In this document: piece after piece, positions 1 through 64,000 of the stretch
How positions within the stretch are numbered: position 1 is the stretch's first letter
Layout of the letters: every line of letters begins with the position of its first letter
Source: Dictyostelium discoideum
Lineage: Eukaryota
Reading direction: 5' to 3'
DNA length: 64,000 nt
NCBI GenBank assembly: GCA_000004695.1
Contig: CM000150.2
Coordinates: 2,080,001 to 2,144,000 of the forward strand
Made by a program: the position numbers and the translations under genes
Notes under the pieces: model-generated
The model's database searches: none
What the model was told of the DNA's origin: nothing
The model's input: the letters and a program-made list of their open reading frames with translations, nothing else

Positions 1-332
1 ATAATAATAATAATAATGATGATAATTTAATACCAACAAATTTAGATAAATTTTCAAATGAACCAACTGATGATATTAATAAATTTTTAAAATTAGTTTC
101 AAAAAGGAATAAAATGTTATTATCAGGTGGTTTACCAGATTTAGAATTGGCTGCAAAATATTTTATTGCCCAATATAGAGAAGGAAAATTAGGTTGTTTC
201 ACACTAGATAAAATACAATTTCAACCAATTAATTCAAATCAAGAAGTTAAAAAAGATGAAAAAAAAGAAGTGAAAAAAGATGAAAAAAAAGAAGTAAAAA
301 AAGGAAAAAAAAATGAAAAAAAAAAAAAGTGA
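1..332 (+). CDS. 3' end of a gene (5' part lies before the window); C-terminus of a YlqF/YawG-family ribosome-biogenesis GTPase-like protein (Lsg1/GNL-like), ending in a lysine-rich tail
   Basis: Frame 3 is open from base 3 to the TAA at 330-332 with no upstream stop. The C-terminal motif AAKYFIAQYREGKLG matches the conserved AAR-x-L-x-D[WY]-x-x-GK[IL] tail of YlqF/YawG GTPases. It is followed by KKDEKKEVKK repeats. Confidence 0.4.
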   Translation, partial: NNNNNDDNLIPTNLDKFSNEPTDDINKFLKLVSKRNKMLLSGGLPDLELAAKYFIAQYREGKLGCFTLDKIQFQPINSNQEVKKDEKKEVKKDEKKEVKKGKKNEKKKK

Positions 333-757
333 TGTAATTAACACACATGTATGCGCTTAATCCAAAAAAAGTAAACCTTTTTTTTTTATTTTTTTCTTTT
401 TTATTTTTTAAAAAAATTTTTTTTTTTTTTTTTTTTTTAATCAAAATGTCTAAAAATAAAATTAACAAAATAAAAAATTTTTGGACTTGGGTTTGATATT
501 TTCTTTATTTCCCAAAATAAAAGGAAATTTTTTGATTATTTTCCAAAATAAAAAAAAAATAATTGCGCCTTTTTTTTTTTTTTTTTTTTTTCAAAAATTA
601 TTAAAAAAAAAACAAAAACAAAAAAAAATATACGATTTTTTTTTTTTTTTTATTTTTCATTCACCTTATCTCCCCCTCATTGTATAAAATAAATAAATAA
701 ATAAAATTAAATTTTTGTATATTAAATAAATATATTTAAATTTTTGTATATTAAATA

Positions 758-1545
758 ATGATTAAAAATTCAAATATTAATTCAAATAGTAGATTAGATG
801 ATCCAATTTTACAAGAAATTGAATTAAATAAAGTAGAGATTGGAAAGCATGCATCTTGGTCCGTTTCATCTGCAAAACCAGGATCAGGTGTTGAACAATT
901 ACGTGATAATAATTTAGATACATTTTGGCAGTATGTTTTAAACAAAAAAAAAAAAAAAAAAAATAATAAATTAATAAATTTTTCTGACAATAATTATTAT
1001 TAATTTTTTTTATTTTTATTTTTTTTTATTTTTATTTTTATTTTTTTTAAAAAAAAAAATAAAAATAAAAATAAAAAAAAATAATAAATAATAAATTTTT
1101 CTGACAATAATTATTATTAATTTTTTTTATTTTTATTTTTTTTTATTTTTATTTTTATTTTTTTTAAAAAAAAAAATGACAGATCAGATGCACAGCAACC
1201 TCATCATATTACAATTCAATTCCCAAAGAAATGTTATATTGAAAACTTATTAATTCATTGTGATTATAAATTGGATGAAAGTTATACACCTTGTAAAATA
1301 TCAATAAAAGCTGGTACAATATTACACGACCTTCAAGAAATTATATTAACAGAATTAGAAGAACCATCTGGTTGGATCAATATTCCATTAAGTTTTAATA
1401 ATAAGTAGGTATTTATTTTTTAAAAATTTTTTTAAATTTTTTTAAATTTTTTTTTTTTTTTCTTTTTCTCATACATGCAATCGGTTTCAGTGTAAATTGG
1501 TCATATCTTTTTTTTTCAATCCAATCAATTTCAGTCCAATTTTCC

Positions 1546-1578
<33 letters not shown>

Positions 1579-1980
1579 TTTAGGTTGTAAATTTTTGTGA
1601 AATTTACCAAATAAAAAAAAAAAAAATTAGGAAATTAAAAATGATTAAATATTAACGTTAAATTTTATAATAAAAAAATAATAATAATAATAATAAAAAT
1701 TAACTACTAGTTCGCTTAAAGCAAATTTATTACAAATATCAATTTTATCAAATTTAAAAAATGGAAGAGATTCTCATATTAGGCAAATAAAAGTTTATGG
1801 AAAAAAAATGTATGTATTTGGGTTATAATATTCTACTACTAAAGTTTAATTACTAAATATTAATTTTTCTTTTTTTTTTTTTTTTTTTTTTTGGTTTAAA
1901 AAATTAGCTCAATAGAAAACTATACTCAATATCCAAAATTTAATTCACCAGAAGTATCAATGTTTCAAACTTTAAGATAA
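758..1980 (+). CDS. anapc10: Anaphase-promoting complex subunit 10 (APC10/Doc1, DOC domain). Four exons: 758..930, 1183..1403, 1711..1809, 1908..1980
   Basis: Exon 1 reads ...[32 protein letters not shown], the DOC-domain signature (REIG..A.WSLSS.KPG.GV.QLRDDNLETYWQ). Exon 2 reads [69 protein letters not shown]. Exon 3 reads ...[14 protein letters not shown] and exon 4 ends ...[16 protein letters not shown], which matches the human APC10 C-terminus. Donors are GTATGT (931), GTAGGT (1404) and GTATGT (1810). Acceptors are AG at 1181-1182, 1709-1710 and 1906-1907. Confidence 0.8.
961..1176 (+). repeat. Tandem duplication (2 x about 100-115 bp) of AT-rich sequence inside APC10 intron 1
   Basis: The unit aaataataaattaataaatttttctgacaataattattattaatttttttt atttttatttttttttatttttatttttattttttttaaaaaaaaaa occurs twice, back to back. 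The two copies are separated by an aaaaataaaaataaaaaaaa spacer. Confidence 0.8.
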
Positions 1981-2052
1981 GATTCATTACTTTATTTTTA
2001 GGTTTATTTTTTTTTTATTTTTATTTTTTTTTAGATATATTTTTATTTAATG

Positions 2053-2084
<32 letters not shown>

Positions 2085-2802
2085 TAATTAATTATTTATG
2101 GAAATAGAAACAACACCCCAAAAACCACCAACAATTTCTGTGCTTTTTTTTTTTTATTTTTTTTATTTATTTTATTTTTTTTATTTTTTTTTTTTCGAAA
2201 TTTTTTTTTTTTTTTTTTATTTTTTTTTTTTTCATAAAACACTTATTATTTTTTTTTTTATCTTATATTTGATAGATTTGGTAACACACATATATAACCA
2301 ACCGTTAAAACCGTACCATATAAAAAAAAATTTTATTTTGATCAATATATTTTTTTTTTTTTTTTTTTAATCATATATTTTTTTTTTTAATATTTTATTA
2401 ATTTTTGTCATTAAAAATAAAAAAAAAAAAAGCCAAAAAAAAAAAAAATAAAAAAATAAAAAAAAATAAAAATAAAAATAAAAAAAATAAAAATAGAGGT
2501 AGAAAAAGAAAACAAAATAAAAGAAATCTATTAAATTTTATTACAGATTATTTTAAAAACAAACAAAAACAAAAACAAAAATTAAAAATCAAAAAAAAGA
2601 GATAGGGGAAAAGATATCGTATTTTCATAAAAAATATAAAAAATAAAAAATAAAAAAATAAAAATAATTATTTTATTTAGCTACATAAAATCCAAAAAAA
2701 AATAATAATAATAAATAAATAAATTAATAAATTAATAAATTAATTAATAAATAAATAAATAAGAAGGAAGTAAAGAAAAGTAAAAAATAAATTAAATTAA
2801 AA

Positions 2803-5800
2803 ATGATAAATAATGAATTACCAATAAATGGAGATATTGGTGGTGGTGGTGTTGGTGTTGGTAGTAATGGTATTGAAAAAAATAAAGAAAATAATCAAGA
2901 TAAAGTTAAAGAATCAACAATTAGCACTAGAAAAAAAAGAGATTTAGTTCAATGTTCAAATTGTAGTATTCAATTACCAATATCATCATATAAAACTCAT
3001 ATTAGTAATTGCACACCAATTTATTCGAAACCATCGATTACATTATCAATAAATTCACCACCAAAACACCAATCATCATCTTCATTAAAAGAAGCCACAA
3101 AAAGACTTTCATTATCACCAAAATCTCCATCACAACAACCATTATCACCAAACTCAATTAAAACTAGAAAAATGACGGGATCAATACCAACTCCATTATT
3201 CATTATTAATAATAATAATAATGATAGTAACAATACCACAAATAGTAATAATACAAACAATACACCAAATTCTAAAATTAAGAGAGGAAGAATGTCATCA
3301 TCAAATGTAATCCAACCAAAACCAACAGTAAAGAAAACACCAACAAAATCACCATCATCAAAATCACCTTCAAAATCACCTTCAAAATCACCAACAAAAT
3401 CATCTTCAAAATCACCATCAAAATCACCTTCAAAATCACCATCAAAATCTGAAACAACATCACCAAAAAAGAGAAAATATATAGCACCAAATAATAGTTC
3501 ACAATCTACAACACCAACATCATCAACATCAACTTCACCAACATCAAAATTAAAACAAACTCAATATAAGGTAATTATTATTATTATTATTATTATTACT
3601 ATTATAATTTTATATTTATATATATATATATAAAATATTAATTTTTTATTATTTATTTTATGAAAAAAAGGGATGGGCAAAAAATACAATTAGTGAATGG
3701 AGAATACCAGAAGCACCAGTATTTTATCCAACTATTGAAGAATTTAAATCACCATTAAGATATATTGAATCGATTAGACCAATAGCAGAGAAATATGGTA
3801 TTTGTAAGATTGTACCACCATTCAAGAGTGATTCAATTACAAAGAATATTGATCCAAAGAAATTTAAATTTAAAACTAAAGTTCAAAATATACATCAATT
3901 GAAGAGACGTTGGAATGGACCTAATGAATTGTTTGTATCTGATTTATGTGAGTTTTTAGATAAGAAAACCAATACACCATTGGAATCATTACCAAAATAT
4001 GATGGAAGGGATTTAGATTTCTATACATTGTTTTTAGAAGTCAATAGATGGGGTGGTTGTAATGAGTGTACTCATTCCTCCAAATGGAATGAAGTCATAA
4101 AGGTATTGAAAGTAACTGATTTCTGTAGTAAACCAATTCAAACCTTAAAGAATTATTATCATCGTTATTTGGATGATTTCGAATCTGATAGTAGAAAGAA
4201 ATTCATGATAACTCATAAATTAACTTCAAAAGATCAAATTGATAATCATTTATTTGTAAATGAAATCATTCAACAATATAATCAATATAGTAAATTTTAT
4301 AGTGAATTTGAAAAAGAAGAATCTTTAAATAATATTAAAAATAATAATAATAATAATAATAACAATAGTGATGATGAAAGAGATGAAGGTTCTGATGATA
4401 ATAATAATCAAAATAAAAATATTAATAGAAATATTGAAAGAGAAATTATTATTGAAGATTCAGATGATGAAAAATTAAATAATAATAATAATAATGATTA
4501 TGATTATGATTATGAAGAATCTGATGAAGAATCTGATGATGACCCAACAAAAGGTGTGGTTTTAAGAAAAAAAGAATTAAAGAAACCAATAATACAAAAT
4601 AAAACTATAACTACTCCAAAGAAAAGAGGTAGAAAGAGAAAGGTTCAACAAGAAATTAAAAAGGAGATAGAAGAAGAGGAAGAGGAAGAAGAAGAACTTG
4701 TAGAAGAAGAAAAAGAAGAACACATTGTATATAATAATAATAATAATAATAATAATATTAAAGAAGATAATTTAAATGATTTAGATGATGATTCAGATGA
4801 TTCAGATGATTCAGATGATTCAAAACAAGAATTTGGATTTTATGAAGGTAATACATATTCTTTGGAGGAATTTGAAATATTAGCTGCAAATTTTTCAAAG
4901 AAATGGTTTCCAGATGGTAATAATGATCCAAATACGGTTGAAAATGAATTTTGGAGAATTGTAGAGAATGGTGATGAAAATGTTCAAGTTCATTATGGTA
5001 GTGATTTAGATGTTACAACACATGGAAGTGGTTTCTCTAGAACTACAAATACGCAACCAAATGAACATTGGAATCTTAATCAAATGCCAAAGATGGAGGA
5101 ATCATTATTCTCTCATCTTACAGAGACAATCGCTGGTGTAACCGATCCAATGATGTATGTTGGTATGTTGTTTTCATCATTTTGTTGGCATAATGAGGAT
5201 AATTATCTCTATTCTATCAATTATCTTCACAAGGGTACCTATAAGACTTGGTATGGTGTGCCAGGCTCATGTTCGGATCAGTTTGAGAAAGTTATGAAAA
5301 ATCTTGTGCCAGAGTTATTCGAAAAACAGCCTAACCTTCTCTACCTTTTAATTACAATGATTTCGCCAGATGTATTCAAGCGTCGTCATGTTCCAATCTA
5401 TAAATGTTTACAAGGTCCTGGTGAATATGTAATTACATTCCCACAAGCGTATCATGCTGGTTTTAGTCATGGTTTTACAATTGCTGAAGCTGTTAATTTT
5501 GCACCACCAGATTGGATTCCATTTGGCAGTAGTTCCATCGAAAGATATCAAGAGACTCATCGTTCTTCAGTGTTTTCTCATGATCAACTACTCTATACCA
5601 TTGCAAATAGATCACCATCATCTGATCTTTCAGTTTGGTTATCTAAAGAATTTCAAAAAATTAAATCAAAAGAAAACTCATTACGTAATCAATTATTAAA
5701 ACGTAATCCAACTCTAATCATTGAAAAATCTCAAAAATCAACCCAAGAAATCTTAAATAATGAACCACTTCAATGTTTTGTTTGTAAATATGATTGTTTT

Positions 5801-5897
5801 CTTTCTTTTATTCAATGTAGTGAACATTCAATTGAAATTGATGATTTTAATCAACATCAATGGTTAGATAATAGTAATGATAGTATAGGTAGTAATT

Positions 5898-5984
<87 letters not shown>

Positions 5985-6128
5985 GTAATAATAAAACTAT
6001 TAAAATTTGTTGTCTTTCTCATTTTGAAGATCTTTGTGATTGTAATAAAAAGAAATTAATTTCTATATTTTCAATTGAAGATTTAGATAAAACAATTTCA
6101 AGTGTAAATAAAATTCAACATCAACATC

Positions 6129-6220
<92 letters not shown>

Positions 6221-6499
6221 CCAATCCAACCAACATCAACATCAACATCAAATAGTAATAATAATAATAATATAATACAACAACAACAACAACAACAATC
6301 AACACCATTAACAATTAAACCAATTTCAAATGCTCCACTTTCACCATCTTTACCAACTACAAGAAATATTCTTCATAAACCTGTATATAAATTTCCACAC
6401 CCATCTTCAAATGAAATTTCTCCAACTCCATCACTTACTTTAATTTTCTCAAAAAATTTAAAAAATTCAAGTTTAATTAAATTTAAAATAAATAAATAA
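2803..6499 (+). CDS. JmjN-ARID-JmjC-C5HC2 histone lysine demethylase (KDM5/JARID1-like). Exons 2803..3570 and 3671..6499
   Basis: Exon 1 is an S/T/P-rich basic region with (KSPS)n SPKK-like repeats. A GTAATT donor follows at 3571 after ...QYK, and the acceptor AAG sits at 3668-3670. Exon 2 opens with the JmjN motif EAPVFYPTIEEFKSPLRYIESIRPIAEKYGICKIVPP. An ARID domain follows (RRWNGPNELFVSDLCEFLDKK...NRWGGC). The JmjC domain reads HYGSDLDVTTHGSGFS...MMYVGMLFSSFCWHNEDNYLYSINYLHKG...ITFPQAYHAGFSHGF. A C5HC2 zinc finger follows (CFVCKYDCFLSFIQCSEH). The C-terminus carries (AAT)32 and (CAA)34 tracts, giving poly-N and poly-Q. Confidence 0.75.
5889..6225 (+). repeat. Coding microsatellites (AAT)32 and (CAA)34 inside the JmjC demethylase gene
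   Basis: 5889..5985 is pure AAT repeat (poly-Asn). 6123..6225 is pure CAA repeat (poly-Gln). Confidence 0.95.
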
Positions 6500-6585
6500 T
6501 TTATAATTTTTTTTTTTAATATATAAAACTTTTTTTTTTTTTTTATTTGTTTTTTTTAGAAATGTTTGTTTAACATAATAATTAT

Positions 6586-7328
6586 TTATAAATATTGAAC
6601 ACCTATTATTTGAGAACCAATACATTTACCTAATTCTTGAGCATGATGGCTTTTATCACTATAATAATAAATTGTATTTTTAAAACAATAAAATATTTTA
6701 CTAACATCACCAACTGGTTTTATATCAACAAAACTAAATCTAGATTTTATTTTTTATTTTTTTAATTATCTAAAATTAGATAATGATAATTTTTCATGTT
6801 TTTTTTTTTTAAAAATTAATAATTAATAGTTACCCATTTTTTAAAATTTCTGAAATACCATTTGTAATATTTGAATAAATTCCATCCATACCACACATTG
6901 ATGATAATTGTTCCACTGATGAAACAAATAATGACCATGAAAATTGTCCATTTCCTTGAGTTTTTACATAATTCATCATTTGTAAAACACCTTTTGAACA
7001 AATACCATTTGTATCATTTTTATTATTCTCTATTATTACTTTCTTTTTTTTTTTTTTTTTTAAATTATTTTAAAATAAATTCAAATGTTTATATATAAAA
7101 TAAATAAAAAAATAATCTTACTTGAACATTTAATATTACTTCACTTGCAAACATTTCATATTCAATTGAATTTGAAAAAAGAAACCATGGAATATGGAAT
7201 TTTTCAGAATGATTATCATTTGAAAATACAGCTGGGGATGAGTTTGGTTTTGGTAAATCTTTACCTAAACTAAAATTAAAATTTAAATATAAGGTAATTA
7301 AAAAAAAGAGTAATAATATAGTTTTCAT
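6586..7328 (-). CDS. Hypothetical secreted protein with at least three exons (approximately 7124..7328, about 6840..7040 and 6586..about 6745). The middle and last exon boundaries are uncertain
   Basis: The minus strand starts MKTILLLFFLITLYLNFNFSLG, which looks like a signal peptide, followed by KDLPKPNSS...EYEMFASEVILNVQ and a GTAAGA donor. A second open segment reads ...NDTNGICSKGVLQMMNYVKTQGNGQFSWSLFVSSVEQLSSMCGMDGIYSNITNGISEILKNG. A third reads FSFVDIKPVGDVSKIFYCFKNTIYYYSDKSHHAQELGKCIGSQIIGVQYL* with its stop at 6586-6588. I recognised no conserved domain. Confidence 0.35.
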
Positions 7329-7967
7329 TATTTATTTTTTTTATAATTTTTTTTTTTTTACTAATTGTATTTTTATTTAAATAAACAATATACAATAAAT
7401 TTTTAATTTTTAATTTATACTCTTGATATTTTTTTTATTTTAATGAAAGAAATCTTGATAAGATTTATTTTTGTTTGTAGTTAAAAATGGTGTGAAATTT
7501 TTAGTTTTTTTTTTTTTTATTTTTTTTTTCTTTTTAATATTTCAATTTTCCAAGATATTGTTTATTTTTGGACCAAAAATAAGTGTGCCCCAAAACATAT
7601 AGTCTGAAGAAATAAAATAGTTATCGGATTTAAAAAATAGTTGTCAAAAATTGAAAAAATAAAAAAAAGAAAATAAAAACCATGAAAACACTAAATTATT
7701 AATATATTATTTCCAAATTTTTTTTTTCTTATCTTTTTTTTTTTTTTTAATGGGTTAATTACAACAATTATTTATTTCTTTGTTAAATTAAAAAGATTTT
7801 TTTTTTTAAAATTAATTTTGACTTATTAAATTTTGAGAAAATTAAAAATTAAAAAAAAAATTCCCATAATTGAAATTGTGCACACCCTTAAATTTTTTTT
7901 TTTTTATTTCAACTCAAATTTTTTACATTATCCTTAAAAACCCTCTTTATAATTTAAAAAAATAATA

Positions 7968-8687
7968 ATGTCAAAAGTTAAAAAAATAAAAACAGATAAT
8001 AATAATAAAATATTTCAAGATATTATTGATTTTGAAATTTTAAAATCTATAATCAATTATTTATTAATCAGCAAAAAAAATAAAAATAAAAATAATAATT
8101 AATAAATTTTATTTTAATAGAAATGAAATATTAAATTATATATTAGTTTCAAAAAAGTGGTATAATTTTATATCGTTAACAATATCAAAAAATATTATTA
8201 ATAAATTATTTGAATATTGGTTAGATATTAATCATAATGATTATAACTCATTTATTGAAAATTTTAATAATAAAAATCAATATGATAAAAATAATTTATT
8301 TTTTGAAAGTGGTAAACAAAATAAAATTAGGTTTAATAAAGAATTTTCAATTATAAAAATCAAAGAATCTGTAACAACTGGTGGTCGGTATCATCAGTAT
8401 TAATTTTTCCTAATGATTTCTTTATTGTGTTGGTTATTGCTGCTGAAGTTATTGGTGTTGTAATGTTGGGTGATGATGGTGGTGTCGTATGATTATTCAA
8501 TTGTTGTTGAGATTGTTGATTTATTAATTGAATGTGTTGTTGAAGAAGCTGATTTTGTTTATCTATTTGTTAACCTACAATTTTTAAATTTATATTATTA
8601 TTTTATATGGTGATTTTGTGTGTGGCATTTTTAATATCTGGTATCTAATATCTGTTATGAAAACTTTTGTGAAATTCAAATTAATTT

Positions 8688-8721
<34 letters not shown>

Positions 8722-10370
8722 AAAATTAAATTTAATTTAAAATTAATTAAATTTAATTACAACGGGAGAAAACCCCTTTAAACAAAACAATAAAATAAAT
8801 TATTATTATTTTCTGAATTGTATGTGTCATAACAAATTGTTGAAACAAAACTATATTCTAAATTATTATTATTTATTTTTGAATTATTGTTTAGTTGTGT
8901 TTAGTGAGTTTATTATATAAAATGAAACAATTTATTAAAATGAATTAAGTTAGTAATAATTAATATTGAATTATCAATTCAATATTAATAGTTATTTTTA
9001 AATGTTCTGTTTAGAACATTTCATAAAATTAAATAAATATTAGTATTAACAAGATATTTTTTTGAGATCTTGTTACAGAATCAATAATCAATGATTATTT
9101 TAAATTCAATTTGTTTTTATATATGATTACAATTGATGATTTTAAAGAAATTAAAAATAAATTTGAAATTAATCAATTAGTTTATAATAGAATTGAAGTT
9201 AATTTTGAAAATTATTGTGGTTTAAATGATGATTATACTATGTTCAAAATAAGTGAATATGTATCAAATGAAAATTCAGAAACCATATCAAATTTATTTA
9301 AAATATTAGAATTAAATTCTGATTTTTGGTTGAATGATGGTTATATTCCAAATTTTGAAGATGAAGGTAATAAGAAATGCACTGAAATATATTTTAATAA
9401 TTTATTAATTGGTGGTTATAATAAAAATGTAGGTAAAGATGGAGAAACAGTAAAGGTATTCAAAATTTTCAAAGGTAAAAATTTAATTTATGATGGACCT
9501 AGTGCAATTTTTGATTTTTTAACAAGTGTCAACTATTCAGCTTATTTGACCCAGATCGATTAAAGTAAAAAAAGAAAATAAATGTGAAGATTTTGTTGAA
9601 GCACGTCATTGAATCAAAGTTCATCAATTTGAAAATTTACATTCAATTACAATATGGCTGCTGAAATTAATACGGTAATTTTGGCAGACCTAAGTCCCAT
9701 GCCAAAATTAATATGGCTGCTGAAATTAATATGGTAATTTTGGCATGGGACAAATAACAACTAACTATTTTCAAATATTATCAAACATATCAAAACAAAT
9801 GGGATCTACTAGTTTCTATGATGATAACTCCGAATTTAATCAAATGGTTAATTCATTCATTACAAGAAAATCTTTAAAGAATTAAAAAATAACATTGATA
9901 ATTCCAATAGATTATCCAATCGATAATGAAGGTTGTGTTAATTATGATGATGGAAGTGATCATGAAATGTGTGCTAATGAAATAAATAAAACTATAGAAT
10001 ACTATTCTAATTGTTTTAAACCATTATTTTCAGAATTAAATACATCAATTGAAAGAATTGAATTTGATTGTATGGATCGATACATTTTCAAATTTATTAA
10101 ATAATAAATCAATTAAATATTATCTTTATATGGTAATAGTGATTTCATTGTTTACTCATTAGAACCAATTGGTGGTGGTGATGGTGATGGTGATGGTGGA
10201 CACAAAAACAACTACAAGAACAAGAACAAGAACAACAACAAAAATCAGATAACATAAATTTAAAAGAAAATAAAATTATAATTCTACATGATATTTATTT
10301 TCAAGAATTAAATATTATTAAAAATCCATTTTTCACAACAGTAATAAAGAAAATGCATACAGCTTGTTAT
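7968..10370 (+). pseudogene. Degenerate, fragmented copy of the paralog at 11187..13082. Stops, frameshifts, deletions and insertions disrupt it
   Basis: Segment 7968-8370 matches 11187-11620 (MSKVKKIKTDNNNKIFQDIIDFEILKSIINYLL...) but has an early TAA. Segment 9100-9560 matches 11630-12100 (ITIDDFKEIKNKFE.NQL.YNRI.VN...YVSNENSETISNLFKILELN). Segment 9895-10104 matches 12400-12600 (...SDHE...NKTIE.YSN.FKPLFSELNTSIERIEFDCM). Segment 10100-10370 matches 12590-13080. The ORF track pieces at 9111..9563 and 9895..10104 are fragments of this copy. Confidence 0.75.
9654..9760. repeat. Short insertion with hairpin/inverted-repeat structure inside the pseudogene copy
   Basis: atatggctgctgaaattaata[c/t]ggtaattttggca occurs twice in direct orientation. 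gtcccatgccaaaatt and aattttggcatgggac form a 16 bp inverted repeat around it. This insertion is absent from the intact paralog. Confidence 0.5.
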
Positions 10371-11066
10371 TATGGATAGAAAAAATAAAAATAAAAACAA
10401 TTGAAAATCTTTATTATAATATAATTTTTATAATAAAATTGTAGCTAATATTGAAACTAATAGTGGCATTTTTCATCCAGATAATTCAACTTTATTTCTG
10501 ATATTTTTGGTTTGTTGAGCTGGTTGAGCTGAATCACATAGAAATCCACCTCAATAGTTATTGATTGATGAGCCAACTGTTGTAGTTTGGCCATGAAGTG
10601 ATTGGTTGAGTTTGATCATTTAATAATGGTGTGGTTGGTTGTGTATTGAGTTTGACCTAATCATAATCACAAGGTTTATAAGTGCTGAAGACATTTTGAT
10701 GATTGCTGTGGTTGTGTGGGGGCAGTTGGTGCTACTGTTTTACTAATAATAACAAGATATTAGTAACCAAACTATCTGAACCTTCATTTTTATTATTTTC
10801 ATGTTCTTATATTTGAATAATTACTGTTGTACTTGTTAAATTATTGAAAGAATGAAAGAACTGTTTGAATTGGTTTCATTACAGTTGATGGTTGTTGTGG
10901 TGGACTACTGTTACTACAAATACTATCTCAATGGATATTGTGTGCTCTTTTCGTTCGCATGAGATTTATCACTTGAAAACCACTTGAGTTTCTATTGTTG
11001 TTTGGTACTGATAGAAAATATTAAACCAGATTGTTGATCCGTTTTTTTTTCTTCCCCATCCCATTG

Positions 11067-11098
<32 letters not shown>

Positions 11099-11186
11099 AT
11101 AATTTTAGAAGAAAAAAAAATATCTTGGTCAGTTTTTTTTTTTTTTTTTTATTGGGATGAAAAAAAAAAATTTTAAAAAAATAATA

Positions 11187-13082
11187 ATGTCAACAAATAA
11201 AAAAATTAAAACAGATAATAAAAATAAAATATTTCAAGATATTATTGATTTTGAAATTTTAAAATCTATAATCAATTATTTATTAATCAGCAACAAAAAT
11301 AAAAATAATAATAAAAATAGCAATACCTGTAATCAATATAAAATTAATAAATTTTATTTTAATAGAAATGAAATATTAAATTATATATTAGTTTCAAAAA
11401 AGTGGTATAATTTTATATCATTAACAATATCAAATAATATTATTAATAATAAATTATTTGAACATTGGTTAATTAATAATAATATAAATAATTCATTTAT
11501 TGAAAATTATAATAATCAAAATCAATATGATAAAAATAATTTAATTTTTGATAGTGATAAAAAAAATAAAATTAATTTTAATAAAGAGTTTTCAATTATA
11601 AAAATCAAAGAATCAATAATCAATGATTATTTTAAATTCAATTTATTTTTACATAAGATTACAATTGATGATTTTAAAGAAATTAAAAATAAATTTGAAA
11701 ATAATCAATTACTTTATAATAGAATTGTAGTTAATATTTGTATTATTGAATTCACACCATATAATAGTGAATTATATGAATATGTATCAAATGAAAATTC
11801 AGAAACCATATCAAATTTATTTAAAATATTAGAATTAAATTGTGATAATTCGTTGGAATATGGTTATATTCCAGTTTCTGAAGAGGGAGATAAACTTAAT
11901 AACAAATACAATGGGTTATATTTAAATAATTTATCAATTGATGGTTTTGATACATATGTAGATGAAGATGAAGATACATTAAAGATTTTTAATATTTTAA
12001 AAGGTAAAAATATAATTTATGGAGTATATGATACTAAAAGTAATGAAAGTCCAACACATATCAATTATTCAGCATTATTTGATCCAGATAATTCAGGTCA
12101 ACAAGTTGAATCAATTAAAGTACAATGTTGTACTGATTATGAAGAGGCTGTTGAAGCACGTCATTTAATCAAAGTTAATCAATTTGAAAATTTACATTCA
12201 ATTACAATACCAATTAATTCATTTCAAATATTATCAAACTTATCTGAAGAAATGGAATTTCATACATTATACCGAAATAGGGCAGAATTAGGTAATTCAG
12301 GAAATATGAAATCAGAATTAAATCAAATGATCAATTCATTCATTACAAGTAAATCTTTAAAGAATTTAAATATCAAATCGGAAAATTCAATTGAACACTT
12401 TCATCCAAATCATTATTATGATGGTAATAGTGATCATGAAATTTTTGTTAATAAAATAAATGAAACTATAGAATCATATTCAAATTCATTTAAACCATTA
12501 TTTTCAGAATTAAATACATCAATTGAAAGAATTGAATTTGATTGTATGGGTTTATTAAATATCGATACATTTTCAAATTTATTAAATAATAAATCAATTA
12601 AATATTTATCTTTATATGGTAATAGTGATTTCATTGTTTACTCATCAAAACCAACTGGTGATAATGGTGGTAGTAAATTACATGAAGAAACTATTTCAAT
12701 TAATCAATATTTATTTGAAAATATATTTACATCACCATTAACACCAATTAGACATTATAAAATTAATATCAAAAATTCAAAACAAATAAAATCAATATTT
12801 AATTTAATATTAAATAATATTTTTAAATTACAATTATATTCATTAATATTTGAATTTAATGAAAACGAATTAATTTGTGAATTTGTTAAAGAATTTAAAA
12901 ATTTAATAAATAATATTTCAATACAACTACAACAAGAACAACAAGAACACCAAAAATCAAAAAACATAAATTTAAAAGAAATTAAAATTAAAATTAATAA
13001 CGATAATGAATATTCTCAAGAATTAAATAGTATTAATAATCCATATTTCACAACAGTAATAAAGTATATTTCACAAGAGTAA
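11187..13082 (+). CDS. Hypothetical Asn/Ile-rich protein (about 630 aa) of a lineage-specific paralog family; single exon
   Basis: The ORF is uninterrupted. The start is more likely the ATG at 11187 (MSTNKKIKTDNKNK...) than the ORF-track Met at 11157, because the paralogous copy begins at the equivalent position. Internal signature ITIDDFKEIKNKFENNQLLYNRIVVN. No known domain recognised. Confidence 0.55.
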   Translation: MSTNKKIKTDNKNKIFQDIIDFEILKSIINYLLISNKNKNNNKNSNTCNQYKINKFYFNRNEILNYILVSKKWYNFISLTISNNIINNKLFEHWLINNNINNSFIENYNNQNQYDKNNLIFDSDKKNKINFNKEFSIIKIKESIINDYFKFNLFLHKITIDDFKEIKNKFENNQLLYNRIVVNICIIEFTPYNSELYEYVSNENSETISNLFKILELNCDNSLEYGYIPVSEEGDKLNNKYNGLYLNNLSIDGFDTYVDEDEDTLKIFNILKGKNIIYGVYDTKSNESPTHINYSALFDPDNSGQQVESIKVQCCTDYEEAVEARHLIKVNQFENLHSITIPINSFQILSNLSEEMEFHTLYRNRAELGNSGNMKSELNQMINSFITSKSLKNLNIKSENSIEHFHPNHYYDGNSDHEIFVNKINETIESYSNSFKPLFSELNTSIERIEFDCMGLLNIDTFSNLLNNKSIKYLSLYGNSDFIVYSSKPTGDNGGSKLHEETISINQYLFENIFTSPLTPIRHYKINIKNSKQIKSIFNLILNNIFKLQLYSLIFEFNENELICEFVKEFKNLINNISIQLQQEQQEHQKSKNINLKEIKIKINNDNEYSQELNSINNPYFTTVIKYISQE

Positions 13083-13213
13083 TAAATGGTTAATAATAAT
13101 AAAAAATATAAAGTATAAAATAAAAAATAAAAACCCATTATCTAATGAAAATGAGTATCCCAAAGAGGACCTGATTTATTTTTGATTATTTTTTTAAAGA
13201 AAATAAAAGGTTC

Positions 13214-13244
<31 letters not shown>

Positions 13245-13908
13245 CTCGTAAAGAAATGTGGATGTGAATCTGTTTCTTCTTAGTTGATGATGTAACATGA
13301 GTAGTTGATAGACCAGTAGTGGTTGATCATACAGCATTTAAAATAATTACGACATTGAATATTTGCCATCTTTAAAGTCTCTATTGCAGATCGAATGAGC
13401 CATCAAAATCCTTCAAAAAATCATTTCTTTCATTGATTAAAACTGTATTCATCGATTGCATGAAACATAATTCGACATTGTTACATTATGTTGAATCTCT
13501 ACTATTTGACCTTTATGATTAACTTTAGCTGGTCTGCAAATCCCAATATTGATGATAATGACAGAACTAAAAATATAAAAAATAAAACTTCATTTGCTAA
13601 ACCTGCTTTATCAATTAACGCTTCTGTACCTAAATTACCAATAATTGGTCGACCATAGGTTGATTTATATTTTTTTTTTTTGCTTCACTTTTAACCCAAA
13701 TGTATATATTTATTTGTTTATTTGTTTAAAATTGAAAAAATGAAAATAAAAAAAAAAAAAATAAAAAAAAAAAAGAAAAAAAAAAAAAAAAGAAAAAAAA
13801 AAAAAAAAAAAAAAAAAATAATAAAACATTCCAAAAGTAATTAACGTTTTTTTTTTTTTTTTTTTAAATTTTTTTTTTTTTTTTTTCCTTTAAACAAAGA
13901 AAACCAAC

Positions 13909-16900
13909 ATGTTTTATAAAACATTTGGTTTTTTATTTATTTATTTAATTATTTTAATTAGTGGTACTCTTTCTCAAAAAGAAATAGATAGTAGTAATGA
14001 ACAACCAGTTATTGAAGTTTTCTTAGTACCACATAGTCATTGTGATGTTGGTTGGCTTAAAACAGTTGAACAATATTATACTGAAAATGTAACATTAATT
14101 CTTAATAATGTCATTGAAACTTTAACAAAAGATAAATCAAAAAAATTTAATTGGGCTGAAATGTAAGAAAACATAATATCATTTTTTTTTTTTTTTTTTT
14201 CTAATTATTATTTATTATTTATTATTTACTAATAAAAATAAAAAATTAAAGAATTTATTTTGAAAGGTGGTGGAATGATCAAAATGAAACTTTACAAAAT
14301 CAAGTTAAACAATTAATTTCAAATAAACAATTTTATTTTGTAGGTGGTGGATGGACACAAAATGATGAAGCAATAACGGATTATCAAGCAGTAATTAATC
14401 AAATGACATTAGGACATCAATTTCTTTTCAATCAATTTGGAATTAAACCAGAGATTGGTTGGCAAATTGATCCATTTGGACCATCAACTTTAACACCAAC
14501 ATTATTTAAATTAATGGGTTTTAAATATCATGTTATTAATAGAATTGATGAAAGAATAAAATATATTTTCAATGCAACTGAAATGAATATTCCAGAATCT
14601 GGTATAATGACAATAGAAAGAGAATTTGAATTTTTATGGTACCCATCTTCAAATAATCCAAATATTTCAATATTTACTCATGTTTTAGATCATCATTATG
14701 AATCACCATCGTAATTATTAAAATATTATTATATTATATTATTAATATTTATCTAATTAATTACAAATATATATGTTAATTTGTTTTTTTTTTTAAAAAT
14801 TAAAAGTTTAACAATTGTAGATTATGAAATACCAAATTTAACATATACATCAGGATTTGATTTTGAAGGTAATCCTAAAATTAATCCACCAATTACAATT
14901 TTAAATCTTAGATTTAGAGCAGATTTATTAGTAAAGATTATTAAAGAAAGAATTGATTTATTTAGACATAATAATCTTTTATTACCATTTGGAGGTGATT
15001 TTAGATTTCAAGATTCAAAAATAGAATTTAATAATATGGATAAATTAATTAAATTTATAAATTCAAATCAAAAAACTTATGGTGTAAATATAAAATATTC
15101 AACTGTTGATGAATATTTTGAAAAAGTAATACAAGATACCAATATTAATTGGAAGGAGGATACAACAACAACAACGACAACAACAATACCAATTGGTGGT
15201 GATGAATTCCCAAAATTATCAAATTTAGATTATTTTGATTATACGAAATGTGATTATAATGATTATCAAAAGTATAAAACATGTTCATTATATTATAGTG
15301 GTTTCTTTAGTTCTTATTCAGAATTGAAACAAATTTCAAGACAATCTGATAGTTTATTAAGAATTGGTGAATTTTTATATTCATTTGCAAATTTAATATC
15401 AAATAATAATAATAATGATGATGATGATGATGATGATAATGATTTTAATATTCAATTAAAAGAAATTTCTAATATATTAGTTCAACATAGAAATGTTAGT
15501 GGAATACTTACACATCATGATGCAATTACAGGTACAGCTAAAACTAAAGTTAGAGATGATTATCTTTTAATGTTGAATCAAGTACAATCGAATACAATGA
15601 ATAATGTAATTCCTAATATTGTTGGATATCTATTATCAAATAAATCAATTCAAAATTTTGATTACTCTTGTAATAATACAATCATTATGAATTCACCACA
15701 AATTGGTGATATATTTTCAATTTCATTTACAAATAGTTTAGGATGGGATCGTTCAGAATATATTCAAATTCAATTACCACCTTCAACCATTGTAACAGTT
15801 TATAATTATAATTTGATTTCAATTCAATCTCAAATAGTTCAAAGATTTGATAAAGATAATCAAACATTTCTTTATTTTAATGTTGAAACACCATCATTAG
15901 GTATTTCAACTTATTTCATTATAATTACTTCAACCAATGATGACAATGTTGATGATGATGTTGATAAAGTATTTGGTGATGATGAATTATTAATATATCT
16001 TTTAAAAAATGGAATTTTAAGTAAACCTATTTTATCAGAGATTAGTGAAATTTCAGAATTATCATCATCATCATCATCGTCATCGTCATCATCATCGTCA
16101 CAAATTACAATCGGAAATTCGAAATTTAATTTAAATTTCAATTATTTAAATGAAAATTATAATCTTTTAACTTTAACAAGTTTTGATGATTTAATTGAAA
16201 ATGAATATTCAATACCAATTACACAAAATTATATAGAATATATTAGTGGTAATGATAATTCGTATATATTTAAACCAAGTGGTTTACCAGTTAATTTAAA
16301 ACCAGAATCTCCTAAATTTTATAAAGTTACAGGTTCATTAGTTCAAATGATTACAATTTTATATACAAATAATTGTTCACAAACTTATATAGTTTATAAT
16401 TCAACAACAACAACAACAACAACAACTACTACTACTACTACTACCAACAATGATGATTCACCACCATTAGAATTAATAAATGATGAACAATACTTTGAAA
16501 TTGATAATATTGTTGCAGCAGGTTGGAATAAAGAAATTGGTAGTCAATTTAGTAGCGAATCAATTAATAATGATAAAACTTTCTATACTAGTAATGGTTT
16601 AGAATTAATTGAAAGAAATTATAAATCATTATTTAATGATACAACAGAATTTAATATGATTGCTGGTAATTATTATCCAGTGATTAATACAATTCAAATT
16701 TTAGATAATAAATCAAAAAAACAATTAACAATATTAACAAAACAAAGTTTTGGTGCAAGTAGTCAAAATAATGGTGAATTAAATTTACTTTTTATAAGAA
16801 GATCCACTGATCAATTTGTAACACTTAATGAAACAATGAATGATATTTCCAATCCTTTAATTAAAATTAAAGTATTATTTGGTAATTCAAATTCAATTGA

Positions 16901-17333
16901 AAATATTAGAACACCACATTCATTATTATTAGAGAATCCATTATTACCAATTTATTCAATTGTTTCCGATATTACAATAGATAAATGGATATCAATTTAT
17001 AATACAGTATTTAAACCATTTAAAACTTCATTACCTTATAATTTACATTTATTAACATTTACAAAACAACAACAACAACAACAACAAGATTTCAATGAAG
17101 ATAATCCTTTGGATTATTTCATTAGGTTTTTAAATATATATGAAATTTCTCAAAGTGAATCATTTTCACAACCAATAGAATTTAAATTAACAAATTATTT
17201 TAATAATTTTAATATTACAAATATTAGAGAATCTTCATTAACTTTTAATTCAATTATTAATAATAATACCAATTCAATAATTTTAAATCCATTAAATTTA
17301 ATTTCCTTAATTATTACAATTAGTAAAAATTAA
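13909..17333 (+). CDS. Lysosomal-type alpha-mannosidase, glycoside hydrolase family 38 (about 1080 aa). Exons 13909..14162, 14252..14710, 14807..17333
   Basis: Signal peptide, then VPHSHCDVGWLKTVEQYY, the GH38 HSHxDxGWL motif. GTAAGA donor at 14163; acceptor AG at 14250-14251. Exon 2 reads IIYFERWWNDQNE...FVGGGWTQNDEA...GWQIDPFGPS. GTAATT donor at 14711; acceptor AG at 14805-14806. Exon 3 reads ...LLPFGGDFRFQD... and runs to the TAA at 17331-17333, with poly-T and poly-S low-complexity inserts. The ORF-track start at 14781 is a TTG and is not a real start. Confidence 0.8.
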
Positions 17334-17734
17334 ATGACTAATGAAAAAAAAAAAAAAAAAGTGTTAACACTTTTAAGTTAAAAAAGTGTTAGAAAAAATA
17401 AAACAAAAATTGATTGATTTGGTCATTTATTTTTTATATCTTTTTTTTTTTTTTTTTCTTAATTTTAATTCTTTTAATCATTAGTATTGTCCTTAAATAA
17501 GAATTATAGAAAGTCAAAAAAAAAAAAAAAGATTTATTTATGATAAATTCTGATTAAAAAAAATAAATAAAACTTTTAAATTTATAATTTTATTATTTTA
17601 TAAATATTATTTTTAACTTTTAACTTTAAAAAATAAAAAAAAAATATTATTTTTTTATTTTTTTTTTTTTTTTTACTTTTTTTCAAATTTTTTTTTATTT
17701 TTTTTATTTTTTTATTTTTTAATTTCAATTAAAA

Positions 17735-18286
17735 ATGGATAAATTATTTCAATCTGTATTTAATAATATTTATATATCAAGATTAATATTTAATTATTCT
17801 ATATTATATAAAAAGAATGAAGTTGTAAGATTTGAAGATAGAGAATCATTATTAAATTATACAGAAAGAGAATTTATTAGAAAAATTGTATATTATGGTA
17901 AAGAGTTGAAGATTGGAGATTTACCAAATAATGGTGCACTAAAAGAGATTTCATTTCGTTCGATCAATCAAAGATCAATTTCAGGAAAAGATGTTCCATT
18001 TGGTGTTGAAGTTATTGAATTTAATGGTTTTTCAGGAAATTTAAATGAATATCCTTCAACATTAAATAAAGTCATTCAATTAATCATACCACCAGATGAT
18101 GATGTAAATTTTGAAATACCAGCAAATATAACCTCATTATCAATTCGATGTTATAAACCATTAAAAGAAGTTTCAAAATATTTACCAAATTCAATTAAAG
18201 AATTAGAATTTGAAAATAATTATAAAGTTTATGATTGTTTTTATCAAGATTATGAAGAAAATGATGAAGATGAAGTGGAAAATGAA

Positions 18287-18338
<52 letters not shown>

Positions 18339-19012
18339 GCAATAATTCAAAAATTATACTACCAAATAATTTAATAAAATTATCATTAGGTAAATATAAT
18401 ATAAAGTATTTAGCAGAAGGAATTTTACCAAAAACAATTGAACAATTAGAAATTTCAACTTGTAAATCGAAAAATGTATTTGATAAAGTTAATAATGAAT
18501 ACTTTGAAAATAATAGTAATTATAGCATTGGTTTATTTAATGTTTTAAGGTCATTGGAAAATCTTAAAGTATTATCAATTGATACAAGAAGTTTAATTAC
18601 TAAAGAATCAAATTTAAAAGATTGCGATTCAATTAAAGATTTAACAATACATTGTAATTGTGGATATGACCCTAAAAAAGATTATCTTGAACAGTCAATT
18701 GAAGAATTCTCTTTACCACAGAGTGTAACAAAATTAAAGTTACTCGACTTTACAATGAATAAAATTCCATCAAATGTAATCCCAAATGGTGTACTATCAC
18801 TAACAATTGATAGAATAGAAATCGTTGAATTACCACCATCTTTAACTTATTTAAAACTTTATGAAAAACCTGCTTATTATTACACAAAAGAAGAATCACT
18901 TTCTTTGTTATCTTTATTACCAAAATCATTAACTAAACTTACAATACCACATTATTTCCAGGATTTCAATTTAATATACAATGACAATATTAAAAAAATA
19001 AAATTTAGATGA
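17735..19012 (+). CDS. FNIP/LRR-like repeat protein (425 aa)
   Basis: Uninterrupted ORF. Repeated LP(N/K/Q)S(I/V/L)(K/T)xLxF/LP..LTxLxL units, the same architecture as the FNIP-repeat gene at 36939. Contains a poly-N tract. Confidence 0.5.
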
Positions 19013-19321
19013 AATAATCTTTATATATTTATTTATTTTTTAATATTAACAAGTTTTTAATAATAATAATATTAATAATAGTAATATTAATAATAGTAAT
19101 AAGAATAATAATGATTAACAAACAATAATAATTATTTTAATTATTAATTTATTAGTTTTATATTTTAGAGTTTTCGTTCGAAACTTATAAAAACTGAAAA
19201 AATGAAAAAAATAAGTTGATTCAAGCTTTACAGCATTCATATAATATTTTAATTGTGTGTTTATTTTTTATTATGACCATCCGGATATCCGAAGTTCGGA
19301 TTTCCATTTTACAGCAAAAAG

Positions 19322-19393
19322 CTCCCTGTCCGGGAATTGAACCCGGGCCTTTCGCGTGACAGGCGAAAATCCTCACCACTAGACCAACAAGGA
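19322..19393 (-). tRNA. tRNA-Asp (anticodon GUC)
   Basis: The minus strand reads TCCTTGTTGGTCTAGTGGTGAGGATTTTCGCCTGTCACGCGAAAGGCCCGGGTTCAATTCCCGGACAGGGAG. This gives a cloverleaf with A/B boxes (TAGTGG, GGTTCAATTCC) and a CTGTCAC anticodon loop. It is near-identical in layout to metazoan tRNA-Asp. Confidence 0.9.
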
Positions 19394-19469
19394 TGATTTT
19401 GTGATTTCTTTTTATTTTAGCCCGGAAATAAAGGTTTTAATTACAAACTAATTCTTAAAAATTAGTTTG

Positions 19470-19543
19470 TATTCAGAGCGGGAATCGAACCCACGACCTA
19501 ATCCGTGTTAAGGATTCGTGATAACCGACTACACCATCCGAAC
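19470..19543 (-). tRNA. tRNA-Val (anticodon AAC)
   Basis: The minus strand reads GTTCGGATGGTGTAGTCGGTTATCACGAATCCTTAACACGGATTAGGTCGTGGGTTCGATTCCCGCTCTGAATA. Anticodon stem AATCC/GGATT with loop TTAACAC. T-arm GTGGG TTCGATT CCCGC. The acceptor stem has two G-U pairs. Confidence 0.85.
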
Positions 19544-19730
19544 TAATCGTTATTTTTTAATTAGAATAACTACTACCGATTTTTAGACATTCGAATTTAA
19601 AAAAAAAATGATTTTTAAACATGAAAAAAAAAAAAAAAAAAAACGATTTTTAAATTATCAATAATTAATTAATTTATTATTTTATTTGTGTAAAAAAAAA
19701 AAAATTAAAATTTTATAAAATTGATTGCTT

Positions 19731-21526
19731 TTATTTATTTTTTGGAATTATGGACTTGGTATCAGTCTTTCGTGTATAAAAAATAATTAAAATACCAATG
19801 ATAATTGATAAAAGGTTAACAGAAAAACTAATAATGAAAGAAAGTACAAAACAATGATTACCATAGCATTGACCATCAATTGAATTTTCAGAGAGTCTAT
19901 CGTAAACCTTACTGCTAAAAGTACTGAATATTAGTGCACCAGAAGCTGAAGATAATGCCAACTAAAATATTAAAAATAGTGTTAGAATTTATTTATTATT
20001 TTATCAATATTGGTATATAAAAATTATAAAATTAAATTGAAAAAAAAAGTAAATACATACAAAACCGAAATTAAGACCAAATCTTCTTGGACCAAATCTG
20101 AATGTTGCTAATAAAACCATAATTGAAACAATTCCACCATAACCAATACCAGTGAAAAGAGTAGCTGGGTAAAATATAGGTTTTAATTCAAATGCACAAA
20201 CTAAATGAGTTAGTGTAATTATTAAACTTGATAAAACAACACACCAAAATCTTGATACTTTTTTCGAACTATTTATAAAAATAAAAATAAAAATAAAAAT
20301 ATTATTAATACTTTTTTTTCTATTTAAATAATAAATATATATATATATATATATATACATAAATAAATAAACATACATTAAATCTGATAAAAATCCCATT
20401 CCAACTCTACCAATTAAATTACCAATTGAAAAAACAATAACCAAATTACTTTGTGTTGAATCTGGTTCTCGCAAAGATTCAGCCATAATTGCAATATTAT
20501 TTAAAAACATAATACTACAACCACCAGCAAAGAAATAAATTATCCATAAGCCCCAAAATTCAACCATTTTTAATAATTTTAAACCGGAAACATCTCTTTT
20601 ACCATCTAAAAAGTTTGGATTAGAAGTATCAATTGAATTTAGATGTGATGATAAATTTGAATTTGATGGTGATGAAGATAATGAAGAAGATGATGATGAT
20701 GAACCTTCACCCAATAGTTTAGTTTTATCGTTGTTTGATATATTATTATTAGTATTATTATTATTACCATTTGTAATAATACCATTACCACTACCATTTA
20801 AATTACTTTCTTCATCTTTTGAAATTATATATTTTTGTTTTTCATTAATATCATCATCAGATTGATAAGCTTCATTTTGTTGTTTCTTTTGCTGTTCGTT
20901 ATCTTCATTTTCATTAGTTTCATCGAAAATTTCAGGTTCCTCAACACCTTCGATTTTAACAAGTCTTACAATATAAGTTGCAATAAACGATACAATTGAT
21001 AACAGAATTGCAATAAATAATAAATATCCTTCTAAATTAGTTTTAAAGAATAGTTTATAGATTACTCCAAATACACCAGCTGATAACGCAAACATTCCAA
21101 CAAGGACTCCACTAATCTAATTTTTATTTTAGAAAATAATAATAGTTAGTATTTATTTATTATTTATTTATTATTTATTATTTATTTATTATTTATTTAT
21201 TTATTTATTTATTATTTACCTTTCCTCTATGTTTAATACTATAGTTATGAACATTTGCTACAACACATGCAGTAAAACTACCATATGATGATTGACCAAT
21301 AATAAATAAAAAGAATGATAACAAATATACACTACTTGTTATATAACCCTTTACAATTGCCCATACACCCATACAACCAATAACATAAAATATTGTTGCT
21401 AATCCATTTGTAAAAAATGGTCCAAATAAATCGAAAAAGAATCCAACTGTAAGCCCAATATACCTAATTAATTTTATTATTATGTTTTTGAATAGTAAAA
21501 TAAAAAAATAAAAAATTTATTTATGG

Positions 21527-21566
<40 letters not shown>

Positions 21567-22093
21567 AAAAAAAAAAAAAAAAAAAAAAACATATTAAAAT
21601 AATGTTATAATTTTTAAAAAATAAAAGAAAATTCAAATATAAAATTGAAAAATAAATAAATAAATAAATAAAAAACTTACATTCCAACATCACCAATTGA
21701 AATTGCAAGACCAATATCAGTTTGAGAATATTCTAATTTATCTCTAATTTCATTTGAAATAATACTGAAACCATAAAGAGTACCAGAAGCTAAAATTGTT
21801 AAAATTCCCCAAAGTATTGACAAAATACGTTGAGTTTCTACATTTTTTATAAAGTGTGGAGGTTTATAAAATCTATGTAAACTTTTATCTTTTTTTTTTT
21901 TTTGAACGCTGTGTGGTTGTTTTTGCTTTATTGAATTTTTTTCATTCTTTAATAAATTTTTATTTTTTCCAATTGTGCTAATACTATCGACACTTTCATT
22001 TAATGATCTTTCTTCTTCTTCTAATCCTTCTTCGGTTGTAATGGAATAATTTGAATCATTCAATTTACTTAATAAATCCTTATCATTTGTCAT
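19731..22093 (-). CDS. Nodulin-like major facilitator superfamily transporter, paralog 1 (about 611 aa). Exons 21681..22093, 21220..21463, 20377..21116, 20061..20268, 19731..19961
   Basis: Exon 1 reads MTNDKDLL...HRFYKPPHFIKNVETQRILSILWGILTILASGTLYGFSIISNEIRDKLEYSQTDIGLAISIGDVG, then a GTAAGT donor. Exon 2 reads (M)YIGLTVGFFFDLFGPFFTNGLATIFYVIGCMGVWAIVKGYITSS...VANVHNYSIKHRGK. Exon 3 runs ISGVLVGMFALSAGVF... through an acidic/Ser-rich loop to ...IGNLIGRVGMGFLSDL. Exon 4 reads ISKKVSRFWCVVLSS...FRFGPRRFGLNFGF. Exon 5 reads LALSSASGALIFS...*. All donors are GTAAGT, GTAAAT or GTATGT. Confidence 0.75.
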
Positions 22094-22920
22094 AATTACT
22101 AAAAATTGTTTTTTTATTTATTTTTTTATTTTTTTATTTATTATTATTATTTTTTATTTTTTAAATTATATGAAAAACAAAAAAAAATATTTTCACATTT
22201 AATTTTTTTTTGTTATACTGTTTTTTTTTTTAATAATATTATAAATAAAAAAAAAAAAAAAAAATTTTATTTTATATTAAAGAATTATTTTATTTTTTTA
22301 TTTAAAAAATGTTTTTATAATAATTTATTTTATGAAAAGTTTATTATTATTTGTGTGTTTAAAATTTTTTATATTTTTAGTAGATATATTTATTTTTTAT
22401 TTTTTTACCTAGTTTATTATATAATAATTTAATTTCATCTGGATTGGAAAAATGGAATTTTTTTTTTTTTTTTCAATCAGTTTCGGTTTGTTCAAAATTA
22501 GTAAAAAAAAAAATTTAAAATTAATTAAAAAAAAAAAAAAAAAAATGTTAAAAAAAAAAAAAGAAAATATCTTTCCAATAAACCATGGTTATGAGAATAA
22601 AAGAGAGATCTAGATTCTTTTTAAAATGATTATTATTGTAATTGACATTTTTGACATTTTAAAAAAATTATTTTGTTGTAAAAAAAAAAAAAAAAAAAAA
22701 AAAAATTAAAATTAAAAAAAAAAAAAAAAAAAATAAAAAATAAAATAAAAAAAACAAACATGCAAAGCCGAAAACGACTGTAAAAAGAAGAAAAAAAAAT
22801 TGTACTTTTTTTTCTGTTTTTTTTTTAATAGATTATTAATTCTAATAATTTTATTTTTTTTCATTTTTTTTTTTCATTTTTTTTAATTATAAAAAATAAA
22901 ATTTTTTTATTTTTTTTTTT

Positions 22921-23110
22921 AATTATAAAAATTTGATTTTATAATTTTCATTTAAATTGTAAATTAATTTTATAAAATTTAATAAATACTTTTAAAACAA
23001 AATTCATCAGTGACTGGAATTGATTCAATAATTTATATTTTTTAAAGCTTTTTTATTTAAACCATAAATTCCATTTTCAAATTTTTTTATTGCTCTAAAT
23101 GTTGAAATTT
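22921..23110. repeat. About 190 bp direct repeat, copy A (partner at 23251..23445)
   Basis: aatt(a/t)taaaaatttgattttata(a/g)ttt(c/g)atttaaattgtaaattaatttta...ataaattccattttcaaattttt(t/c)attg(c/t)tctaaatgtt(g/t)aaatttt. About 80% identity between the copies. Confidence 0.7.
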
Positions 23111-23250
23111 TTTTATTGCTCCTAAAAATTGTTTTTTTTTTTTTTTTTAGGTTTTAATTTACCAAGATTTATTTTAAAAAAAAAAATTTAAAAAATAATA
23201 ATATATTTTTGTTAGTATTTTAATAATTAATAATTTTTTTTTTTTTTTTT

Positions 23251-23445
23251 TTAAATTATTAAAAATTTGATTTTATAGTTTTGATTTAAATTGTAAATTA
23301 ATTTTAAAATATTTTAATAAAACACTTATAAAAAAAATTCGTCAGTGATTTAATTTTATCATTATAATTTATAATTTTTAATTCTTTTTCATTTAAACTA
23401 TAAATTCCATTTTCAAATTTTTTCATTGTTCTAAATGTTTAAATT
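23251..23445. repeat. About 190 bp direct repeat, copy B
   Basis: See copy A. This copy abuts the 3' end of the small minus-strand ORF 23439..23663. Confidence 0.7.
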
Positions 23446-24623
23446 TTAGAAAAAATTGGAAAATATACTTCGACTTGTTTCTCAATAATATGAATAACTT
23501 TAACTTCAATGCCAAGTTCATGTAAATGACAACCAAATAAAGTATTTAAATCATGGCAAACTGATCCTGAATTATTAATCAGCAATTCCCTAATAACAAT
23601 ATCAATTTCTAATGATAAAGTTCCGCCTATAACTATAATTACAAAATGGAAAAACCGTTGCAAATCTTAATTGTAAGAATTCAATATCTTTTAAAGATTT
23701 TATATATTTAAATTTAATTTGTTAAATATTAACTCTTTAATATTAATATTTTTTTCTATACAAGTTTTTCATATTGAATTATAATCCATTTTATTTTTTA
23801 TTTGATATTTTTAAAATATTTTGGAAAATAAAAATTTCAAAAAATTTTTTATTTTATAAATCACAATAGTAGTTATTTTTAAAATTAATTAAAAAATATA
23901 TTAAAAAATATAATATTTATTTGTGAAAAATAAAAAATTAGGTGTTAATTTTTGAAAAAAAGGTGTTTTGGGGTGTAAAAAAAAAATAAAAAAAATAAAA
24001 AAAAACGTCAACCCCATACAAATACAAAACACCTTTTTTTCGACACCTAAATTTTAATTATTCACGTTTAAATTAAAAAAAAGTCTTCATTATTTGCACA
24101 CGTGTGCAATAATAATAAAAGTCAATAAAAAACAAATTAATTTGAAAAGGATCTCAAAAATTTAATTTTGAAAATTTAACCCTTTCATTTAATTCGGATT
24201 TTATAAAACGCGTTAACTATTTAATTATAATCGTAAATAATTATTTGTTTAAAGTTTTTTTTAAAATTTTAAAAGAGAAATTTTTTTTTTTTTTATTTTA
24301 ATTAAAATTGTTAGATTGGAGATTTCAAAAAAATGATAGATTAAATTAGGAATAGTGTGCAAGTTAGAAAATTAGATCTAAATTTCTAACTTTTTGTTTT
24401 TTATTTATATTTTTTTTTTTTTGTTTTTTTTTTTAAAAAATTAATACCTTAAATTTGTTATTTGTTTTTCAGATTTTAATTTTTATTTGTTATTATTTTT
24501 TTAAAATATTAATTTTAATTAAATTATTTTTGAGATATTTTTAATTATAATTTAATTAAATTTTTAAAATAATAAAAAAAAAAATAAAAAAAAATAAAAA
24601 AAAGTATTGTTTTTTGGTAATAC

Positions 24624-26348
24624 CTATTTACTTTTATTTAATTCCTTTTTATCTGTTTTTTTAGTATAATAAATAAGGAAAAGCCCAATAATAACTGATA
24701 ATAAATTCAAAGCAAAACTTAAAAGGAAAGAAACTTCGAAACAATGATTACCATAACATTTACTATCAACTGAATTTTCTGAAAGGCCATCATAAATTTT
24801 ACTACTAACTGTACTAAAAATTAAAGAACCAGATGCTGAAGATAAAGCCAACTATAATAATAATAATAGTAATAATAAAAATATGTTAGTTTTTTATTAA
24901 TTTATTTTTTAAAAAAAAAAAAAAGTGCAATAGTTAATTGAAAAAAAAAAGTAAATACATACAAAACCGAAATTAAGACCAAATCTTCTTGGGCCAAATC
25001 TGAATGATGCTAATAAAACCATAATTGAAACAATTCCACCATAACCAATACCAGTTAATATAGTAGCTGGATAAAGTAATGGTTTTAATTCAAAAGCACA
25101 AATTAAATGAGTTATTGTAAGAACTAAACTTGATAAAACAACACACCAAAATCTTGAAACTCTCTTTGATCTATTATTAATAAAATGATTAAAATTAATA
25201 TTGAAGTTTTTTTAATTAATTTATATATATTTATAATATACATACATTAAATCCGATAAAAATCCCATTCCAACTCTACCAATTAAATTACCAATTGAAA
25301 AAACAATAACTAAATTACTATGGACTGAATCTGATTCTTTCATTGCTTCAGCCATAATTGCAATATTATTTAAAAACATAATACTTAAACCACCAGCAAA
25401 GAAATAAATTATCCATAAACCCCAAAATTCAATCATTTTTAATAATTTAAAACCTGAAATATCTCTTTTACCATCTAAAAAGTTTGGAATAGAAGTATCA
25501 ATTGAATTTTGATTATGTGATGATATTGTTGAATTTGAATTTGGTTGTTGTAATGATTCTGATGAATTTGAAGAAGATGATGATGATGATGATGAGGATA
25601 TTGAAGATGATGAACCATCCAAAACAAATTTAGATTTAGTATCACTATTACCACTACCTTCTAAATTACTTTCTTCATCTTTTGAATTTATAATTTTTAA
25701 TGGTTTTTCTTTATTAACTTCATCATTTTCATTTTGTTGTTGTTGTTTTTGTTTATCATTTTCATCATCATCTTGATTACTATGATTAAGTATTTCAGGT
25801 TCTTCAACACCTTCAATTCTAACGAGTCTTACAATATATGTAGCAATTAATGATACAATTGATAATAGAATAGCCATAAATAATAAATATCCACCCAAAT
25901 CATCTTCAAAGAATAATTTATAGATTAAACTAAACACAGCAGCTGATAATGCAAACATTCCACATAATATTCCACTAATCTAAAATTTTAAAAATTAATA
26001 ATAAAAATAATAAAATTAATTAATATATTATAAAAATCTCTTAATTTTTAATTTTTTTTTAATTTTTTAAATTTATAATTTACCTTTCCTCTATGTAAAA
26101 TATTATAGTTATGAACATTTGCAACAACACATGCAGTAAAAGTTCCATATGATGATTGACCAATTAAAAATAAAAAGAATGCTAATAATCCTACACTACT
26201 TGAAATGTGACCCTTTACAAGTGCCCAAACCCCAGTACAACCAATTACATATAATACAGTTGCTAATGCATTTGTAAAAAATGGTCCGAAAAAATCGAAA
26301 AATAATCCAACTGTAAGACCAATATACCTATAATTTTATTATTATTAT

Positions 26349-26406
<58 letters not shown>

Positions 26407-26869
26407 GGTAAAAATTAGACAATTAATATTTTATTAAAAATTAAATATAATATAAAATTAAAACTTACATTCCAACATCACCCATTGAAATTGCAAGGGC
26501 AATATCAGTTTGAGAATATCCTAATGTATCTCTAACTTCATTTGAAATTGTACTAAATCCATACAAAGTTCCAGAAGCTAAAATTGCAAAAATACCCCAT
26601 GCCAATGACAAAATACGTTGAACTTTTACATTTTTAATAAAATGTGGAGGTTTATAAAATCTATGTAAACTTTGATCTTTTTTTGGTTTAATTTTTTTAT
26701 TTTCTTTAATTGAAATTTCAGTAGATTCTAAATTATTTGATTTTCCATTATTTCCAAAACTATCAACACTTTCACCCAAGGACCTTTCTTCCAACTCTAA
26801 TTCCTCTGTAGTAACAGAATAATTTGAATCCTTCAGTTTATTTAATGTTGGATTTATTTCATTTGTCAT
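24624..26869 (-). CDS. Nodulin-like major facilitator superfamily transporter, paralog 2 (about 604 aa). Exons 26469..26869, 26084..26327, 25246..25979, 24963..25170, 24624..24851
   Basis: Same five-exon structure as paralog 1, with exon 2 and exon 4 of identical lengths (244 and 208 nt). Reads MTNEINPTLNKLKDSNYSVTTEE...HRFYKPPHFIKNVKVQRILSLAWGIFAILASGTLYGFSTISNEVRDTLGYSQTDIALAISMGDVG | (M)YIGLTVGLFFDFFGPFFTNALATVLYVIGCTGVWALVKGHISSS... | ISGILCGMFALSAAVFSLIYKLFF... | IIKRVSRFW... | LALSSASGSLIFS...*. Confidence 0.75.
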
Positions 26870-26871
26870 TT

Positions 26872-26921
<50 letters not shown>

Positions 26922-26985
26922 ATAATACCTTTAAAACTTGAAAAAAGAACTACTTTCACATTTAATTATTTTTAGCTCTATTTTT

Positions 26986-27018
<33 letters not shown>

Positions 27019-28025
27019 ATTATAATTTTTTTTTTTTTATTTTTTTTTTTATTTTATTTTTTTTTTATTTTATTTTTATTTTATTTTATTTTTATTTTTA
27101 TTTTATTTGTTTGCGAATAATTTTTATTTTTTTTTGTGTTATTTGTTGTTATTATTTTTTTATTTTTTTATTTTGAGATTTAATTTTTTTTTTTTTATTT
27201 GTTTTTTTTTTTTTTTATAATTTTACATGTATTAATAATATATAGTTGGTTGTTGTTATTATTATTACTATTTATTTTTTAATACTTTAACAAATAATAA
27301 TAATAACTTTGATTAATTGGATTAAAAAACAAGAAAATGTCAAAAAAAAATTTCTTTTTAATCATTTCCCAATTCGGTTGTTCAAAAAAAAAAAAATAAA
27401 AAAATAAAAAAAAAATAAAAATAGATACTGAAAAAAAAAAAGAAAAAAACTTTTTAGAAAAGAAAAGGAAGATCTGGATTTCATTTATTAATTTGGATAT
27501 TATTATAATTTACATTTAATTTATTTTTTTATTCATATGAATAAAAATTTATCTATTTTTTTTAATTTAATTTAATTTAATTTTTTTTTTTTTTTTTTTT
27601 TTTTTTTTCATTTTTTAGTTTTTTTTTGTTTTTTTTTTTTGTGGTTATTTTTAACTGTTTTTCGAAATTAATCTTGAGCGGTTTGAAAAAAAAAAAATTC
27701 CAAATTTGTATATTTTAAAAGAGATGAAGAGTGTAGGCAAAATTCGAAAATATAAATTTAGATATACATGATTCGGAGGAAAAAAAATAAAATAAAATAA
27801 AATAAAATTAAATAAAAAAAAAAAATAATTTGGATCCGAAGCAGTATTGAAGCAATATCAAGTTTCCTGGTCTGAAAATAATTTCAATTAAAAAAATAAT
27901 AACTGATCATAAATAAATAAATTAAAAAAATAAATAAAAAAAAAAGTGTTCTTTGGAATTTGTAAAGTTTTTATTATATTAATTATATTTTATTATTATT
28001 ATTATTTTTTATTTATTTATTTATT

Positions 28026-28078
<53 letters not shown>

Positions 28079-28111
28079 ATTATTATCCAGTTTTAAAATA
28101 AGTTAGTTTGT

Positions 28112-29504
28112 TTAATTTAAATTATTTTTTGGTTTATATTGATCTAATAAAATTCTTATAATTGGTTGTTTACGAATTTCTTCACGAATTAAAGAAGGTG
28201 AAGTGAATTTTCCAGAAGCTAAAAGTAAAGCAACTGGAACTATTGATTTTACTTTTGATTCATCACAAAATTCAATATGACGATAAACTGGTAACTCTTT
28301 AATTTCTATTGGTAATTCAGAGGTTGTATTAATTGAATAAACTGAACGTAATAAGAATTGACGTGCCATCTCTTCATTATTTAAATCCATTATACTATTT
28401 ATAATACCACAAGATCTAAAAAACAATTTATTATTTGTTAAACCTAAATCAATCATTCTATTACCATAGACTTTACCAGCCAATACAAATCCACCAGTTG
28501 TTAATGAATTTAAAATGCATTTTAATGAAATTTCATTAAAACATGGTAACCCATTTAAAACTTGATTATTTGTTAATTTAATTTTAATTAAATTTATATT
28601 TTTTTTAAGTAATTCATCTTCTTGATGATTTGTTCCTGGAAACTGTTGTTCTTGATTATTAATAAAATAAAGTAAATGAATTGATTGATTTTTAAAATTA
28701 TCATTTAAAATTGGTAAAATTTCAGATTTGAATTGATTAAATTCTTCATTTGATGAAATTGAAATTACTATAGTATCATTTGAATTTGAATTTTTTAAAA
28801 TTGTTTCCAAGAAATTTGATTGTGATATTTTATATTGTTCAGATACTGATGATAAATCACCATCACGATTTTCCATAACTTTCCAACCACTAATTTTTTC
28901 ATTATCATCACCACCACCGGTACCATTTTGATTCATTAAAAAACCACAGACATCTAATGGACGAGCACCAAATGTTGGTAAAGTTTCAGAAGCATCAATA
29001 AATCCAACAATACCTAATGATTGTGGTGCTAAATAATATAAATGACCAATTTTTGATTTTAAACTATTACCAACATTATCAATAATCTTTGAAATTGATT
29101 CAATATTATAATAAGTTTCACGTAATGTAATTTCATAACTTTTTAATATTAATTTTAATTTTTCATCATCATCATCATCATCATCATCACCATCATTATT
29201 ATTATTATTATTTAATAATGTTAATGGAAATTCAATTGATTTCCATTTATTTAAAACTAGTGTAAAAATTAATTCTAATAAAATTTTAGTACCAGTACCA
29301 GATTTCATTCTAGTTGAACCAGTTAATGGTTCTGGACCAAAGATTGGATTTAAAATGAAATAATCTAATTTTTCATTTTTAGAAATTTGTAATTCTCTTT
29401 GTTGATTTAATTGAATTACAATATCATTAAATGAATAATCCCATTTTTCAATTTTAATTTTTCTAGCCAATTCAATTGGATTAAATCCCATTAATGATAT
29501 AATA

Positions 29505-29553
<49 letters not shown>

Positions 29554-30076
29554 TTAAATCTAATAAATATTTTAATTGTGATGCAACATATGGTGCACTG
29601 AAACCACAAGTTACACCAATATAAACTAGTATTTCTTTTTTATTGCTTTCAGATTGACCGATTTGTGATTTAATATCTTTTAATGCTTGATCAATATTAT
29701 CTTCAGCACCTTCCATACCAACTGTTAAACATAGATCACCACCTGCAATTAAATAATTGAATCTAATTGAATTTGTGAATCCTTTCTCTTTGAGAATTTT
29801 ATTGAATGAACGTGATATGAAGAATGCTAATCTTCCACTTGTACCTGCACCTGTTGTAACAACGTTAATACTATAACCTTGATTTAATCTATCAACAATT
29901 CTATCTACTAATGATTTAATCTCATTTTGAATAGATTGATCATTCAATGATTGATAATCTAAATATCCTGAAAAAATTTGTGAATCACATTGTCTTAATA
30001 ATCTAAGTATTCCAACACTATTAACTTTATCTAAATCTTTTGTTAATTCATTTATTCTTTCTGTTATTGATGTCAT
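28112..30076 (-). CDS. Glucokinase-regulatory-protein-like / MurQ-like SIS-domain protein (654 aa); single exon
   Basis: Uninterrupted ORF. VVTTGAGTSGRLAFFISRSFN is the SIS-domain GxGTSGR motif. The overall length and two-SIS layout match the GCKR / N-acetylmuramic acid 6-phosphate etherase family. Internal poly-Q and poly-D inserts. Confidence 0.7.
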
Positions 30077-30230
30077 TTTTTTTTTTTTTAAAAAAGTAAT
30101 AAGTAAACAATATTAAAAAAAAATGAAAAATGAAAAATGAAAAATGAAAAATAAAAACCAAAAAAAAACAATCAAAATAAAAAATTAAAAAAAAAAATAA
30201 AATAAAATAAAATTTAAAAAAAAAAAAAAA

Positions 30231-30650
30231 AAATATCTTTGGTAATTGGTGATATGGTAATAAAATTTATGCTAAAAAAGTAGTAGACCCCAATTTGTTG
30301 GGATATAAAAAAAATTAATAAATTTAAAAAAAAAGAATATCAGTTTAATAAAATTAATATTTGTATAAAAAAACAACCCACAATTAAACCTTTATATCAC
30401 AATATTTTTTAACAGGTTGACAAGTTTGAGAAATTTCAATATTTTGATAAGATGGAAACATTGGTGATGGAGGTTGTGGCTCCATTGCTAAAATTTGTTT
30501 AATTGATTTATAAGGTTTTATTTGACTTTCTGTTGGAAATGAAAAATTGTTATCTTTAAATGGATAACTTCCTACATTACCACCACCACCACTATTTGAA
30601 GGTGAAAATGTAATGGAAGCGGTACTACCTAGAAGGACTTATAATTTAAT
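30231..30650 (-). pseudogene. Partial duplicate (last exon, part of the last intron and the flank) of the YL1_C-domain gene at 31460..32649
   Basis: 30360-30640 matches 31672-31925 (caattaaacc..ttatatcacaatattttttaacaggttgacaagtttgagaaa.ttcaatattttgataagatggaaacattggtgatggaggttgtgg.tccattgctaaaatttgtttaattgatttataaggtttt...). 30231-30330 matches 31301-31410 (tttttggtaattggtgatatggtaataaaattta...). No upstream exons were copied. Confidence 0.7.
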
Positions 30651-31459
30651 TTAATATGATAAAAGATTTATTTTTTTTTATTAATGTTATTAAAGGAAAT
30701 ATATATAACTTTTGTATTTAATTTAATAGTTTTTAGAATTTATTTATTTATTTTAATTATTTTTTCATTTTTTCTACTAAAATATTGTATATTAGTTTAG
30801 TTTGGTTGATCCAATTTAATTGCTCTTTCAAGAGAATATAACCCTTTTCACTTGAGAAAATTTTTTTGAATTCATTTTTTCATAAAATTCCTACCTCTCC
30901 AATTTATCTGGACCCAATTTACTTTGATATTTTGGAAAATTTTATCTTTTTCTTTTAATGCCATGGAATACTCAGAGAGAGCTTCTTCATGTTCTTCAAC
31001 AGTTTCGGTTAGTTTTTTTTTTTAATTCATCTCTTTCTTTTACTACGATTTTATATTGTTTGTCGAGTTGGAAAATAATTAAAATTTTAATAAACAAGTA
31101 AAGAAATCTGAATTTAAATAAAGTATAATTGGAATACAACATAAATCATAAATAAAAAAATTGGAATTTTTGCAATGTAAATAAATTACATAACAATTAC
31201 ATCCATCAATCTATTTCTATAATGATTATGTTTATTTTCCCTTGATGTGAACTGTTGCACGTTCATTTTCCTGCAGGTGGGGAATTGGAGATTTAATTCG
31301 TATTTTTGGTAATTGGTGATATGGTAATAAAATTTAAACTTTAAAAAAAAATATATTGGTAGACCTCAATTTGTTTGGATATAACAAAAAATGAATAAAT
31401 TTAAAAATAAACAAAAATTCTGTTTATAAATCTTTTTTTTTTTTTTATTAATTTCATAT

Positions 31460-32649
31460 TTATCTATAACCACTCTTTCTTAAACCTAAATAACTTTGTT
31501 TAACATTATCTGTAAAAGAATGAATTAATTGATAAACTGATGAATCATAATATCTTAAAGATGATGTTGGGTCAACATAATTTGACTGAAAAAAGAAAAA
31601 AAAAAAAAAAAAATTAATATCAATTTTATAAAATTAAGATTAATATTAATTGAAAAAAAAAAATAACTTACAATTAAACCAGTTATATCACAATATTTTT
31701 TAACAGGTTGACAAGTTTGAGAAACTTCAATATTTTGATAAGATGGAAACATTGGTGATGGAGGTTGTGGTTCCATTGCTAAAATTTGTTTAATTGATTT
31801 ATAAGGTTTTTTTTGACTTTCTGTTGGAAATGAGAAATTGTTATCTTTAAATGGATAACTTCCTTCATTACCACCACCACCACTATTTGAAGGTGAAAAT
31901 TCTGATGTCAACTTTTTTCTACCTGGTTTCTTTTTTGGTGTTGAAATTGTTAATGGTGTTGGTGGTACTGATACATTTGGTGAATTTGTAGGTTTCTTTT
32001 TATTATTATTGACTGGTATATTATTTAATGATTTCTTTATTGGTGTTGATTTTGAATTTGAAATTTTCTTTTTTTTTATTACTTTTTTATCATCAATATC
32101 ACTTGCATCACTTGCATCTTCTTCATCTTCTTCTTCATCACCTCCACCACTACCCTCTTCATCACCTTCTTCATATTCATCACCTTCTCCATCCTCATAA
32201 TCACCTTCTCCATCATCTTCATTATATTCTTCTTTACTATTATTTGAATTAACTTCATCTCCTATATCTACATCTTCTGATTCATCTTTATTATTATTAC
32301 TATTATTATTACTACTACTACTATTATCATCAGATTGATCTGTATTTCTTTTTGTTGGTGTTAATGTTGAAGCAGGACGTTTTAATGATAATTTTACTTT
32401 AATTGAAGCAGGTGGTGGTTGTGATGGTGGATTCTTACCACTTGCTTTTGATATTGGTTTTGATTTTGTTTTTGCTACTTTTTTTTTATTTGATGAATCT
32501 GAATCTGATGCTTCATTATCATATAAATCATCAGTTGTAGTATTTGTTTCTTCCTCTTGTTCACCATCGCTTTCACTATTTTCACTTCCTGAAAAAAAAT
32601 TCTTATTTATTGGTTTTCTACTCCTTTTTCCATTAAGTGTATTAACCAT
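31460..32649 (-). CDS. YL1_C-domain protein (Ies6/INO80C- or Vps72/YL1-like) with an acidic, low-complexity N-terminal region (about 367 aa). Exons 31672..32649 and 31460..31585
   Basis: MVNTLNGKRSRKP..., then acidic D/E/S tracts, then ...KKYCDITGLI. GTAAGT donor; acceptor TTTCAG. Last exon SNYVDPTSSLRYYDSSVYQLIHSF... gives the YL1_C motif C-D/P-I-T-G-L-x-A-x-Y-x-D-P. The ATG at 32649 (AAAATGG context) is preferred over the ORF-track Met, which lies inside a poly-T run. Confidence 0.6.
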
Positions 32650-32696
32650 TTTATATATTGTTTTAAAAATATGTATATATGTATTTGTTTGGTTTA

Positions 32697-32735
<39 letters not shown>

Positions 32736-33024
32736 AAAAAATGAAAAAATAAATAAAAAAAAAAATAAAAATAAAAGTAAAAAATTTCAAAAAATTCCAA
32801 AATAAAAAAAAAAAAACAAAAATTACAAAAACAAATAACTGCTGATTTAAATAATTTGATAAAATAATAAATGTTTTAAAATTTATTTGAACTAATTATA
32901 TATTTTTTTTTTTTTCATTTTTTTGTAAGTGAGATATGGATTTTTTTTTTTTTTCGGATATTTTTTGGATATTTTTTTTTTTTTTTTTTTTTGGAAAGAC
33001 TTGGAAAAAAAAGACTAAATTAAT

Positions 33025-36020
33025 TTATTTTCTTCCACCTTTACCTTTACCTTTTTTACCTTTACCTTTGTTGTTATTATTATTGTTGTTTGGTTTTTTT
33101 GGTTGGTTAGCGTTGGTGGTAGTTTGTTCAGTGGTAGTATTAGAGGCTTCATCGACTTCTTCACCTTCTTCGGTTTCTTCTTTGTTTTCAGTTTCAGTTG
33201 GTTTAGCTTGTTCAGTGGTTGATTCTTCTACTTTGGTTTCTTCTTGGACTGGTTCTTCAACTTTGGTTTCTTCTTGAACTGGTTCTTCAACTTTAGTTTC
33301 TTCTTGGACTGGTTCTTCAACTTTAGTTTCTTCTTGAACTGGTTCTTCAACTTTAGTTTCTTCTTGGACTGGTTCTTCAACTTTGATTTCTTCTTGAACT
33401 GGTTCTTCAACTTTAGTTTCTTCTTGGACTGGTTCTTCAACTTTAGTTTCTTCGGCAGCTTTTTCAGCGGCGGCTTCAGCTTCTAATCTTTCTTTTTCGG
33501 CTTGTGCAGCGGCGGCAGCTTCAGCTTCTAATCTTTCTTTTTCGGCTTGGGCAGCAGCGGCTTCAGCTTCTAATCTTTCTTTTTCTAAACGTTCAGTTTC
33601 TTCTTTTTCTAATCTTTCTTTTTCGGCTTGGGCAGCGGCGGCAGCTTCAGCTTCTAATCTTTCTTTTTCAGCTTGAGCAGCGGCAGCTTCAGCTTCTAAT
33701 TTTTCTTTTTCAGCTTGAGCGGCAGCGGCGGCTTCAGCTTCTAATCTTTCTTTTTCAGCTTGAGCAGCGGCGGCTTCAGCTTCTAATTTTTCTTTTTCTA
33801 AACGTTCAGCTTCTTCTTTTTCTAATCTTTCTTTTTCGGCTTGAGCAGCAGCTTCAGCTTCAGCTTCTAATTTTTCTTTTTCAGCTTGAGCAGCAGCAGC
33901 AGCTTCAGCTTCTAATCTTTCTTTTTCGGCTTGTGCAGCAGCGGCGGCTTCAGCTTCTAATCTTTCTTTTTCAGCTTGAGCAGCGGCGGCTTCAGCTTCT
34001 AATTTTTCTTTTTCTAAACGTTCAGCTTCTTCTTTTTCAGCTTGAGCAGCAGCGGCGGCTTCAGCTTCTAATCTTTCTTTTTCGGCTTGAGCAGCAGCGG
34101 CGGCTTCAGCTTCTAATCTTTCTTTTTCAGCTTGAGCAGCGGCGGCAGCTTCGGCTTCTAATCTTTCTTTTTCGGCTTGGGCAGCAGCGGCAGCTTCAGC
34201 TTCTAATTTTTCTTTTTCAGCTTGAGCAGCGGCGGCAGCTTCGGCTTCTAATTTCTCTTTTTCTAAACGTTCAGTTTCTTCTTTTTCTAATCTTTCTTTT
34301 TCAGCTTGAGCGGCAGCGGCGGCTTCAGCTTCTAATCTTTCTTTTTCAGCTTGAGTAGCAGCGGCGGCTTCAGCTTCTAATTTTTCTTTTTCTAAACGAT
34401 CAGCTTCTTCTTTTTCTAATCTTTCTTTTTCAGCTTGAACGGCAGCGGCGGCTTCAGCTTCTAATCTTTCTTTTTCAGCTTGGGCGGCAGCGGCGGCTTC
34501 AGCTTCTAATCTTTCTTTTTCAGCTTGAGCAGCAGCGGCGGCTTCAGCTTCTAATCTTTCTTTTTCTAATTTATCTGCTTCTTCTTTTTCTAAACGTTCT
34601 TTTTCAGCTTGAGCGGCTGCTGCTGCTTCTTGTTGTTGTTTTTCTAAATTTTCTTGAGCTTCCTTTTCATCTTTAATTCTCTTTTCTTCAGCTTCTTTGG
34701 CAACTCTTTCAGCCTCTTCCTTTTCTAAACGCTCTTTTTCTAATTTTGCTGCTGCTTCTTCTTTTTCTAAACGTTCTTTTTCTTCTTTTTCTTTTGAATC
34801 ATCAACAACTGGTTCTGGTTTTGATTCTTCAACAACTGGTTTTGATTCTTCGACTACTGGTTTTGATTCTTCGACAACTGGTTTTGATTCTTCAACAACT
34901 GGTTTTGATTCTTCAACAACTGGTGAAGAAGTAGTTGTAGTAGTTGTAGTTGTTGTAGAAGTAGTAGTAGTGTTAATATTTGATGATGGTGATTCATTTT
35001 TAGCATTTTCAATTCTTTCTTTAATCCATTCTAAAATATAAGTAACAAATTCTTCTTTAGCAAATTCATTATGAACTTCATGATACATATTTTCCCAAAG
35101 TTTTAAAGTTTTATCGACAGTTGATGGAACACGATCATAGAATTGTTGTGAAGCTTTTGGACAAGTGATTTTATCATCATTAGCGTGAACCAATAATAAT
35201 GGAGTATCAAATTGTGGTGCTAAATCAATGAGTTGTTCAGAACGTTGTAACATCCATTTAGCCATACCCAATGAGATTTTATTGTGAACCAATTTATCTT
35301 GTTTATATTCGTTTACGACTGCAGAATCTTTAGAGATTAAAGTTGGATCGATTGAATTGCTGATGGTCCATGATGGCATGAGACCACCCAATAAATTACC
35401 CATACTAAGTTTGACACCTGATACTTTGATTGCTGGTTTAATCAATGGTGATGTAACGATACAACCTGCTGGATGGTGATCTTTCTTCTTTAAATTGTAA
35501 TGAAGTGCTAAACAACCACCAAAACTATGACCATAGATAAAATGTGGTACATCGGTTTCAGCTGTTGATGCAATTAATTGAATATCTTTTAATGATTGTT
35601 CGAGTGATGGTGAATGACCTCTAACACCACTTGAAATACCATGACCTCTTTGATCGAATGCATTTACTTTAATACCTTGTTCTGCAAATCTACTAAAAAC
35701 ATGTTCATAACGACCACTATGTTCACCTAAACCATGAATCTAAATAATAAAAAGTTTTTTATTAAAATTAAGTTACACATAAATTTTTTTTTTTTTTTTT
35801 TTTTTTTTTCCCTCTTAATTTTTTTTTTTTTTTTTTTTCCCACGAATCTCAAAAATAAAAAAAAAAAAAAAAAATAATGAAAAAGAAGGGGTGAAGGGGT
35901 TTATTATTGGTTTTAAAAAACTTACCATGGTAACTGTGGCAATTGGTTTAACTTTTGGCTATGAAATATAAAAATAAATTATTAAGAAAATTAATATCCA
36001 TGCATTATTATTTGAATTTG

Positions 36021-36070
<50 letters not shown>

Positions 36071-36145
36071 ATTACTTACAGTCCATGTTCTAAGTGATAA
36101 AGTTTCTTTATCAGATGTTAATAAATTACTAACTGATGATGTCAT
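33025..36145 (-). CDS. Alpha/beta-hydrolase (monoglyceride-lipase-like) N-terminal domain fused to a long acidic coiled-coil tandem-repeat region (about 937 aa). Exons 36080..36145, 35926..35958, 33025..35739
   Basis: Exon 1 MTSSVSNLLTSDKETLSLRTWT, then a GTAAGT donor. Exon 2 PKVKPIATVTM, then GTAAGT. Exon 3 IHGLGEHSGRYEHVFSRFAEQGIKVNAFDQRGHGIS...IYGHSFGGCLALHYN...; MGLL-type HG..EH..RY and GHSxGG motifs. Then (ESKPVV)6, about 30 copies of AEKERLEAEAAAAAQ-type 17-aa repeats, (ETKVEEPVQE)8, and a basic KGKGKKGKGKGGRK tail. Confidence 0.7.
33230..34980 (-). repeat. Coding tandem-repeat array (18 bp, 30 bp and about 51 bp units) inside the hydrolase/coiled-coil gene
   Basis: Near-identical 51 bp DNA units (gcttcagcttctaatctttctttttcggcttgagcagcagcggcg), 30 bp units (ggactggttcttcaactttagtttcttctt) and 18-24 bp units (ttgattcttcgacaactggt). 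There is higher-order periodicity, with EKERLEKEEAxRLEKExLE variants every 2-4 units. Confidence 0.85.
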
Positions 36146-36938
36146 TTTAATTTATTATTTTCAATATATGTGTTTTATTTATTTTCTTTCTTTTTTTATT
36201 TTTTTTATATTTAATTTCTTTATTCTTTTTTTATGAAAAACACACACAAATTAATCTTATCTCTTTTTTTTCAGAATATTTTTTTATTTGAAAAGTTAAA
36301 AAAAAAAAAAAAATTAAATTAAAAAGGGAACTAAACTTGTAAGAGACAATTTTAATAAAATAAAAAAAATAAAAAAAAAAAATAAAAAAAAAAAAAAATT
36401 ATTGACGAAAATAAAAAAATAAAAAAAAATTAAAAAAAATTAATTTTTTTTTTTGGCGAAAGTTATTTCAAATAAATAGTTTTTGGATCAAAATAAATAT
36501 ATATTTTAATTCCAAAAAAAATAAAAAAAAATAAAAAAAATAAAAATAAAAATAAAAAAAAAAAAATATTGATTTCTTGGTTTCATTAACGACCTTTTTA
36601 TATTTTCAATTAAATCTCATTCTATTTCAATACCAAACACACATTTTATTTAAAATCTAAAATAATCGAAGTAATATGTTAAAATAAAAAAAAAATAAAA
36701 AAATATTTTAATTAAAAAAAAAAAAAGTAATAATAATAATAATTTTCCTAATAATTATTCATTATAATTTATTCCATATAAATTATCAAGTTCAAATAAC
36801 TTAAAATTCCAGAATATAGATTTTATTTTTTTTTTTTTTATTTTTTTTTTTTTTTTTCTTTTTTTTTTTTTATTTTTTTTATTTTATTTTTTTTTTTTTT
36901 TTATTTTTAAAACTTTTAATCAAAAAATAAAAATAAAA

Positions 36939-36992
36939 ATGGCAGATATTGAAGATTATGGTATTTTTTTTAAATTAATTAAAAAAGATTCA

Positions 36993-37049
<57 letters not shown>

Positions 37050-38255
37050 GTATTTTTTAAAGTTTGGAGAAATGTTGTATTAAAATTAAATATATTAGGA
37101 AAATTAAGATTATTAAAGGAAAATTATAAAAAGTCATTCTCAAGTTTTAGTGAATTGGATAATTATATATATAAGGATTATATTTCAATTATTTATTTAA
37201 GTGAAAATAAAAATTCAATAAATCTAAGTAAATTACCACACTCAATTACAAAATTACACTTTAAATATGATTTTAATAAACCAATTATTTCAATCTCAAA
37301 TAAAGCAACAAATTTAACAACAATAATCTTTGGTGAATCTTTTAATAATTCATTATGTAATTTACCATTATCTTTAACAAATTTAAAATTTGGTAATAAT
37401 TTTAATCAACCTATAGGAAATAGTAATATTAATAGTAAATTATTACCAGATTCAATTAAAACACTTGAATTTGGTGATGATTTCAATCAACCATTATCAT
37501 CATCATCATCACCATCATCCTCTTTAATTTATTTACCATCATCTTTAACATTTTTAAAATTTGGTAATAAATTCAATCAAAGATTAAATATTGGTGACTT
37601 TTTATTATTACCACCAACAATAGTTCATTTGGAATTTGGTAATCAATTTTACAATGGTCATGAAACAAATACATCAATTGACTTTAATCAAAATTTTATA
37701 CCAAATAGTGTTACATCAATTGTTGTTGGTGATTTTTTCAATAATAGTTTTCAACATGATCTTGATGGTGGTGATGGTGGTGGTGGTATTGAATCACTAT
37801 ATAAAAATAAAAATATAACTTCATTTAGTTATTGTCCAAATTTTAATAAACCAATAACACCAAATTCAATTCCTGAAACAACAATATTTTTAAAATTCTC
37901 TGCAAGATTTAATCAAATAATTAAATATGGTGATATTCCAAATAGAGTAAAATATATTACGTTTGGAAATGATTTCAATTTACCATTAATTAGAAATGAT
38001 GATAGTAATAATAATAATATTAGTGTATTACCACCATCAATAACTGATATTGAATTTGGTAAATATTATAATCAACCATTTCAACGTGGTTTAATTGGTG
38101 AAAATGTAAAATCAATTAAGTTTGGTCAAAACTTTAATAAACTATTAAAACCAGGTGATATTCCAAGTTCTGTAACATCTTTAAAATTTAACTCTTTTCA
38201 TAGACAATCAAGTCATGTAATTCCATCCACTGTTACCTCATTAATATATGAATAA
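36939..38255 (+). CDS. FNIP-repeat protein (438 aa)
   Basis: Uninterrupted ORF. Classical FNIP repeats such as LKFGNNFNQPIGNS..LPDSIKTLEFGDDFNQPLS..LPSSLTFLKFGNKFNQRL.., and a poly-N tract after the N-terminus. Confidence 0.75.
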
Positions 38256-38442
38256 ACACTGATATTTAAAAAAAGTATATTTTTTTTTTTTTTTTTATTA
38301 ATTATACATAAAAAAACATATTATTATTATATTATATTATATTATTTATTATTATAAATTTGGAATTATATTTTACTAGATTATCTCCATGAATCACTTT
38401 GGTAACTTGAGCTGTTGTTGTTATTTTTAGCACCAATACCCC

Positions 38443-38482
<40 letters not shown>

Positions 38483-38569
38483 AATTTTAAAAGAAAAATT
38501 AGTATTTTATAAAGTAATAATAATAATAATTTATAATTTATAATTATTATAATAATAATAATAACTTAC

Positions 38570-39262
38570 TTTAGCTCTCATTTCATCTCTACGTCTATCA
38601 GTGATTGGAGTACGAGAAACCAAACGTTCAGTTTCATCATCTTGAATGTTATGATAGTGTTTATCTTTCTTTCTTCTACAACAACAACAACAAAGGCAAA
38701 TAAAGAAGAAGACAATAATTAAGAAGGCACCACCAGCAGCAATTAAAATTGCCCAACGACCTTGAATTTTACATTGCATCCACATGAAATCTTTACAGGC
38801 ACCATTGATATTTAATGGTTTAGTACCATAGAATGTACCTTCAGTGCAAATACCTTCTGATCCACACCAAACACATCCTTTATCTTCTCTACAATCACCA
38901 CATGAAGTGTATTCACCACAACCAGTGTTATCTGTTGAATTACTTACACCACTGCTACTTCCATTAATACTACTTGTGAGTGAGTATTGATGATCAATTT
39001 CTGAACTATTTACAACTGTTTTTTTTTTAAAATAAAAATAAAAATAAAAATATTTATTAGTAAAAAAAGGATACAGAGGTTTTTTTTTTTTTTTTTTTGT
39101 TTTGTTTTGTGTTGTCGTTTTTTTTTTTTTTTTTTTTTTTTTAGTTTTTGTTTTATTTTTTTTATTTTTAGTTTTTTTTTATTTTTTATTTTTAAATAAT
39201 AAAAACATACAGGTTAAAAAAACAGTTAAACATAAAAAGAAACCAATAATGAATTTATTCAT
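38570..39262 (-). CDS. Small type I membrane protein with a PSI (plexin-semaphorin-integrin) domain. Exons 39211..39262 and 38570..39015, plus a possible short terminal exon near 38380..38445
   Basis: Signal peptide MNKFIIGFFLCLTVFLT, then a GTATGT donor and the acceptor AACAG. PSI domain CGEYTSCGDCREDKGCVWCGSEGICTEG, TM helix WAILIAAGGAFLIIVFFFICL, then a Cys-rich/basic tail ...DRRRDEMRAK and a GTAAGT donor. A possible last exon reads WGIGAKNNNNSSSYQSDSWR*. Confidence 0.55.
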
Positions 39263-39745
39263 TTTTGTTTTATATTTGTTATAAATAAAAATTTAAATGG
39301 GAAAAAAAAAAAATAAAAATTAAAAAAAAATTAAAAATTAAAAATTAAAAAATAAAAAAGTTTTTATGTGGTTGGAAAAAATAAAAAATAAAAAAAATTA
39401 AATAAAAAATAAAAAATAAAAAAAAAAAAAAAAATAAAAAAACAGAAAAAAAGTCTTTTTTTTGAGATATTTATTTTCCTCAAAAAAATAGGTAAAAGAA
39501 ATTTAATTAGTTTTTTGTTTTTTTTTTTAAATAATTATTACTATTAAATTCCTAAAATTTAAAATATTGATATTCTTAATACTCAAAAAAATAAAAAAAA
39601 TAAAAAAAAATAAAAAAAAAATAATAAAACAATTTATTTAAATAAAGCTAGTAAATTTTCCTACTTATTTCATTTTTTTAAATTTCACCCAAACATTATT
39701 TTTTTTTTTTTTTCAAAACGTCATCACACACCACACACCCACAAT

Positions 39746-39793
<48 letters not shown>

Positions 39794-39908
39794 TTTATTT
39801 TTTTTTTTTTTTTGATTGGAAAAAAAAAAGATACCCAAAACCATAATTATGTTTGAGGCTATATCTATTAAGATTTTTATCTCTTTAAAAAATAGGTTTA
39901 TTTTTTTC

Positions 39909-39945
<37 letters not shown>

Positions 39946-40273
39946 AAAAATTTAATACTCAAAAAACCAAAAAACTCAAAAATTGAATGGTTTGGTGAAA
40001 ATCCAAACTGATTATTATTATCATAAGGTTACATTCCCAAAAAAATTTATAACAATTTTTCTAGTTTTCAAAATTATATATATCTTCAAAAAATAAAAAA
40101 ATAAAAAAATAAAAGTTTTTATTATTTATTTGTATAAAATGAGTTTAAAAAAAAAAAAATAAAATAAAAAAAAAATTAAAGAAAATAATAATAATAATAG
40201 TAATAATAATAATTACCCCATCCGACTGATGAGATCAAATAGATATAGATAATTTCGATCACTAAATTTTTCC

Positions 40274-40322
<49 letters not shown>

Positions 40323-40421
40323 AAGAATATAAATAGAATTAAAACCAAGTTTTTTTTTCTTATAATTATTTTTTTTTTTATTGTTATTGCTATTTTTTTT
40401 TTTTTAATAAATAAGATATGT

Positions 40422-40465
<44 letters not shown>

Positions 40466-40473
40466 GTTAATTG

Positions 40474-41175
40474 TTATAATTTTACATTTGAACCTTGATT
40501 AACATCATTTGAGATACCAAAAAACAATTGTTCTGAAGCAGTTACAATGGCGGATAATCCATTCAATTGATCTTCATTTGATAATTTCCTTTTAAAAGAA
40601 CCAATTCCTACATTGGTCATCCTAGAGTTTTGATATGCTGGTGATGGTACATACTCTGAAATATTATAGTTATTATAACTACTATAGTAATTGTAACCAT
40701 TATTTTCAGTGGAATCCTTTGATGATGATAATTTATCAATATTATTATTATTATTATAATTATTTATGTTAAATGTTGGTGGGAAACCTTCTAATGCTGT
40801 ATTATTATTATTATTATTATTAATTAACTTATCATTATGATTTATTGATTGAAGATTTGGTGAGAGATTAGTTGGAGTATTAGTGGCAGATGAAAAATTT
40901 AGTGATTCTGATGATATTGTTGGTGATGTGGTTGTGGTTGTAGTAGTAGTAGTAGTAGTTGTTGAAGGTATTGGTGGAGAAGATGAAGATAATAGTGATG
41001 ATAAGAATGAAGATGATGAAGATGATGATTGTGATGAAAAAGAAGATGGTCTTGATAATGGTAAAGAATCATCTTGTTGTGAATTTGATTGTGATGAAAA
41101 TGAAGATGGTCTTGATAATGGTAAATGATCATCTTTTTGTTGTTGTTGTTGTATTATTTGTTGTTGTTGTATTAT

Positions 41176-41213
<38 letters not shown>

Positions 41214-42457
41214 GATTTGAAGATTCATTTAATAACATATTAATAGAGATATTTTTTTCTTTAACAGCCAATGCTTTCTCTTTACTAACTATATTTGCAA
41301 ATCTAATACCACAAGCATTACATAACGATTTACAACCATCGGGACCTCTACGCCATTGTGATGTTTGAGTTTCACCACATGAATGACAATATAATGAATC
41401 TAAAAATGGTGCAGGTGCTCTTGGTCTTCTTTTTCTTTTATTATTAGAAACACCATCTTCACTTATAATTTTTATTGATGTTGATGCTGTTGATATTGAT
41501 GTTTGTTGTGGTATATTATTATTATTATTATTAGTGGTGGTAGTAGTAGTATTTGATGGTGATGGTGGTATAGTAGTAGTTGTAGCAGTAGTAGAAGTAT
41601 TAGTAGTGGTTGGAGTAGTTTGTTGTAATAAATTAACTTTTTGACTGATTTGTTGATTAATTTGTTGTAATTCATTCAATTGTTGTTGATAGTATTGTTG
41701 TTGTAATTGTTGTAATTTCATTTGTTGTTCATCATATATATCAGTGGTAGTATTGGTTGAAGCAGTAGCACTACCTTTACTAGTTTGTTGCTTTTTATAT
41801 GATTTACAATTATTATTATTATTATTATTATTGCTATTATTATTTATAGTATTAATATTACTACTTAAAATACTAAAAAAATTATTACCACTTGTAGGTG
41901 GTGGTGGTTGTTGTGATTGTTGTGGTGGTGATATTATTATTGGTTGAGTATTATTTTCAAAAATTTTTGAAATATTTATAGTTTTTGAAAATTGTAATAA
42001 AGATTTTAATGATTCTTTATTTGATGGATCTGTTATAATTTGTTGAAATTCTGATTTTGTATTATTATTATTATTATTAATTGGTGGTTCATTTAAAAAC
42101 CTATATAAATAACTTTGATTTGAATATTGCGTCGTAAAATTTTCAATCATTAAAAATATCATTAATGATTTTTCAAATATACCTGATAAATCATAGCTAC
42201 TTGATGATATATCACTTAAAATTAATGATGATGATGAATTAACTTCATAACTATATTGTTGAATCTATAAAATAATAAATAAAAATAATAAAACGAATTA
42301 ATTAAAAATAAAAATAAAAAAAAAAAAAAAAAAATTTTAAAAAAAAAAAAATAAAATAAAATAAAATAAAAATTACTTTTTTCCAAATTAATTTATAATT
42401 TGGATTACTACATATTGAATTTGATGGAATGTATTTCAATGCCTCTTGAAATTCCAT
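40474..42457 (-). CDS. GATA-type zinc-finger transcription factor (about 623 aa). Exons 42377..42457 and 40474..42264
   Basis: CHSCGETQTSQWRRGPDGCKSLCNACGIRF is the GATA finger (C-x2-C-x17-C-x2-C with the TxxWR and LCNACG motifs). A KRKRRPR basic region precedes it, with poly-Q/N/T low complexity elsewhere. Proposed first exon MEFQEALKYIPSNSICSNPNYKLIWKK, then a GTAATT donor and the acceptor TTTTATAG. Confidence 0.7.
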
Positions 42458-42534
42458 CTTATCTTTATTTTTTTTATTTTATTTTGTGAAAGTAGTGCAA
42501 AAAAAAAAAGAGGAAAAAAAAATAAAAAATAAAA

Positions 42535-42573
<39 letters not shown>

Positions 42574-42676
42574 ATTTTTATTTTTTTTTTATTTTATTTT
42601 ATTTTTTATTTTTTATTTTTTTTTTTTTTAATTAAATTAATTAAAATATTTAGCCAAGGGCTCCTTTTTTCGAGAC

Positions 42677-42710
<34 letters not shown>

Positions 42711-43064
42711 TATAAATATTTCCCAGCTATTTTTCTTTTTTGAGCTTAAGAATTTTAAAAAAAAAAAAATTTTAAAGAAAACAAAAAAATCGTGTGATTT
42801 TTAATTTTCCCATGGGTGTCAAAAAATAATAACAATAAGTTTGGATATTTATTAAAAAAAATAATTGAGATAATAATCCATATCTATTATTATAAAAAAA
42901 AAAAAAATAAAATAAAATAAAAAATAAAATAAGTCCATAAGGTATATATCTTTTTTTTTATTTTGGGCAATTTTATAACAAATTCTTTTTTTTTTTTTTT
43001 TTTTTTTTTTTTGGGATTATAGAAATAAAAAAAAAAAAAAATTTATTATAAAAAATTTATTATA

Positions 43065-43099
<35 letters not shown>

Positions 43100-43317
43100 T
43101 ATAATCATTTTATATATATTTATAAATTAATAATAATAATAATATTATTATTATCATAATTATTATATTATTTTTTTTTATATTTTTTTCATTTTTTTTA
43201 TTTTATTTTTTTTTTTTTTTTTCAAAAACCAAAAATTTTTTTTTTTTTTTTTTTTTTTTTTATAAAAAAATTATTTTTAAACTCAAATCACACACACAAA
43301 TACATATAAATAAAACC

Positions 43318-44574
43318 ATGGTTATTAAAGATTTATCACCACACAATAATTCGTTAAGAAAGAAATATTTAGATTTAATAGATTATGGTAATAAAAATCC
43401 TTTAACAGTTGATCCAAATTTATACCAATTAAGAAAAACCATATTATTAGAAGGTTTACCACCCGAAACCGAAGAAGAAATAGAAGATAGAACCAAACAA
43501 GATGGTTCAAAATGTAGTTTAAGAGGTATGATTTGGAAAATATTATTAGGTGTTGATAAAATACAACCTGATAAATATATAGAATTAATTGAAAAAGGTC
43601 CTTCAAATAGGGTATGTTTATTATTATTTTATTGTTATACTATTGTGTATATACACATACACACACTTATTATTATTATTATTATTATTATAGTATCAAA
43701 AGATTAGAAAAGATATTGGTAGAACATTTAATAGGGATTCACAATTTAGTCAAGCAGTATCACAAGATCAATTATCAAGATGTTTAAATGCATTTGCACA
43801 TCAATGTGAAGAATTAGGATATGTTCAAGGAATGAATGCAATTTGTGGTACATTTTTATATGTTTTACCAGAGGTTGAGGCTTTTCAATGTTTTTATTCA
43901 CTATTAACTCAATGTTGTCCAAACTATTTCACATCAAATATATCTGGTGTAAATGATGCTTCAAAATTATTAGATAGAATTTTAGAATTTGTTGATCCAG
44001 AATTATATGAATATTTACAAAATAGAAGTTATCATCCACTTTTATTTACACCACGTATGTTATTATTAATTATTATTAATTATTAAATATTTTTTATTAT
44101 ATATATTAATTTTAATTTTAATTTTTAGCAATATTAAGTTTAGGTACAGCAACACCACCATTAGATGAATTATTAAAATTATGGGATTTCTTTTTAGCAT
44201 TTGGATTTCATTTAAATGTAATTTGTACAATTTCTCAAATTTTATTAATGAGAGATGTATTATTAGTACATCAATCACCTTGTTTATTATTTAGATCATT
44301 TCCAGAATTAGATGCACCAACTATTATAAATTTATCAATACACATTATTCGTCAATTACCTGATGATATCTATGATCTATTAGTTGATCATCCAATGACA
44401 AGTGTAGATTTAACGCCATTTGATAGAGATCCAAATAATTTAAATAGTTTCAATGGTAGTGGAGAGTTTGATAATGATAATGATAATGACAATGGTAATC
44501 AGGATGAAGAAGATGATGATGATGATGATATTGACGATGGCCATAATGATTATTTTAATGACAATGATGAATAA
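43318..44574 (+). CDS. TBC-domain Rab GTPase-activating protein (about 366 aa). Exons 43318..43611, 43694..44054, 44129..44574
   Basis: RGMIWKILLGV...; the arginine finger IRKDIGRTF and the glutamine finger YVQGMN of TBC domains; acidic C-terminus. GTATGT donors at 43612 and 44055; acceptors AG at 43692-43693 and 44127-44128. Confidence 0.75.
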
Positions 44575-44706
44575 TATCAATATAAATAAATAAAATAAAA
44601 TAAAATATATATAAATTGTAATAATATAGAGACAAAGGTAAAAAAATAAAAAATAAAAAAAATAAAATTGTATTATATAATTTATTATTTTGGTGATTTT
44701 ATTTTA

Positions 44707-45061
44707 TTAAATATCATTTTCAGTATTGTTGTTATTATTATCAGAAGTATCAATTACATCAGTAATGAAAACAGTATTACCAGATGATTCAACTTTTTCT
44801 TTAAATGAATGAATATCAACTACTAATTTTAAGTCAACTTCACCACCACCTAAAAATACAGGTACACCTCTTGGTAAATCCATAATATGTTTTGAGATAA
44901 TGATTGGAATTTTAACAGTTGTACCAATTGGACAAACTGCATTATATTCAAATCCAGTTAATGATTCTGCTGATTGTGCTAATGTAAAATGAAATTTCTT
45001 TGCACTTTCATTACTATTCATATTTTTTATAAATTTAAAAATTTTATGACTTTGAATTCTA

Positions 45062-45101
<40 letters not shown>

Positions 45102-45439
45102 CAATTTGAAAATTGTGTGTTAACATTTATTTTATTTTTTATTTTTGTTAGTAAAATTATAAATAAAAATTAAAATATTTCAATTTTAAAAAAAAGATAG
45201 ACACACTACTTACTTTGTTGTATATTGAATAATTACACAATAATATCTACTATTAGTTGGAATTGATGTATCTGTATTTGTACATTCTGTATTTTCTAAA
45301 ATAATACTTTTTAATAAATATTCTGGTGAAAATGCATCTAAATAACTTGCACGTTGGTCTAATGTCCATGTATAATATGGTGATGGTACTCTAACTAATT
45401 CATGTCTATTTATTTGGATATTTATTTTATTTTATTTAA

Positions 45440-45506
<67 letters not shown>

Positions 45507-45744
45507 GAAGGATTAATAAAATAATTAATTGTTGTTTAGAAAATAAAAAAAAAAAAAAAAAAAAAAAAAATGAAAAAAAAAAAACCAATACATACTCCAA
45601 ACCAATTTCTTCACAAACTTTACCAATTCTTTTTTGATTATCTGTTATTATTGAAGGTGGGGTAATATTATTTAATCTTTCTTCAAGTGATTTTAATTTA
45701 TTTAAAATTGAATTTTGTTTTTCTTCTAATTGGTGATTTGACAT
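44707..45744 (-). CDS. ProX/YbaK-like aminoacyl-tRNA deacylase-domain protein (PRORSD1-like). Exons 45596..45744, about 45214..45406, 44707..45058
   Basis: Exon 1 MSNHQLEEKQNSILNKLKSLEERL...GKVCEEIGLE, then a GTATGT donor. Exon 2 HELVRVPSPYYTWTLDQRASYLDAFSPEYLLKSIILENTECT...YYCVIIQYTT, then a GTAAGT donor. Exon 3 KIQSHKIFKFIKNMNSNESAKKFHFTLAQSAESLTGFEYNAVCPIGTTVKIPIIISKHIMDLPRGVPVFLGGGEVDLKLVVDIHSFKEK.... The exon 2 coordinates may be off by 1 nt. Confidence 0.55.
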
Positions 45745-45825
45745 TTTTAAATATATATATATGGTAATATTACTATTTTCTTAAAAAAAAAATAAAAAAA
45801 AAATAAAATAAAAAAAATTAAAATT

Positions 45826-45867
<42 letters not shown>

Positions 45868-45922
45868 AAAAAAATGAAAAAACGAAGGTTTATGGATTTT
45901 TTTTTTTTTTTTTTTATTTTAA

Positions 45923-45953
<31 letters not shown>

Positions 45954-46200
45954 ACACAAACACAAAATAAAAAATGGAATATAATGAAGAAGATTTTGGA
46001 CTTTCAAATATTGGATTAATTGATGATATTAGAGTTAAAGTTAATAAAATCCCAACTGTACAATATACTCCAAAATTTGATAATAAATTAGTAAGTTTTT
46101 AAATTATTATTATTATTATCTTTATTATTTTTATTATTTTTATAAATATTAATAATATTTTTATTTTTATTTTTATTTTTTTTTAAAAATTTAGTGGTTT

Positions 46201-47342
<1,142 letters not shown>

Positions 47343-47557
47343 TCCAAAAAAAAAGAAAAAATCCAAAAAAAAAAGAAAAAATCCAAAAATAAAAGTGAAA
47401 ATCTAAAAAAATATCTTAGATTCTCTTTATCAAATTTACAATTGTTTTTTTTTTTTTTTTTTTTTTTTGAAATTTATTTTTAAAATTTTTATTTTTATTT
47501 TTTTTAATACACCCTTCTTGTTTCTCATAAATATAAGTGTTCATTACACCACCCCTT

Positions 47558-47594
<37 letters not shown>

Positions 47595-47908
47595 ATATAT
47601 TTTTTTATTTTCAATTTTAAACACTTTACAATTGTTTTTTTTTTTATTATTATTATTCATTTTTTTTTTTTTTTTTTTTTTTTATAACTCACAAACCAAT
47701 AATATTTTTTTTTTTTATATTTTTTTTTTTTTTTTTTTATAAAAATATAAAATATGAACATTTATTAAATTTTAATAGGTATACATATAATTAGTAAATA
47801 AATAATTTACAAATACCATCCACACAAACATACAGACACACACACAATACAAATACAATTACAAATATACACAATAAAAAAAAAAAAAAAAATAAAAATA
47901 ATAATAAA

Positions 47909-48143
47909 ATGAAAATTTTACAATCTTTTTTACTTGTGCTACCAATTTTATTTTCAATTTGTTTATTTGTTGCGTCATTAATTACAAATATCGATTTAAA
48001 AACCAAAATTCAAATTAAATCAGTATTTTTTAAATTTACAAAGATTATAAGTATTGGTTTTTATATTTTCCATATAATTTCATGTTTTTATTGGGTATTT
48101 AGTATTGGAGGTGTAAATATTGGAAATAGTTCTATTATTAATT

Positions 48144-48190
<47 letters not shown>

Positions 48191-48811
48191 TATAATTATA
48201 ATAATGAAATAATAAAATATAATGAAATTCAAAATAAATTAACAAGCAATGAATATAATGTTAATAATGAAAATGATGAATTTTTAAAAATGGCAACCAC
48301 ATCATCATCATCATCATCAAATTTACAATTAAAAATGGATTTATCAACATCAACATCATCAACAAAATTATTAATTAATGGTATTAATGATAATGCAAGT
48401 TATAGATACTATTTTAAATTATTAATTCAATCTGTTAAATTTTATCAATTCAATGATACAATTATAATTTTAATACCATTAATATTTGCAGCGATTTCAA
48501 TAATATTTGTATATTTAAAAAATTCATTGGTTAATAGAATTTTATTTATTAAAATCCAAGGATTTAGAAATGAAACACCTGCAGGTTATGATGTTTTAAT
48601 TAGAGTTTTATATATTTTCATGTTTGTTTTCATTTTAATAATTGGTCATTTTGGTAATTTGGTTTGTTTAAAAGTTAATGCTTTTGAAAAAATTGGAATT
48701 TGTAGTTATCATCATAATAATAATAATAGTTTTTGGTATTATCAAGGTTTTATAAATACACTTTATTTAGTATATGGTTATCCTTTATATGAATTGGTTA
48801 ATTTAATTTAA
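47909..48811 (+). CDS. Hypothetical multi-pass membrane protein (300 aa) with poly-N and poly-S inserts
   Basis: Uninterrupted ORF. Several hydrophobic segments (LLVLPILFSICLFVASLI, IISIGFYIFHIISCFYWVFSIGGV, IIILIPLIFAAISIIFVYL, IFMFVFILIIGHFGNLVCL). No conserved domain recognised. Confidence 0.45.
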
Positions 48812-49177
48812 ATTTTAATTAATTATAATAAAAAAAAAAAAATGTATATATAAATAAATGTAAATAATCAATCTAATAATAAATAAATAAAAAATAATAG
48901 ATAATAAAAAAATAAAATAAATGTAAAATAAATGTAAAATAAATAAAAAAAAAAAAATTTAATTATTCTTTTTTTTTTTTTAAAATGCAATATATGGATT
49001 GTTTTTTTTTTTTTTTTTTAATTTATTGAGTAAAAAAATGAAAAAATTAATAATTAATTGAAAAACTTATCAAATTGTAAAAAAAAAAAGTTGGGATTAT
49101 GGTTTAAACCATAATCAGTTTTTAAAAAATAAAATTCTTGTTTTTTTAAGTTTTATTGTTTTTAAGTCAGTTATTTG

Positions 49178-49217
<40 letters not shown>

Positions 49218-49298
49218 AAAAAAATATGATCAAAACAATACCATTTTTGTTTTGGTGTAATATTTAAAACATTTGTGTTTCAGTGTAATATCTAAAAA

Positions 49299-49663
49299 AT
49301 GTCATTTTTATGCTCAGAAAATTCATATCAACAACAAAGTAAAATATCAATTGATATTGACAAATCTCTAAAAAATCATAAATTAAAATTAGAGGAAGAA
49401 ATAAGAGTATTAATTTATGGGCAAAAGAAAGTTGGTGTAACAACACTCTTTAAAACTTTTTTGTTAATGGGTGAAAGCCAAATAACACCTGAAGAATTAA
49501 TGGATAATAGAAATAATGTTTATAAAACTATAATTAACCAATTAAAAAAATTCATTATTATTTCAAATAATTCAAAAATTGAATTAGAAAATAATAATAA
49601 TATTGTAATTATTTATTTTATATTTTAAATTTTATTTTTCCCTACTTTCATAGTTACTAATAA

Positions 49664-49718
<55 letters not shown>

Positions 49719-50540
49719 ATGATAGCAAATGTCAAATTTAATATTGGAATTAGATAGTGAGAATTTTTTATGGAATAAAGAAATTGGAGAAACTTGTTTA
49801 AAACTATGGAATGATTCAGGTATTCAAAAAATATTTCAAAGTCAATTTAGTGAGTTTTTTGGTTATTTCTTTAAACATTTACAACGTATATCAGATGAAA
49901 ACTATACTCCAACACCTCAAGATTTAAATTTTATAAAACTTACTCAAAATGGTATAATTGAAGGTAAATTCACTTTTGAACGTTGTCTTATAAAAATGAT
50001 TGAAATGGGTATACAAACTTCAACTTTAAAGAAATGGATTAACTGTTTTAGTGAAGTCCAAGCCATAATATATGTCATTGATTTATCAGTGTAAGTAATT
50101 ATTTTTTTTTTTAAAAAAAAATAAACAATAATAATTAAAATAATAATAATAATTAAAATAGGTATGATATAGTTGAAAGTGAAGATTGTTCAAAATCAAT
50201 AAATAAATTAGAAAAATCTTTAAATGGGTTTAAAGAAATTATTGAATCAAAATATCTTCATGGTTGTGGAGTGATTGTATTTTTCAATAAAAAGGATATT
50301 TTTAGAGAAAAGTTAAAAACTGTACCATTTAAAACCTATGATAAAGATTACATTGGTGAAAATGATTTTGAATCCACAACAAATTTCATTAAAAATAAAT
50401 TACTTGATTATTATTCAAATCCAAATAAGAATGTCTATTTTTTGATTAATGAAGAATCTGAAGTTGATATTTGTAGGAGTACATTCAATATTTTAAAGGA
50501 TATTGTTCTCAACATAACATATAATTCTGTAAAAAATTAA
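49299..50540 (+). CDS. Heterotrimeric G-protein alpha-subunit family member with degenerate P-loop and switch motifs (about 349 aa). Exons 49299..49604, 49726..50090, 50162..50540
   Basis: The three exons align collinearly with G-alpha. Exon 1 EIRVLIYGQKKVGVTTLFKTFLLMGESQITPEEL... replaces GAGESGKST with GQKKVGVTT. Exon 2 LWNDSGIQKIFQSQFSEFF...NYTPTPQDLNFIKLTQNGIIEGKFTF...KMIEMGIQTSTLKKWINCFSEVQAIIYVIDLS has MIEMGIQTS in place of the DVGGQRSE switch II. Exon 3 VYDIVESED...HGCGVIVFFNKKDIF... retains NKxD. Donors GTAATT at 49605 and GTAAGT at 50091; acceptors AG at 49724-49725 and 50160-50161. Confidence 0.7.
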
Positions 50541-50596
50541 AATAAAAAAATAAAACAAAATTTTAAAAAATAAATAATAGAATAATTTATTAAATT

Positions 50597-50633
<37 letters not shown>

Positions 50634-50760
50634 TGTTTTCTTTTTTTTTTTTTGTTTTTGTTTTTGTTTTTTTCTTTTTTTTTTTTTTTTTTTCTTTTTT
50701 CTTTTTTCTTTTTTTTTTTAATTTTTTTTTTTTTTTTTTTTTTTTCCAGGTTTTGAAAGT

Positions 50761-52590
<1,830 letters not shown>

Positions 52591-53060
52591 GTATTGTTAT
52601 ATATTTATATTAAATTTTTATCTTTACTTTAATAAATTTATATAAAAATTTTTTTATTTTTTTTATTTTTTTATTTATTTATTTTTTTTTTTATTTTTTA
52701 TTTTATTTTTATTATAAACTATACTAAAATATTGTCTATTTTTGTTGTTAAAAATGATATTTGTTAATAGGATACTATTTGAAGTACTAAATGAGAGAGT
52801 GTGTGTGTGTGTGTGTCTTTTTTTATGTTAAAATAAGTAAAAATAAAATAAAAAAAAACAAAAATAAAAAAAAGTGTGGTAAAAAAAAAAAATAAAAAAA
52901 AAAAAAAAAAAAACAATTCAACTGATTATAAAAGGTGTGTGATACTTTTTTTTTTTTTTTTTTCTCAAAATCTTGGAATTAAATGGTGTGTGTGGTGTGA
53001 TGTGGATTGTTGTGTGGATGTATAGCGAGAGATGATCAAAAAAAAAATAAAAATAAAAAT

Positions 53061-53096
<36 letters not shown>

Positions 53097-53977
53097 AATA
53101 AAAATAAAAACTTACAAAAAATAAAATAAATAAAAAAATAAAAAGGTAACTGATTTGATTTGATTTCTTTTTTTTTTGGTTAATCTTATTTTAATAATAT
53201 TATTATTGTTTTTTATTTTTATTGCCGTTGTGAAAAAAAAGACTTTGAAAAATTTTAAAAAAAAAAAAAAAAAAAAATTTTAAAAAATAAAAATAAAAAA
53301 TAAAAAAAAAAAAAATAAAACAAAAAAAAAGATTTTTATACACATTTTTTAAAATTTTAGATAATATCCTACTTCTTATCTTTTTAAACTCGATCGTATT
53401 TTTTTTTTTTTTTTTTTAAACAATATTTTTTATTATTTTCCTATTATTAATTTAGAATCATTTATTCTTAAAAAAGTAAAAACTATATTTTTTTTTCTTT
53501 TTTAACTATCCATCTTGAGGTATGCGGATATTGAAGTTCTAGGTAATCCAACCCTATTGTTTTTAACAACACTTGTGAAAAAAAAAAAAAAAATTATGAC
53601 CTTCATATAATTTAAGAGTGAGAAGTAGGGTTGTGGATTTGTTAGGGGCGTTTTTTTTATTTTTTTTTTACATACAACCTAATTTTTTATTTTTCACACA
53701 CATATTTTCAAATAAAATATGTAAAAAAAAAAAGTCCAAATCCCTTTCAAATAATTTAACTCTCTTTTAATCAACTTTTATTATCAAAATAAAAATAAAA
53801 ATAAAAATAAAAATAAAAATAAAGAAATATATAATAGCGGTCAACCCCACCATCATCTTCAACAACAACTTCACCATCATCTTGTTAATTAATTACACAT
53901 ACACTCTATCACACACCCTTATCAACTTAATTTATTTAAATCAAAACCCAACGAACAAACAATCAAACCATTAACAC

Positions 53978-54021
<44 letters not shown>

Positions 54022-54087
54022 AAAAAAAGAAAATTAACCAAAAAAAAAACACTTTATTAAACTTTGTTTTGATGAGTTAAAAATTAT

Positions 54088-54666
54088 TTAGTATTCTGTA
54101 CTATTTACATTTTGATCTATAATAATTACTTTTTTCCCCAATTTAATAATAAAATTAATGGTTATATATGGTTGCATAATATTGTGTGACTCACCTCTAC
54201 CTGTTTTTCCAAGTGTAATTCCTGTTTTTACATGTGTGGTTACAATATCCTTATGTTATTGATGATAATCAGAAAAACTTCCATGAGGACCACTACTGAA
54301 ACCACCTCCAATAGAATGCCATGTATGACCTGGGTCAATTACGGGATGATCATGAGATGGCAATTCTGAAACTGTTAAAAGATGATTTGTTAAACCAACT
54401 CCATTTCCTGCACCTATTGGACATTTACCACGAAAATCTGGTTTTGAAAATTCATGTTCACTTGAACCAAATGCATCTCCAATTTGTCGATATAATTCTG
54501 GATATGTTAATTTATTTAATGGAGCTCCATCACAAAGAGACCAACCAACTGGTATTTCAATACCTGTAAAAATATTAACTGATCCAGGTTGGATTGAATT
54601 TTCAATTTTTTTTTCTAAATTTGCAACTGCAAGTTTTTGTTTTGTTTCAATGGCTAATTTTGACAT
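54088..54666 (-). pseudogene. Phage tail-collar-domain (MdpB/'microcystin-dependent protein'-like) gene with one in-frame TAA (54256..54258). It would be about 192 aa if read through
   Basis: MSKLAIETKQKLAVANLEKKIENSIQPGSVNIFTGIEIPVGWSLCDGAPLNKLTYPELYRQIGDAFGSSEHEFSKPDFRGKCPIGAGNGVGLTNHLLTVSELPSHDHPV..., then * , then HKDIVTTHVKTGITLGKTGRGESHNIMQPYITINFIIKL.... This matches the tail-collar pattern P.GW..CDG..L....Y..L+..IG..+G......F.LPD+RG+.P.G.G...GL....LG...G.E...LT..++P.H.H, and the C-terminal motif HNNMQPY+.+N+II. Its GC content is about 38%, against about 25% for neighbouring genes. Confidence 0.6.
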
Positions 54667-54689
54667 TTTCTTTTTTAATCTTTTTTAAA

Positions 54690-54970
54690 TTACTTTGAAC
54701 TTTGTAATAGTTTATATAATAAGCCAGATTTCTTGATATAAATACAACAGTGACAATAAATGGTAAGATAAACATTAAGATATTTGATGCTTCTTCTTGC
54801 TTTGATATCAGCATTTGCTAAAGTTTCTGCACAATTTACCATTGCATTGGATACAGCAGTTGAAGATTTTTCAAGACCTTTAGAAACTTGTTTCAAACCA
54901 TCACCAATTTCAGCTCCACCTTATCAACTCCTAAACCAAGAGCACCCAAACTAAAACCGATGATTTCCAT
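54690..54970 (-). pseudogene. Small ORF with an N-terminal hydrophobic/Gly-rich segment, disrupted by a +1 frameshift; adjacent to the tail-collar ORF
   Basis: MEIIGFSLGALGLGVDK..., then a shift, then GGAEIGDGLKQVSKGLEKSSTAVSNAMVNCAETLANADIKARRSIK.... Same strand and same raised GC as the tail-collar ORF. No intron signals bridge the frames. Confidence 0.35.
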
Positions 54971-56448
54971 AAAAAAAATAGAAAAAACTCACAAAATAAA
55001 TATCTAATAATGATTGGGGAGTTTTTTTATAATTATAAATTTTTTTTTTTTTTTTTTTTAATTTCAAGAAAAATAAATAATTATTAGAATTTTTAAAAAT
55101 AAATAACTGGTAGGAAACAGATATTGATAAAATAGAAGAACTATTTATTTTAGAAGCTAATGTGGAAGTTTTGATCGTGTTCTATTAAAATTATTAGAAA
55201 TTATTAACTTAATATTTTAAAAAAAAAAAAATAAAAATAAAAATAATAAAATTAAATTGGTGCCAAAGAAAAAAAAAATAATTAAATAAAAAAAAAATTA
55301 AATTAATAAATAAAAAAATTTTAATTAATTAAATAAAAAAATTAAATAAAAAAATTAAATAAAAAAAAAAATTAATTAAATAAAAAAAAAAAAAAAAAAT
55401 AATAATAATAATAATAATACAAAATTGGTTAATTATTTACAAATATTAATATTGGTTTAATAATTTTAAAAATATATTTGTTTATGGTGTTTATGTTCTT
55501 TTGTTATGTTTAAAGTGATCAAAAAATTATAATTCAAACTTGTATACTATATTCATAACAAGCTGGAAGGATGATGTCTATATCAAGAGGATCAGAAGTC
55601 CATGGGAAGGGTTTGCCGAATTTACTTGATGAATGATTCATTTGAAATTTAAAACATTATGATTAATCGAGACATTTTTATTATATTGAGTTTGATTTTA
55701 TTGTGGAGTTTTCCCCTTTTTTTTTTTTTTTTTTTTTTTAACCCTTGCCCCTTTTTTTTTTGTAAACAAACTAAAATGGCTTTTTAAGAATTTATTTTTT
55801 ATTTTCCCACAAAAAAAATTCATAATGTGGAAATTAATAAAATAATGTTTTAAAAAAAGGGTAAAAATTAATAAGATGTAGGGGACTGTAAAATTAACAT
55901 TACACAATATCAAATTTTTTTTTTTCCCACAAAATCTATTTTTATACCAGTTCCATATACATTTGCTTTTTATTTTTTTTTTTTTTGATTATTTTGATTT
56001 TTTCACATAAAGTGTCATCAACAAATTAAAAATTTAATTTAAAAAAATAAAAAAATAAAAAAAATAAAAAAAAATTTTCAACTGAAAAACCATTTTTTTT
56101 TTTTTTTGAATAAAAAAATAATAAAAACTTATAGTGCTTATATGATCATATGACATTATTAAATAAATAAGTTTTTTATAATTTTATTTTTTTTTTAATT
56201 ATATAATTTTACTAGTAAAATTATTTAATTAATTTTTATTTGATCAATAAAAGTTGATTAAAAGAGAGTTAAATTATTTGAAAGGGGATTTGGACTTTTT
56301 TTTTTTTTTTTTTTTTTTATAAAAAAAAAATCTTTTATTTGAATACATATTTATATCACAAACAATTTGTTAAAAGTAATAAGAGAAAACTAAATAAAAT
56401 TATTTTCAAAGAAATAATTTTTTTTTTTTTTTTTTTTATTTGGTTGAT

Positions 56449-56500
<52 letters not shown>

Positions 56501-56701
56501 CAAAAATTTTTTCAACCAGATTTTAGAATTTTATACAAATTAAAAAAAATAAAAAAACTATTATCTGATTTGTTTAATTGAATTATTAAATATTTATCTA
56601 ATTTTAGTGAATCTGATAAGCTTGAGAAACTATTTAATTTCAAATATTATTTGAGTAATACTTTAAAAGTTTTTTTAGTTTGGTAAATTTTAATTTAAAA
56701 A

Positions 56702-56743
<42 letters not shown>

Positions 56744-57155
56744 TAATATTTTTTTTTTCAAAAGAATTAATTTGTTTTTTTATTTTAATTAAACCCTAAA
56801 TTATTTATCTGAAAAAAAATTTTCGCTTTCCCAAACAGTTTTATTTTTTTATTTGAAAAAAAAAGAAACAATTTTTTGAAAGCTTCCAACTCAATAGCGT
56901 CAAATCTGATCGGAGTTTCAGTTGAAAAATGGGTTTTTTTTTTTTTACAATTTTTTTTAATTTTTTTTCAATTTTTTTTTTTTTTTTCATAAACAAAATC
57001 TTTTTTATTTTACTTTTTTTTTTTTTTTTTTATTTATTGTATACTAAATTTTAGTTTTATATATATTTTTTTTTTTTTGTATATTTAATTTTTTATTTAT
57101 TTATTTTGTAATATTTTTATTTTTTTGTAAATTAATAACCACACATAAAAACAAA

Positions 57156-59957
57156 ATGTCAGAAGAACCAACCCCAGTTTCAGGTAATGACAAACAACTC
57201 TTGAACAAAGCTTGGGAAATTACCCAAAAAAAAGTAAAATATTATTATTTTTTCTATTCAAAAAAAAAAAAAAAAAAATAAATAAATAAATATAATAAAA
57301 TTTTATTAATTTTTTTTATTATTATTATTATTTTTTAAAAATATTTAGACTTTCACAGCATGGTGTAATTCACATTTACGTAAACTTGGATCATCAATTG
57401 AACAAATTGATACAGATTTTACTGATGGTATTAAATTAGCTCAATTATTAGAAGTTATTTCAAATGATCCAGTATTTAAAGTAAACAAAACACCAAAATT
57501 AAGAATTCATAATATCCAAAATGTTGGTCTCTGTTTAAAACATATTGAATCACATGGTGTTAAATTGGTTGGTATTGGTGCTGAAGAGTTAGTTGATAAA
57601 AACTTAAAGATGACTTTGGGTATGATTTGGACAATCATTCTTCGTTTTGCCATTCAAGATATTTCAATTGAAGAATTGAGTGCCAAAGAAGCCCTTTTAC
57701 TTTGGTGTCAAAGAAAGACCGAAGGTTATGACCGTGTTAAAGTTGGTAATTTCCATACCTCATTCCAAGATGGTCTTGCCTTTTGTGCTCTCATCCATAA
57801 ACATAGACCAGATTTAATCAACTTTGACTCTTTAAACAAAGATGATAAAGCTGGTAACTTACAATTGGCTTTTGATATTGCCGAAAAAGAATTGGATATC
57901 CCAAAGATGTTGGATGTTTCCGATATGCTCGATGTCGTTCGTCCAGATGAAAGATCAGTCATGACCTACGTCGCTCAATACTACCATCACTTTTCTGCCT
58001 CTAGAAAAGCTGAAACCGCCGGTAAACAAGTTGGTAAAGTTTTAGATACCTTTATGTTGTTAGAACAAACCAAATCTGATTATCTTAAAAGAGCCAATGA
58101 ACTCGTTCAATGGATTAACGATAAACAAGCATCACTTGAATCACGTGATTTTGGTGATTCCATCGAATCTGTTCAAAGTTTCATGAACGCTCATAAAGAA
58201 TATAAAAAAACCGAAAAACCACCAAAGGGTCAAGAAGTCTCTGAATTGGAAGCTATCTACAATTCATTACAAACTAAATTACGTTTAATTAAACGTGAAC
58301 CATTTGTTGCACCAGCTGGTCTCACTCCAAATGAAATCGATTCCACTTGGTCCGCTTTAGAGAAAGCTGAACAAGAACATGCTGAAGCCCTCCGTATTGA
58401 ACTCAAACGTCAAAAGAAAATTGCAGTTCTCTTACAAAAATACAATCGTATTCTCAAGAAACTCGAAAACTGGGCCACCACCAAATCTGTCTACCTCGGT
58501 TCCAATGAAACCGGTGACAGTATCACTGCTGTTCAAGCTAAATTAAAGAATTTAGAAGCTTTTGATGGTGAATGTCAATCATTGGAAGGTCAATCAAACT
58601 CTGATCTCCTCAGCATTCTTGCTCAATTAACTGAACTCAACTACAATGGTGTACCAGAACTCACTGAACGTAAAGATACATTCTTTGCTCAACAATGGAC
58701 TGGTGTTAAATCATCTGCTGAAACCTACAAAAACACTCTTTTAGCTGAACTTGAAAGACTCCAAAAGATTGAAGACTCATTGGTCGAATTCGCCAAGAGA
58801 GCCGCTCAATTAAATGTTTGGATTGAAGCTGCCGATGATCATGTATTTGATCCAATCAATGTTGACTCTGTTCAAGGTGTCCAAGAAATTCAAGAGAAAT
58901 TCGACGCTTTCCTCCACGATCAATCACAACAATTCGCTGAATTGGAAGCCCTCGCTGCTTTAACTCAACAACTCCGTGAACTCGGTCGTTCTGAAAACGA
59001 TTATTCAGTCATTTCATACGATGAACTCTCTGCCAAATGGAATAATTTATTGGCTGGTATTGAAGAACGTAAAGTTCAACTCGCCAATGAACTCACCACT
59101 CAAACCAACAACGATGTTCTTTGCCAATCATTCTCTGTTAAAGCAAATGAAATTTCAGATTATGTCCGTGTTACTTTAGATGCCATCTCACAAAACACTT
59201 CATCAGATCCACAAGAACAATTAAACAATATCCGTGCTATCATCACCGCTCATGCTGAAAAGAAACCAGAACTCGATGAATTATACACCATTGCTTCTCA
59301 ACTCGAAGAAGCTCAAGTTGTCGATAACAAACATACTCAACACAGTTTAGAATCAATTAAATTAAAATGGGATAAACTCAATACACTCGCTAAAAAGAAT
59401 GAACAAGTTGTTGAAGGTGAAATTCTTGCTAAACAATTAACTGGTGTTACTGCTGAAGAATTAAGTGAATTTAAAGGTATGTATAATTTATTTATTATAA
59501 ATATTAATTAAATTATTTAAAACTCGTCCAATGATTAATAAATAACTTTTTTTAATTAATTAACATGAACGAAAAAGCCTGCTTCTCACATTTCGATAAG
59601 GACAACGATAACAAATTAAATCGTCTTGAATTCTCCTCTTGCTTGAAGAGTATCGGAGATGAATTAACTGAAGAACAATTAAATCAAGTCATCAGTAAAA
59701 TCGATACCGATGGTAATGGTACCATTTCATTCGAAGAATTTATTGATTACATGGTTTCATCACGTAAAGGTACAGACAGCGTTGAATCAACTAAAGCTGC
59801 ATTCAAAGTTATGGCTGAGGATAAAGATTTCATTACTGAAGCTCAAATTCGTGCTGCTATCTCTGATTCTAAACAAATTGATTATTTACTCGCCAGTATG
59901 CCAGCTGTTGAAGGTGGTTTTGACTACAATTCATTTGCTGAAAAATTATACCAATAA
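57156..59957 (+). CDS. abpA: Alpha-actinin A (2 CH domains, 4 spectrin repeats, 2 EF-hands; 861 aa). Exons 57156..57233, 57349..59476, 59578..59957
   Basis: Exon 1 MSEEPTPVSGNDKQLLNKAWEITQKK, then a GTAAAA donor. Exon 2 TFTAWCNSHLRK... holds the CH domains (actin-binding KTFTAWCNSHL, LAFCALIHKHRPDLI) and spectrin repeats through ...AEELSEFK, then a GTATGT donor at 59477. Exon 3 ACFSHFDKDNDNKLNRLEFSSCL...DTDGNGTISFEEFIDYM...YQ* carries the EF-hands. Total 862 codons. Confidence 0.85.
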
Positions 59958-60089
59958 ACAAATAATTATTAATTATAAATACATTTTAAAATTATATTAA
60001 TTTAATTTAAAAAAATTAAACATATAACAATATTCTTTTCATTTTTAATAAGTTTTTTTTTTTTTTTAGTCACATAAAGTTAACTGAAC

Positions 60090-60222
60090 ATTTCAAACTT
60101 TGGGAGAATTCAAGACGATTTAATTTGTTATCCTTATCCTTATCGAAATGTGAGTAGCAGGCTTTTTCGTTCATGTTAATTAATTAATTAAAAAAAGTTA
60201 TTTATTAATCATTGGATGAGTT
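60090..60222 (-). repeat. Inverted duplicate (about 130 bp, about 93% identity) of the end of abpA intron 2 and the first 70 nt of exon 3; about 130 bp past the abpA stop
   Basis: The reverse complement of 60090..60222 is tatttaaaactcatccaatgattaataaataactttttttaattaattaattaacatgaacgaaaaagcctgctactcacatttcgataaggataaggataacaaattaaatcgtcttgaattctcc. The forward copy at 59515..59646 is ...aactcgtccaatgatt...gaaaaagcctgcttctcacatttcgataaggacaacgataacaaattaaatcgtcttgaattctcc. Confidence 0.85.
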
Positions 60223-60792
60223 TTAAATAAAATTAGGTTCTTTTTACAATTTAATTTTTTATAGTTTTCAAAAAAAAATGAATATAATCATAACTTATGT
60301 AAAACAAACACTATTATTTATGTGATTGAAAAAATAATTGTTTTAAATTTATTTATAAAAAACAAATCAACCTTTTTTTAAATTAATAATTCCAACGATA
60401 TATAATTTTAAATTAAGTTAACAATAAAACAATTCATTTTTTCGTTTTAATGTATATTTATTTAAAAGATTCAAAATGTATTACAAAAATTTATTATTTA
60501 AAATAATATCAATTTAAAATGTGTTTTTGTTGTTAGCAATGAATAAAGATTAATTCATTTATCAATGTAGTGATTTAAAAAATTTTAGACTTTTAAAATT
60601 GAAATTATGTATAAATGTCATATCCAATGTATGGCTGCATTAATTATAGATCACCAAATGGAGATGTTATTAAAAATCTTAAAGCATTCAAATTTAATAA
60701 AGATGAATAATTAAAGGTAGAAGCACTGGTTATAATGTATGATTCTTTGATTAAATCATTCAATAGAGGTGTTTTTTTTCTTTTTGGTGATA

Positions 60793-61030
60793 TTACAAAT
60801 TTAAGTAGAGAATTGCCAGAACTTGAAGGTTTAGGGTGGTTGGATTATTTGTTTTTTTACAAAACATAAGTGAAAATGGATTTTGATCGTTGCAACGATA
60901 TCCACATTCTATTGTTTTATATTGACATTTTTGACCATAATATGCTGGTGCACATTGACATTGACCATCTAAACAACAAAGACCATTACCAGAACAACCA
61001 GTATTAAAGCAATTACCAAATGAAGGTTTA
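60793..61030 (-). pseudogene. Orphan EGF-like-domain coding fragment with no start codon or splice context
   Basis: The minus strand reads KPSFGNCFNTGCSGNGLCCLDGQCQCAPAYYGQKCQYKTIECGYRCNDQNPFSLMFCKKTNNPTTLNLQVLAILYLNL*. This is an EGF/tenascin-type Cys pattern, related to the CSGNGICDSSLNCICNKGYTSYDC repeat of the large gene at 61889..64000. Confidence 0.3.
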
Positions 61031-61133
61031 TATCAATAAAATAATAAAATAAATAAATAAATAAAAAAAAAATTAAAAAGTTTTAGAAAATAATTAAAAT
61101 TTAAAAAACTAATTTTGATAAAAAGGAAAGTAT

Positions 61134-61199
61134 GTATGTATGTATGTATGTATGTATGTATGTATGTATGTATGTATGTATGTATGTATGTATGTATGA
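61134..61199. repeat. (GTAT)n microsatellite, about 16 units
   Basis: gtatgtatgtatg... is continuous. A shorter second run lies at about 61808..61832. Confidence 0.95.
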
Positions 61200-61560
61200 T
61201 TTATAAATAACTTTTTTTAATTAATTAATTAACATGAACAAAAAAGCCTGCTTCTCGCATTTCTACAAGGATAAAGACAACAAATTAAATCGTCTTGAGT
61301 TTAGTTCTAGCTTGAAGAGTATCGGAGATGAATTAACTGAAGAATAATTAAATCAAGTCATCAGTAAAATCGACACGGATGGTAATGGTACCATTTCATT
61401 AGAAGAATTTATTGATTACATGGTTTCATCACGTAAAGGTACAGACAGCGTTGAATCAAATAAATGCTGCTATCCCTGATTCTAAACAAATTGATTATTT
61501 ACTTGCCAGCATGCCAGCTGTTGAAGGTGGTTTTGATTACAATTCATTTGCTGAAAATTA
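61195..61560 (+). pseudogene. Degenerate direct copy of abpA exon 3 (EF-hand exon) with its upstream intron end. It has a premature TAA and an internal deletion of about 75 bp
   Basis: ...taattaattaattaacatgaacaaaaaagcctgcttctcgcatttctacaaggataaagacaacaaattaaatcgtcttgagtttagttctagcttgaagagtatcggagatgaattaactgaagaaTAAttaaatcaagtcatcagtaaaatcgacacggatggtaatggtaccatttcat... The stretch corresponding to KAAFKVMAEDKDFITEAQIRAAIS has been deleted. It ends ...gctgaaaattattaataa. Confidence 0.85.
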
Positions 61561-61888
61561 TTAATAAATTAATAAAATAAATAAATAAAAAAAAAAAAAA
61601 TTAAAAAGTTTTTGAATAAATATTTAATAAAAATGAAAATAATTTTTTATTTTTAGTTTTTAAAGAAAAGGATTTTTTTTTTTATTTAATCAATAAAACT
61701 TTTAAAAAAACCTAATTTCTTTAGTAAATATTGAATAAAGAAATATTAATCCCTTTCTTTATTGTACCCATTTTTTTTTTTTTTTTTTTTTATATGTTGA
61801 TATTATTTTTATGTATGTATGTATGAATGTATGTGCCAATGTGCACTTAAAGTATTATTACAAGATTATTTAATTGTTGATATGTTTG

Positions 61889-63843
61889 TTATTGTGTTTT
61901 ACAACCTTCACCAACTTTAATAGTATTAAATTTCATTCCATTGTATCTATCATCCAATTCTTCTTCTTCCTCTTCATTTTTGGTTTGTATTGGATTATCT
62001 TTTATTTCTAAATTATTATTATTTCTTTCAATTTCAATATTATCCCTAGTTGAAGTTGTTGAAGTCGAAGGTACAGAGGTTGAATGGGATCTTGGTTTTG
62101 ATATGATTTCTATATTTGGCATTGAATTATTTGGATTATCAACTACAGTATTATAACGTGGTGGTGATTGTGGCATTGGTTGTACTGGTGATGAATCATT
62201 TCTTGTTGTTCTATAGTTATCAACAATATCATTATAATTATAATCTGGTGATAAGGTAATACTTGAAGTCATTGGATTTTCACCTAAATATATTCTTTCA
62301 TGTGATTTATTATTATTATTATCATCATCATCATTATTATTATTATTATTATTATGTTGATTTTGTTGTTGTTTTTGATTTTGTTGTTGTTGTAGTGGAT
62401 TTATTACCATTACATCTCTTGAAGATTTTCTTAATGCTAAATTTATATTTGCAATTGTTCTTTCAACTTTATTACGTTGGTGAATGAAAATTAATGAACC
62501 TAATAATATAACAATACCTAATACACCACAAGCACCAATGAAATAATATTTCCATTTTGAAGAATCTTGATCATTGGTTATTGAATTACGATTTATAGAA
62601 TCAGTATTTGAATGTAAAACAAAGGATGAACCAATTTCAAATGAATTTGAATTACTAATATTTTTAAATGGAATTTTAATTGAAATGAATGCTGTATTAT
62701 TATTAATTATTGGTTTTTGTTGATTCTCTAATAGAGTTGATGTTGCAACTAAATTTGTTAATTCAAATGAATTTGAAAATTTAAATTTATTTGCCAATGT
62801 AAATAATAGGTAATTTGATTCATCCTTTTCTCTAATTAAAATGTAACCATTATCAACTATTTCCGATTCAATTTCTTTTCTACTATCAATTGATTTAATT
62901 TGAAATAGAAATTCAATCATATCATTTCCATCACCTCCAACAGTTGTTGATATTAAAGATTTTATTAAATTATTAATTTCTAATGAAACAATTACAGAAT
63001 TATTTGATATTGGTAAATTTGTACCATAATAATCATAAAATGAATTTGTTGTCGTTGTTGTCGTTTGATTATAAATATAATTTGATTTAATTGAAAATTT
63101 TGAAAATATATTATCATCATTTGTACCACTAAATTCAAAACCATTTTCATTTTTAATTTGATTTTTATTTGTTAAAGATGAAATTGGTATTGTTAATGAT
63201 TGAAATCCTAATGAATTTAAAATTCTAATATGTGAAACTGAAATAATATAACCATTATTTTTATTTAATGTCAATTTAAATGAATTAAAATCATTTGTTT
63301 CTGGTTTTATTATTGTAGTACTTTCTAAATCAACAAATTTAATTGAACAATCATATGATGTATAACCTTTATTACAAATACAATTCAATGAAGAATCACA
63401 AATTCCATTACCACTACAATCATTATTACCATTTAATTGATAATTATTATTATTGAACCAACTTTTTGATGGACATTTTTTCCAAGATGGTAAAAATGGG
63501 AATAAATTATTTAATGAATCACTTGTTACATTACCAATTCTAATATAGGTTAGTGTTGATGATAAATATGAATTTCTAATATAATTAACATTTAAATCAC
63601 ATGTTAATTTTTTATCACTTAATAGTTTAACATTTGGACAATTTTGATTTAATAATATAACTTTAATATCATTACTATTTAAATCTATATTAAAATGGTT
63701 ACCTGATATTGTTACTTTTGAAACACCACTACTTGAATATAAATCAACTTGAGTAATTGTTTCAATAGTTGGTTTTGGAATTCTAAATAAAACTTTTTTA
63801 ATAATATTCTTTTCATCAATTATAATATCATTATCATTATTAA

Positions 63844-63885
<42 letters not shown>

Positions 63886-64000
63886 AAGTGGTTTTATCAG
63901 TTGTATTTACTGAAATTAAATAACCTTCTCTATCATTTGATAAATTGATTAAACTATTTAATGATTTTGGTATTGTTAATTTAAAAGTTATACTTCTACT
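61889..64000 (-). CDS. Large EGF-like-repeat type I membrane protein. The 3' portion and stop are in the window; the 5' end lies beyond 64000
   Basis: The minus-strand ORF is open from the window edge: ...CSGNGICDSSLNCICNKGYTSYDCSIKF... (EGF-like), extracellular Asn-rich region, TM helix YYFIGACGVLGIVILLGSLIFI, then a cytoplasmic tail with poly-Q/poly-N and PPxY-like SPPRY, ending ...KVGEGCKTQ* at 61889. Confidence 0.65.

Follow-up and report, generated by a model that had tools for sequence, protein, structure and literature searches.

The Dictyostelium discoideum gene gpaJ encodes a G-alpha subunit, G-alpha 10, in which four of the five GTPase motifs (G1, G2, G3 and G5) are degenerate when the protein is aligned to Gai1, and which is likely a non-canonical or pseudo-GTPase. 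On balance, we favour the explanation that G-alpha 10 arose as a duplicate of G-alpha 6 and would now act as a nucleotide-independent pseudo-GTPase working through protein contacts.

The gene lies on the + strand of a 64-kb window (the whole stretch of D. discoideum DNA that was analysed, 64,000 nucleotides) and consists of three exons with a coding sequence of 1050 nt, which translates into 349 residues. Exon 1 (49299-49604, residues 1-102) codes for the N-terminal helix, beta1, the degenerate P-loop, alpha1 and the start of the helical domain; exon 2 (49726-50090, 365 nt, residues 103-224) for the helical domain, the switch I remnant, beta2-beta3 and the switch II remnant; and exon 3 (50162-50540, residues 224-349 and the stop codon) for the remaining Ras-like domain, the NKKD motif, the G5 remnant and alpha5. 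Both introns are on the same strand and very poor in GC: intron 1 (49605-49725, 121 nt, GT..AG, phase 0, 8% GC) contains a (TAAA)n microsatellite, and intron 2 (50091-50161, 71 nt, GTAAGT..AG) is of phase 2 with 6% GC. The spliced translation matches D. discoideum AX4 XP_646975.1 (EAL72990.1; UniProt Q55EP5) exactly and from end to end (349/349 residues), which identifies the gene as gpaJ. The exon structure proposed in an earlier, sequence-only reading of this DNA is therefore the annotated one, and the question raised there as to which of the Dictyostelium G-alpha proteins it might be is answered by G-alpha 10, identical over 349 aa. As potential evidence against itself, the same reading had named a known G-alpha with exactly this sequence that binds GTP; such a known subunit indeed exists in G-alpha 10, and no report of GTP binding by it was found. 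The gene was thus already catalogued, and the name given to Q55EP5, "Guanine nucleotide-binding protein-like alpha-10 subunit", already flags the product as atypical; the UniProt entry contributes the name only.

The relationship to the G-alpha family is clear. The protein scores 263 bits with the Pfam profile PF00503, for which the curated cut-off is 48.8 (E=5e-78), and the match runs from residue 15 to 339 and takes in positions 2-333 of the 333 in the profile. In the AF2 model (pLDDT 81.5, pTM 0.69), helices and strands follow each other in the order expected for a G-alpha, and the least confident blocks of residues cover switch I (pLDDT 66) and switch II (pLDDT 54). When the model was compared with known structures using Foldseek, the best matches were Gi, Gq and Gt alpha chains (E down to 3e-26, TM about 0.6), among them the Gi heterotrimer structures 6crk and 1gp2 (E about 1e-24 to 1e-26). 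The predicted structure thus indicates that G-alpha 10 keeps the two-domain G-alpha fold, i.e. an N-terminal helix and a Ras-like domain into which an all-helical domain is inserted. Sequence and predicted fold together present a GTPase fold from which consensus G motifs have been lost, as expected of a pseudo-GTPase.

All motif assignments were made by alignment to Gai1, and most of the substitutions listed in the sequence-only reading, which had called the protein a G-alpha family member with replaced nucleotide-binding and catalytic motifs, are borne out by this full-length G-alpha and are fixed in five syntenic orthologues. In the G1 motif, the P-loop GAGESGKST has become GQKKVGVTT (residues 41-49; 49419-49445, + strand; K46V, G42K and E43K), so that the canonical Walker A is absent and its lysine is occupied by Val47, which is invariant in six orthologues. 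In place of the G2 consensus RxxTxGI, G-alpha 10 has KLTQNGI within the switch I remnant K173-L-T-Q-N-G-I-I180 (49936-49959, + strand). Here TTGI is replaced by QNGI, with the Mg-binding Thr changed to Gln (T181Q), and the arginine finger is lost as well, since the catalytic Arg178 corresponds to Lys173, a substitution that had previously been missed. The switch II sequence DVGGQRSE reads E195-M-G-I-Q-T-S-T202 (50002-50025, + strand; D200E, G203I and R205T), hence EMGIQ at the DxxGQ of G3. The position of Asp200 is Glu (Asp in some orthologues) and that of Gly203 is Ile or Thr, while the catalytic Gln (Q204 of Gai1, Gln199 here) is retained; both G197 and Q199 are invariant. The only G box kept in D. 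discoideum is G4, where the retention of NKxD was correctly recognized: N266-K-K-D269 (50286-50297, + strand) conforms to the consensus, yet the motif is not strictly constrained across orthologues: besides D. discoideum, it is unchanged in D. dimigraforme and one D. cf. discoideum genome, whereas D. citrinum has SKKD and another D. cf. discoideum genome has DKME. For G5, the earlier equation of TCAT with CRST was mistaken. TCAT aligns to N320-E-E-S323 (50448-50459, + strand), which does not conform to the G5 consensus, and CRST lies 5-6 residues beyond, where helix alpha5 begins.

The N-terminus, MSFLC, is invariant in six orthologues (M1, S2, F3, L4 and C5). It was rightly said to have no Gly2, but this absence is not peculiar to the paralogue, as the canonical G-alpha 6 begins with MAFLC and also lacks Gly2. 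By its sequence, the MSFLC N-terminus is inherited from G-alpha 6. Cys5 (codon at 49311-49313, + strand) is a candidate site of S-palmitoylation and could be lipidated.

G-alpha 6 (gpaF; XP_639172.1 / P34044) is also the nearest paralogue of G-alpha 10 in sequence comparison, both by identity (41%) and by profile ranking. It was reached only through a full HMMER profile search and a profile containing distant members. The two proteins share their length class and the signature KLK.VPFKTYDK.Y.GEN, and the G-alpha 6 gene has both introns at the same alignment column and phase as gpaJ. In contrast to G-alpha 10, G-alpha 6 carries canonical GAGESGKST, RVTTKGI, DVGGQRSQ and NKKD motifs and scores 389 bits with the Pfam profile, as compared with 263 bits. 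The best explanation is that gpaJ is a fast-evolving copy of the canonical gpaF gene which arose by duplication at the DNA level. A second divergent member of the G-alpha 6 clade, KAF2071602.1 of Polysphondylium violaceum (P0009; 33% identity to G-alpha 10), likewise has degenerate switch I, switch II (DINVQ) and G5 motifs but, unlike G-alpha 10, keeps the P-loop Lys (GQSGSGKTT). Neighbour-joining places it with G-alpha 10 in 99.5% of bootstraps, a grouping in which long-branch attraction is likely to be involved. Because its raw identity is highest (45%) to P. violaceum's own G-alpha 6, the protein may be an independent duplicate that is only drawn to G-alpha 10 by such attraction.

The homologue set comes from six orthologous genomes and three D. 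discoideum assemblies, the latter clustering at 90% identity or more; a word-indexed search with the single protein returned six close orthologues only. Five orthologues, from D. cf. discoideum, D. citrinum and D. dimigraforme, are syntenic, being accompanied by the downstream PDEase_I gene, and they carry the same degenerate motifs in intact reading frames (349-356 aa). Both introns, with their GT-AG boundaries, occur at the same position and phase in gpaJ and the three orthologous loci examined (four genes), and exon 2 measures 365 nt in all four species examined. Between species, dN/dS amounts to 0.35-0.48 (up to about 0.5) and every deeper comparison gives a value significantly below 1 (Fisher p 4e-9 to 7e-6); in the closest pair it is 0.71, which is not distinguishable from 1 (p=0.29). 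The gene is under purifying selection, and this constraint is relaxed, since dN/dS is high for a signalling protein and the closest pair is not significantly below 1.

Such relaxation invites the view that gpaJ, being redundant with the G-alpha 6 gene from which it was copied, is losing its motifs neutrally on the way to becoming a pseudogene and serves no specific function. Consistent with this, across the same genomes G-alpha 10 is 61-84% identical and G-alpha 6 is 91-99% identical, a protein divergence roughly 4-13 times that of G-alpha 6, and the erosion of motifs has gone further in orthologues, with a 6-aa insertion in the P-loop of one of them (P0005) and the replacement of NKKD by SKKD or DKME. 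Further, no orthologue from D. firmibasis or D. purpureum was among the matches listed in a search with a profile containing distant members, and therefore gpaJ is either dispensable in these close relatives or was missed there. The literature we found reports neither a phenotype nor a function of gpaJ, and the searchable literature yielded no functional study of G-alpha 10, biochemical or genetic. Against neutral decay stand the intact reading frames, the splice boundaries kept at the three loci and the low dN/dS of the deeper comparisons; with the exception of dN/dS in the closest pair, the broken frame, lost splice sites and dN/dS near 1 of a non-functional pseudogene are not what was found. 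Moreover, the invariant positions, 149 of 349, form clusters in residues 271-303, at the N-terminus and in KKWxxCF. Even within the degenerate motifs the changes are conserved rather than random, as Val47, Asn177-Gly178 and Gly197-x-Gln199 are invariant. Taken together, we consider a decaying duplicate unlikely.

The explanation that we favour is a nucleotide-independent pseudo-GTPase. G-alpha 10 has lost the residues that hold phosphate and Mg2+ (the P-loop Lys, the switch-I Thr and the switch-II Asp and Gly), and with them the arginine finger and the G5 loop, which contacts guanine. It would most likely bind no guanine nucleotide at physiological affinity and hydrolyse no GTP, and therefore would not be switchable by a receptor. 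From these substitutions, we infer that a loss of nucleotide binding is highly probable. Conservation peaks at residues 271-303 and is weakest in alpha1 (49-63) and in the C-terminal part of alpha5 (329-349), and the last ~20 residues, among the least conserved, vary in length between orthologues. In canonical G-alpha proteins, alpha1 and alpha5 relay receptor-driven nucleotide release. The sequence of G-alpha 10 suggests that there is no receptor coupling via the alpha5 C-terminus.

Function would then reside in protein-protein contacts that are still under selection, for which three sites can be proposed: the alphaG-alpha4 face (residues 271-303); the C-terminal half of switch II (KKWxxCF) together with Ile179 and Glu181 of switch I; and the invariant N-terminal MSFLC, possibly palmitoylated on Cys5. 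In canonical G-alpha, KKWxxCF is part of switch II and, with the positions of Ile179 and Glu181, contacts G-beta. Nine of the twelve switch-I/II positions of Gai1 that contact G-beta in the 1GP2 and 1GOT structures are identical in G-alpha 10; we treat this as a lead, keeping in mind that such residues also serve the packing of the fold and that their conservation is not specific to G-beta-gamma binding. The role we would favour is that of a permanently "off-like" G-alpha which holds, or competes for, the single G-beta-gamma or another G-alpha partner, resembling a natural dominant-negative and analogous to plant XLG2. Binding of G-beta-gamma, or a decoy function, is put forward tentatively, as was the role of scaffold or dominant regulator in the sequence-only reading. 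A G-alpha without nucleotide is usually unstable, which counts against the explanation.

The best functional analogues of G-alpha 10 appear to be the plant XLG1-3 proteins, especially Arabidopsis XLG2, which similarly combine a G-alpha fold with the absence of nucleotide-binding and catalytic residues. In XLG2, the affinity for GTPgammaS is lowered 100-1000-fold, yet G-beta-gamma and RGS are still bound (bioRxiv 10.1101/795088; PMC8584482). XLGs bind these partners independently of nucleotide and have been proposed to be decoys or dominant negatives (10.1101/795088; PMC8584482). XLGs possess a long N-terminal extension and descend from plant G-alpha, whereas G-alpha 10 is a bare 349-aa G-alpha that nests within dictyostelid G-alpha 6; its origin is independent, and by sequence it is an analogue of the XLGs and not a member of their family. 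A second comparison is offered by engineered dominant-negative Gi and Go proteins. The best PDB sequence match of G-alpha 10 is 7ts0, a "Dominant negative Go alpha", and the G203A/A326S mutant of Gai1 (5tdh) is among the Foldseek matches. The positions altered in these proteins are also altered in G-alpha 10, where G203 is Ile and A326 is Glu, in addition to the P-loop. Unlike in G-alpha 10, the P-loop Lys, the Arg finger and most of the pocket are preserved in the engineered proteins, which still bind nucleotide weakly, and their alpha5 C-terminus, unconserved in G-alpha 10, remains receptor-competent.

A different possibility is that the pocket has been rearranged and G-alpha 10 still binds GTP/GDP with low affinity, or some other nucleotide. 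Lys44 (or Lys43) of GQKKVGVTT, for instance, could replace the Walker A lysine, with Gln199 and NKKD providing some switching. Other enzyme families, the WNK kinases among them, are known to have a catalytic lysine that has moved to a new position. The invariance of Q42, K44, T48, G197 and Q199 across orthologues is compatible with such a pocket, as is Thr48, a conservative replacement of the Mg-binding Ser47. The preservation in D. discoideum of the catalytic Gln, of an NKKD that D. dimigraforme and one D. cf. discoideum genome also have, and of an invariant Lys44 inside the P-loop remnant, argues against a full loss of binding and leaves room for some unusual nucleotide binding. However, four of the five G boxes are affected together, including the Mg-binding Thr181, Asp200, Gly203 and the entire G5 loop, and neither the drift of NKKD to SKKD and DKME nor the 6-aa P-loop insertion is expected if the pocket were under selection. 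The low conservation of alpha1 also speaks against it, and XLG2 is already strongly weakened in binding with milder losses than those of G-alpha 10. We regard a non-canonical nucleotide binder as quite improbable. There is hardly any chance that a canonical GxGxxGKS is encoded by a real first exon situated elsewhere, making the product an ordinary GTPase, a case raised since the sequence-only reading had named such an exon as refuting it and for which no supporting point was found: an alternative upstream exon is ruled out by a six-frame scan of the whole 64-kb window, in which GxxxxGK[ST] does not occur; exon 1 is a single open frame that aligns to Gai1 without a break from the N-terminal helix through beta1 and the P-loop to alpha1; an exon 1 starting with MSFLC is present in all orthologues and its intron position is common to G-alpha 6; and the losses in switch I, switch II and G5 sit in exons 2 and 3 regardless, so that, as far as the sequence goes, an annotation artefact is effectively refuted.

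Dictyostelium is a main model for GPCR-driven chemotaxis, and its twelve G-alpha subunits share a single G-beta-gamma. If one of them is unable to cycle nucleotide, it would constitute a built-in buffer of, or competitor for, G-beta-gamma and not a transducer. In a 2025 paper, G-alpha 10 is counted as one of "twelve conventional G-alpha subunits" (PMC12849267), a statement that would then need a footnote. The sole interaction test that we found, a yeast two-hybrid assay of G-alpha 10 against RACK1, was negative (PMC4094278). The nucleotide-independent reading, if true, would provide a second, independently evolved decoy G-alpha for an idea that has so far rested on the plant XLG proteins, and would do so in an organism with easy knockouts and live imaging. 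A repeat of the same path from G-alpha 6 in P. violaceum would further indicate a recurrent route from a G-alpha to a pseudo-GTPase regulator. The most far-reaching version, which we think doubtful, is a natural nucleotide-free "dominant-negative" G-alpha that is palmitoylated on Cys5, sits constitutively on G-beta-gamma (or another partner) and tunes all GPCR signalling, as a convergent XLG-like protein that perhaps evolved again in P. violaceum from G-alpha 6. Considering that the gene is catalogued and labelled "protein-like" already, what is gained is a more precise and testable hypothesis rather than a discovery.

Two features of the DNA upstream of gpaJ had also been pointed out. The perfect 22-nt palindrome GATTATGGTTTAAACCATAATC (49095-49116), described as lying about 180 bp upstream, is real and ends 182 nt before the ATG in the intergenic region. 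It is statistically unusual, as a first-order Markov model predicts about 0.025 palindromes of the same length and G+C content in 64 kb, and the sequence is able to fold as a hairpin (z = -3.2). It has no match in Rfam and is absent from all three orthologous loci (L001-L003), although its flanks align with L001, the closest relative; we therefore rejected it as a conserved regulatory site. The direct repeat is equally real, being a tandem duplication of a 28-nt unit (49242-49269 and 49270-49297, + strand) with 24 of 28 positions identical, but its position had been misjudged: it ends 1 nt before the ATG, which it abuts, and not 24 bp upstream. As with the palindrome, the repeat is not conserved in the three orthologous loci. 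Because the relatives have a single copy of the unit, the duplication is recent and D. discoideum-specific, and the repeat was discarded as a paired binding site. On comparison with these loci, both upstream elements are species-specific, with no evidence of regulation. A core of ~20 nt adjoining the ATG is partly conserved and may represent 5'UTR or core promoter.

The gene under study lies on the plus strand and is assembled from three open segments (49299-49604, 49726-50090 and 50162-50540) separated by two AT-rich GT-AG introns of 121 nt (8% GC) and 71 nt (6% GC), giving a spliced coding sequence of 1050 nt and a product of 349 aa. As an exact-sequence look-up found this product identical end to end with D. 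discoideum AX4 XP_646975.1 / EAL72990.1, the gene model proposed by the sequence-only reading is the annotated one. The gene, gpaJ (PMC12849267), is thus already catalogued, its product being named 'G-protein subunit alpha 10' by NCBI and 'Guanine nucleotide-binding protein-like alpha-10 subunit' by UniProt (Q55EP5), where '-like' already signals the atypical motifs. In the searchable literature we found G-alpha 10 in lists only, with no pseudo-GTPase claim or nucleotide-binding test; a 2025 phylogeny counts it among the 'twelve conventional G-alpha subunits' (PMC12849267), and as a yeast two-hybrid bait it showed no interaction with RACK1 (PMC4094278). Intron 1, the length of which varies among species (93-121 nt), contains a (TAAA)n microsatellite of ~14 units at 49664-49720.

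G-alpha 10 is a genuine G-alpha, as had been claimed from the sequence. The Pfam G-alpha family PF00503 matches residues 15-339 across the whole profile (263 bits, E=5e-78), and the solved structures closest by sequence are Gi/Go alpha subunits (E ~1e-42 to 1e-45). An AlphaFold2 model computed from a 27-sequence alignment (mean pLDDT 81.5, pTM 0.69) has the N-terminal helix, Ras-like sheet and helical insert expected of a G-alpha, the lowest-confidence 10-residue blocks, termini aside, being those over switch I (pLDDT 66) and switch II (54). Foldseek comparison with the PDB returned Gi, Gq and Gt alpha chains at E ~1e-24 to 1e-26, with the heterotrimer-state structures 6crk and 1gp2 first.

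Alignment to the reference G-alpha-i1 (Gai1, the numbering of which is used for substitutions) revealed loss of contacts to phosphate, Mg2+, the transition state and guanine. In G1, GAGESGKST is replaced by GQKKVGVTT (K46V, G42K, E43K, S47T); in G2/switch I, RVKTTGI by KLTQNGI, which removes the Arg finger (R178K) and the Mg ligand (T181Q); and in G3/switch II, DVGGQRSE by EMGIQTST (D200E, G203I, R205T), with the catalytic Gln retained. Further, the 'NDS' lid of the helical domain reads SEF, and the entire G5 motif TCAT is replaced by NEES, while G4 (NKKD) is retained. The substitutions in G1, switch I and switch II and the retention of NKxD and the catalytic Gln in D. discoideum that were reported from the sequence alone are therefore confirmed, and the loss is wider than first listed; one motif, G5, was mis-assigned, because the CRST that had been paired with TCAT lies a few residues downstream, at the start of alpha5. 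An alternative first exon supplying a canonical P-loop was rejected, since a six-frame scan of the whole 64-kb window contained no GxxxxGK[ST] and the alignment of exon 1 is continuous over the N-terminal helix and the P-loop and on into alpha1.

A word-indexed search retrieved five orthologues, with BLASTP identities to D. discoideum G-alpha 10 of 82% and 70% (two D. cf. discoideum genomes), 66% and 65% (two D. citrinum genomes) and 61% (D. dimigraforme). The three orthologous loci examined are syntenic and share the three-exon structure, with exon 2 of 365 nt in all; common to them is a downstream minus-strand PDEase_I neighbour, which is confirmed in the window and annotated for the locus of the closest relative, the sole PDEase_I match on record among these loci. 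The motif loss is conserved, in that Val47, Asn177-Gly178 and Gly197-x-Gln199 are invariant among the orthologues. In D. citrinum the G4 motif is SKKD, and in one D. cf. discoideum protein (KAM9993537.1) it is DKME; the latter protein also has a 6-residue insertion (KQQKKSVPTSDRSTT) in its P-loop remnant and has lost the first P-loop Gly. Erosion of the former nucleotide pocket thus continues within the species complex. By the Nei-Gojobori method, dN/dS of gpaJ is 0.35-0.48 between species, significantly below 1 (Fisher p 4e-9 to 7e-6), and 0.71 for the closest pair, indistinguishable from 1 (p=0.29). Taken together with the pocket erosion, the orthologue and dN/dS evidence argues that gpaJ is maintained under relaxed constraint, and we consider it unlikely that it is a decaying duplicate without function. 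That G-alpha 10 binds nucleotide in an unusual manner, perhaps via Lys44, which is invariant, appears somewhat less likely still. An annotation artefact is effectively excluded.

Selection therefore preserves something other than the former nucleotide pocket, and purifying selection falls on other surfaces. Among six G-alpha 10 orthologues 149 of the 349 positions are invariant, most densely in residues 271-303, from alphaG to alpha4 ('...EKLKTVPFKTYDKDYIGxNDFESTTNFIKNK'), followed by MSFLC at the N-terminus and IDKS in the N-terminal helix; NGxIE in the switch-I strand is also retained, as is KKWxxCF in the C-terminal half of switch II. Least conserved are alpha1 (49-63) and the last ~20 residues of alpha5, the end of which also varies in length. 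In canonical G-alpha subunits, alpha1 and alpha5 relay receptor binding to the nucleotide pocket.

With respect to origin, when 1.8 billion representative proteins were searched with a full HMMER profile, the G-alpha 10 family formed one cluster at 50% identity (639 bits), after which scores fell to 232 bits. Next in the named-match profile search came the dictyostelid G-alpha 6 (gpaF) clade, with matches from Heterostelium, Tieghemostelium, Acytostelium, P. violaceum, D. purpureum, D. firmibasis and D. dimigraforme; the 90%-identity cluster of the D. dimigraforme representative includes D. discoideum G-alpha 6 (XP_639172.1 / P34044) and the G-alpha 6 orthologues from the genomes carrying G-alpha 10. 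The two D. discoideum paralogues are 41% identical, begin alike (MAFLC in G-alpha 6, MSFLC in G-alpha 10) and share a KLK.VPFKTYDK.Y.GEN block, whereas G1-G4 are fully canonical in G-alpha 6. Because both introns occupy the identical alignment column and phase in the two genes, G-alpha 10 is a DNA-level duplicate of G-alpha 6. Pairwise MAFFT identities to D. discoideum, which run 1-2 points above the BLASTP values, are 99% and 97% for G-alpha 6 vs. 84% and 72% for G-alpha 10 in the two D. cf. discoideum genomes, 95% and 94% vs. 68% and 66% in the two of D. citrinum, and 91% vs. 61% in D. dimigraforme, so that protein divergence of G-alpha 10 is 4-13 times that of G-alpha 6. In a neighbour-joining tree the six G-alpha 10 sequences (100% bootstrap) fall within the G-alpha 6 clade and group with P. 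violaceum KAF2071602.1 (99.5% bootstrap), which retains the P-loop Lys (GQSGSGKTT) but no longer has an intact switch I, switch II (DINVQ) or G5. Since the raw identity of this protein peaks at P. violaceum's own G-alpha 6 (45%), independent duplication combined with long-branch attraction is a live alternative to distant orthology with G-alpha 10; were the duplication independent, degenerate copies would have arisen from G-alpha 6 more than once.

The pseudo-GTPase interpretation put forward in the sequence-only reading is thus supported in silico: G-alpha 10 would probably neither bind guanine nucleotide with physiological affinity nor serve as a receptor-operated switch, and would work through nucleotide-independent protein contacts. 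A more tentative suggestion, giving these contacts a concrete form, is that it could constitutively engage, or compete for, the single G-beta-gamma. Of the 12 switch-I/II positions through which Gai1 and Gat touch G-beta in their heterotrimers (1GP2 and 1GOT structures), G-alpha 10 has nine unchanged, which provides a lead. Positions mutated in engineered dominant-negative Gi/Go (G203, A326 and the P-loop) are naturally substituted here; the top PDB sequence match is 7ts0, 'Dominant negative Go alpha', and the Foldseek matches include 5tdh, a G203A/A326S mutant. Plant extra-large G protein XLG2, missing comparable residues, binds GTPgammaS 100-1000 times more weakly and retains G-beta-gamma and RGS binding, and G-beta-gamma sequestration has been proposed for it (bioRxiv 10.1101/795088; review PMC8584482). 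It is these dominant-negative positions and the XLG2 precedent that make a decoy role attractive; if either the pseudo-GTPase or the decoy reading holds, G-alpha 10 would join the nucleotide-independent kind of G-alpha represented by plant XLG, having arrived there independently. The outcome is a clear, cheaply testable hypothesis in a well-used model organism, not a discovery.

Upstream of gpaJ, the direct repeat noted earlier exists, though not 24 bp before the ATG: it consists of two tandem copies of a 28-nt unit (49242-49269 and 49270-49297, 24/28 identical), the second ending 1 nt before the ATG. Because the core is single-copy (…TTTGTGTTTCAGTGTAATA…ATG) in D. cf. discoideum, D. citrinum and D. 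dimigraforme, this is a recent, species-specific duplication. The perfect 22-nt palindrome is likewise real (49095-49116), and with ~0.025 palindromes of this length and equal G+C content expected per 64 kb, chance origin is unlikely. Folded as RNA it gave z = -3.2; it matched no Rfam family and is absent from the three orthologous loci, though the sequence on its right side can be aligned with that of the closest relative. Neither element supports a regulatory role. The homopolymer tracts beside the gene, ~45 A upstream (49180-49215) and a T-rich stretch of >100 nt downstream (50598-50750), are typical Dictyostelium intergenic DNA.

Directly downstream and convergent with gpaJ is an ORF encoding part of a 3'5'-cyclic nucleotide phosphodiesterase domain (51024-51476, minus strand, further exons beyond; Pfam PDEase_I, E=4e-35), and a minus-strand gene stands at the equivalent place in 3/3 orthologous loci. 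The upstream neighbour, a plus-strand ORF of 300 aa (47909-48811) that includes hydrophobic segments and one long run of Asn, has no Pfam match, nor do the same-position genes in the orthologous loci. Elsewhere in the window, the only Rfam gathering-level matches are two adjacent minus-strand genes also called by ARAGORN, tRNA-Asp(GTC) at 19321-19393 and tRNA-Val(AAC) at 19469-19543. The G+C-richest palindrome in the window, a perfect 16-nt element with 8 G/C and a CACGTG core, TTGCACACGTGTGCAA, is located at 24094-24109.

Follow-up and report, generated by a model that had tools for sequence, protein, structure and literature searches.

What kind of DNA lies between the arms of a striking inverted repeat on chromosome 1 of Dictyostelium discoideum, and how did it arrive there? 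Within the window, which is the whole 64,000-nt stretch of DNA that was analysed, the repeat falls in the spacer between two host genes: the 5′ part of a cyclic-nucleotide phosphodiesterase gene on the left (51024..52500, minus strand, identified from its ORFs) and abpA on the right (57156..59957, plus strand), which encodes alpha-actinin A and whose spliced translation is 100% identical to AX4 alpha-actinin. A sequence-only reading had taken the repeat for the terminal inverted repeats of a DNA transposon or MITE that captured or delivered bacterial DNA. The comparison with orthologous loci makes it probable that the cassette is a non-mobile part of the phosphodiesterase-abpA spacer, found only in the D. 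discoideum complex, in which a decayed foreign gene lies between two copies of a host sequence, here called E. These loci were retrieved by homology search with abpA as the anchor; they include D. citrinum (L011), D. firmibasis (L014), ACTFIY (L013), ACTFIZ (L015), ACTFIR (L017) and ACTFIW (L018), and the phosphodiesterase orthologues in L012 and L014 carry PDEase_I.

The inverted repeat itself was borne out by measurement. The arm alignment shows that the arms, which lie in 53703-53836 and 56180-56400, are reverse complements of each other, and that their cores, 53734-53782 on the plus strand and 56246-56295, are identical at 49 of 50 nt, the right arm having one additional G. Across 100 dinucleotide shuffles, no match to the core 49-mer is expected by chance even when up to 3 mismatches are allowed, and the 20-mer GAGTTAAATTATTTGAAAGG has exactly two occurrences in the window, where 0.01 would be expected. 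The near-perfect core had been put at 60 bp; its near-perfection stands, but its length is ~50 nt plus an A/T run that is unequal in the two arms (11 versus 24 bases). With flanks included, the similarity extends over ~100-130 nt (104 nt at 79% without gaps; 97 nt at 88.7% with gaps). The right arm is E itself (56180..56400, plus strand), an ancestral piece of host spacer ~0.9 kb upstream of the abpA ATG; its core includes GAGTTAAATTATTTGAAAGGGGATTTGGAC and is followed by a T-run and then by the conserved TTTTATTTGAA...TCACAAACAATTTGTTAAAAGT. The left arm, E′ (53703..53836, minus strand, core at 53734-53782), is a shortened and inverted second copy of E. As an observation in its own right, an inverted repeat of 50 bp could favour local rearrangement at the locus.

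The state of E in relatives decides what the arms are. In six genomes without the cargo, a single E, oriented like the right arm, lies ~0.9 kb upstream of abpA; its core is recognisable at the cargo-free loci of D. citrinum, D. firmibasis, ACTFIR, ACTFIW and ACTFIY, and others have it in a diverged form. E is not conserved in every species: neither D. dimigraforme nor D. purpureum has a recognisable copy. In AX4, the left arm matches each relative's single E in inverted orientation only. Moreover, the E core is 95% identical between AX4 and D. citrinum, versus 67% for the surrounding spacer; the two AX4 arms are near-identical in their 50-nt core because this core evolves slowly wherever it is present, and not through recent transposition. 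E is host-derived. ACTFIZ also has an E copy placed and oriented like the right arm, and its two copies (2830-3371 and 8939-9500 of L015) are direct repeats of ~540 bp each, 77% identical, which enclose a 5.6-kb insert including an orthologous collar gene. The two copies therefore have the same orientation in ACTFIZ and opposite orientations in AX4. A GTTGATT stretch no longer present in the distal ACTFIZ copy is retained in the left arm of AX4, and so the distal copies may be non-orthologous, or gene conversion may have acted on them.

These states bear directly on the proposal that the cassette is a non-autonomous DNA transposon or MITE whose terminal inverted repeats of 80-100 bp captured or delivered foreign DNA. 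Such an element would account for a clear inverted repeat around a lineage-specific segment, and D. discoideum has small inverted-repeat-bounded elements, the thug and DDT families. However, a true empty site would have no arm, while the cargo-free orthologous sites of six genomes have one, and it is here that the transposon reading fails; further, the arms are direct, not inverted, in ACTFIZ. Collar is the sole Pfam match among the ORFs of the segment, with no transposase, and the target-site duplication that had been suggested as a check is absent, as the flanks (...TTTTTCACACACA / arm and arm / TTATATCACAAACAA) have no abutting direct repeat in common and the right-hand TCACAAACAATTTG belongs to the conserved E region in cargo-free species. 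The arm flanks are as diverged as between species, and no further arm copies were found in the 64-kb window or in ~240 kb of related loci, including the copies of a virus-like element described below (~300 kb overall). An exact-match scan of JGI metagenome contigs with the E core returned 0 matches; a dispersed family of E copies may exist elsewhere in the D. discoideum genome. Overall, a transposon or MITE is very improbable.

Colinearity with ACTFIR and ACTFIW stops at 53633 and restarts at ~55931-56041, and these two genomes have ~360 unrelated bases in place of AX4 53634-55930, the segment that holds E′, the pseudogene and an orphan spacer; the right arm, from 56246 onward, therefore lies outside the segment, in conserved host DNA. 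Nothing in this 360-nt filler resembles the AX4 segment significantly. A likeness seen by eye between AX4 53837-53975 and the ACTFIR filler was dropped, as its score of 14, versus a shuffle mean of 10.7, was reached by 25 of 500 shuffles, and other regions scored higher. The orphan spacer (54972..55930), which is AT-rich and lies upstream of the pseudogene, includes a 35-aa ORF and two DUSE-like CCCACAA motifs, at 55807 and 55926. It has no Pfam or Rfam match, and no blastn or tblastx match anywhere with the sole exception of 55180-55235, which matches ACTFIZ; blastn with a word size of 7 gave noise only on this AT-rich sequence and was dropped. Across 53-57 kb, Rfam searches at gathering and permissive thresholds returned chance-level matches only. 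Two other candidates were set aside: neither the arms nor the DUSE-like motifs fit the features of Class I RNA (AAG/G at the start, CUGU at the end, an 11-nt motif and, 60 nt downstream, a TGTG box), and a tRNA-targeted insertion does not fit a window whose only tRNAs are at 19.3-19.5 kb.

What the segment encodes is the decayed remainder of a single gene. The tail-collar ORF (54256-54666, minus strand) continues in frame beyond its TAA to ~54130, so that the C-terminal half of the gene spans 54130..54666. It matches the full 57-position model of PF07484 (Collar) at 55.3 bits, against a cutoff of 24 (E = 6.5e-15), as well as a PHROGs 'tail protein' family (E = 6.9e-21) and the T4 gp12 short tail fibre in the PDB (E = 1.9e-5); a match to PF21939, a Gp10_C-type domain C-terminal to the collar, reaches 20.8 bits, under the cutoff of 27, and many collar homologues carry these two domains together. 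The remains of the N-terminal half (54650..54970, minus strand), delimited from translations and by alignment to a 187-aa ORF of ACTFIZ, comprise an orphan domain and a hydrophobic segment; this half has no Pfam or PHROGs family and, in protein searches, no homologue outside the D. discoideum complex. The sequence-only reading had called these three ORFs correctly: the tail-collar ORF is confirmed by PF07484, the small ORF with a hydrophobic N-terminus lies at 54650-54970 and the 35-aa ORF at 55534-55641, both on the minus strand, the last matching nothing. It had also held that the genes were broken by a single lesion, and here the count was too low. Aligned to the fuller ACTFIZ copy, the AX4 sequence has at least five lesions: a 1-bp deletion near 54921, one of 374 bp near 54795, one of 33 bp within the collar domain near 54386 and one of 6 bp in the same domain near 54330, plus the stop codon TAA at 54256-54258. 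A further deletion of 5 bp is present in a third D. discoideum genotype (Logan contigs).

In the alignment of AX4 and ACTFIZ, the reading frames disagree at A-runs only, so one long ORF can be reconstructed, and the two apparent genes would thus be parts of one ancestral intronless ORF of ~430 aa, with an orphan N-terminus, a pair of hydrophobic segments and a tail-collar domain at the C-terminal end. The collar sequences of AX4 and ACTFIZ differ by a dS of 0.10 with a dN/dS of 0.79; in the same comparison, abpA has a dS of 0.12 and a dN/dS of 0.05. Since the collar dS is like that of abpA and its dN/dS is almost neutral, the AX4 collar gene is an old pseudogene that has been inherited vertically since before the split between AX4 and ACTFIZ. 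The locus most likely has no function today, aside from offering a repeat that could favour rearrangement.

The enclosed gene had been described as foreign in type, and its relatives agree. Outside the D. discoideum complex, these are phage, bacterial or metagenomic tail-collar proteins only, at 28-47% identity, and no donor above 47% identity was found among 15 billion proteins. The nearest characterised relatives are tail proteins of Arthrobacter and Microbacterium phages (31-34% identity), and the best metagenome match is on a phage-like contig that also has a tail-tube gene and an endolysin. A scan of viral contigs with the collar protein returned relatives at 37% identity or less only, the best of them in a contig of 61-64% GC. 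The gene sits between the phosphodiesterase gene and abpA in the window, in L008, in the third genotype and in L015; the same chromosomal placement in independent assemblies shows that it is not contamination. Composition contributes nothing to this conclusion. GC content does rise within the cassette, as had been noted (34-37% over 54200-54500 and 33% over 54800-55000, versus 4-22% nearby), but the abpA exons (57.6-59.3 kb) have 33-43% GC; the islands are therefore at the usual Dictyostelium coding level, and as a mark of foreignness they do not hold.

An amoeba-like base composition and vertical inheritance within the complex would also suit a gene native to dictyostelids that decayed where it stood, without any horizontal transfer. 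Against such an origin, the gene is intronless with a prokaryote- or virus-type domain, the syntenic loci of four outgroups (D. citrinum, D. firmibasis, D. dimigraforme and D. purpureum) do not contain it and gave no tblastn match, and two protein searches and one exhaustive search found no dictyostelid homologue besides ACTFIZ_004665. A native origin is thus scarcely credible.

Overall, the evidence is best accommodated by a duplication of E around foreign DNA. E would have been present upstream of abpA before the foreign gene, and its duplication would have accompanied or preceded the entry of the foreign DNA. The ACTFIZ state, with its pair of 540-bp direct repeats, would then resemble a very long target duplication, while in the AX4 lineage the distal E copy would have been shortened and inverted to yield the inverted repeat, and the foreign intronless gene would have eroded in place. 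The order of events was probably duplication first, followed by inversion and deletion. Segmental, target and inverted duplications form when foreign DNA joins a chromosome break, as in insertions of organelle DNA, T-DNA and viruses. The sequence-only reading had offered the foldback-mediated insertion of horizontally transferred DNA as an alternative; of that proposal the transferred DNA survives, with a duplication of the flank, and fits better than a transposon. Distances in abpA group the genomes as ((AX4, ACTFIR), (ACTFIY, ACTFIZ)), with the citrinum group as outgroup, and cargo carriers therefore occur in both sub-clades. As the closest relatives of AX4, ACTFIR and ACTFIW, are without cargo, secondary loss is required, and we infer that their present state arose in this way.

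The route by which the foreign DNA entered is hinted at by the same spot in relatives, which holds parts of a virus-like element that is multicopy and carries capsid, VLTF3, dNK and YqaJ genes. This element is apparently undescribed, and wild strains within the D. discoideum complex have multiple copies of it that are at least 97% identical to each other; among its Pfam matches, an NCLDV-type capsid N-terminal domain is just below threshold and VLTF3 is just above. Its capsid-like protein found no relatives in the viral contig scan. In ACTFIZ, ORFs of the insert are homologous to the element's 509-aa and 125-aa genes (E = 2e-92 and 2e-33) and share one E′..E bracket with the collar gene. Because these diverged fragments share the bracket, the foreign DNA may have entered together with a large virus-like element, a tentative step, somewhat short of an even chance, that is hinted at and not proven. 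Several results weigh against it. In particular, tblastn (E < 1) found no collar gene in ~20 kb of each of three element copies (L047, L048 and L050), the last of which has an unrelated 401-aa gene at the corresponding position; no other collar protein was found in any searched dictyostelid proteome; and the ACTFIZ fragments are just 52-53% identical to modern copies in protein, and 73-87% in DNA. Further, two 20-kb element copies have no tblastx match to the AX4 window, and the AX4 segment has no Pfam match to a viral hallmark.

Some of the same observations suit a direct transfer of a tail-fibre gene fragment from a phage or bacterium to the amoeba, with the element fragments arriving later and separately and the arms still being host duplications. 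The nearest characterised relatives are, as above, phage tail proteins, with T4 gp12 among the matches, and the best metagenome match is on a phage-like contig; the three examined element copies are without a collar gene, and AX4 has a collar relic but no element fragment. However, direct transfer has to contend with the lack of any donor above 47% identity, with a gene that is AT-rich like those of amoebae and amoeba viruses while the closest viral contig has 61-64% GC, with an orphan N-terminal and hydrophobic part that is not phage-like, and with the contiguity of the gene and the element genes in one ACTFIZ bracket. Moreover, virophages and giant viruses have collar-domain fibre genes of their own, such as OLV18 and OLV19 in the Organic Lake virophage (PMC3671162). 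Direct transfer is accordingly a real possibility, although the chances run against it.

In ACTFIY, the junction takes a third form: an element copy is joined to the E core at its 5′ edge, so that its capsid and VLTF3 genes abut E, and the copy ends inside a gene at the junction. As this copy is 97% identical to other copies, and thus recent, while the ACTFIZ fragment is old, there were at least two events. The notion that ACTFIY and ACTFIZ hold complementary halves of one insertion was downgraded on the same figures (97% for the ACTFIY copy, versus 73-87% in DNA and 52-53% in protein for ACTFIZ). Three differing structures, each with a junction at or beside E, and a break exactly at the 5′ edge of the core, joined to a truncated element gene, could be taken to mean that E is an attachment-like, preferred site of integration or recombination and that AX4, ACTFIZ and ACTFIY are three outcomes of repeated viral integration. 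Such a role for E is unlikely: the other element copies have no E at or in them, a cut inside a gene is rearrangement-like and not a clean integration, no integrase was found, and homologous recombination with the resident relic explains the recurrence equally well.

If the foreign DNA did enter with the element, the AX4 collar pseudogene might be the last remnant of a receptor-binding fibre gene of a large DNA virus that infects Dictyostelium or did so in the past, from the capsid/VLTF3/dNK/YqaJ family that recurs beside E; this extension is doubtful. We know of no virus isolated from Dictyostelium. Were the fibre reading true, the laboratory reference genome would carry the fossil of a virus lineage, and if the collar gene belonged to the element, the long-open question of a Dictyostelium virus would become testable with existing strains. 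The duplication of E around foreign DNA has a more immediate value as a corrective, in that the striking inverted repeat around phage-like ORFs in the D. discoideum reference genome does not amount to a new transposon family. The locus also provides a dated case of undomesticated transferred DNA, acquired before the split between AX4 and ACTFIZ and missing in the citrinum group, and it serves as a warning that current gene models join the fragments of this pseudogene to real genes.

Compared with known systems, the cassette resembles TIR transposons and MITEs such as DDT and thug in that two inverted arms of ~100 bp surround a few kilobases. It differs from them in that its arms are host spacer, single at cargo-free sites and direct in the sister lineage, with no target-site duplication, transposase or other copies found in the ~300 kb covered. 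The collar protein is like phage tail-collar and short-tail-fibre proteins (PF07484; T4 gp12, the actinophage 'minor tail proteins' and MdpB, a bacterial 'microcystin-dependent protein') in its C-terminal 150-180 aa; this part matches the family model well above threshold, aligns with phage tail proteins over 80-90% of its length and shares with them the region of the HxH metal-site motif and the NIMQPY...IIK C-terminus. Unlike the phage proteins, the AX4 gene is a pseudogene in a eukaryotic chromosome, at most 47% identical to anything known, and an orphan N-terminal domain and hydrophobic segments replace the fibre shaft.

As in insertions that join a chromosome break, local host sequence is present twice around the foreign DNA, direct in one lineage and inverted and shortened in the other; the duplicated piece, at 540 bp, is unusually long for such insertions, and the age of the events here leaves no readable junction microhomology in such AT-rich DNA. 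In contrast to the endogenous large-DNA-virus and polinton-like elements of protists, the AX4 window is without a viral hallmark gene, and the examined element copies are without the collar gene. The likeness to these endogenous elements lies in intronless foreign DNA eroding in a protist chromosome and, in ACTFIZ, in a collar gene that is contiguous with genes of a multicopy capsid/VLTF3/dNK/YqaJ element.

The inverted-repeat segment lies in a spacer of 4.6 kb whose flanking host genes are transcribed divergently, with abpA (alpha-actinin A, 57156-59957), whose spliced product is 100% identical to the AX4 protein, on its right and a cyclic-nucleotide phosphodiesterase gene, running leftward from about 52.5 kb, on its left. 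A second D. discoideum assembly has the same sequence as the window, homopolymer lengths aside. The sequence-only reading had described 53703-56350 as a cassette bounded by inverted repeats, and that observation is confirmed. In particular, the arms are reverse complements with a core matching at 49 of 50 nt (53734-53782 versus 56246-56295), adjoined by A/T runs of 11 versus 24 bases; the match reaches 100-130 nt once weaker similarity is counted, and zero such matches are expected by chance. The GC islands cited as foreign-looking do rise to 34-37%, but this level is normal for Dictyostelium coding DNA, with the abpA exons as the comparison.

Several other features accompany the locus. Extended (TAT)n and (TTG)n repeats (52140-52460), read on the minus strand as poly-N and poly-Q, sit where the phosphodiesterase gene has its 5′ end, and a minus-strand pair of tRNA-Asp(GTC) and tRNA-Val(AAC) genes occupies 19321-19543, with 75 nt between them. 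AX4-specific spacer has two DUSE-like CCCACAA motifs (55807-55813 and 55926-55932), the DUSE being the promoter element found at small RNA genes in Dictyostelium; no Rfam family and no Class I RNA features were found 3′ of either motif. Further, in the related genome ACTFIY an LTR retrotransposon with a large ORF (RVT_1, RNase H and integrase; L013 17274-22879, the same region as L049 1-1304) lies 3′ of abpA, with none at the matching position in the window.

Orthologous loci, anchored on abpA and drawn from nine further assemblies with 10 kb to either side, decide between the interpretations of the segment. Distances over the abpA exons yield the tree ((AX4, ACTFIR), (ACTFIY, ACTFIZ)), joined next by D. 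citrinum, D. dimigraforme and D. firmibasis, with D. purpureum as outgroup; the matrix excludes ACTFIW, whose locus resembles that of ACTFIR. The loci of D. citrinum, D. firmibasis, ACTFIR and ACTFIW lack the tail-collar gene that lies between the arms in AX4, and each has a single copy of the arm sequence (E), in right-arm orientation and about 0.9 kb 5′ of abpA. Across 56246-56400 and its orthologues, E is made up of a near-invariant 30-nt core (GAGTTAAATTATTTGAAAGGGGATTTGGAC), a T-run, a repeat of TTATTTGAA and the palindrome AACAATTTGTT; the core is almost unchanging within spacer that is 67-78% identical. E is kept in most close relatives and is unrecognisable in D. dimigraforme and D. 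purpureum. In ACTFIZ, which carries an orthologous collar gene, two E copies form 540-bp direct repeats (77% identical) flanking a 5.6-kb insert; an inverted distal copy, shortened to about 130 bp, is confined to D. discoideum proper. The arms are thus host sequence. E may be a regulatory module of abpA.

The proposal that the arms are terminal inverted repeats of a DNA transposon or MITE-like element is therefore unsupported. It is excluded by the single E at cargo-free loci and the direct repeats in ACTFIZ, together with the lack of a transposase-like ORF in the segment, of a target-site duplication next to the arms, and of further E copies in the window, the related loci, the virus-like element copies described below or a metagenome scan. 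The alternative offered alongside it, in which foreign DNA was inserted and local sequence duplicated, comes near to the data.

The cargo is best read as one dead gene. The tail-collar ORF holds up (Pfam PF07484, 55.3 bits versus a cutoff of 24), with matches to a PHROGs tail protein (E = 6.9e-21) and T4 gp12 (E = 1.9e-5). It had been listed separately from a small hydrophobic ORF; alignment with ACTFIZ instead makes both parts of one coding region, with frame changes between them falling only at A-runs. Measured against ACTFIZ, the AX4 copy has lost 1 bp and 374 bp in two deletions, and a further 33 bp and 6 bp in two more within the collar domain, and it carries a TAA. Another D. discoideum genotype (Logan short-read contigs L001-L006) has two substitutions in the pseudogene (54952 and 54959) and a further 5-bp deletion in the collar ORF (54328-54332), at a short TCAT-repeat site that has also lost 6 bp in AX4 when compared with ACTFIZ. 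The ACTFIZ gene itself requires two frame corrections, masked in its public model by implausible introns, which could be real lesions or assembly homopolymer errors. In the AX4-ACTFIZ comparison, dS for the collar region is 0.10, close to that of abpA (0.12), but dN/dS is 0.79, versus 0.05 for abpA; the gene was therefore already in place before the two sub-clades diverged and has since drifted near-neutrally. Its absence from ACTFIR and ACTFIW, which are nearer to AX4 and have 53634-55930 exchanged for about 360 unrelated bases, is then most simply a later loss.

One public D. discoideum model (L008 3664-7534, window about 50.8-54.7 kb) joins the collar ORF to the phosphodiesterase gene as a 654-aa protein, and another (L008 7558-8509, about 54.7-55.7 kb) builds a 107-aa gene from the pseudogene 5′ end and a 35-aa ORF; the ACTFIZ model (P0166 in L015) treats frameshifts as introns and in this way splices out even the conserved collar C-terminus. 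Public models over the pseudogene look like artefacts.

Apart from the ACTFIZ copy, no dictyostelid relative came up in protein searches that included an exhaustive one, and the N-terminal half had no match at all. Matches to the collar half run to tens of thousands of proteins from bacteria, phages and metagenomes, among them those of a phage-like contig and minor tail proteins of actinophages, all at or below 47% identity and with no nameable donor.

A possible viral route is hinted at by ACTFIY, where window homology begins exactly at the E core and intronless, tightly packed genes lie upstream, with matches to an NCLDV capsid N-terminal domain (Capsid_N, 23.3 bits) and Pox_VLTF3 (25.4 bits). 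These genes belong to a virus-like element found in ACTFIY, ACTFIR, ACTFIZ and D. dimigraforme, each of these genomes having several copies with protein identities of 90% or higher; AX4 contains a 69-aa fragment (DDB_G0277463) and nothing more of it. Copies outside the window come from the ACTFIY, ACTFIR and ACTFIZ assemblies (L013 1-8920, the same region as L049, and L047, L048 and L050); copies other than the one at the ACTFIY locus exceed 20 kb, with a YqaJ nuclease and dNK (E = 2.5e-11) as additional genes. By eye alone, one 398-aa ORF of the element looks primase-like. At the ACTFIY junction (L013 8770-8925), the element's 152-aa gene ends after about 51 codons (...HPQKNW), fused to the 5′ edge of the E core, which is a third, independent junction at the locus. 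Weighing against a straightforward viral route, E is not part of the element, and the element's ACTFIY copy is recent (97% identity) whereas its ACTFIZ fragment is old and diverged. The ACTFIZ bracket contains extra DNA homologous to two element genes, making the collar gene contiguous with element DNA there. Arrival of the collar gene with such an element is a tentative reading, somewhat short of an even chance; direct transfer from a phage or bacterium stands roughly level with it, favoured by the three readable element pieces, in which the collar gene was not found. The literature searched held no description of the element, whose family of endogenous virus-like copies in the D. discoideum complex makes a worthwhile lead beyond the segment itself. 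Overall, the segment adds one more case to a familiar category, in which a gene gained by horizontal transfer and never domesticated decays in a eukaryotic chromosome between duplicated stretches of host DNA.

Follow-up and report, generated by a model that had tools for sequence, protein, structure and literature searches.

A probable unitary pseudogene of a virus- or phage-derived receptor-binding fibre protein on chromosome 1 of Dictyostelium discoideum

Described collar-domain proteins and the amoeba locus

The tips of the T4 fibre proteins gp12 (the short tail fibre) and gp37 are receptor-binding trimers, in which the HxH histidines of the three chains bind an axial metal. Within gp37 the collar domain is made up of residues 811-860 together with the extreme C-terminus, residues 1016-1026 (PMC12724248), and Collar proteins have also been described in virophages (PMC3671162, PMC12724248). 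The sequence analysed here shares the collar domain and the HxH motif with the tips of gp12 and gp37 and with the cyanophage A-1(L) structure 8kec. However, those domains form the ends of long virion fibres, whereas the amoeba copy is a stand-alone short ORF that lies without virion genes and cannot be translated in full.

In length class, and in the order of its motifs from GW.CDG to NFIIK, the amoeba copy corresponds to the MdpB-like proteins of about 200 aa that are found in phages and bacteria. Two of these, P0003 and P0004, are 36-38% identical to it over about 80-90% of the length, and P0004 is encoded on a phage contig that holds three tandem copies with an M15 peptidase gene adjoining. 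Unlike them, the amoeba copy is located on a eukaryotic chromosome, follows host codon usage and contains a stop; it is also about 11 residues shorter in one loop and extended by a C-terminal tail of 16 residues. Giant viruses and virophages provide a further set of Collar fibres (CroV E3T4R8, Orpheovirus A0A2I2L5J8, Organic Lake virophage OLV18/19, the tripartite tail proteins of DSLV2, and P0002). P0002 and the amoeba copy both have an FG..(D/E)..F loop that is two residues shorter. In the viral proteins (P0002, P0006 and P0041) the N-terminal part is usually a long shaft, either built of repeats or collagen-like, whereas the Collar domain of the amoeba copy is preceded by a segment of 27 residues, with neither a long shaft nor an evident signal peptide, and the two are not significantly grouped in a tree.

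Candidate genes of bacterial origin were reportedly noted along with the D. discoideum genome sequence. The present gene is like those in having a domain otherwise found in prokaryotes and viruses, in its position among amoeba genes and in being assimilated, and differs in being apparently inactivated. To our knowledge it does not appear in the published list of horizontal transfers for D. discoideum. Our literature search found no paper that names DDB_G0269088, the identifier of the locus, or that ties a tail collar domain to a Dictyostelium gene. One paper does contain both 'tail collar' and 'Dictyostelium', yet it concerns virophages and polintons, a different subject.

The locus itself is already public, as DDB_G0269088 (EAL73133.1 / XP_646978.1, UniProt Q55EP2), a protein model of 166 aa on the 4.92-Mb chromosome record. 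It is named 'Phage tail collar domain-containing protein' in Q55EP2 and 'hypothetical protein' of Dictyostelium discoideum AX4 in EAL73133.1. Locus, name and membership of the Collar family are therefore known from UniProt; what the present analysis adds is that the stop is genuine and shared, that a different haplotype carries a further lesion, and that there are grounds for taking the annotated intron as an artefact. Taken together, we regard the locus as probably a unitary pseudogene of a receptor-binding fibre protein derived from a virus or phage.

The window, which is the whole 64-kb stretch of DNA that was analysed, contains one copy of the gene. The conceptual Collar/MdpB-family frame occupies 54088..54666 and is read on the minus strand, from 54666 to 54088, a point that an earlier sequence-only reading of this DNA had left unstated. 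It comprises 192 codons including an internal TAA, plus the terminal TAA (54090-54088), and equals DDB_G0269088. From an ATG at 54666-54664 the frame runs through 136 sense codons (54259..54666, minus strand) that hold the Collar domain, PSHDH and DPGHTWH and encode the sole product translatable without splicing; the 136-codon ORF at 54256..54666 is the only one listed at the locus. Codon 137 (54256..54258, minus strand) is the premature in-frame TAA. Beyond it, 55 further codons (54091..54255, minus strand) encode the TGITLGKTG hairpin, GESHNIMQPYITINFIIK and a 16-residue tail, LGKKVIIIDQNVNSTEY, that extends past the usual C-terminus of the family. The DNA encodes VGWSLCDG, KPDFRG, LTVSELPSHDH and DPGHTWH in frame before the stop and SHNIMQPYITINFIIK after it. 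The sequence-only reading had described a set of motifs running from GW-x-CDG to HN-x-MQPY-x-x-N-[FY]-II, broken by a single premature TAA at 54256-54258 with the frame open for 55 codons beyond; every quoted motif was found, and both the stop and the open frame behind it proved to be as described.

When the 165 nt after the stop were shuffled, 0.4% of the shuffles stayed open in frame. About 11% of 55-codon frames in the window are open, whereas the gene has just one stop in 192 codons, which argues that the inactivation is recent.

Family membership, relatives and base composition

The Collar domain (Pfam PF07484) covers residues 28-83 (GSVNIF...GWSLCDG...KPDFRGKCP; 54418..54585, minus strand) and matches the profile over positions 1-57 of 57, with E=6.5e-15 and 55.3 bits against a cut-off of 24. 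The PHROG tail-protein family phrog_9116 matches residues 26-180, and thereby spans the stop, with E=7e-21; a weak Gp10_C Pfam match also straddles the stop in the conceptual 192-residue protein. The assignment to the Phage_Collar/MdpB family that had been made from the letters alone is borne out by both profile collections. A family profile was built from 39 homologs, the amoeba sequence being left out. Against it the read-through protein scored 173 bits and the portion upstream of the TAA 115 bits; the 55 codons that follow the TAA reached 50 bits (E=1.4e-17) when scored by themselves.

The family motifs that lie beyond the Pfam domain, ELPSHxH, DPGHTH, TGI..(G)GG and HN.MQP....NFIIK, are all colinear in the amoeba copy, and the last two of these groups are both 3' of the stop. 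Two motifs deviate: DPGHTWH has one extra W, and GGG has become GRG. A segment of the form ..LG.TGG.E.. stands before H.LT..ELPSH in 17 of the 17 aligned homologs and is absent from the amoeba copy, which has an 11-residue gap against the profile at this place, where loop length is variable in the family. The most conserved family positions are H105-D106-H107 of ELPSHxH (54346..54354, minus strand), with P103, H105 and H107 invariant in the alignment of homologs. By analogy with T4 gp12 and gp37, H105-D106-H107 would be the metal-binding HxH between chains.

Relatives were sought among 1.84 billion representatives using the 136-aa part before the stop as query. At E<=1e-3 the family has 24,030 representatives, and the top 150 are mostly multi-repeat proteins. 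The locus itself excepted, identity did not exceed 46% for any relative in the 1.84 billion. The best match was P0002 (41% identity, 116 bits), encoded on contig L007, which has 31% G+C, is densely packed and intron-less, and carries genes for IDO and TrpRS. The closest viral relatives of this IDO and TrpRS are on IMG/VR contigs of 244 kb and 357 kb, and on account of these relatives on large contigs L007 is considered giant-virus-like. Two phage contigs followed, L008 (38%, 112 bits), with three tandem Collar genes adjoining an M15 peptidase gene, and L009 (38% identity). Identity reached 34% in named phages (a Microbacterium phage) and 32% in bacteria (Chitinophagaceae). The family is also present on contigs of giant-virus MAGs (L016 and L086), in CroV and in Orpheovirus. 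That the family is essentially prokaryotic or phage, as had been supposed, holds in so far as phages and bacteria do carry it, but giant viruses and protist virophages carry it too.

In the protein databases, no named eukaryote was found among 38 word-sharing relatives and the inspected clusters, all of which were metagenomic or viral, and cluster look-ups for 28 relatives returned organism names only for the D. discoideum entries. When 104 domains were joined into a neighbour-joining tree and bootstrapped 300 times, any grouping that included the amoeba sequence had at most 23% support. The make-up of the relatives, and not the tree, suggests a horizontal origin, which we take as the best reading of the gene; the donor could have been a phage or bacterium eaten as food, or else a giant virus or virophage. 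Because the family occurs in giant viruses and virophages and the best match lies on a giant-virus-like contig, a eukaryotic virus and a phage or bacterium appear equally probable as vectors.

The neighbours of the gene are ordinary amoeba genes: alpha-actinin (57.5-60 kb), a G-alpha gene, a GATA factor, a PDE-like gene and asparagine-rich proteins. A search for traces of a larger inserted element gave no tRNA genes and no Rfam hits, and between 53.8 and 56.2 kb there were neither other protein-like ORFs nor virion genes around the gene. A neighbouring small ORF had no Pfam or PHROG match, and a 50-nt inverted repeat (53734-53782) had no match in IMG/VR.

The G+C content of the window is 21.4%. 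Within the frame, GC1, GC2 and GC3 are 0.47, 0.39 and 0.09, and most host ORFs in the window have a GC3 of 0.06-0.14; the synonymous-codon score of 0.60 is likewise inside the host range of 0.19-0.91. GC3 is lowest in the N-terminal part (0.07). For comparison, the genes on the A+T-rich contig with the best homolog have a GC3 of 0.15-0.29, and the GC content at the locus on homolog contigs is 0.25-0.69 against 0.21 for the window. A comparison of GC3 and codon usage with host genes had been proposed in the sequence-only reading, and by it the gene is host-like. Synonymous sites have become host-like while first and second codon positions kept the residues of the family, which argues for a long residence under constraint. 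The earlier idea of a foreign gene that is now decaying is thus supported, with the refinement that it does not look like a recent arrival, being assimilated by its GC3 of 0.09 and only recently lost. We note that a long residence as read from GC3 fits poorly with the finding of no ortholog in relatives in the protein databases.

The premature stop, a second haplotype and the annotated intron

In a second assembly, GCA_054883475.1 (contig JBTAPE010000039.1), the 579 nt of the frame are identical to the window, TAA included, within 13 kb around the locus that are 99.4% identical. Short-read Logan contigs from at least six runs (L001-L006; runs SRR26869257/66/67/68, SRR28564541 and SRR24091729) also keep the TAA, as does L098. 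L001-L006 are colinear with 55057-54005 of the window, with nothing spliced out; compared with it they have two SNPs upstream and have lost 5 bp. The deleted bases are CAGGT (54328..54332, minus strand), which are present in the window and in GCA_054883475.1. Their loss shifts the frame inside DPGHT, so that ...VIDPGHTWH... becomes ...VIDPYMAFYWRWFQ followed by a stop, and the product, P0001, is 122 aa long. The family consensus at this place is DPGHTH, which the window follows, so that the intact form is ancestral and the deletion derived; since both haplotypes carry the TAA, the stop is older than their split.

The sequence-only reading had thought the TAA a possible strain polymorphism. Among the sampled strains this does not hold: the TAA is common to every sequence found, and the lesion that is polymorphic is the 5-bp deletion. 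It had been right to think sequencing error the less likely cause, given a second assembly and contigs from six runs with the same stop, and its view of a decaying gene gains from a second haplotype that keeps the TAA and adds a frameshift at 54332-54328. A second disabling lesion is as expected for a gene without selection. The amoeba copy has no uninterrupted frame that includes the C-terminal strand; the TAA in three independent data sources, together with the 5-bp frameshift in one haplotype, makes it in all probability a relic and not a functional member of the PF07484 family.

That the stop, or the gene as a whole, might be an artefact of sequencing or assembly, or bacterial or phage contamination, has prior plausibility only, in that the family is of phage type and D. 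discoideum is grown on bacteria. The recurrence of the TAA in the second assembly and in the short-read contigs from six runs, the contiguous linkage of alpha-actinin and G-alpha with the locus in both assemblies, and a GC3 of 0.09 that is far below that of any bacterial or phage relative found make such an artefact scarcely credible.

The public 166-aa model (XP_646978.1 / Q55EP2) avoids the stop by cutting out 78 nt as an intron (54201..54278, minus strand; GTTTTT...AAACAG), a segment that encodes F131-G156 and includes the TAA. Were this a genuine, recently evolved intron, AX4-type strains would make a Collar protein of 166 aa through intronization of the damaged stretch. The segment begins with GT and ends with AG, its excision leaves the reading frame intact with GESHNIMQPY...NFIIK still in place, and the spliced product scores 142 bits against the 39-homolog profile. 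Its size also agrees with real introns in the window, which span 71-217 nt, the short ones being 71-79 nt. The in-window introns were recognised as GT..AG stretches with a GTAAGT or GTATGT donor that break up a long open frame.

However, the donor of the 78-nt segment is GTTTTT and not the consensus GTAAGT or GTATGT, and its length is divisible by three. With 29.5% GC (70.5% A+T) the segment is also close to the surrounding exon, at 31.6% GC, and far from the roughly 11% GC of introns in the species; 17,300 introns surveyed in D. discoideum have 89.13% A+T and a median length of 103 nt (PMC2483917). Nearly all of the in-window introns with a canonical donor have 4-14% GC, the exceptions being an intron with 23% and a questionable candidate of 262 nt with 25%. 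In-frame GT..AG deletions able to remove the TAA number 116, and for this reason the existence of one such pair is uninformative. None of the 116 has a consensus donor, and on this ground any alternative micro-intron that would take out the TAA was rejected. Programmed read-through of the stop was also judged unlikely, as the TAA is followed by C.

The content of the segment likewise speaks against splicing. It contains T143, T148, G149, I150 and G156, none of which varies across the five closest sequences, and in an AlphaFold2 model of the homolog P0003 (monomer, mean pLDDT 69.7) the equivalent residues are predicted to form a beta-hairpin, with strands at 164-169 and 172-177. The 26-residue piece is colinear with the family, although on its own it scored 1.4 bits against the profile, being too short for significance. 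The spliced model scores 31 bits below the read-through protein, at 142 against 173; part of this read-through advantage is an avoided gap penalty.

In the other haplotype the frameshift is upstream of the segment and beyond rescue by splicing. No Logan-derived protein equals the 166-aa product, which has no equal entry in the collection beyond the reference annotation. An exact look-up of the 136-aa ORF and the 166-aa product in the contig index gave no match, a result that is uninformative for AX4-type reads and spliced transcripts. The annotation of GCA_054883475.1, from a second pipeline, instead gives a model of 654 aa that shares the ATG but covers 3.9 kb and runs on into the next gene, and automatic models as incompatible as 166 aa and 654 aa are typical of a broken gene. 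Judged by its sequence, the 78-nt intron is probably an artefact of automatic gene prediction and not a spliced segment, and we hold genuine splicing to be quite improbable. It is highly unlikely, in our estimate, that intronization in AX4-type cells represents the nonsense-driven birth of an intron in an acquired gene, with the other haplotype as natural null. If it did, the birth of an intron would have been caught in the act, with a natural null allele available for comparison.

Truncated products and the history of the gene

Among solved structures, the profile comparison places 8kec (E=9e-24; the long tail fibre of cyanophage A-1(L)) and the gp12 structures 1ocy, 1pdi and 5iv5 (E about 1e-10) nearest. 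Foldseek on the P0003 homolog model again returned 8kec and the T4 gp12 structures, together with the T4 gp37 tip 2xgf. On this analogy PSHDH (residues 103-107) and the C-terminal NFIIK would be the counterparts of the corresponding parts of gp37 and gp12, and the ancestor is proposed to have been a small Phage_Collar/MdpB protein of about 190 aa that formed a trimeric receptor-binding fibre tip with an HxH metal. As to a role of the gene in the amoeba, binding to bacterial surfaces is a guess.

With translation stopping at the TAA, no full-length protein would be made, the product presumably ending at 136 residues, or at 122 in the haplotype with the deletion, and so missing the C-terminal hairpin as well as the last strand of the collar. 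Such a truncated Collar and HxH protein could itself be the functional product, for example as a module that binds carbohydrates or bacteria. Both lesions come after the full Pfam Collar match (28-83) and PSHDH, and the N-terminal part has the lowest GC3 as well as 115 bits against the family profile. However, the T4 gp37 collar includes its extreme C-terminal residues in addition to 811-860 (PMC12724248), and the NFIIK equivalent lies 3' of the stop. Because NFIIK is cut off in this way, neither the 136-aa nor the 122-aa product would be expected to complete the collar fold; in the P0003 model the NFIIK strand is confidently placed (pLDDT about 89). The two haplotypes, moreover, end at different points and with different tails, and the intact codons after the stop point to a recent truncation and not to a settled architecture. 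A functional truncated product is, on balance, improbable.

Under the reading that we prefer, of a unitary pseudogene, the gene would have entered the amoeba lineage from a virus, a phage or a bacterium and would then have resided there under coding constraint until its synonymous sites reached the A+T bias of the host. A single-base change would next have created the TAA at codon 137, now present in every sampled haplotype, and one haplotype would subsequently have gained the 5-bp frameshift deletion upstream. Both this order of events and the loss of function are what we infer from the comparisons above.

The practical value of the finding is as a correction to the annotation, in that the 166-aa entry DDB_G0269088 / Q55EP2 would be a pseudogene whose stop is hidden by an invented intron. 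It opens no new mechanism and settles no long-standing question, and is the kind of thing to be expected. The locus would add one more case of a receptor-binding module of phages and giant viruses in a bacterivorous amoeba, kept until it had taken on host codon usage and then lost. With two successive lesions in different haplotypes, it may serve as a small natural case of the turnover of foreign genes in eukaryotes, by gain and then loss.

Collar genes in a row and departures of the amoeba copy

The phage contig L008, on which the Collar homolog P0004 is encoded, carries three Collar-domain genes in a row (6699-8642 of the contig, 210-221 aa), which is the tripartite arrangement that a recent paper describes for the tail proteins of virophages (PMC12724248). 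Compared with all aligned homologs, the amoeba Collar copy is missing approximately 11 residues (consensus ..rtLGatGGeet..) at window ~54379-54400 on the minus strand, between GNGVGLTN and HLLTVSELPSH. It also contains an additional W in DPGHTWH and a tail of 16 residues beyond NFIIK. The missing residues, the W insertion and the C-terminal tail may be lineage-specific changes of a gene that was functional at the time, or they may reflect early relaxed constraint.

Gene models and a small upstream ORF

In the annotation of the second D. discoideum assembly, GCA_054883475.1, a 654-aa gene model starts at the Collar ATG (contig L098, 6976-10846, equivalent to window ~54666-50800) and spans 3.9 kb, reaching into the PDE-like gene that lies downstream. 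No Pfam match is recorded for this model, and it and the 166-aa AX4 model are mutually incompatible.

Directly upstream of the Collar pseudogene and on the same (minus) strand is a small ORF (54690-54972), separated from the Collar ATG by a gap of 23 nt, which is unusually tight for the D. discoideum genome. Its translation reads MEIIGFSLGALGLGVDK, after which a frame change is needed to reach GGAEIGDGLKQVSKGLEKSS...QSSK*. Searches of the small ORF against Pfam and PHROG returned no matches, and its sole relative is a 107-aa gene model of D. discoideum, ACTFIT_008096, which takes a different first exon from ~55640-55548 via an intron of about 600 nt. Next to the Collar pseudogene, the small ORF may be another broken gene, which possibly arrived together with it.

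Within this minus-strand ORF (54972-54690) two SNPs (54951 and 54958) separate the Logan haplotype, represented by the short-read contigs L001-L006, from the window; from window to Logan they read AGT to GGT (Ser to Gly) and ATC to ATT (silent). Across the 579-nt Collar frame the two differ only by the 5-bp deletion, with no SNPs. The first 23 nt of L006 (GTGGTGTTGTTGGTGCTGTTTGT) found no match at any place in the window. They could stem from chimerism at the contig end, or the strain could carry its own rearrangement a short way upstream of the small ORF.

An inverted repeat around the Collar pseudogene

The Collar pseudogene lies, together with the small ORF, in the 2.45 kb between the arms of an inverted repeat of about 50 nt, GTCCAAATCCC(C)TTTCAAATAATTTAACTCTCTTTTAATCAACTTTTATT, located at 53734-53782 (plus strand) and 56235-56283 (minus strand). 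One indel is the sole difference between the arms, either of which has a long A-run at its outer side, and the repeat search gave a longer version of 104 nt at 79%. No further sites were found within the window, and a search of IMG/VR with the repeat gave no matches. The second assembly likewise carries the inverted repeat. Its arms could be the termini of a mobile element that is now dead, or the product of an inverted duplication within this locus.

Follow-up and report, generated by a model that had tools for sequence, protein, structure and literature searches.

The 3' end of the Dictyostelium discoideum alpha-actinin gene abpA raises the question of why the junction between its last intron and last exon is found again, in reverse orientation, shortly behind the stop codon. 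An initial annotation, made from the sequence, had proposed that the two copies could pair as a long RNA hairpin over the 3' splice site, with an inert duplication remnant as the fallback explanation. The whole stretch of DNA that was analyzed, 64,000 nt in length, is referred to here as the window.

Copies of the last intron/exon junction of abpA

The spliced translation of the gene is 100% identical to D. discoideum alpha-actinin, which identifies it as abpA. Both introns were confirmed by two spliced RNA-seq contigs (L002 and L003), in which splicing is correct. The gene and the elements that immediately follow it are arranged in the window as listed.

57156-57233, plus strand: abpA exon 1
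57349-59476, plus strand: abpA exon 2
59477-59577, plus strand: abpA intron 2, 101 nt, phase 1, GTATGT...AAAAAG, spliced out in RNA-seq contigs L002 and L003
59513-59648, plus strand: forward arm, made up of 65 nt from the end of intron 2, the acceptor AG and 59 nt from the start of the exon, with lower identity up to about exon nt 71
59576-59577, plus strand: intron 2 acceptor AG
59578-59957, plus strand: copy A, which is the functional EF-hand exon 3 of abpA
59953-59958, plus strand: AATAAA poly(A) signal, read from the sequence, overlapping the stop codon
59955-59957, plus strand: abpA stop codon TAA
59958-60091, plus strand: flank F, the ancestral abpA 3' flank, conserved in all four D. 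discoideum complex lineages and duplicated after copy C
60092-60234, minus strand: copy B, the inverted partial intron 2/exon 3 junction, with its core at 60103-60230

Comparison of the window with itself by blastn confirmed that an inverted copy of the junction between intron 2 and the last exon lies past the stop codon. Positions 59513-59636 pair with 60230-60103 in an alignment of 128 columns that has 93.75% identity and a single 4-nt gap (E 1e-51). A repeat search delimited the arms as 59534-59647 and 60092-60205 (114 nt, 87%, 444 nt apart) and, as a second pair, 59513-59563 and 60180-60230 (51 nt, 98%). The spacing of 445 bp given in the initial annotation fits the first of these definitions; the high-identity arms are 466 nt apart, and copy B starts 135 nt past the abpA TAA. 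The only further match to the repeat in the 64-kb window is a third copy, C, and the repeat is therefore no chance product of AT-rich DNA. An independent D. discoideum assembly (GCA_054883475.1, locus L001) is 99.97% identical over 57000-64000 and contains the same copies, so that an assembly artefact can be dismissed. Copy B comprises 65 nt of intron 2 and 59-70 nt of exon 3; it spans only about 24 abpA codons and thus cannot encode the parental product. Its minus strand holds a 34-codon ORF for an EF-hand fragment (60070-60174), and an exact-protein look-up of this ORF returned no record and no contigs.

Copy C had been missed in the earlier reading. It lies beyond several unrelated segments, and the region downstream of copy B is composed of the following features.

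60235-60519, no strand: X1, AT-rich, which came or went with B; present in AX4, L011 and L010, missing in L009
60622-60794, plus strand: orphan gene remnant, corresponding to an intact 496-codon ORF in L011 (10377-11867); L009 also holds a remnant
60796-61017, minus strand: decayed coding fragment of EGF-like (tenascin/teneurin) type; its identity to the EGF region of the downstream gene is 30%
61130-61198, no strand: (GTAT)17 microsatellite abutting copy C
61196-61709, plus strand: copy C, a direct decayed copy including the intron 2 3' end, pseudo-exon 3 and a copy of flank F
61199-61246, plus strand: intron 2 part of copy C, 47 nt
61247, plus strand: start of pseudo-exon 3 in copy C
61889-64000, minus strand: downstream convergent gene, which runs off the window and encodes an EGF-containing membrane protein (957 aa in the L001 annotation)

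Copy C is direct and degenerate, with 61196-61697 equivalent to 59531-60078 at 75.7% identity with gaps and at 90% ungapped across the first 262 nt. It takes in 47 nt of intron 2, exon 3 in full and at least 120 nt of flank, and its reading frame is broken by a TAA (61345-61347) and shifted by a deletion of 56 nt. Exact-protein look-ups gave no record and no contigs for a 37-codon ORF in C, and no record for an exon-3 ORF with an intronic ATG. The 496-codon ORF of L011 was searched against Pfam, PDB and protein sequences, which yielded no family and no homologue beyond itself; a resemblance to a GIY-YIG nuclease found no support in these searches.

Age of intron 2 and distribution of the copies

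The coding sequence is unbroken between SEFK and ACF/Y, without intron 2, in five of five further species (D. citrinum, D. purpureum, T. lacteum, C. fasciculata and A. subglobosum), and the intron is carried by all four lineages of the D. discoideum complex (AX4, L011, L009 and L010). By this comparison, intron 2 is a recent gain that is specific to the D. discoideum complex and occurred after the split from D. citrinum. The same intron (DDB_G0268632, gene positions 2322-2422) is listed in Table S1 of Ma et al. 2015 (PMC4683709) among 40 putative D. discoideum gains. Whereas that study relied on D. purpureum and D. fasciculatum, the putative gain is confirmed here with D. citrinum, T. lacteum and A. 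subglobosum added. A source or paralogous sequence was reported there for only two introns, under an 80% coverage filter (PMC4683709), and the partial copies of intron 2 in B and C are absent from the study. The portion of the intron present amounts to 64% in B and 47% in C, and both would fail the 80% filter.

The distribution of the copies was followed along a tree of exon 2, which has the topology ((AX4,L011),(L009,L010)) with D. citrinum as the outgroup. D. citrinum and D. purpureum possess a single exon 3, no intron 2 and no extra copies. Copy B is present in AX4, L011 and L010 and absent in L009 and in both of these species. Its outer junctions, CAAAGTTTGAAATGTTC.GTTAAC on one side and ACCT.ATTTTATT on the other, are shared by the diverged lineages AX4, L011 and L010, and B therefore arose once. 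In an alignment of flank F from AX4, L010, L009 and D. citrinum, the flank of L009 joins directly to the sequence equivalent to 60520 onward; this lineage is without B plus about 430 nt, and its abpA gene is intact with intron 2. L009 has lost B. The natural B-less lineage is represented by assembly GCA_054859205.1, and a B-bearing one by GCA_054859235.1. Copy C is restricted to D. discoideum proper, with a different truncation in L011 and no counterpart in L009 or L010. Together with the downstream gene it is colinear with exon 3, the flank and the downstream gene of D. citrinum, in which the latter gene is only 288 bp away from abpA. A point against a plain relic is that B has persisted in three of the four lineages, whereas the spacer around it turns over by kilobase-scale indels. 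Rooting of A, B and C with the outgroups produced conflicting shared derived sites, which is attributed to the erasure of signal by gene conversion, and similarity was therefore not used to order the B and C duplications.

Complex rearrangements of the DUP-TRP/INV-DUP type are generated by template switching, and the abpA copies resemble them in that they are ordered direct, inverted, direct, with the inverted fragment at the duplication boundary. A, B and C might accordingly stem from one complex replicative event involving serial template switching of the FoSTeS/MMBIR type. In favour of such an event, B lies exactly where the flank homology between A and C breaks off. The sequence that follows B is also similar, in reverse complement, to the end of the flank by C (AAATTAGGTT...; 13/1000 shuffles as good), as if taken from a tandem-duplication junction. 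When spacer X (60231-60620) was compared with the segment separating C from the downstream gene, the sole match was a stretch of 27 nt directly after B (p ~0.013). Nevertheless, the copies differ in phylogenetic distribution, with B in both clades and C only in D. discoideum proper, and neither B nor X1 is found in the flank of C, which agrees with the arrangement in L009, where B is missing. In addition, B and C are separated by some 1 kb of DNA that is unrelated to them and holds the remnants of two other genes, and the sizes differ from those of DUP-TRP/INV-DUP rearrangements by orders of magnitude. A single event is thus regarded as very improbable. Spacer X was also considered as an inverted copy of flank F, and this match was no better than shuffles.

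The youth of intron 2, for which no source was found, allows the reverse relationship to be considered, in which B was the donor of the intron. An inverted, intron-less exon fragment would have been inserted in the 3' flank, and later ectopic conversion from B to the gene would have overrun the homology and brought in about 65 nt of flanking DNA as the 3' part of the intron. Conversion between A and B appears to occur (see below), and outside the gene the 3' part of intron 2 is found only in B and C, which may be copies rather than sources. When compared in reverse complement, the ancestral flank at ~60540-60585 is also similar to this 3' part (34/45 matches), but the similarity is marginal (44/1000 shuffles as good, p ~0.04 uncorrected) and, as one of eight tests, not significant after correction. 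The intron-exon junction is identical in all three copies, which is explained more simply if the intron came first and was copied later. Moreover, L009 has intron 2 without B, and the 5' part of the intron, which contains a TACTAAC box in L009, L010 and L011, is without a counterpart next to B. A role of B as the donor is therefore considered highly unlikely. An origin of intron 2 by AGGT tandem duplication as described by Rogers was examined separately and rejected, as the similarity of the exon-2 end to the intron end was no better than shuffles. The 5' end of the intron begins GTATGTAT, which may be compared with the (GTAT)17 microsatellite next to copy C.

Concerted evolution of the arms

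Arms A and B evolve in concert despite a duplication that predates the split of the lineages. The two arms of one genome are 96.8% identical in AX4 and 96.8% identical in L011, whereas all four cross-comparisons between AX4 and L011 yield only 90.3-90.4%. At thirteen columns the two arms have changed jointly, and there is no site at which all A copies differ from all B copies. In the few genomes compared, the co-varying columns extend over 32-117 in L011, which is almost the whole core, and over 40-97 in L010. These spans would fit one long conversion tract in each lineage. All four arm mismatches of L011 are located in the exon part. In L010 the arms are 88% identical, with 15 mismatches and 2 gaps in 125 nt, and the 'AG' of copy B is now GG. 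Exchange also appears to involve copy C, as an AAA->AGG double substitution is limited to exon 3 and copy C of L011, which points to conversion between A and C.

Gene conversion is the best account of the concerted arms and would be the mechanism that homogenizes them. The 13 changes on both arms would be equally expected from selection for base pairing, and at the level of sequence the two processes leave the same trace. The EF-hand exon 3 has diverged roughly four-fold faster than the remainder of abpA; this fast divergence coincides with ongoing conversion between the exon and its two pseudo-copies.

Taken with the distribution of the copies, these observations suggest that B is probably an ordinary relic, left over from local duplications of the abpA 3' end and kept gene-like by gene conversion. 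B would represent a non-coding fragment of an unprocessed pseudogene, about 140 bp in size, that combines the 3' end of intron 2 with the beginning of exon 3. It was presumably copied once, in reverse, into the flank 3' of abpA before the lineages of the D. discoideum complex diverged from their common ancestor. The direct pseudo-exon C, 1.2 kb further on, would have resulted from a second duplication or from the remaining half of the rearrangement that produced B, and repeated intrachromosomal gene conversion between the arms would keep B, and likewise C, similar to the gene. For both B and C, the homology includes non-coding sequence, the product is not encoded and the outgroups are devoid of the copy, as is characteristic of pseudogene fragments. 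The fallback explanation of an inert duplication remnant is thus favoured by copy C and the evolutionary context, except that, as DNA, the remnant is not entirely inert, since it exchanges sequence with the gene.

Ectopic conversion with a parent gene is known from CYP21A2 and its unprocessed pseudogene CYP21A1P, and the palindromes of the Y chromosome undergo arm-to-arm conversion. The abpA locus is comparable to these systems in that its partial copies, which include intron sequence, are incomplete or disabled and sit near the parent gene, that its arms are more alike within than between genomes, and that mutations are common to the gene and the pseudo-copies. Unlike in these systems, the copies are tiny (140 bp and 500 bp), and the sequence copied here includes the acceptor of an intron no older than the species complex. 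We know of no phenotype or disease that is linked to the abpA copies. The locus provides a compact natural case in which the gain of an intron can be dated to the interval between the D. citrinum split and the D. discoideum complex, partial copies of the acceptor junction adjoin the gene beyond the reach of the published 80% filter, and a functional exon would be engaged in ongoing conversion with two pseudo-copies.

Transcript end and predicted hairpin

The RNA-seq contigs of abpA end at 59954 and, for the longest (L002), at 59979, which is 21 nt past the AATAAA and 113 nt short of the start of copy B. Position 59979 is a lower bound for the 3' end rather than a mapped poly(A) site, since AT-rich 3' UTRs assemble poorly and a read-through pre-mRNA would be rare and unassembled. 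The contig ends suggest that the poly(A) site is situated near 59979. As the abpA mRNA would be cleaved and polyadenylated upstream of B, copy B most likely has no role in the splicing or expression of abpA.

The claim that an RNA containing both arms would pair was borne out by structure prediction. The predicted fold of 59477-60260 has a free energy of -255 kcal/mol compared with -129 +/- 7 for shuffles (z -17), and the arms form one long stem from end to end. In a read-through abpA pre-mRNA, B could pair with the acceptor region of intron 2 and either mask the 3' splice site and tune the splicing of the new intron, or generate about 130 bp of dsRNA that Dicer-like enzymes would process into siRNAs against abpA. 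D. discoideum has Dicer-like, RdRP and Argonaute genes, the repeat is kept in three of the four lineages, and the 13 positions that changed on both sides preserve pairing. The hairpin function proposed in the initial annotation nevertheless remains unsupported: the assembled transcripts stop before B, just past a canonical AATAAA, L009 lost B with no visible consequence for abpA, and the arms in L010 have decayed. Conversion accounts for the co-variation without selection, and it also appears to act between A and C; as direct repeats, these two are unable to form a hairpin. An Rfam scan of 56500-64000 revealed no family matches, and a literature search on abpA and DDB_G0268632 in connection with small RNAs, antisense transcription or hairpins retrieved nothing specific. 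A functional hairpin is thus judged to be unlikely, and B as a regulatory element is probably of no consequence. The single sub-threshold Rfam hit, mir-297 (RF04217) at 61132-61199, scored 39.9 bits against a threshold of 90 and was discarded as an artefact of the low-complexity (GTAT)17 repeat.

Inverted duplicates of a target gene are the raw material of hpRNA and endo-siRNA loci, as exemplified by the Drosophila hpRNAs and young plant miRNA genes. The abpA region resembles such loci in its inverted partial gene duplicate and its long, near-perfect stem, which is predicted to be very stable. In contrast to these loci, a hairpin at abpA would require that transcription of the target gene itself extend in the 3' direction through both arms, the transcript evidence stops before the second arm, and the copy was lost in L009. 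To our knowledge, no small RNAs have been described from the abpA region.

A small chance is also given to the broader proposition that B and its flank served as the template that wrote the 3' two-thirds of intron 2 by ectopic conversion, or that the co-varying stem is a selected RNA structure regulating the splicing of the young intron. If B was a template, an inverted partial duplicate beside a gene could seed a new spliceosomal intron. The natural differences between the lineages, in which B is present or lost and C is present or absent, make the ideas of hairpin and conversion testable without engineering. The partial triplication of the abpA 3' region also calls for caution in the design of knock-ins, probes and primers.

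Pseudo-copies of the abpA 3' end

The repeats downstream of abpA constitute a small family of unprocessed pseudo-copies of the 3' end of this gene, one inverted and one direct, that is found only in the D. discoideum complex and that gene conversion would keep similar to abpA. Such unprocessed pseudo-copies with gene conversion are a well-known kind of element. Of most interest is that the copies bear the junction of an intron that is demonstrably young and that they exchange sequence with a functional exon (exon 3), whose divergence is about four times as fast as that of the remaining gene. In a protein search the spliced abpA product matched D. discoideum AX4 alpha-actinin A (P0001) at 100% identity, and both predicted introns are exactly removed in RNA-seq contigs (L002, L003) from public runs. 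The D. discoideum window is AT-rich in composition and contains the following features at this locus:

57156-59957, abpA, with exons 57156-57233, 57349-59476 and 59578-59957
59513-59636, forward arm (A): last 65 nt of intron 2, acceptor AG (59576-59577) and first 59 nt of exon 3
59953-59958, AATAAA, overlapping the abpA stop codon
60092-60234, inverted, copy B, starting 135 nt past the abpA stop codon
60622-60794, orphan gene remnant, 172 bp in AX4
60796-61017, minus strand, decayed EGF-like (tenascin/teneurin-type) coding fragment
61130-61198, (GTAT)17 microsatellite, adjoining copy C on its upstream side
61196-61709, direct, copy C: 47 nt of the intron 2 3' end, the complete exon 3 and roughly 120 nt of 3' flank

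The inverted copy of the abpA intron/exon junction past the stop codon, which was described in the initial annotation, is real. Positions 59513-59636 align to 60230-60103 with 93.75% identity over 128 columns and one 4-nt gap (E 1e-51), and lower similarity extends to about nucleotide 71 of exon 3. Besides copy C, which had been overlooked, no further match to the inverted repeat was detected in the 64-kb window. The inverted repeat is not an assembly artefact, because an independently assembled D. discoideum genome (L001) has the identical copy arrangement with 99.97% identity over 7 kb.

Copy C is dead, as it is disabled by an in-frame TAA (61345-61347) and a 56-nt deletion. Because intron 2 starts with GTATGTAT, akin to the GTAT microsatellite that abuts copy C, the 5' splice site may originally have been part of this copy, and the (GTAT) repeat may have expanded afterwards. 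An Rfam match of the microsatellite to mir-297 was sub-threshold and discarded as spurious. Approximately 1 kb of unrelated DNA with the two gene remnants separates B from C. In L011, one of three further lineages of the complex, the spacer downstream of abpA holds the orphan gene as an intact 496-codon ORF (10377-11867; annotated as hypothetical protein ACTFIR_005015). Searches with this ORF found no Pfam domain or PDB relative and, among 5.8 billion proteins, no homologue but itself. In a second lineage, L009, the gene is likewise reduced to a remnant of about 170 bp. The EGF-like fragment shares 30% identity over 70 residues with the EGF region (63218-63418) of the convergent downstream gene for a membrane protein, and its counterpart is absent from L009 and the third lineage, L010.

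Origin of intron 2 and of the copies

The abpA loci of other genomes were obtained via protein search, cluster listing and contig records. At SEFK|AC(F/Y) the coding sequence is unbroken in D. citrinum, D. purpureum, Tieghemostelium lacteum, Cavenderia fasciculata and Acytostelium subglobosum, and this comparison of five dictyostelids identifies intron 2 as a lineage-specific gain. Ma et al. 2015 already list it (DDB_G0268632 2322-2422) among 40 putative gains and report no source for it (PMC4683709, Table S1). Their BLAST filter required 80% intron coverage (PMC4683709), a threshold that neither B (64%) nor C (47%) would reach. Intron 2 measures 101 nt in AX4 (59477-59577), about 149 nt in L009 (8351-8499) and L010 (8316-8464) and about 535 nt in L011 (8327-8863), where (AAT)n and (AAATAAAC)n-type repeats have lengthened it. 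These three lineages carry a TACTAAC box about 60-70 nt before the acceptor that is missing from the short intron of AX4.

Occurrence of intron 2 and the pseudo-copies in the D. discoideum complex
Intron 2: present in AX4/L001, L011, L010 and L009
Inverted copy B: present in AX4/L001, L011 and L010; absent from L009
Direct copy C: present in AX4/L001 and, differently truncated, in L011; absent from L010 and L009

Exon 2 yields the tree ((AX4,L011),(L009,L010)); its divergence is 1.6-1.7% inside a clade, about 3% from one clade to the other and 13% relative to D. citrinum. As the diverged outer junctions of B are the same across AX4, L011 and L010, B has a single origin that predates the split between the two clades. 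In L009 the ancestral abpA 3' flank (59958-60091) is joined directly to sequence from 60520 onward, so this lineage has lost B together with about 430 nt. The L009 locus is rearranged, because a retrotransposon pol gene (13274-14879; RVT_1, RNase H and integrase domains) replaces the usual EGF-membrane gene, which was not found within 6 kb. Only one exon 3, and no additional copy, is present at the abpA locus of D. citrinum and D. purpureum. In D. citrinum, abpA is 288 bp from the start of the downstream convergent gene, and exon 3 with this gene is colinear with copy C and the downstream gene of the window.

The direct-inverted-direct order of A, B and C would suit their generation in a one-step template-switching event, as would the 27 nt right after B (60229-60256, AAATTAGGTTCTTTTTACAATTTAATT), which are similar to the reverse-complemented end of the flank adjoining C (61692-61718; an equally good score in 13 of 1000 shuffles, p ~0.013). 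The counterpart in L011 is a better match (TTAAAAACACCTAATTT versus TTAAAAAAACCTAATTT). Copying of B from an old tandem-duplication junction would fit this similarity. The one-step event does not fit the different distributions of B and C or the flank of C, which lacks B. It is attractive to consider B as the donor of intron 2, via run-on gene conversion, since the intron has no known source, but the sole basis for this is a marginal similarity (p ~0.04, uncorrected). Derivation of intron 2 from a tandem duplication of an AGGT site was tested and not supported.

Probable gene conversion and the RNA hairpin question

Core identity between arms A and B is 96.8% in AX4, 96.8% in L011 and 88.0% in L010; all four AX4-L011 cross-comparisons give 90.3-90.4%. 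The B core is thus closer to the gene arm of the same genome than to its own orthologue, even though B predates the lineage split. Of the core columns compared in the three genomes, 88 are invariant, 13 have changed together in both arms, 2 partly co-vary and 20 are mismatched in one or two genomes, and no site distinguishes A copies from B copies. This alignment pattern bears the signature of gene conversion between the arms. An AAA to AGG double substitution occurs only in exon 3 and copy C of L011, and conversion evidently links abpA and copy C as well. Polarised sites conflict on the order of duplications, for which sequence similarity is an unreliable guide because conversion scrambles the signal.

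The initial annotation had also raised a potential long RNA hairpin over the 3' splice site. Folding of 59477-60260 predicts a long stem (-255 kcal/mol versus -129 +/- 7 for shuffles, z -17), and for a single RNA spanning this region and holding both arms the modelled physical premise holds. A functional hairpin, in which B would pair with abpA RNA, is nevertheless quite unlikely, though rare read-through pre-mRNA may occur. The longest assembled transcript stops at 59979, 21 nt past AATAAA and 113 nt before B, although transcript contig ends do not equal poly(A) sites. L009 without B still has an intact abpA with intron 2, the L010 arms differ by 15 mismatches, and co-variation extends to direct copy C, which is incapable of hairpin pairing with the gene. 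The biological premise is not supported and the available evidence leans against it.

Divergence of exon 3

Within the complex, divergence of exon 3 (59578-59957) is about four times that of exon 2 (57349-59476), with 6.1% versus 1.6% between AX4 and L011 and 6.8% versus 1.7% between L009 and L010. The alpha-actinins of AX4 and L011 differ at 12 amino acids, six of them among the last 126 residues. The fast divergence of exon 3 may stem from conversion by the pseudo-copies, yet L009 has neither copy today. Some exon 3 states are shared across the clades as a mosaic; the Ser codon at 59649-59651, for example, is TCA in the gene of D. citrinum, L010 and L011 and AGT in AX4, L009 and AX4 copy C. 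The corresponding codon of B is TGT wherever this copy occurs (AX4, L011, L010), possibly a step in the switch of a serine codon from TCN to AGY that the pseudo-copy has preserved.
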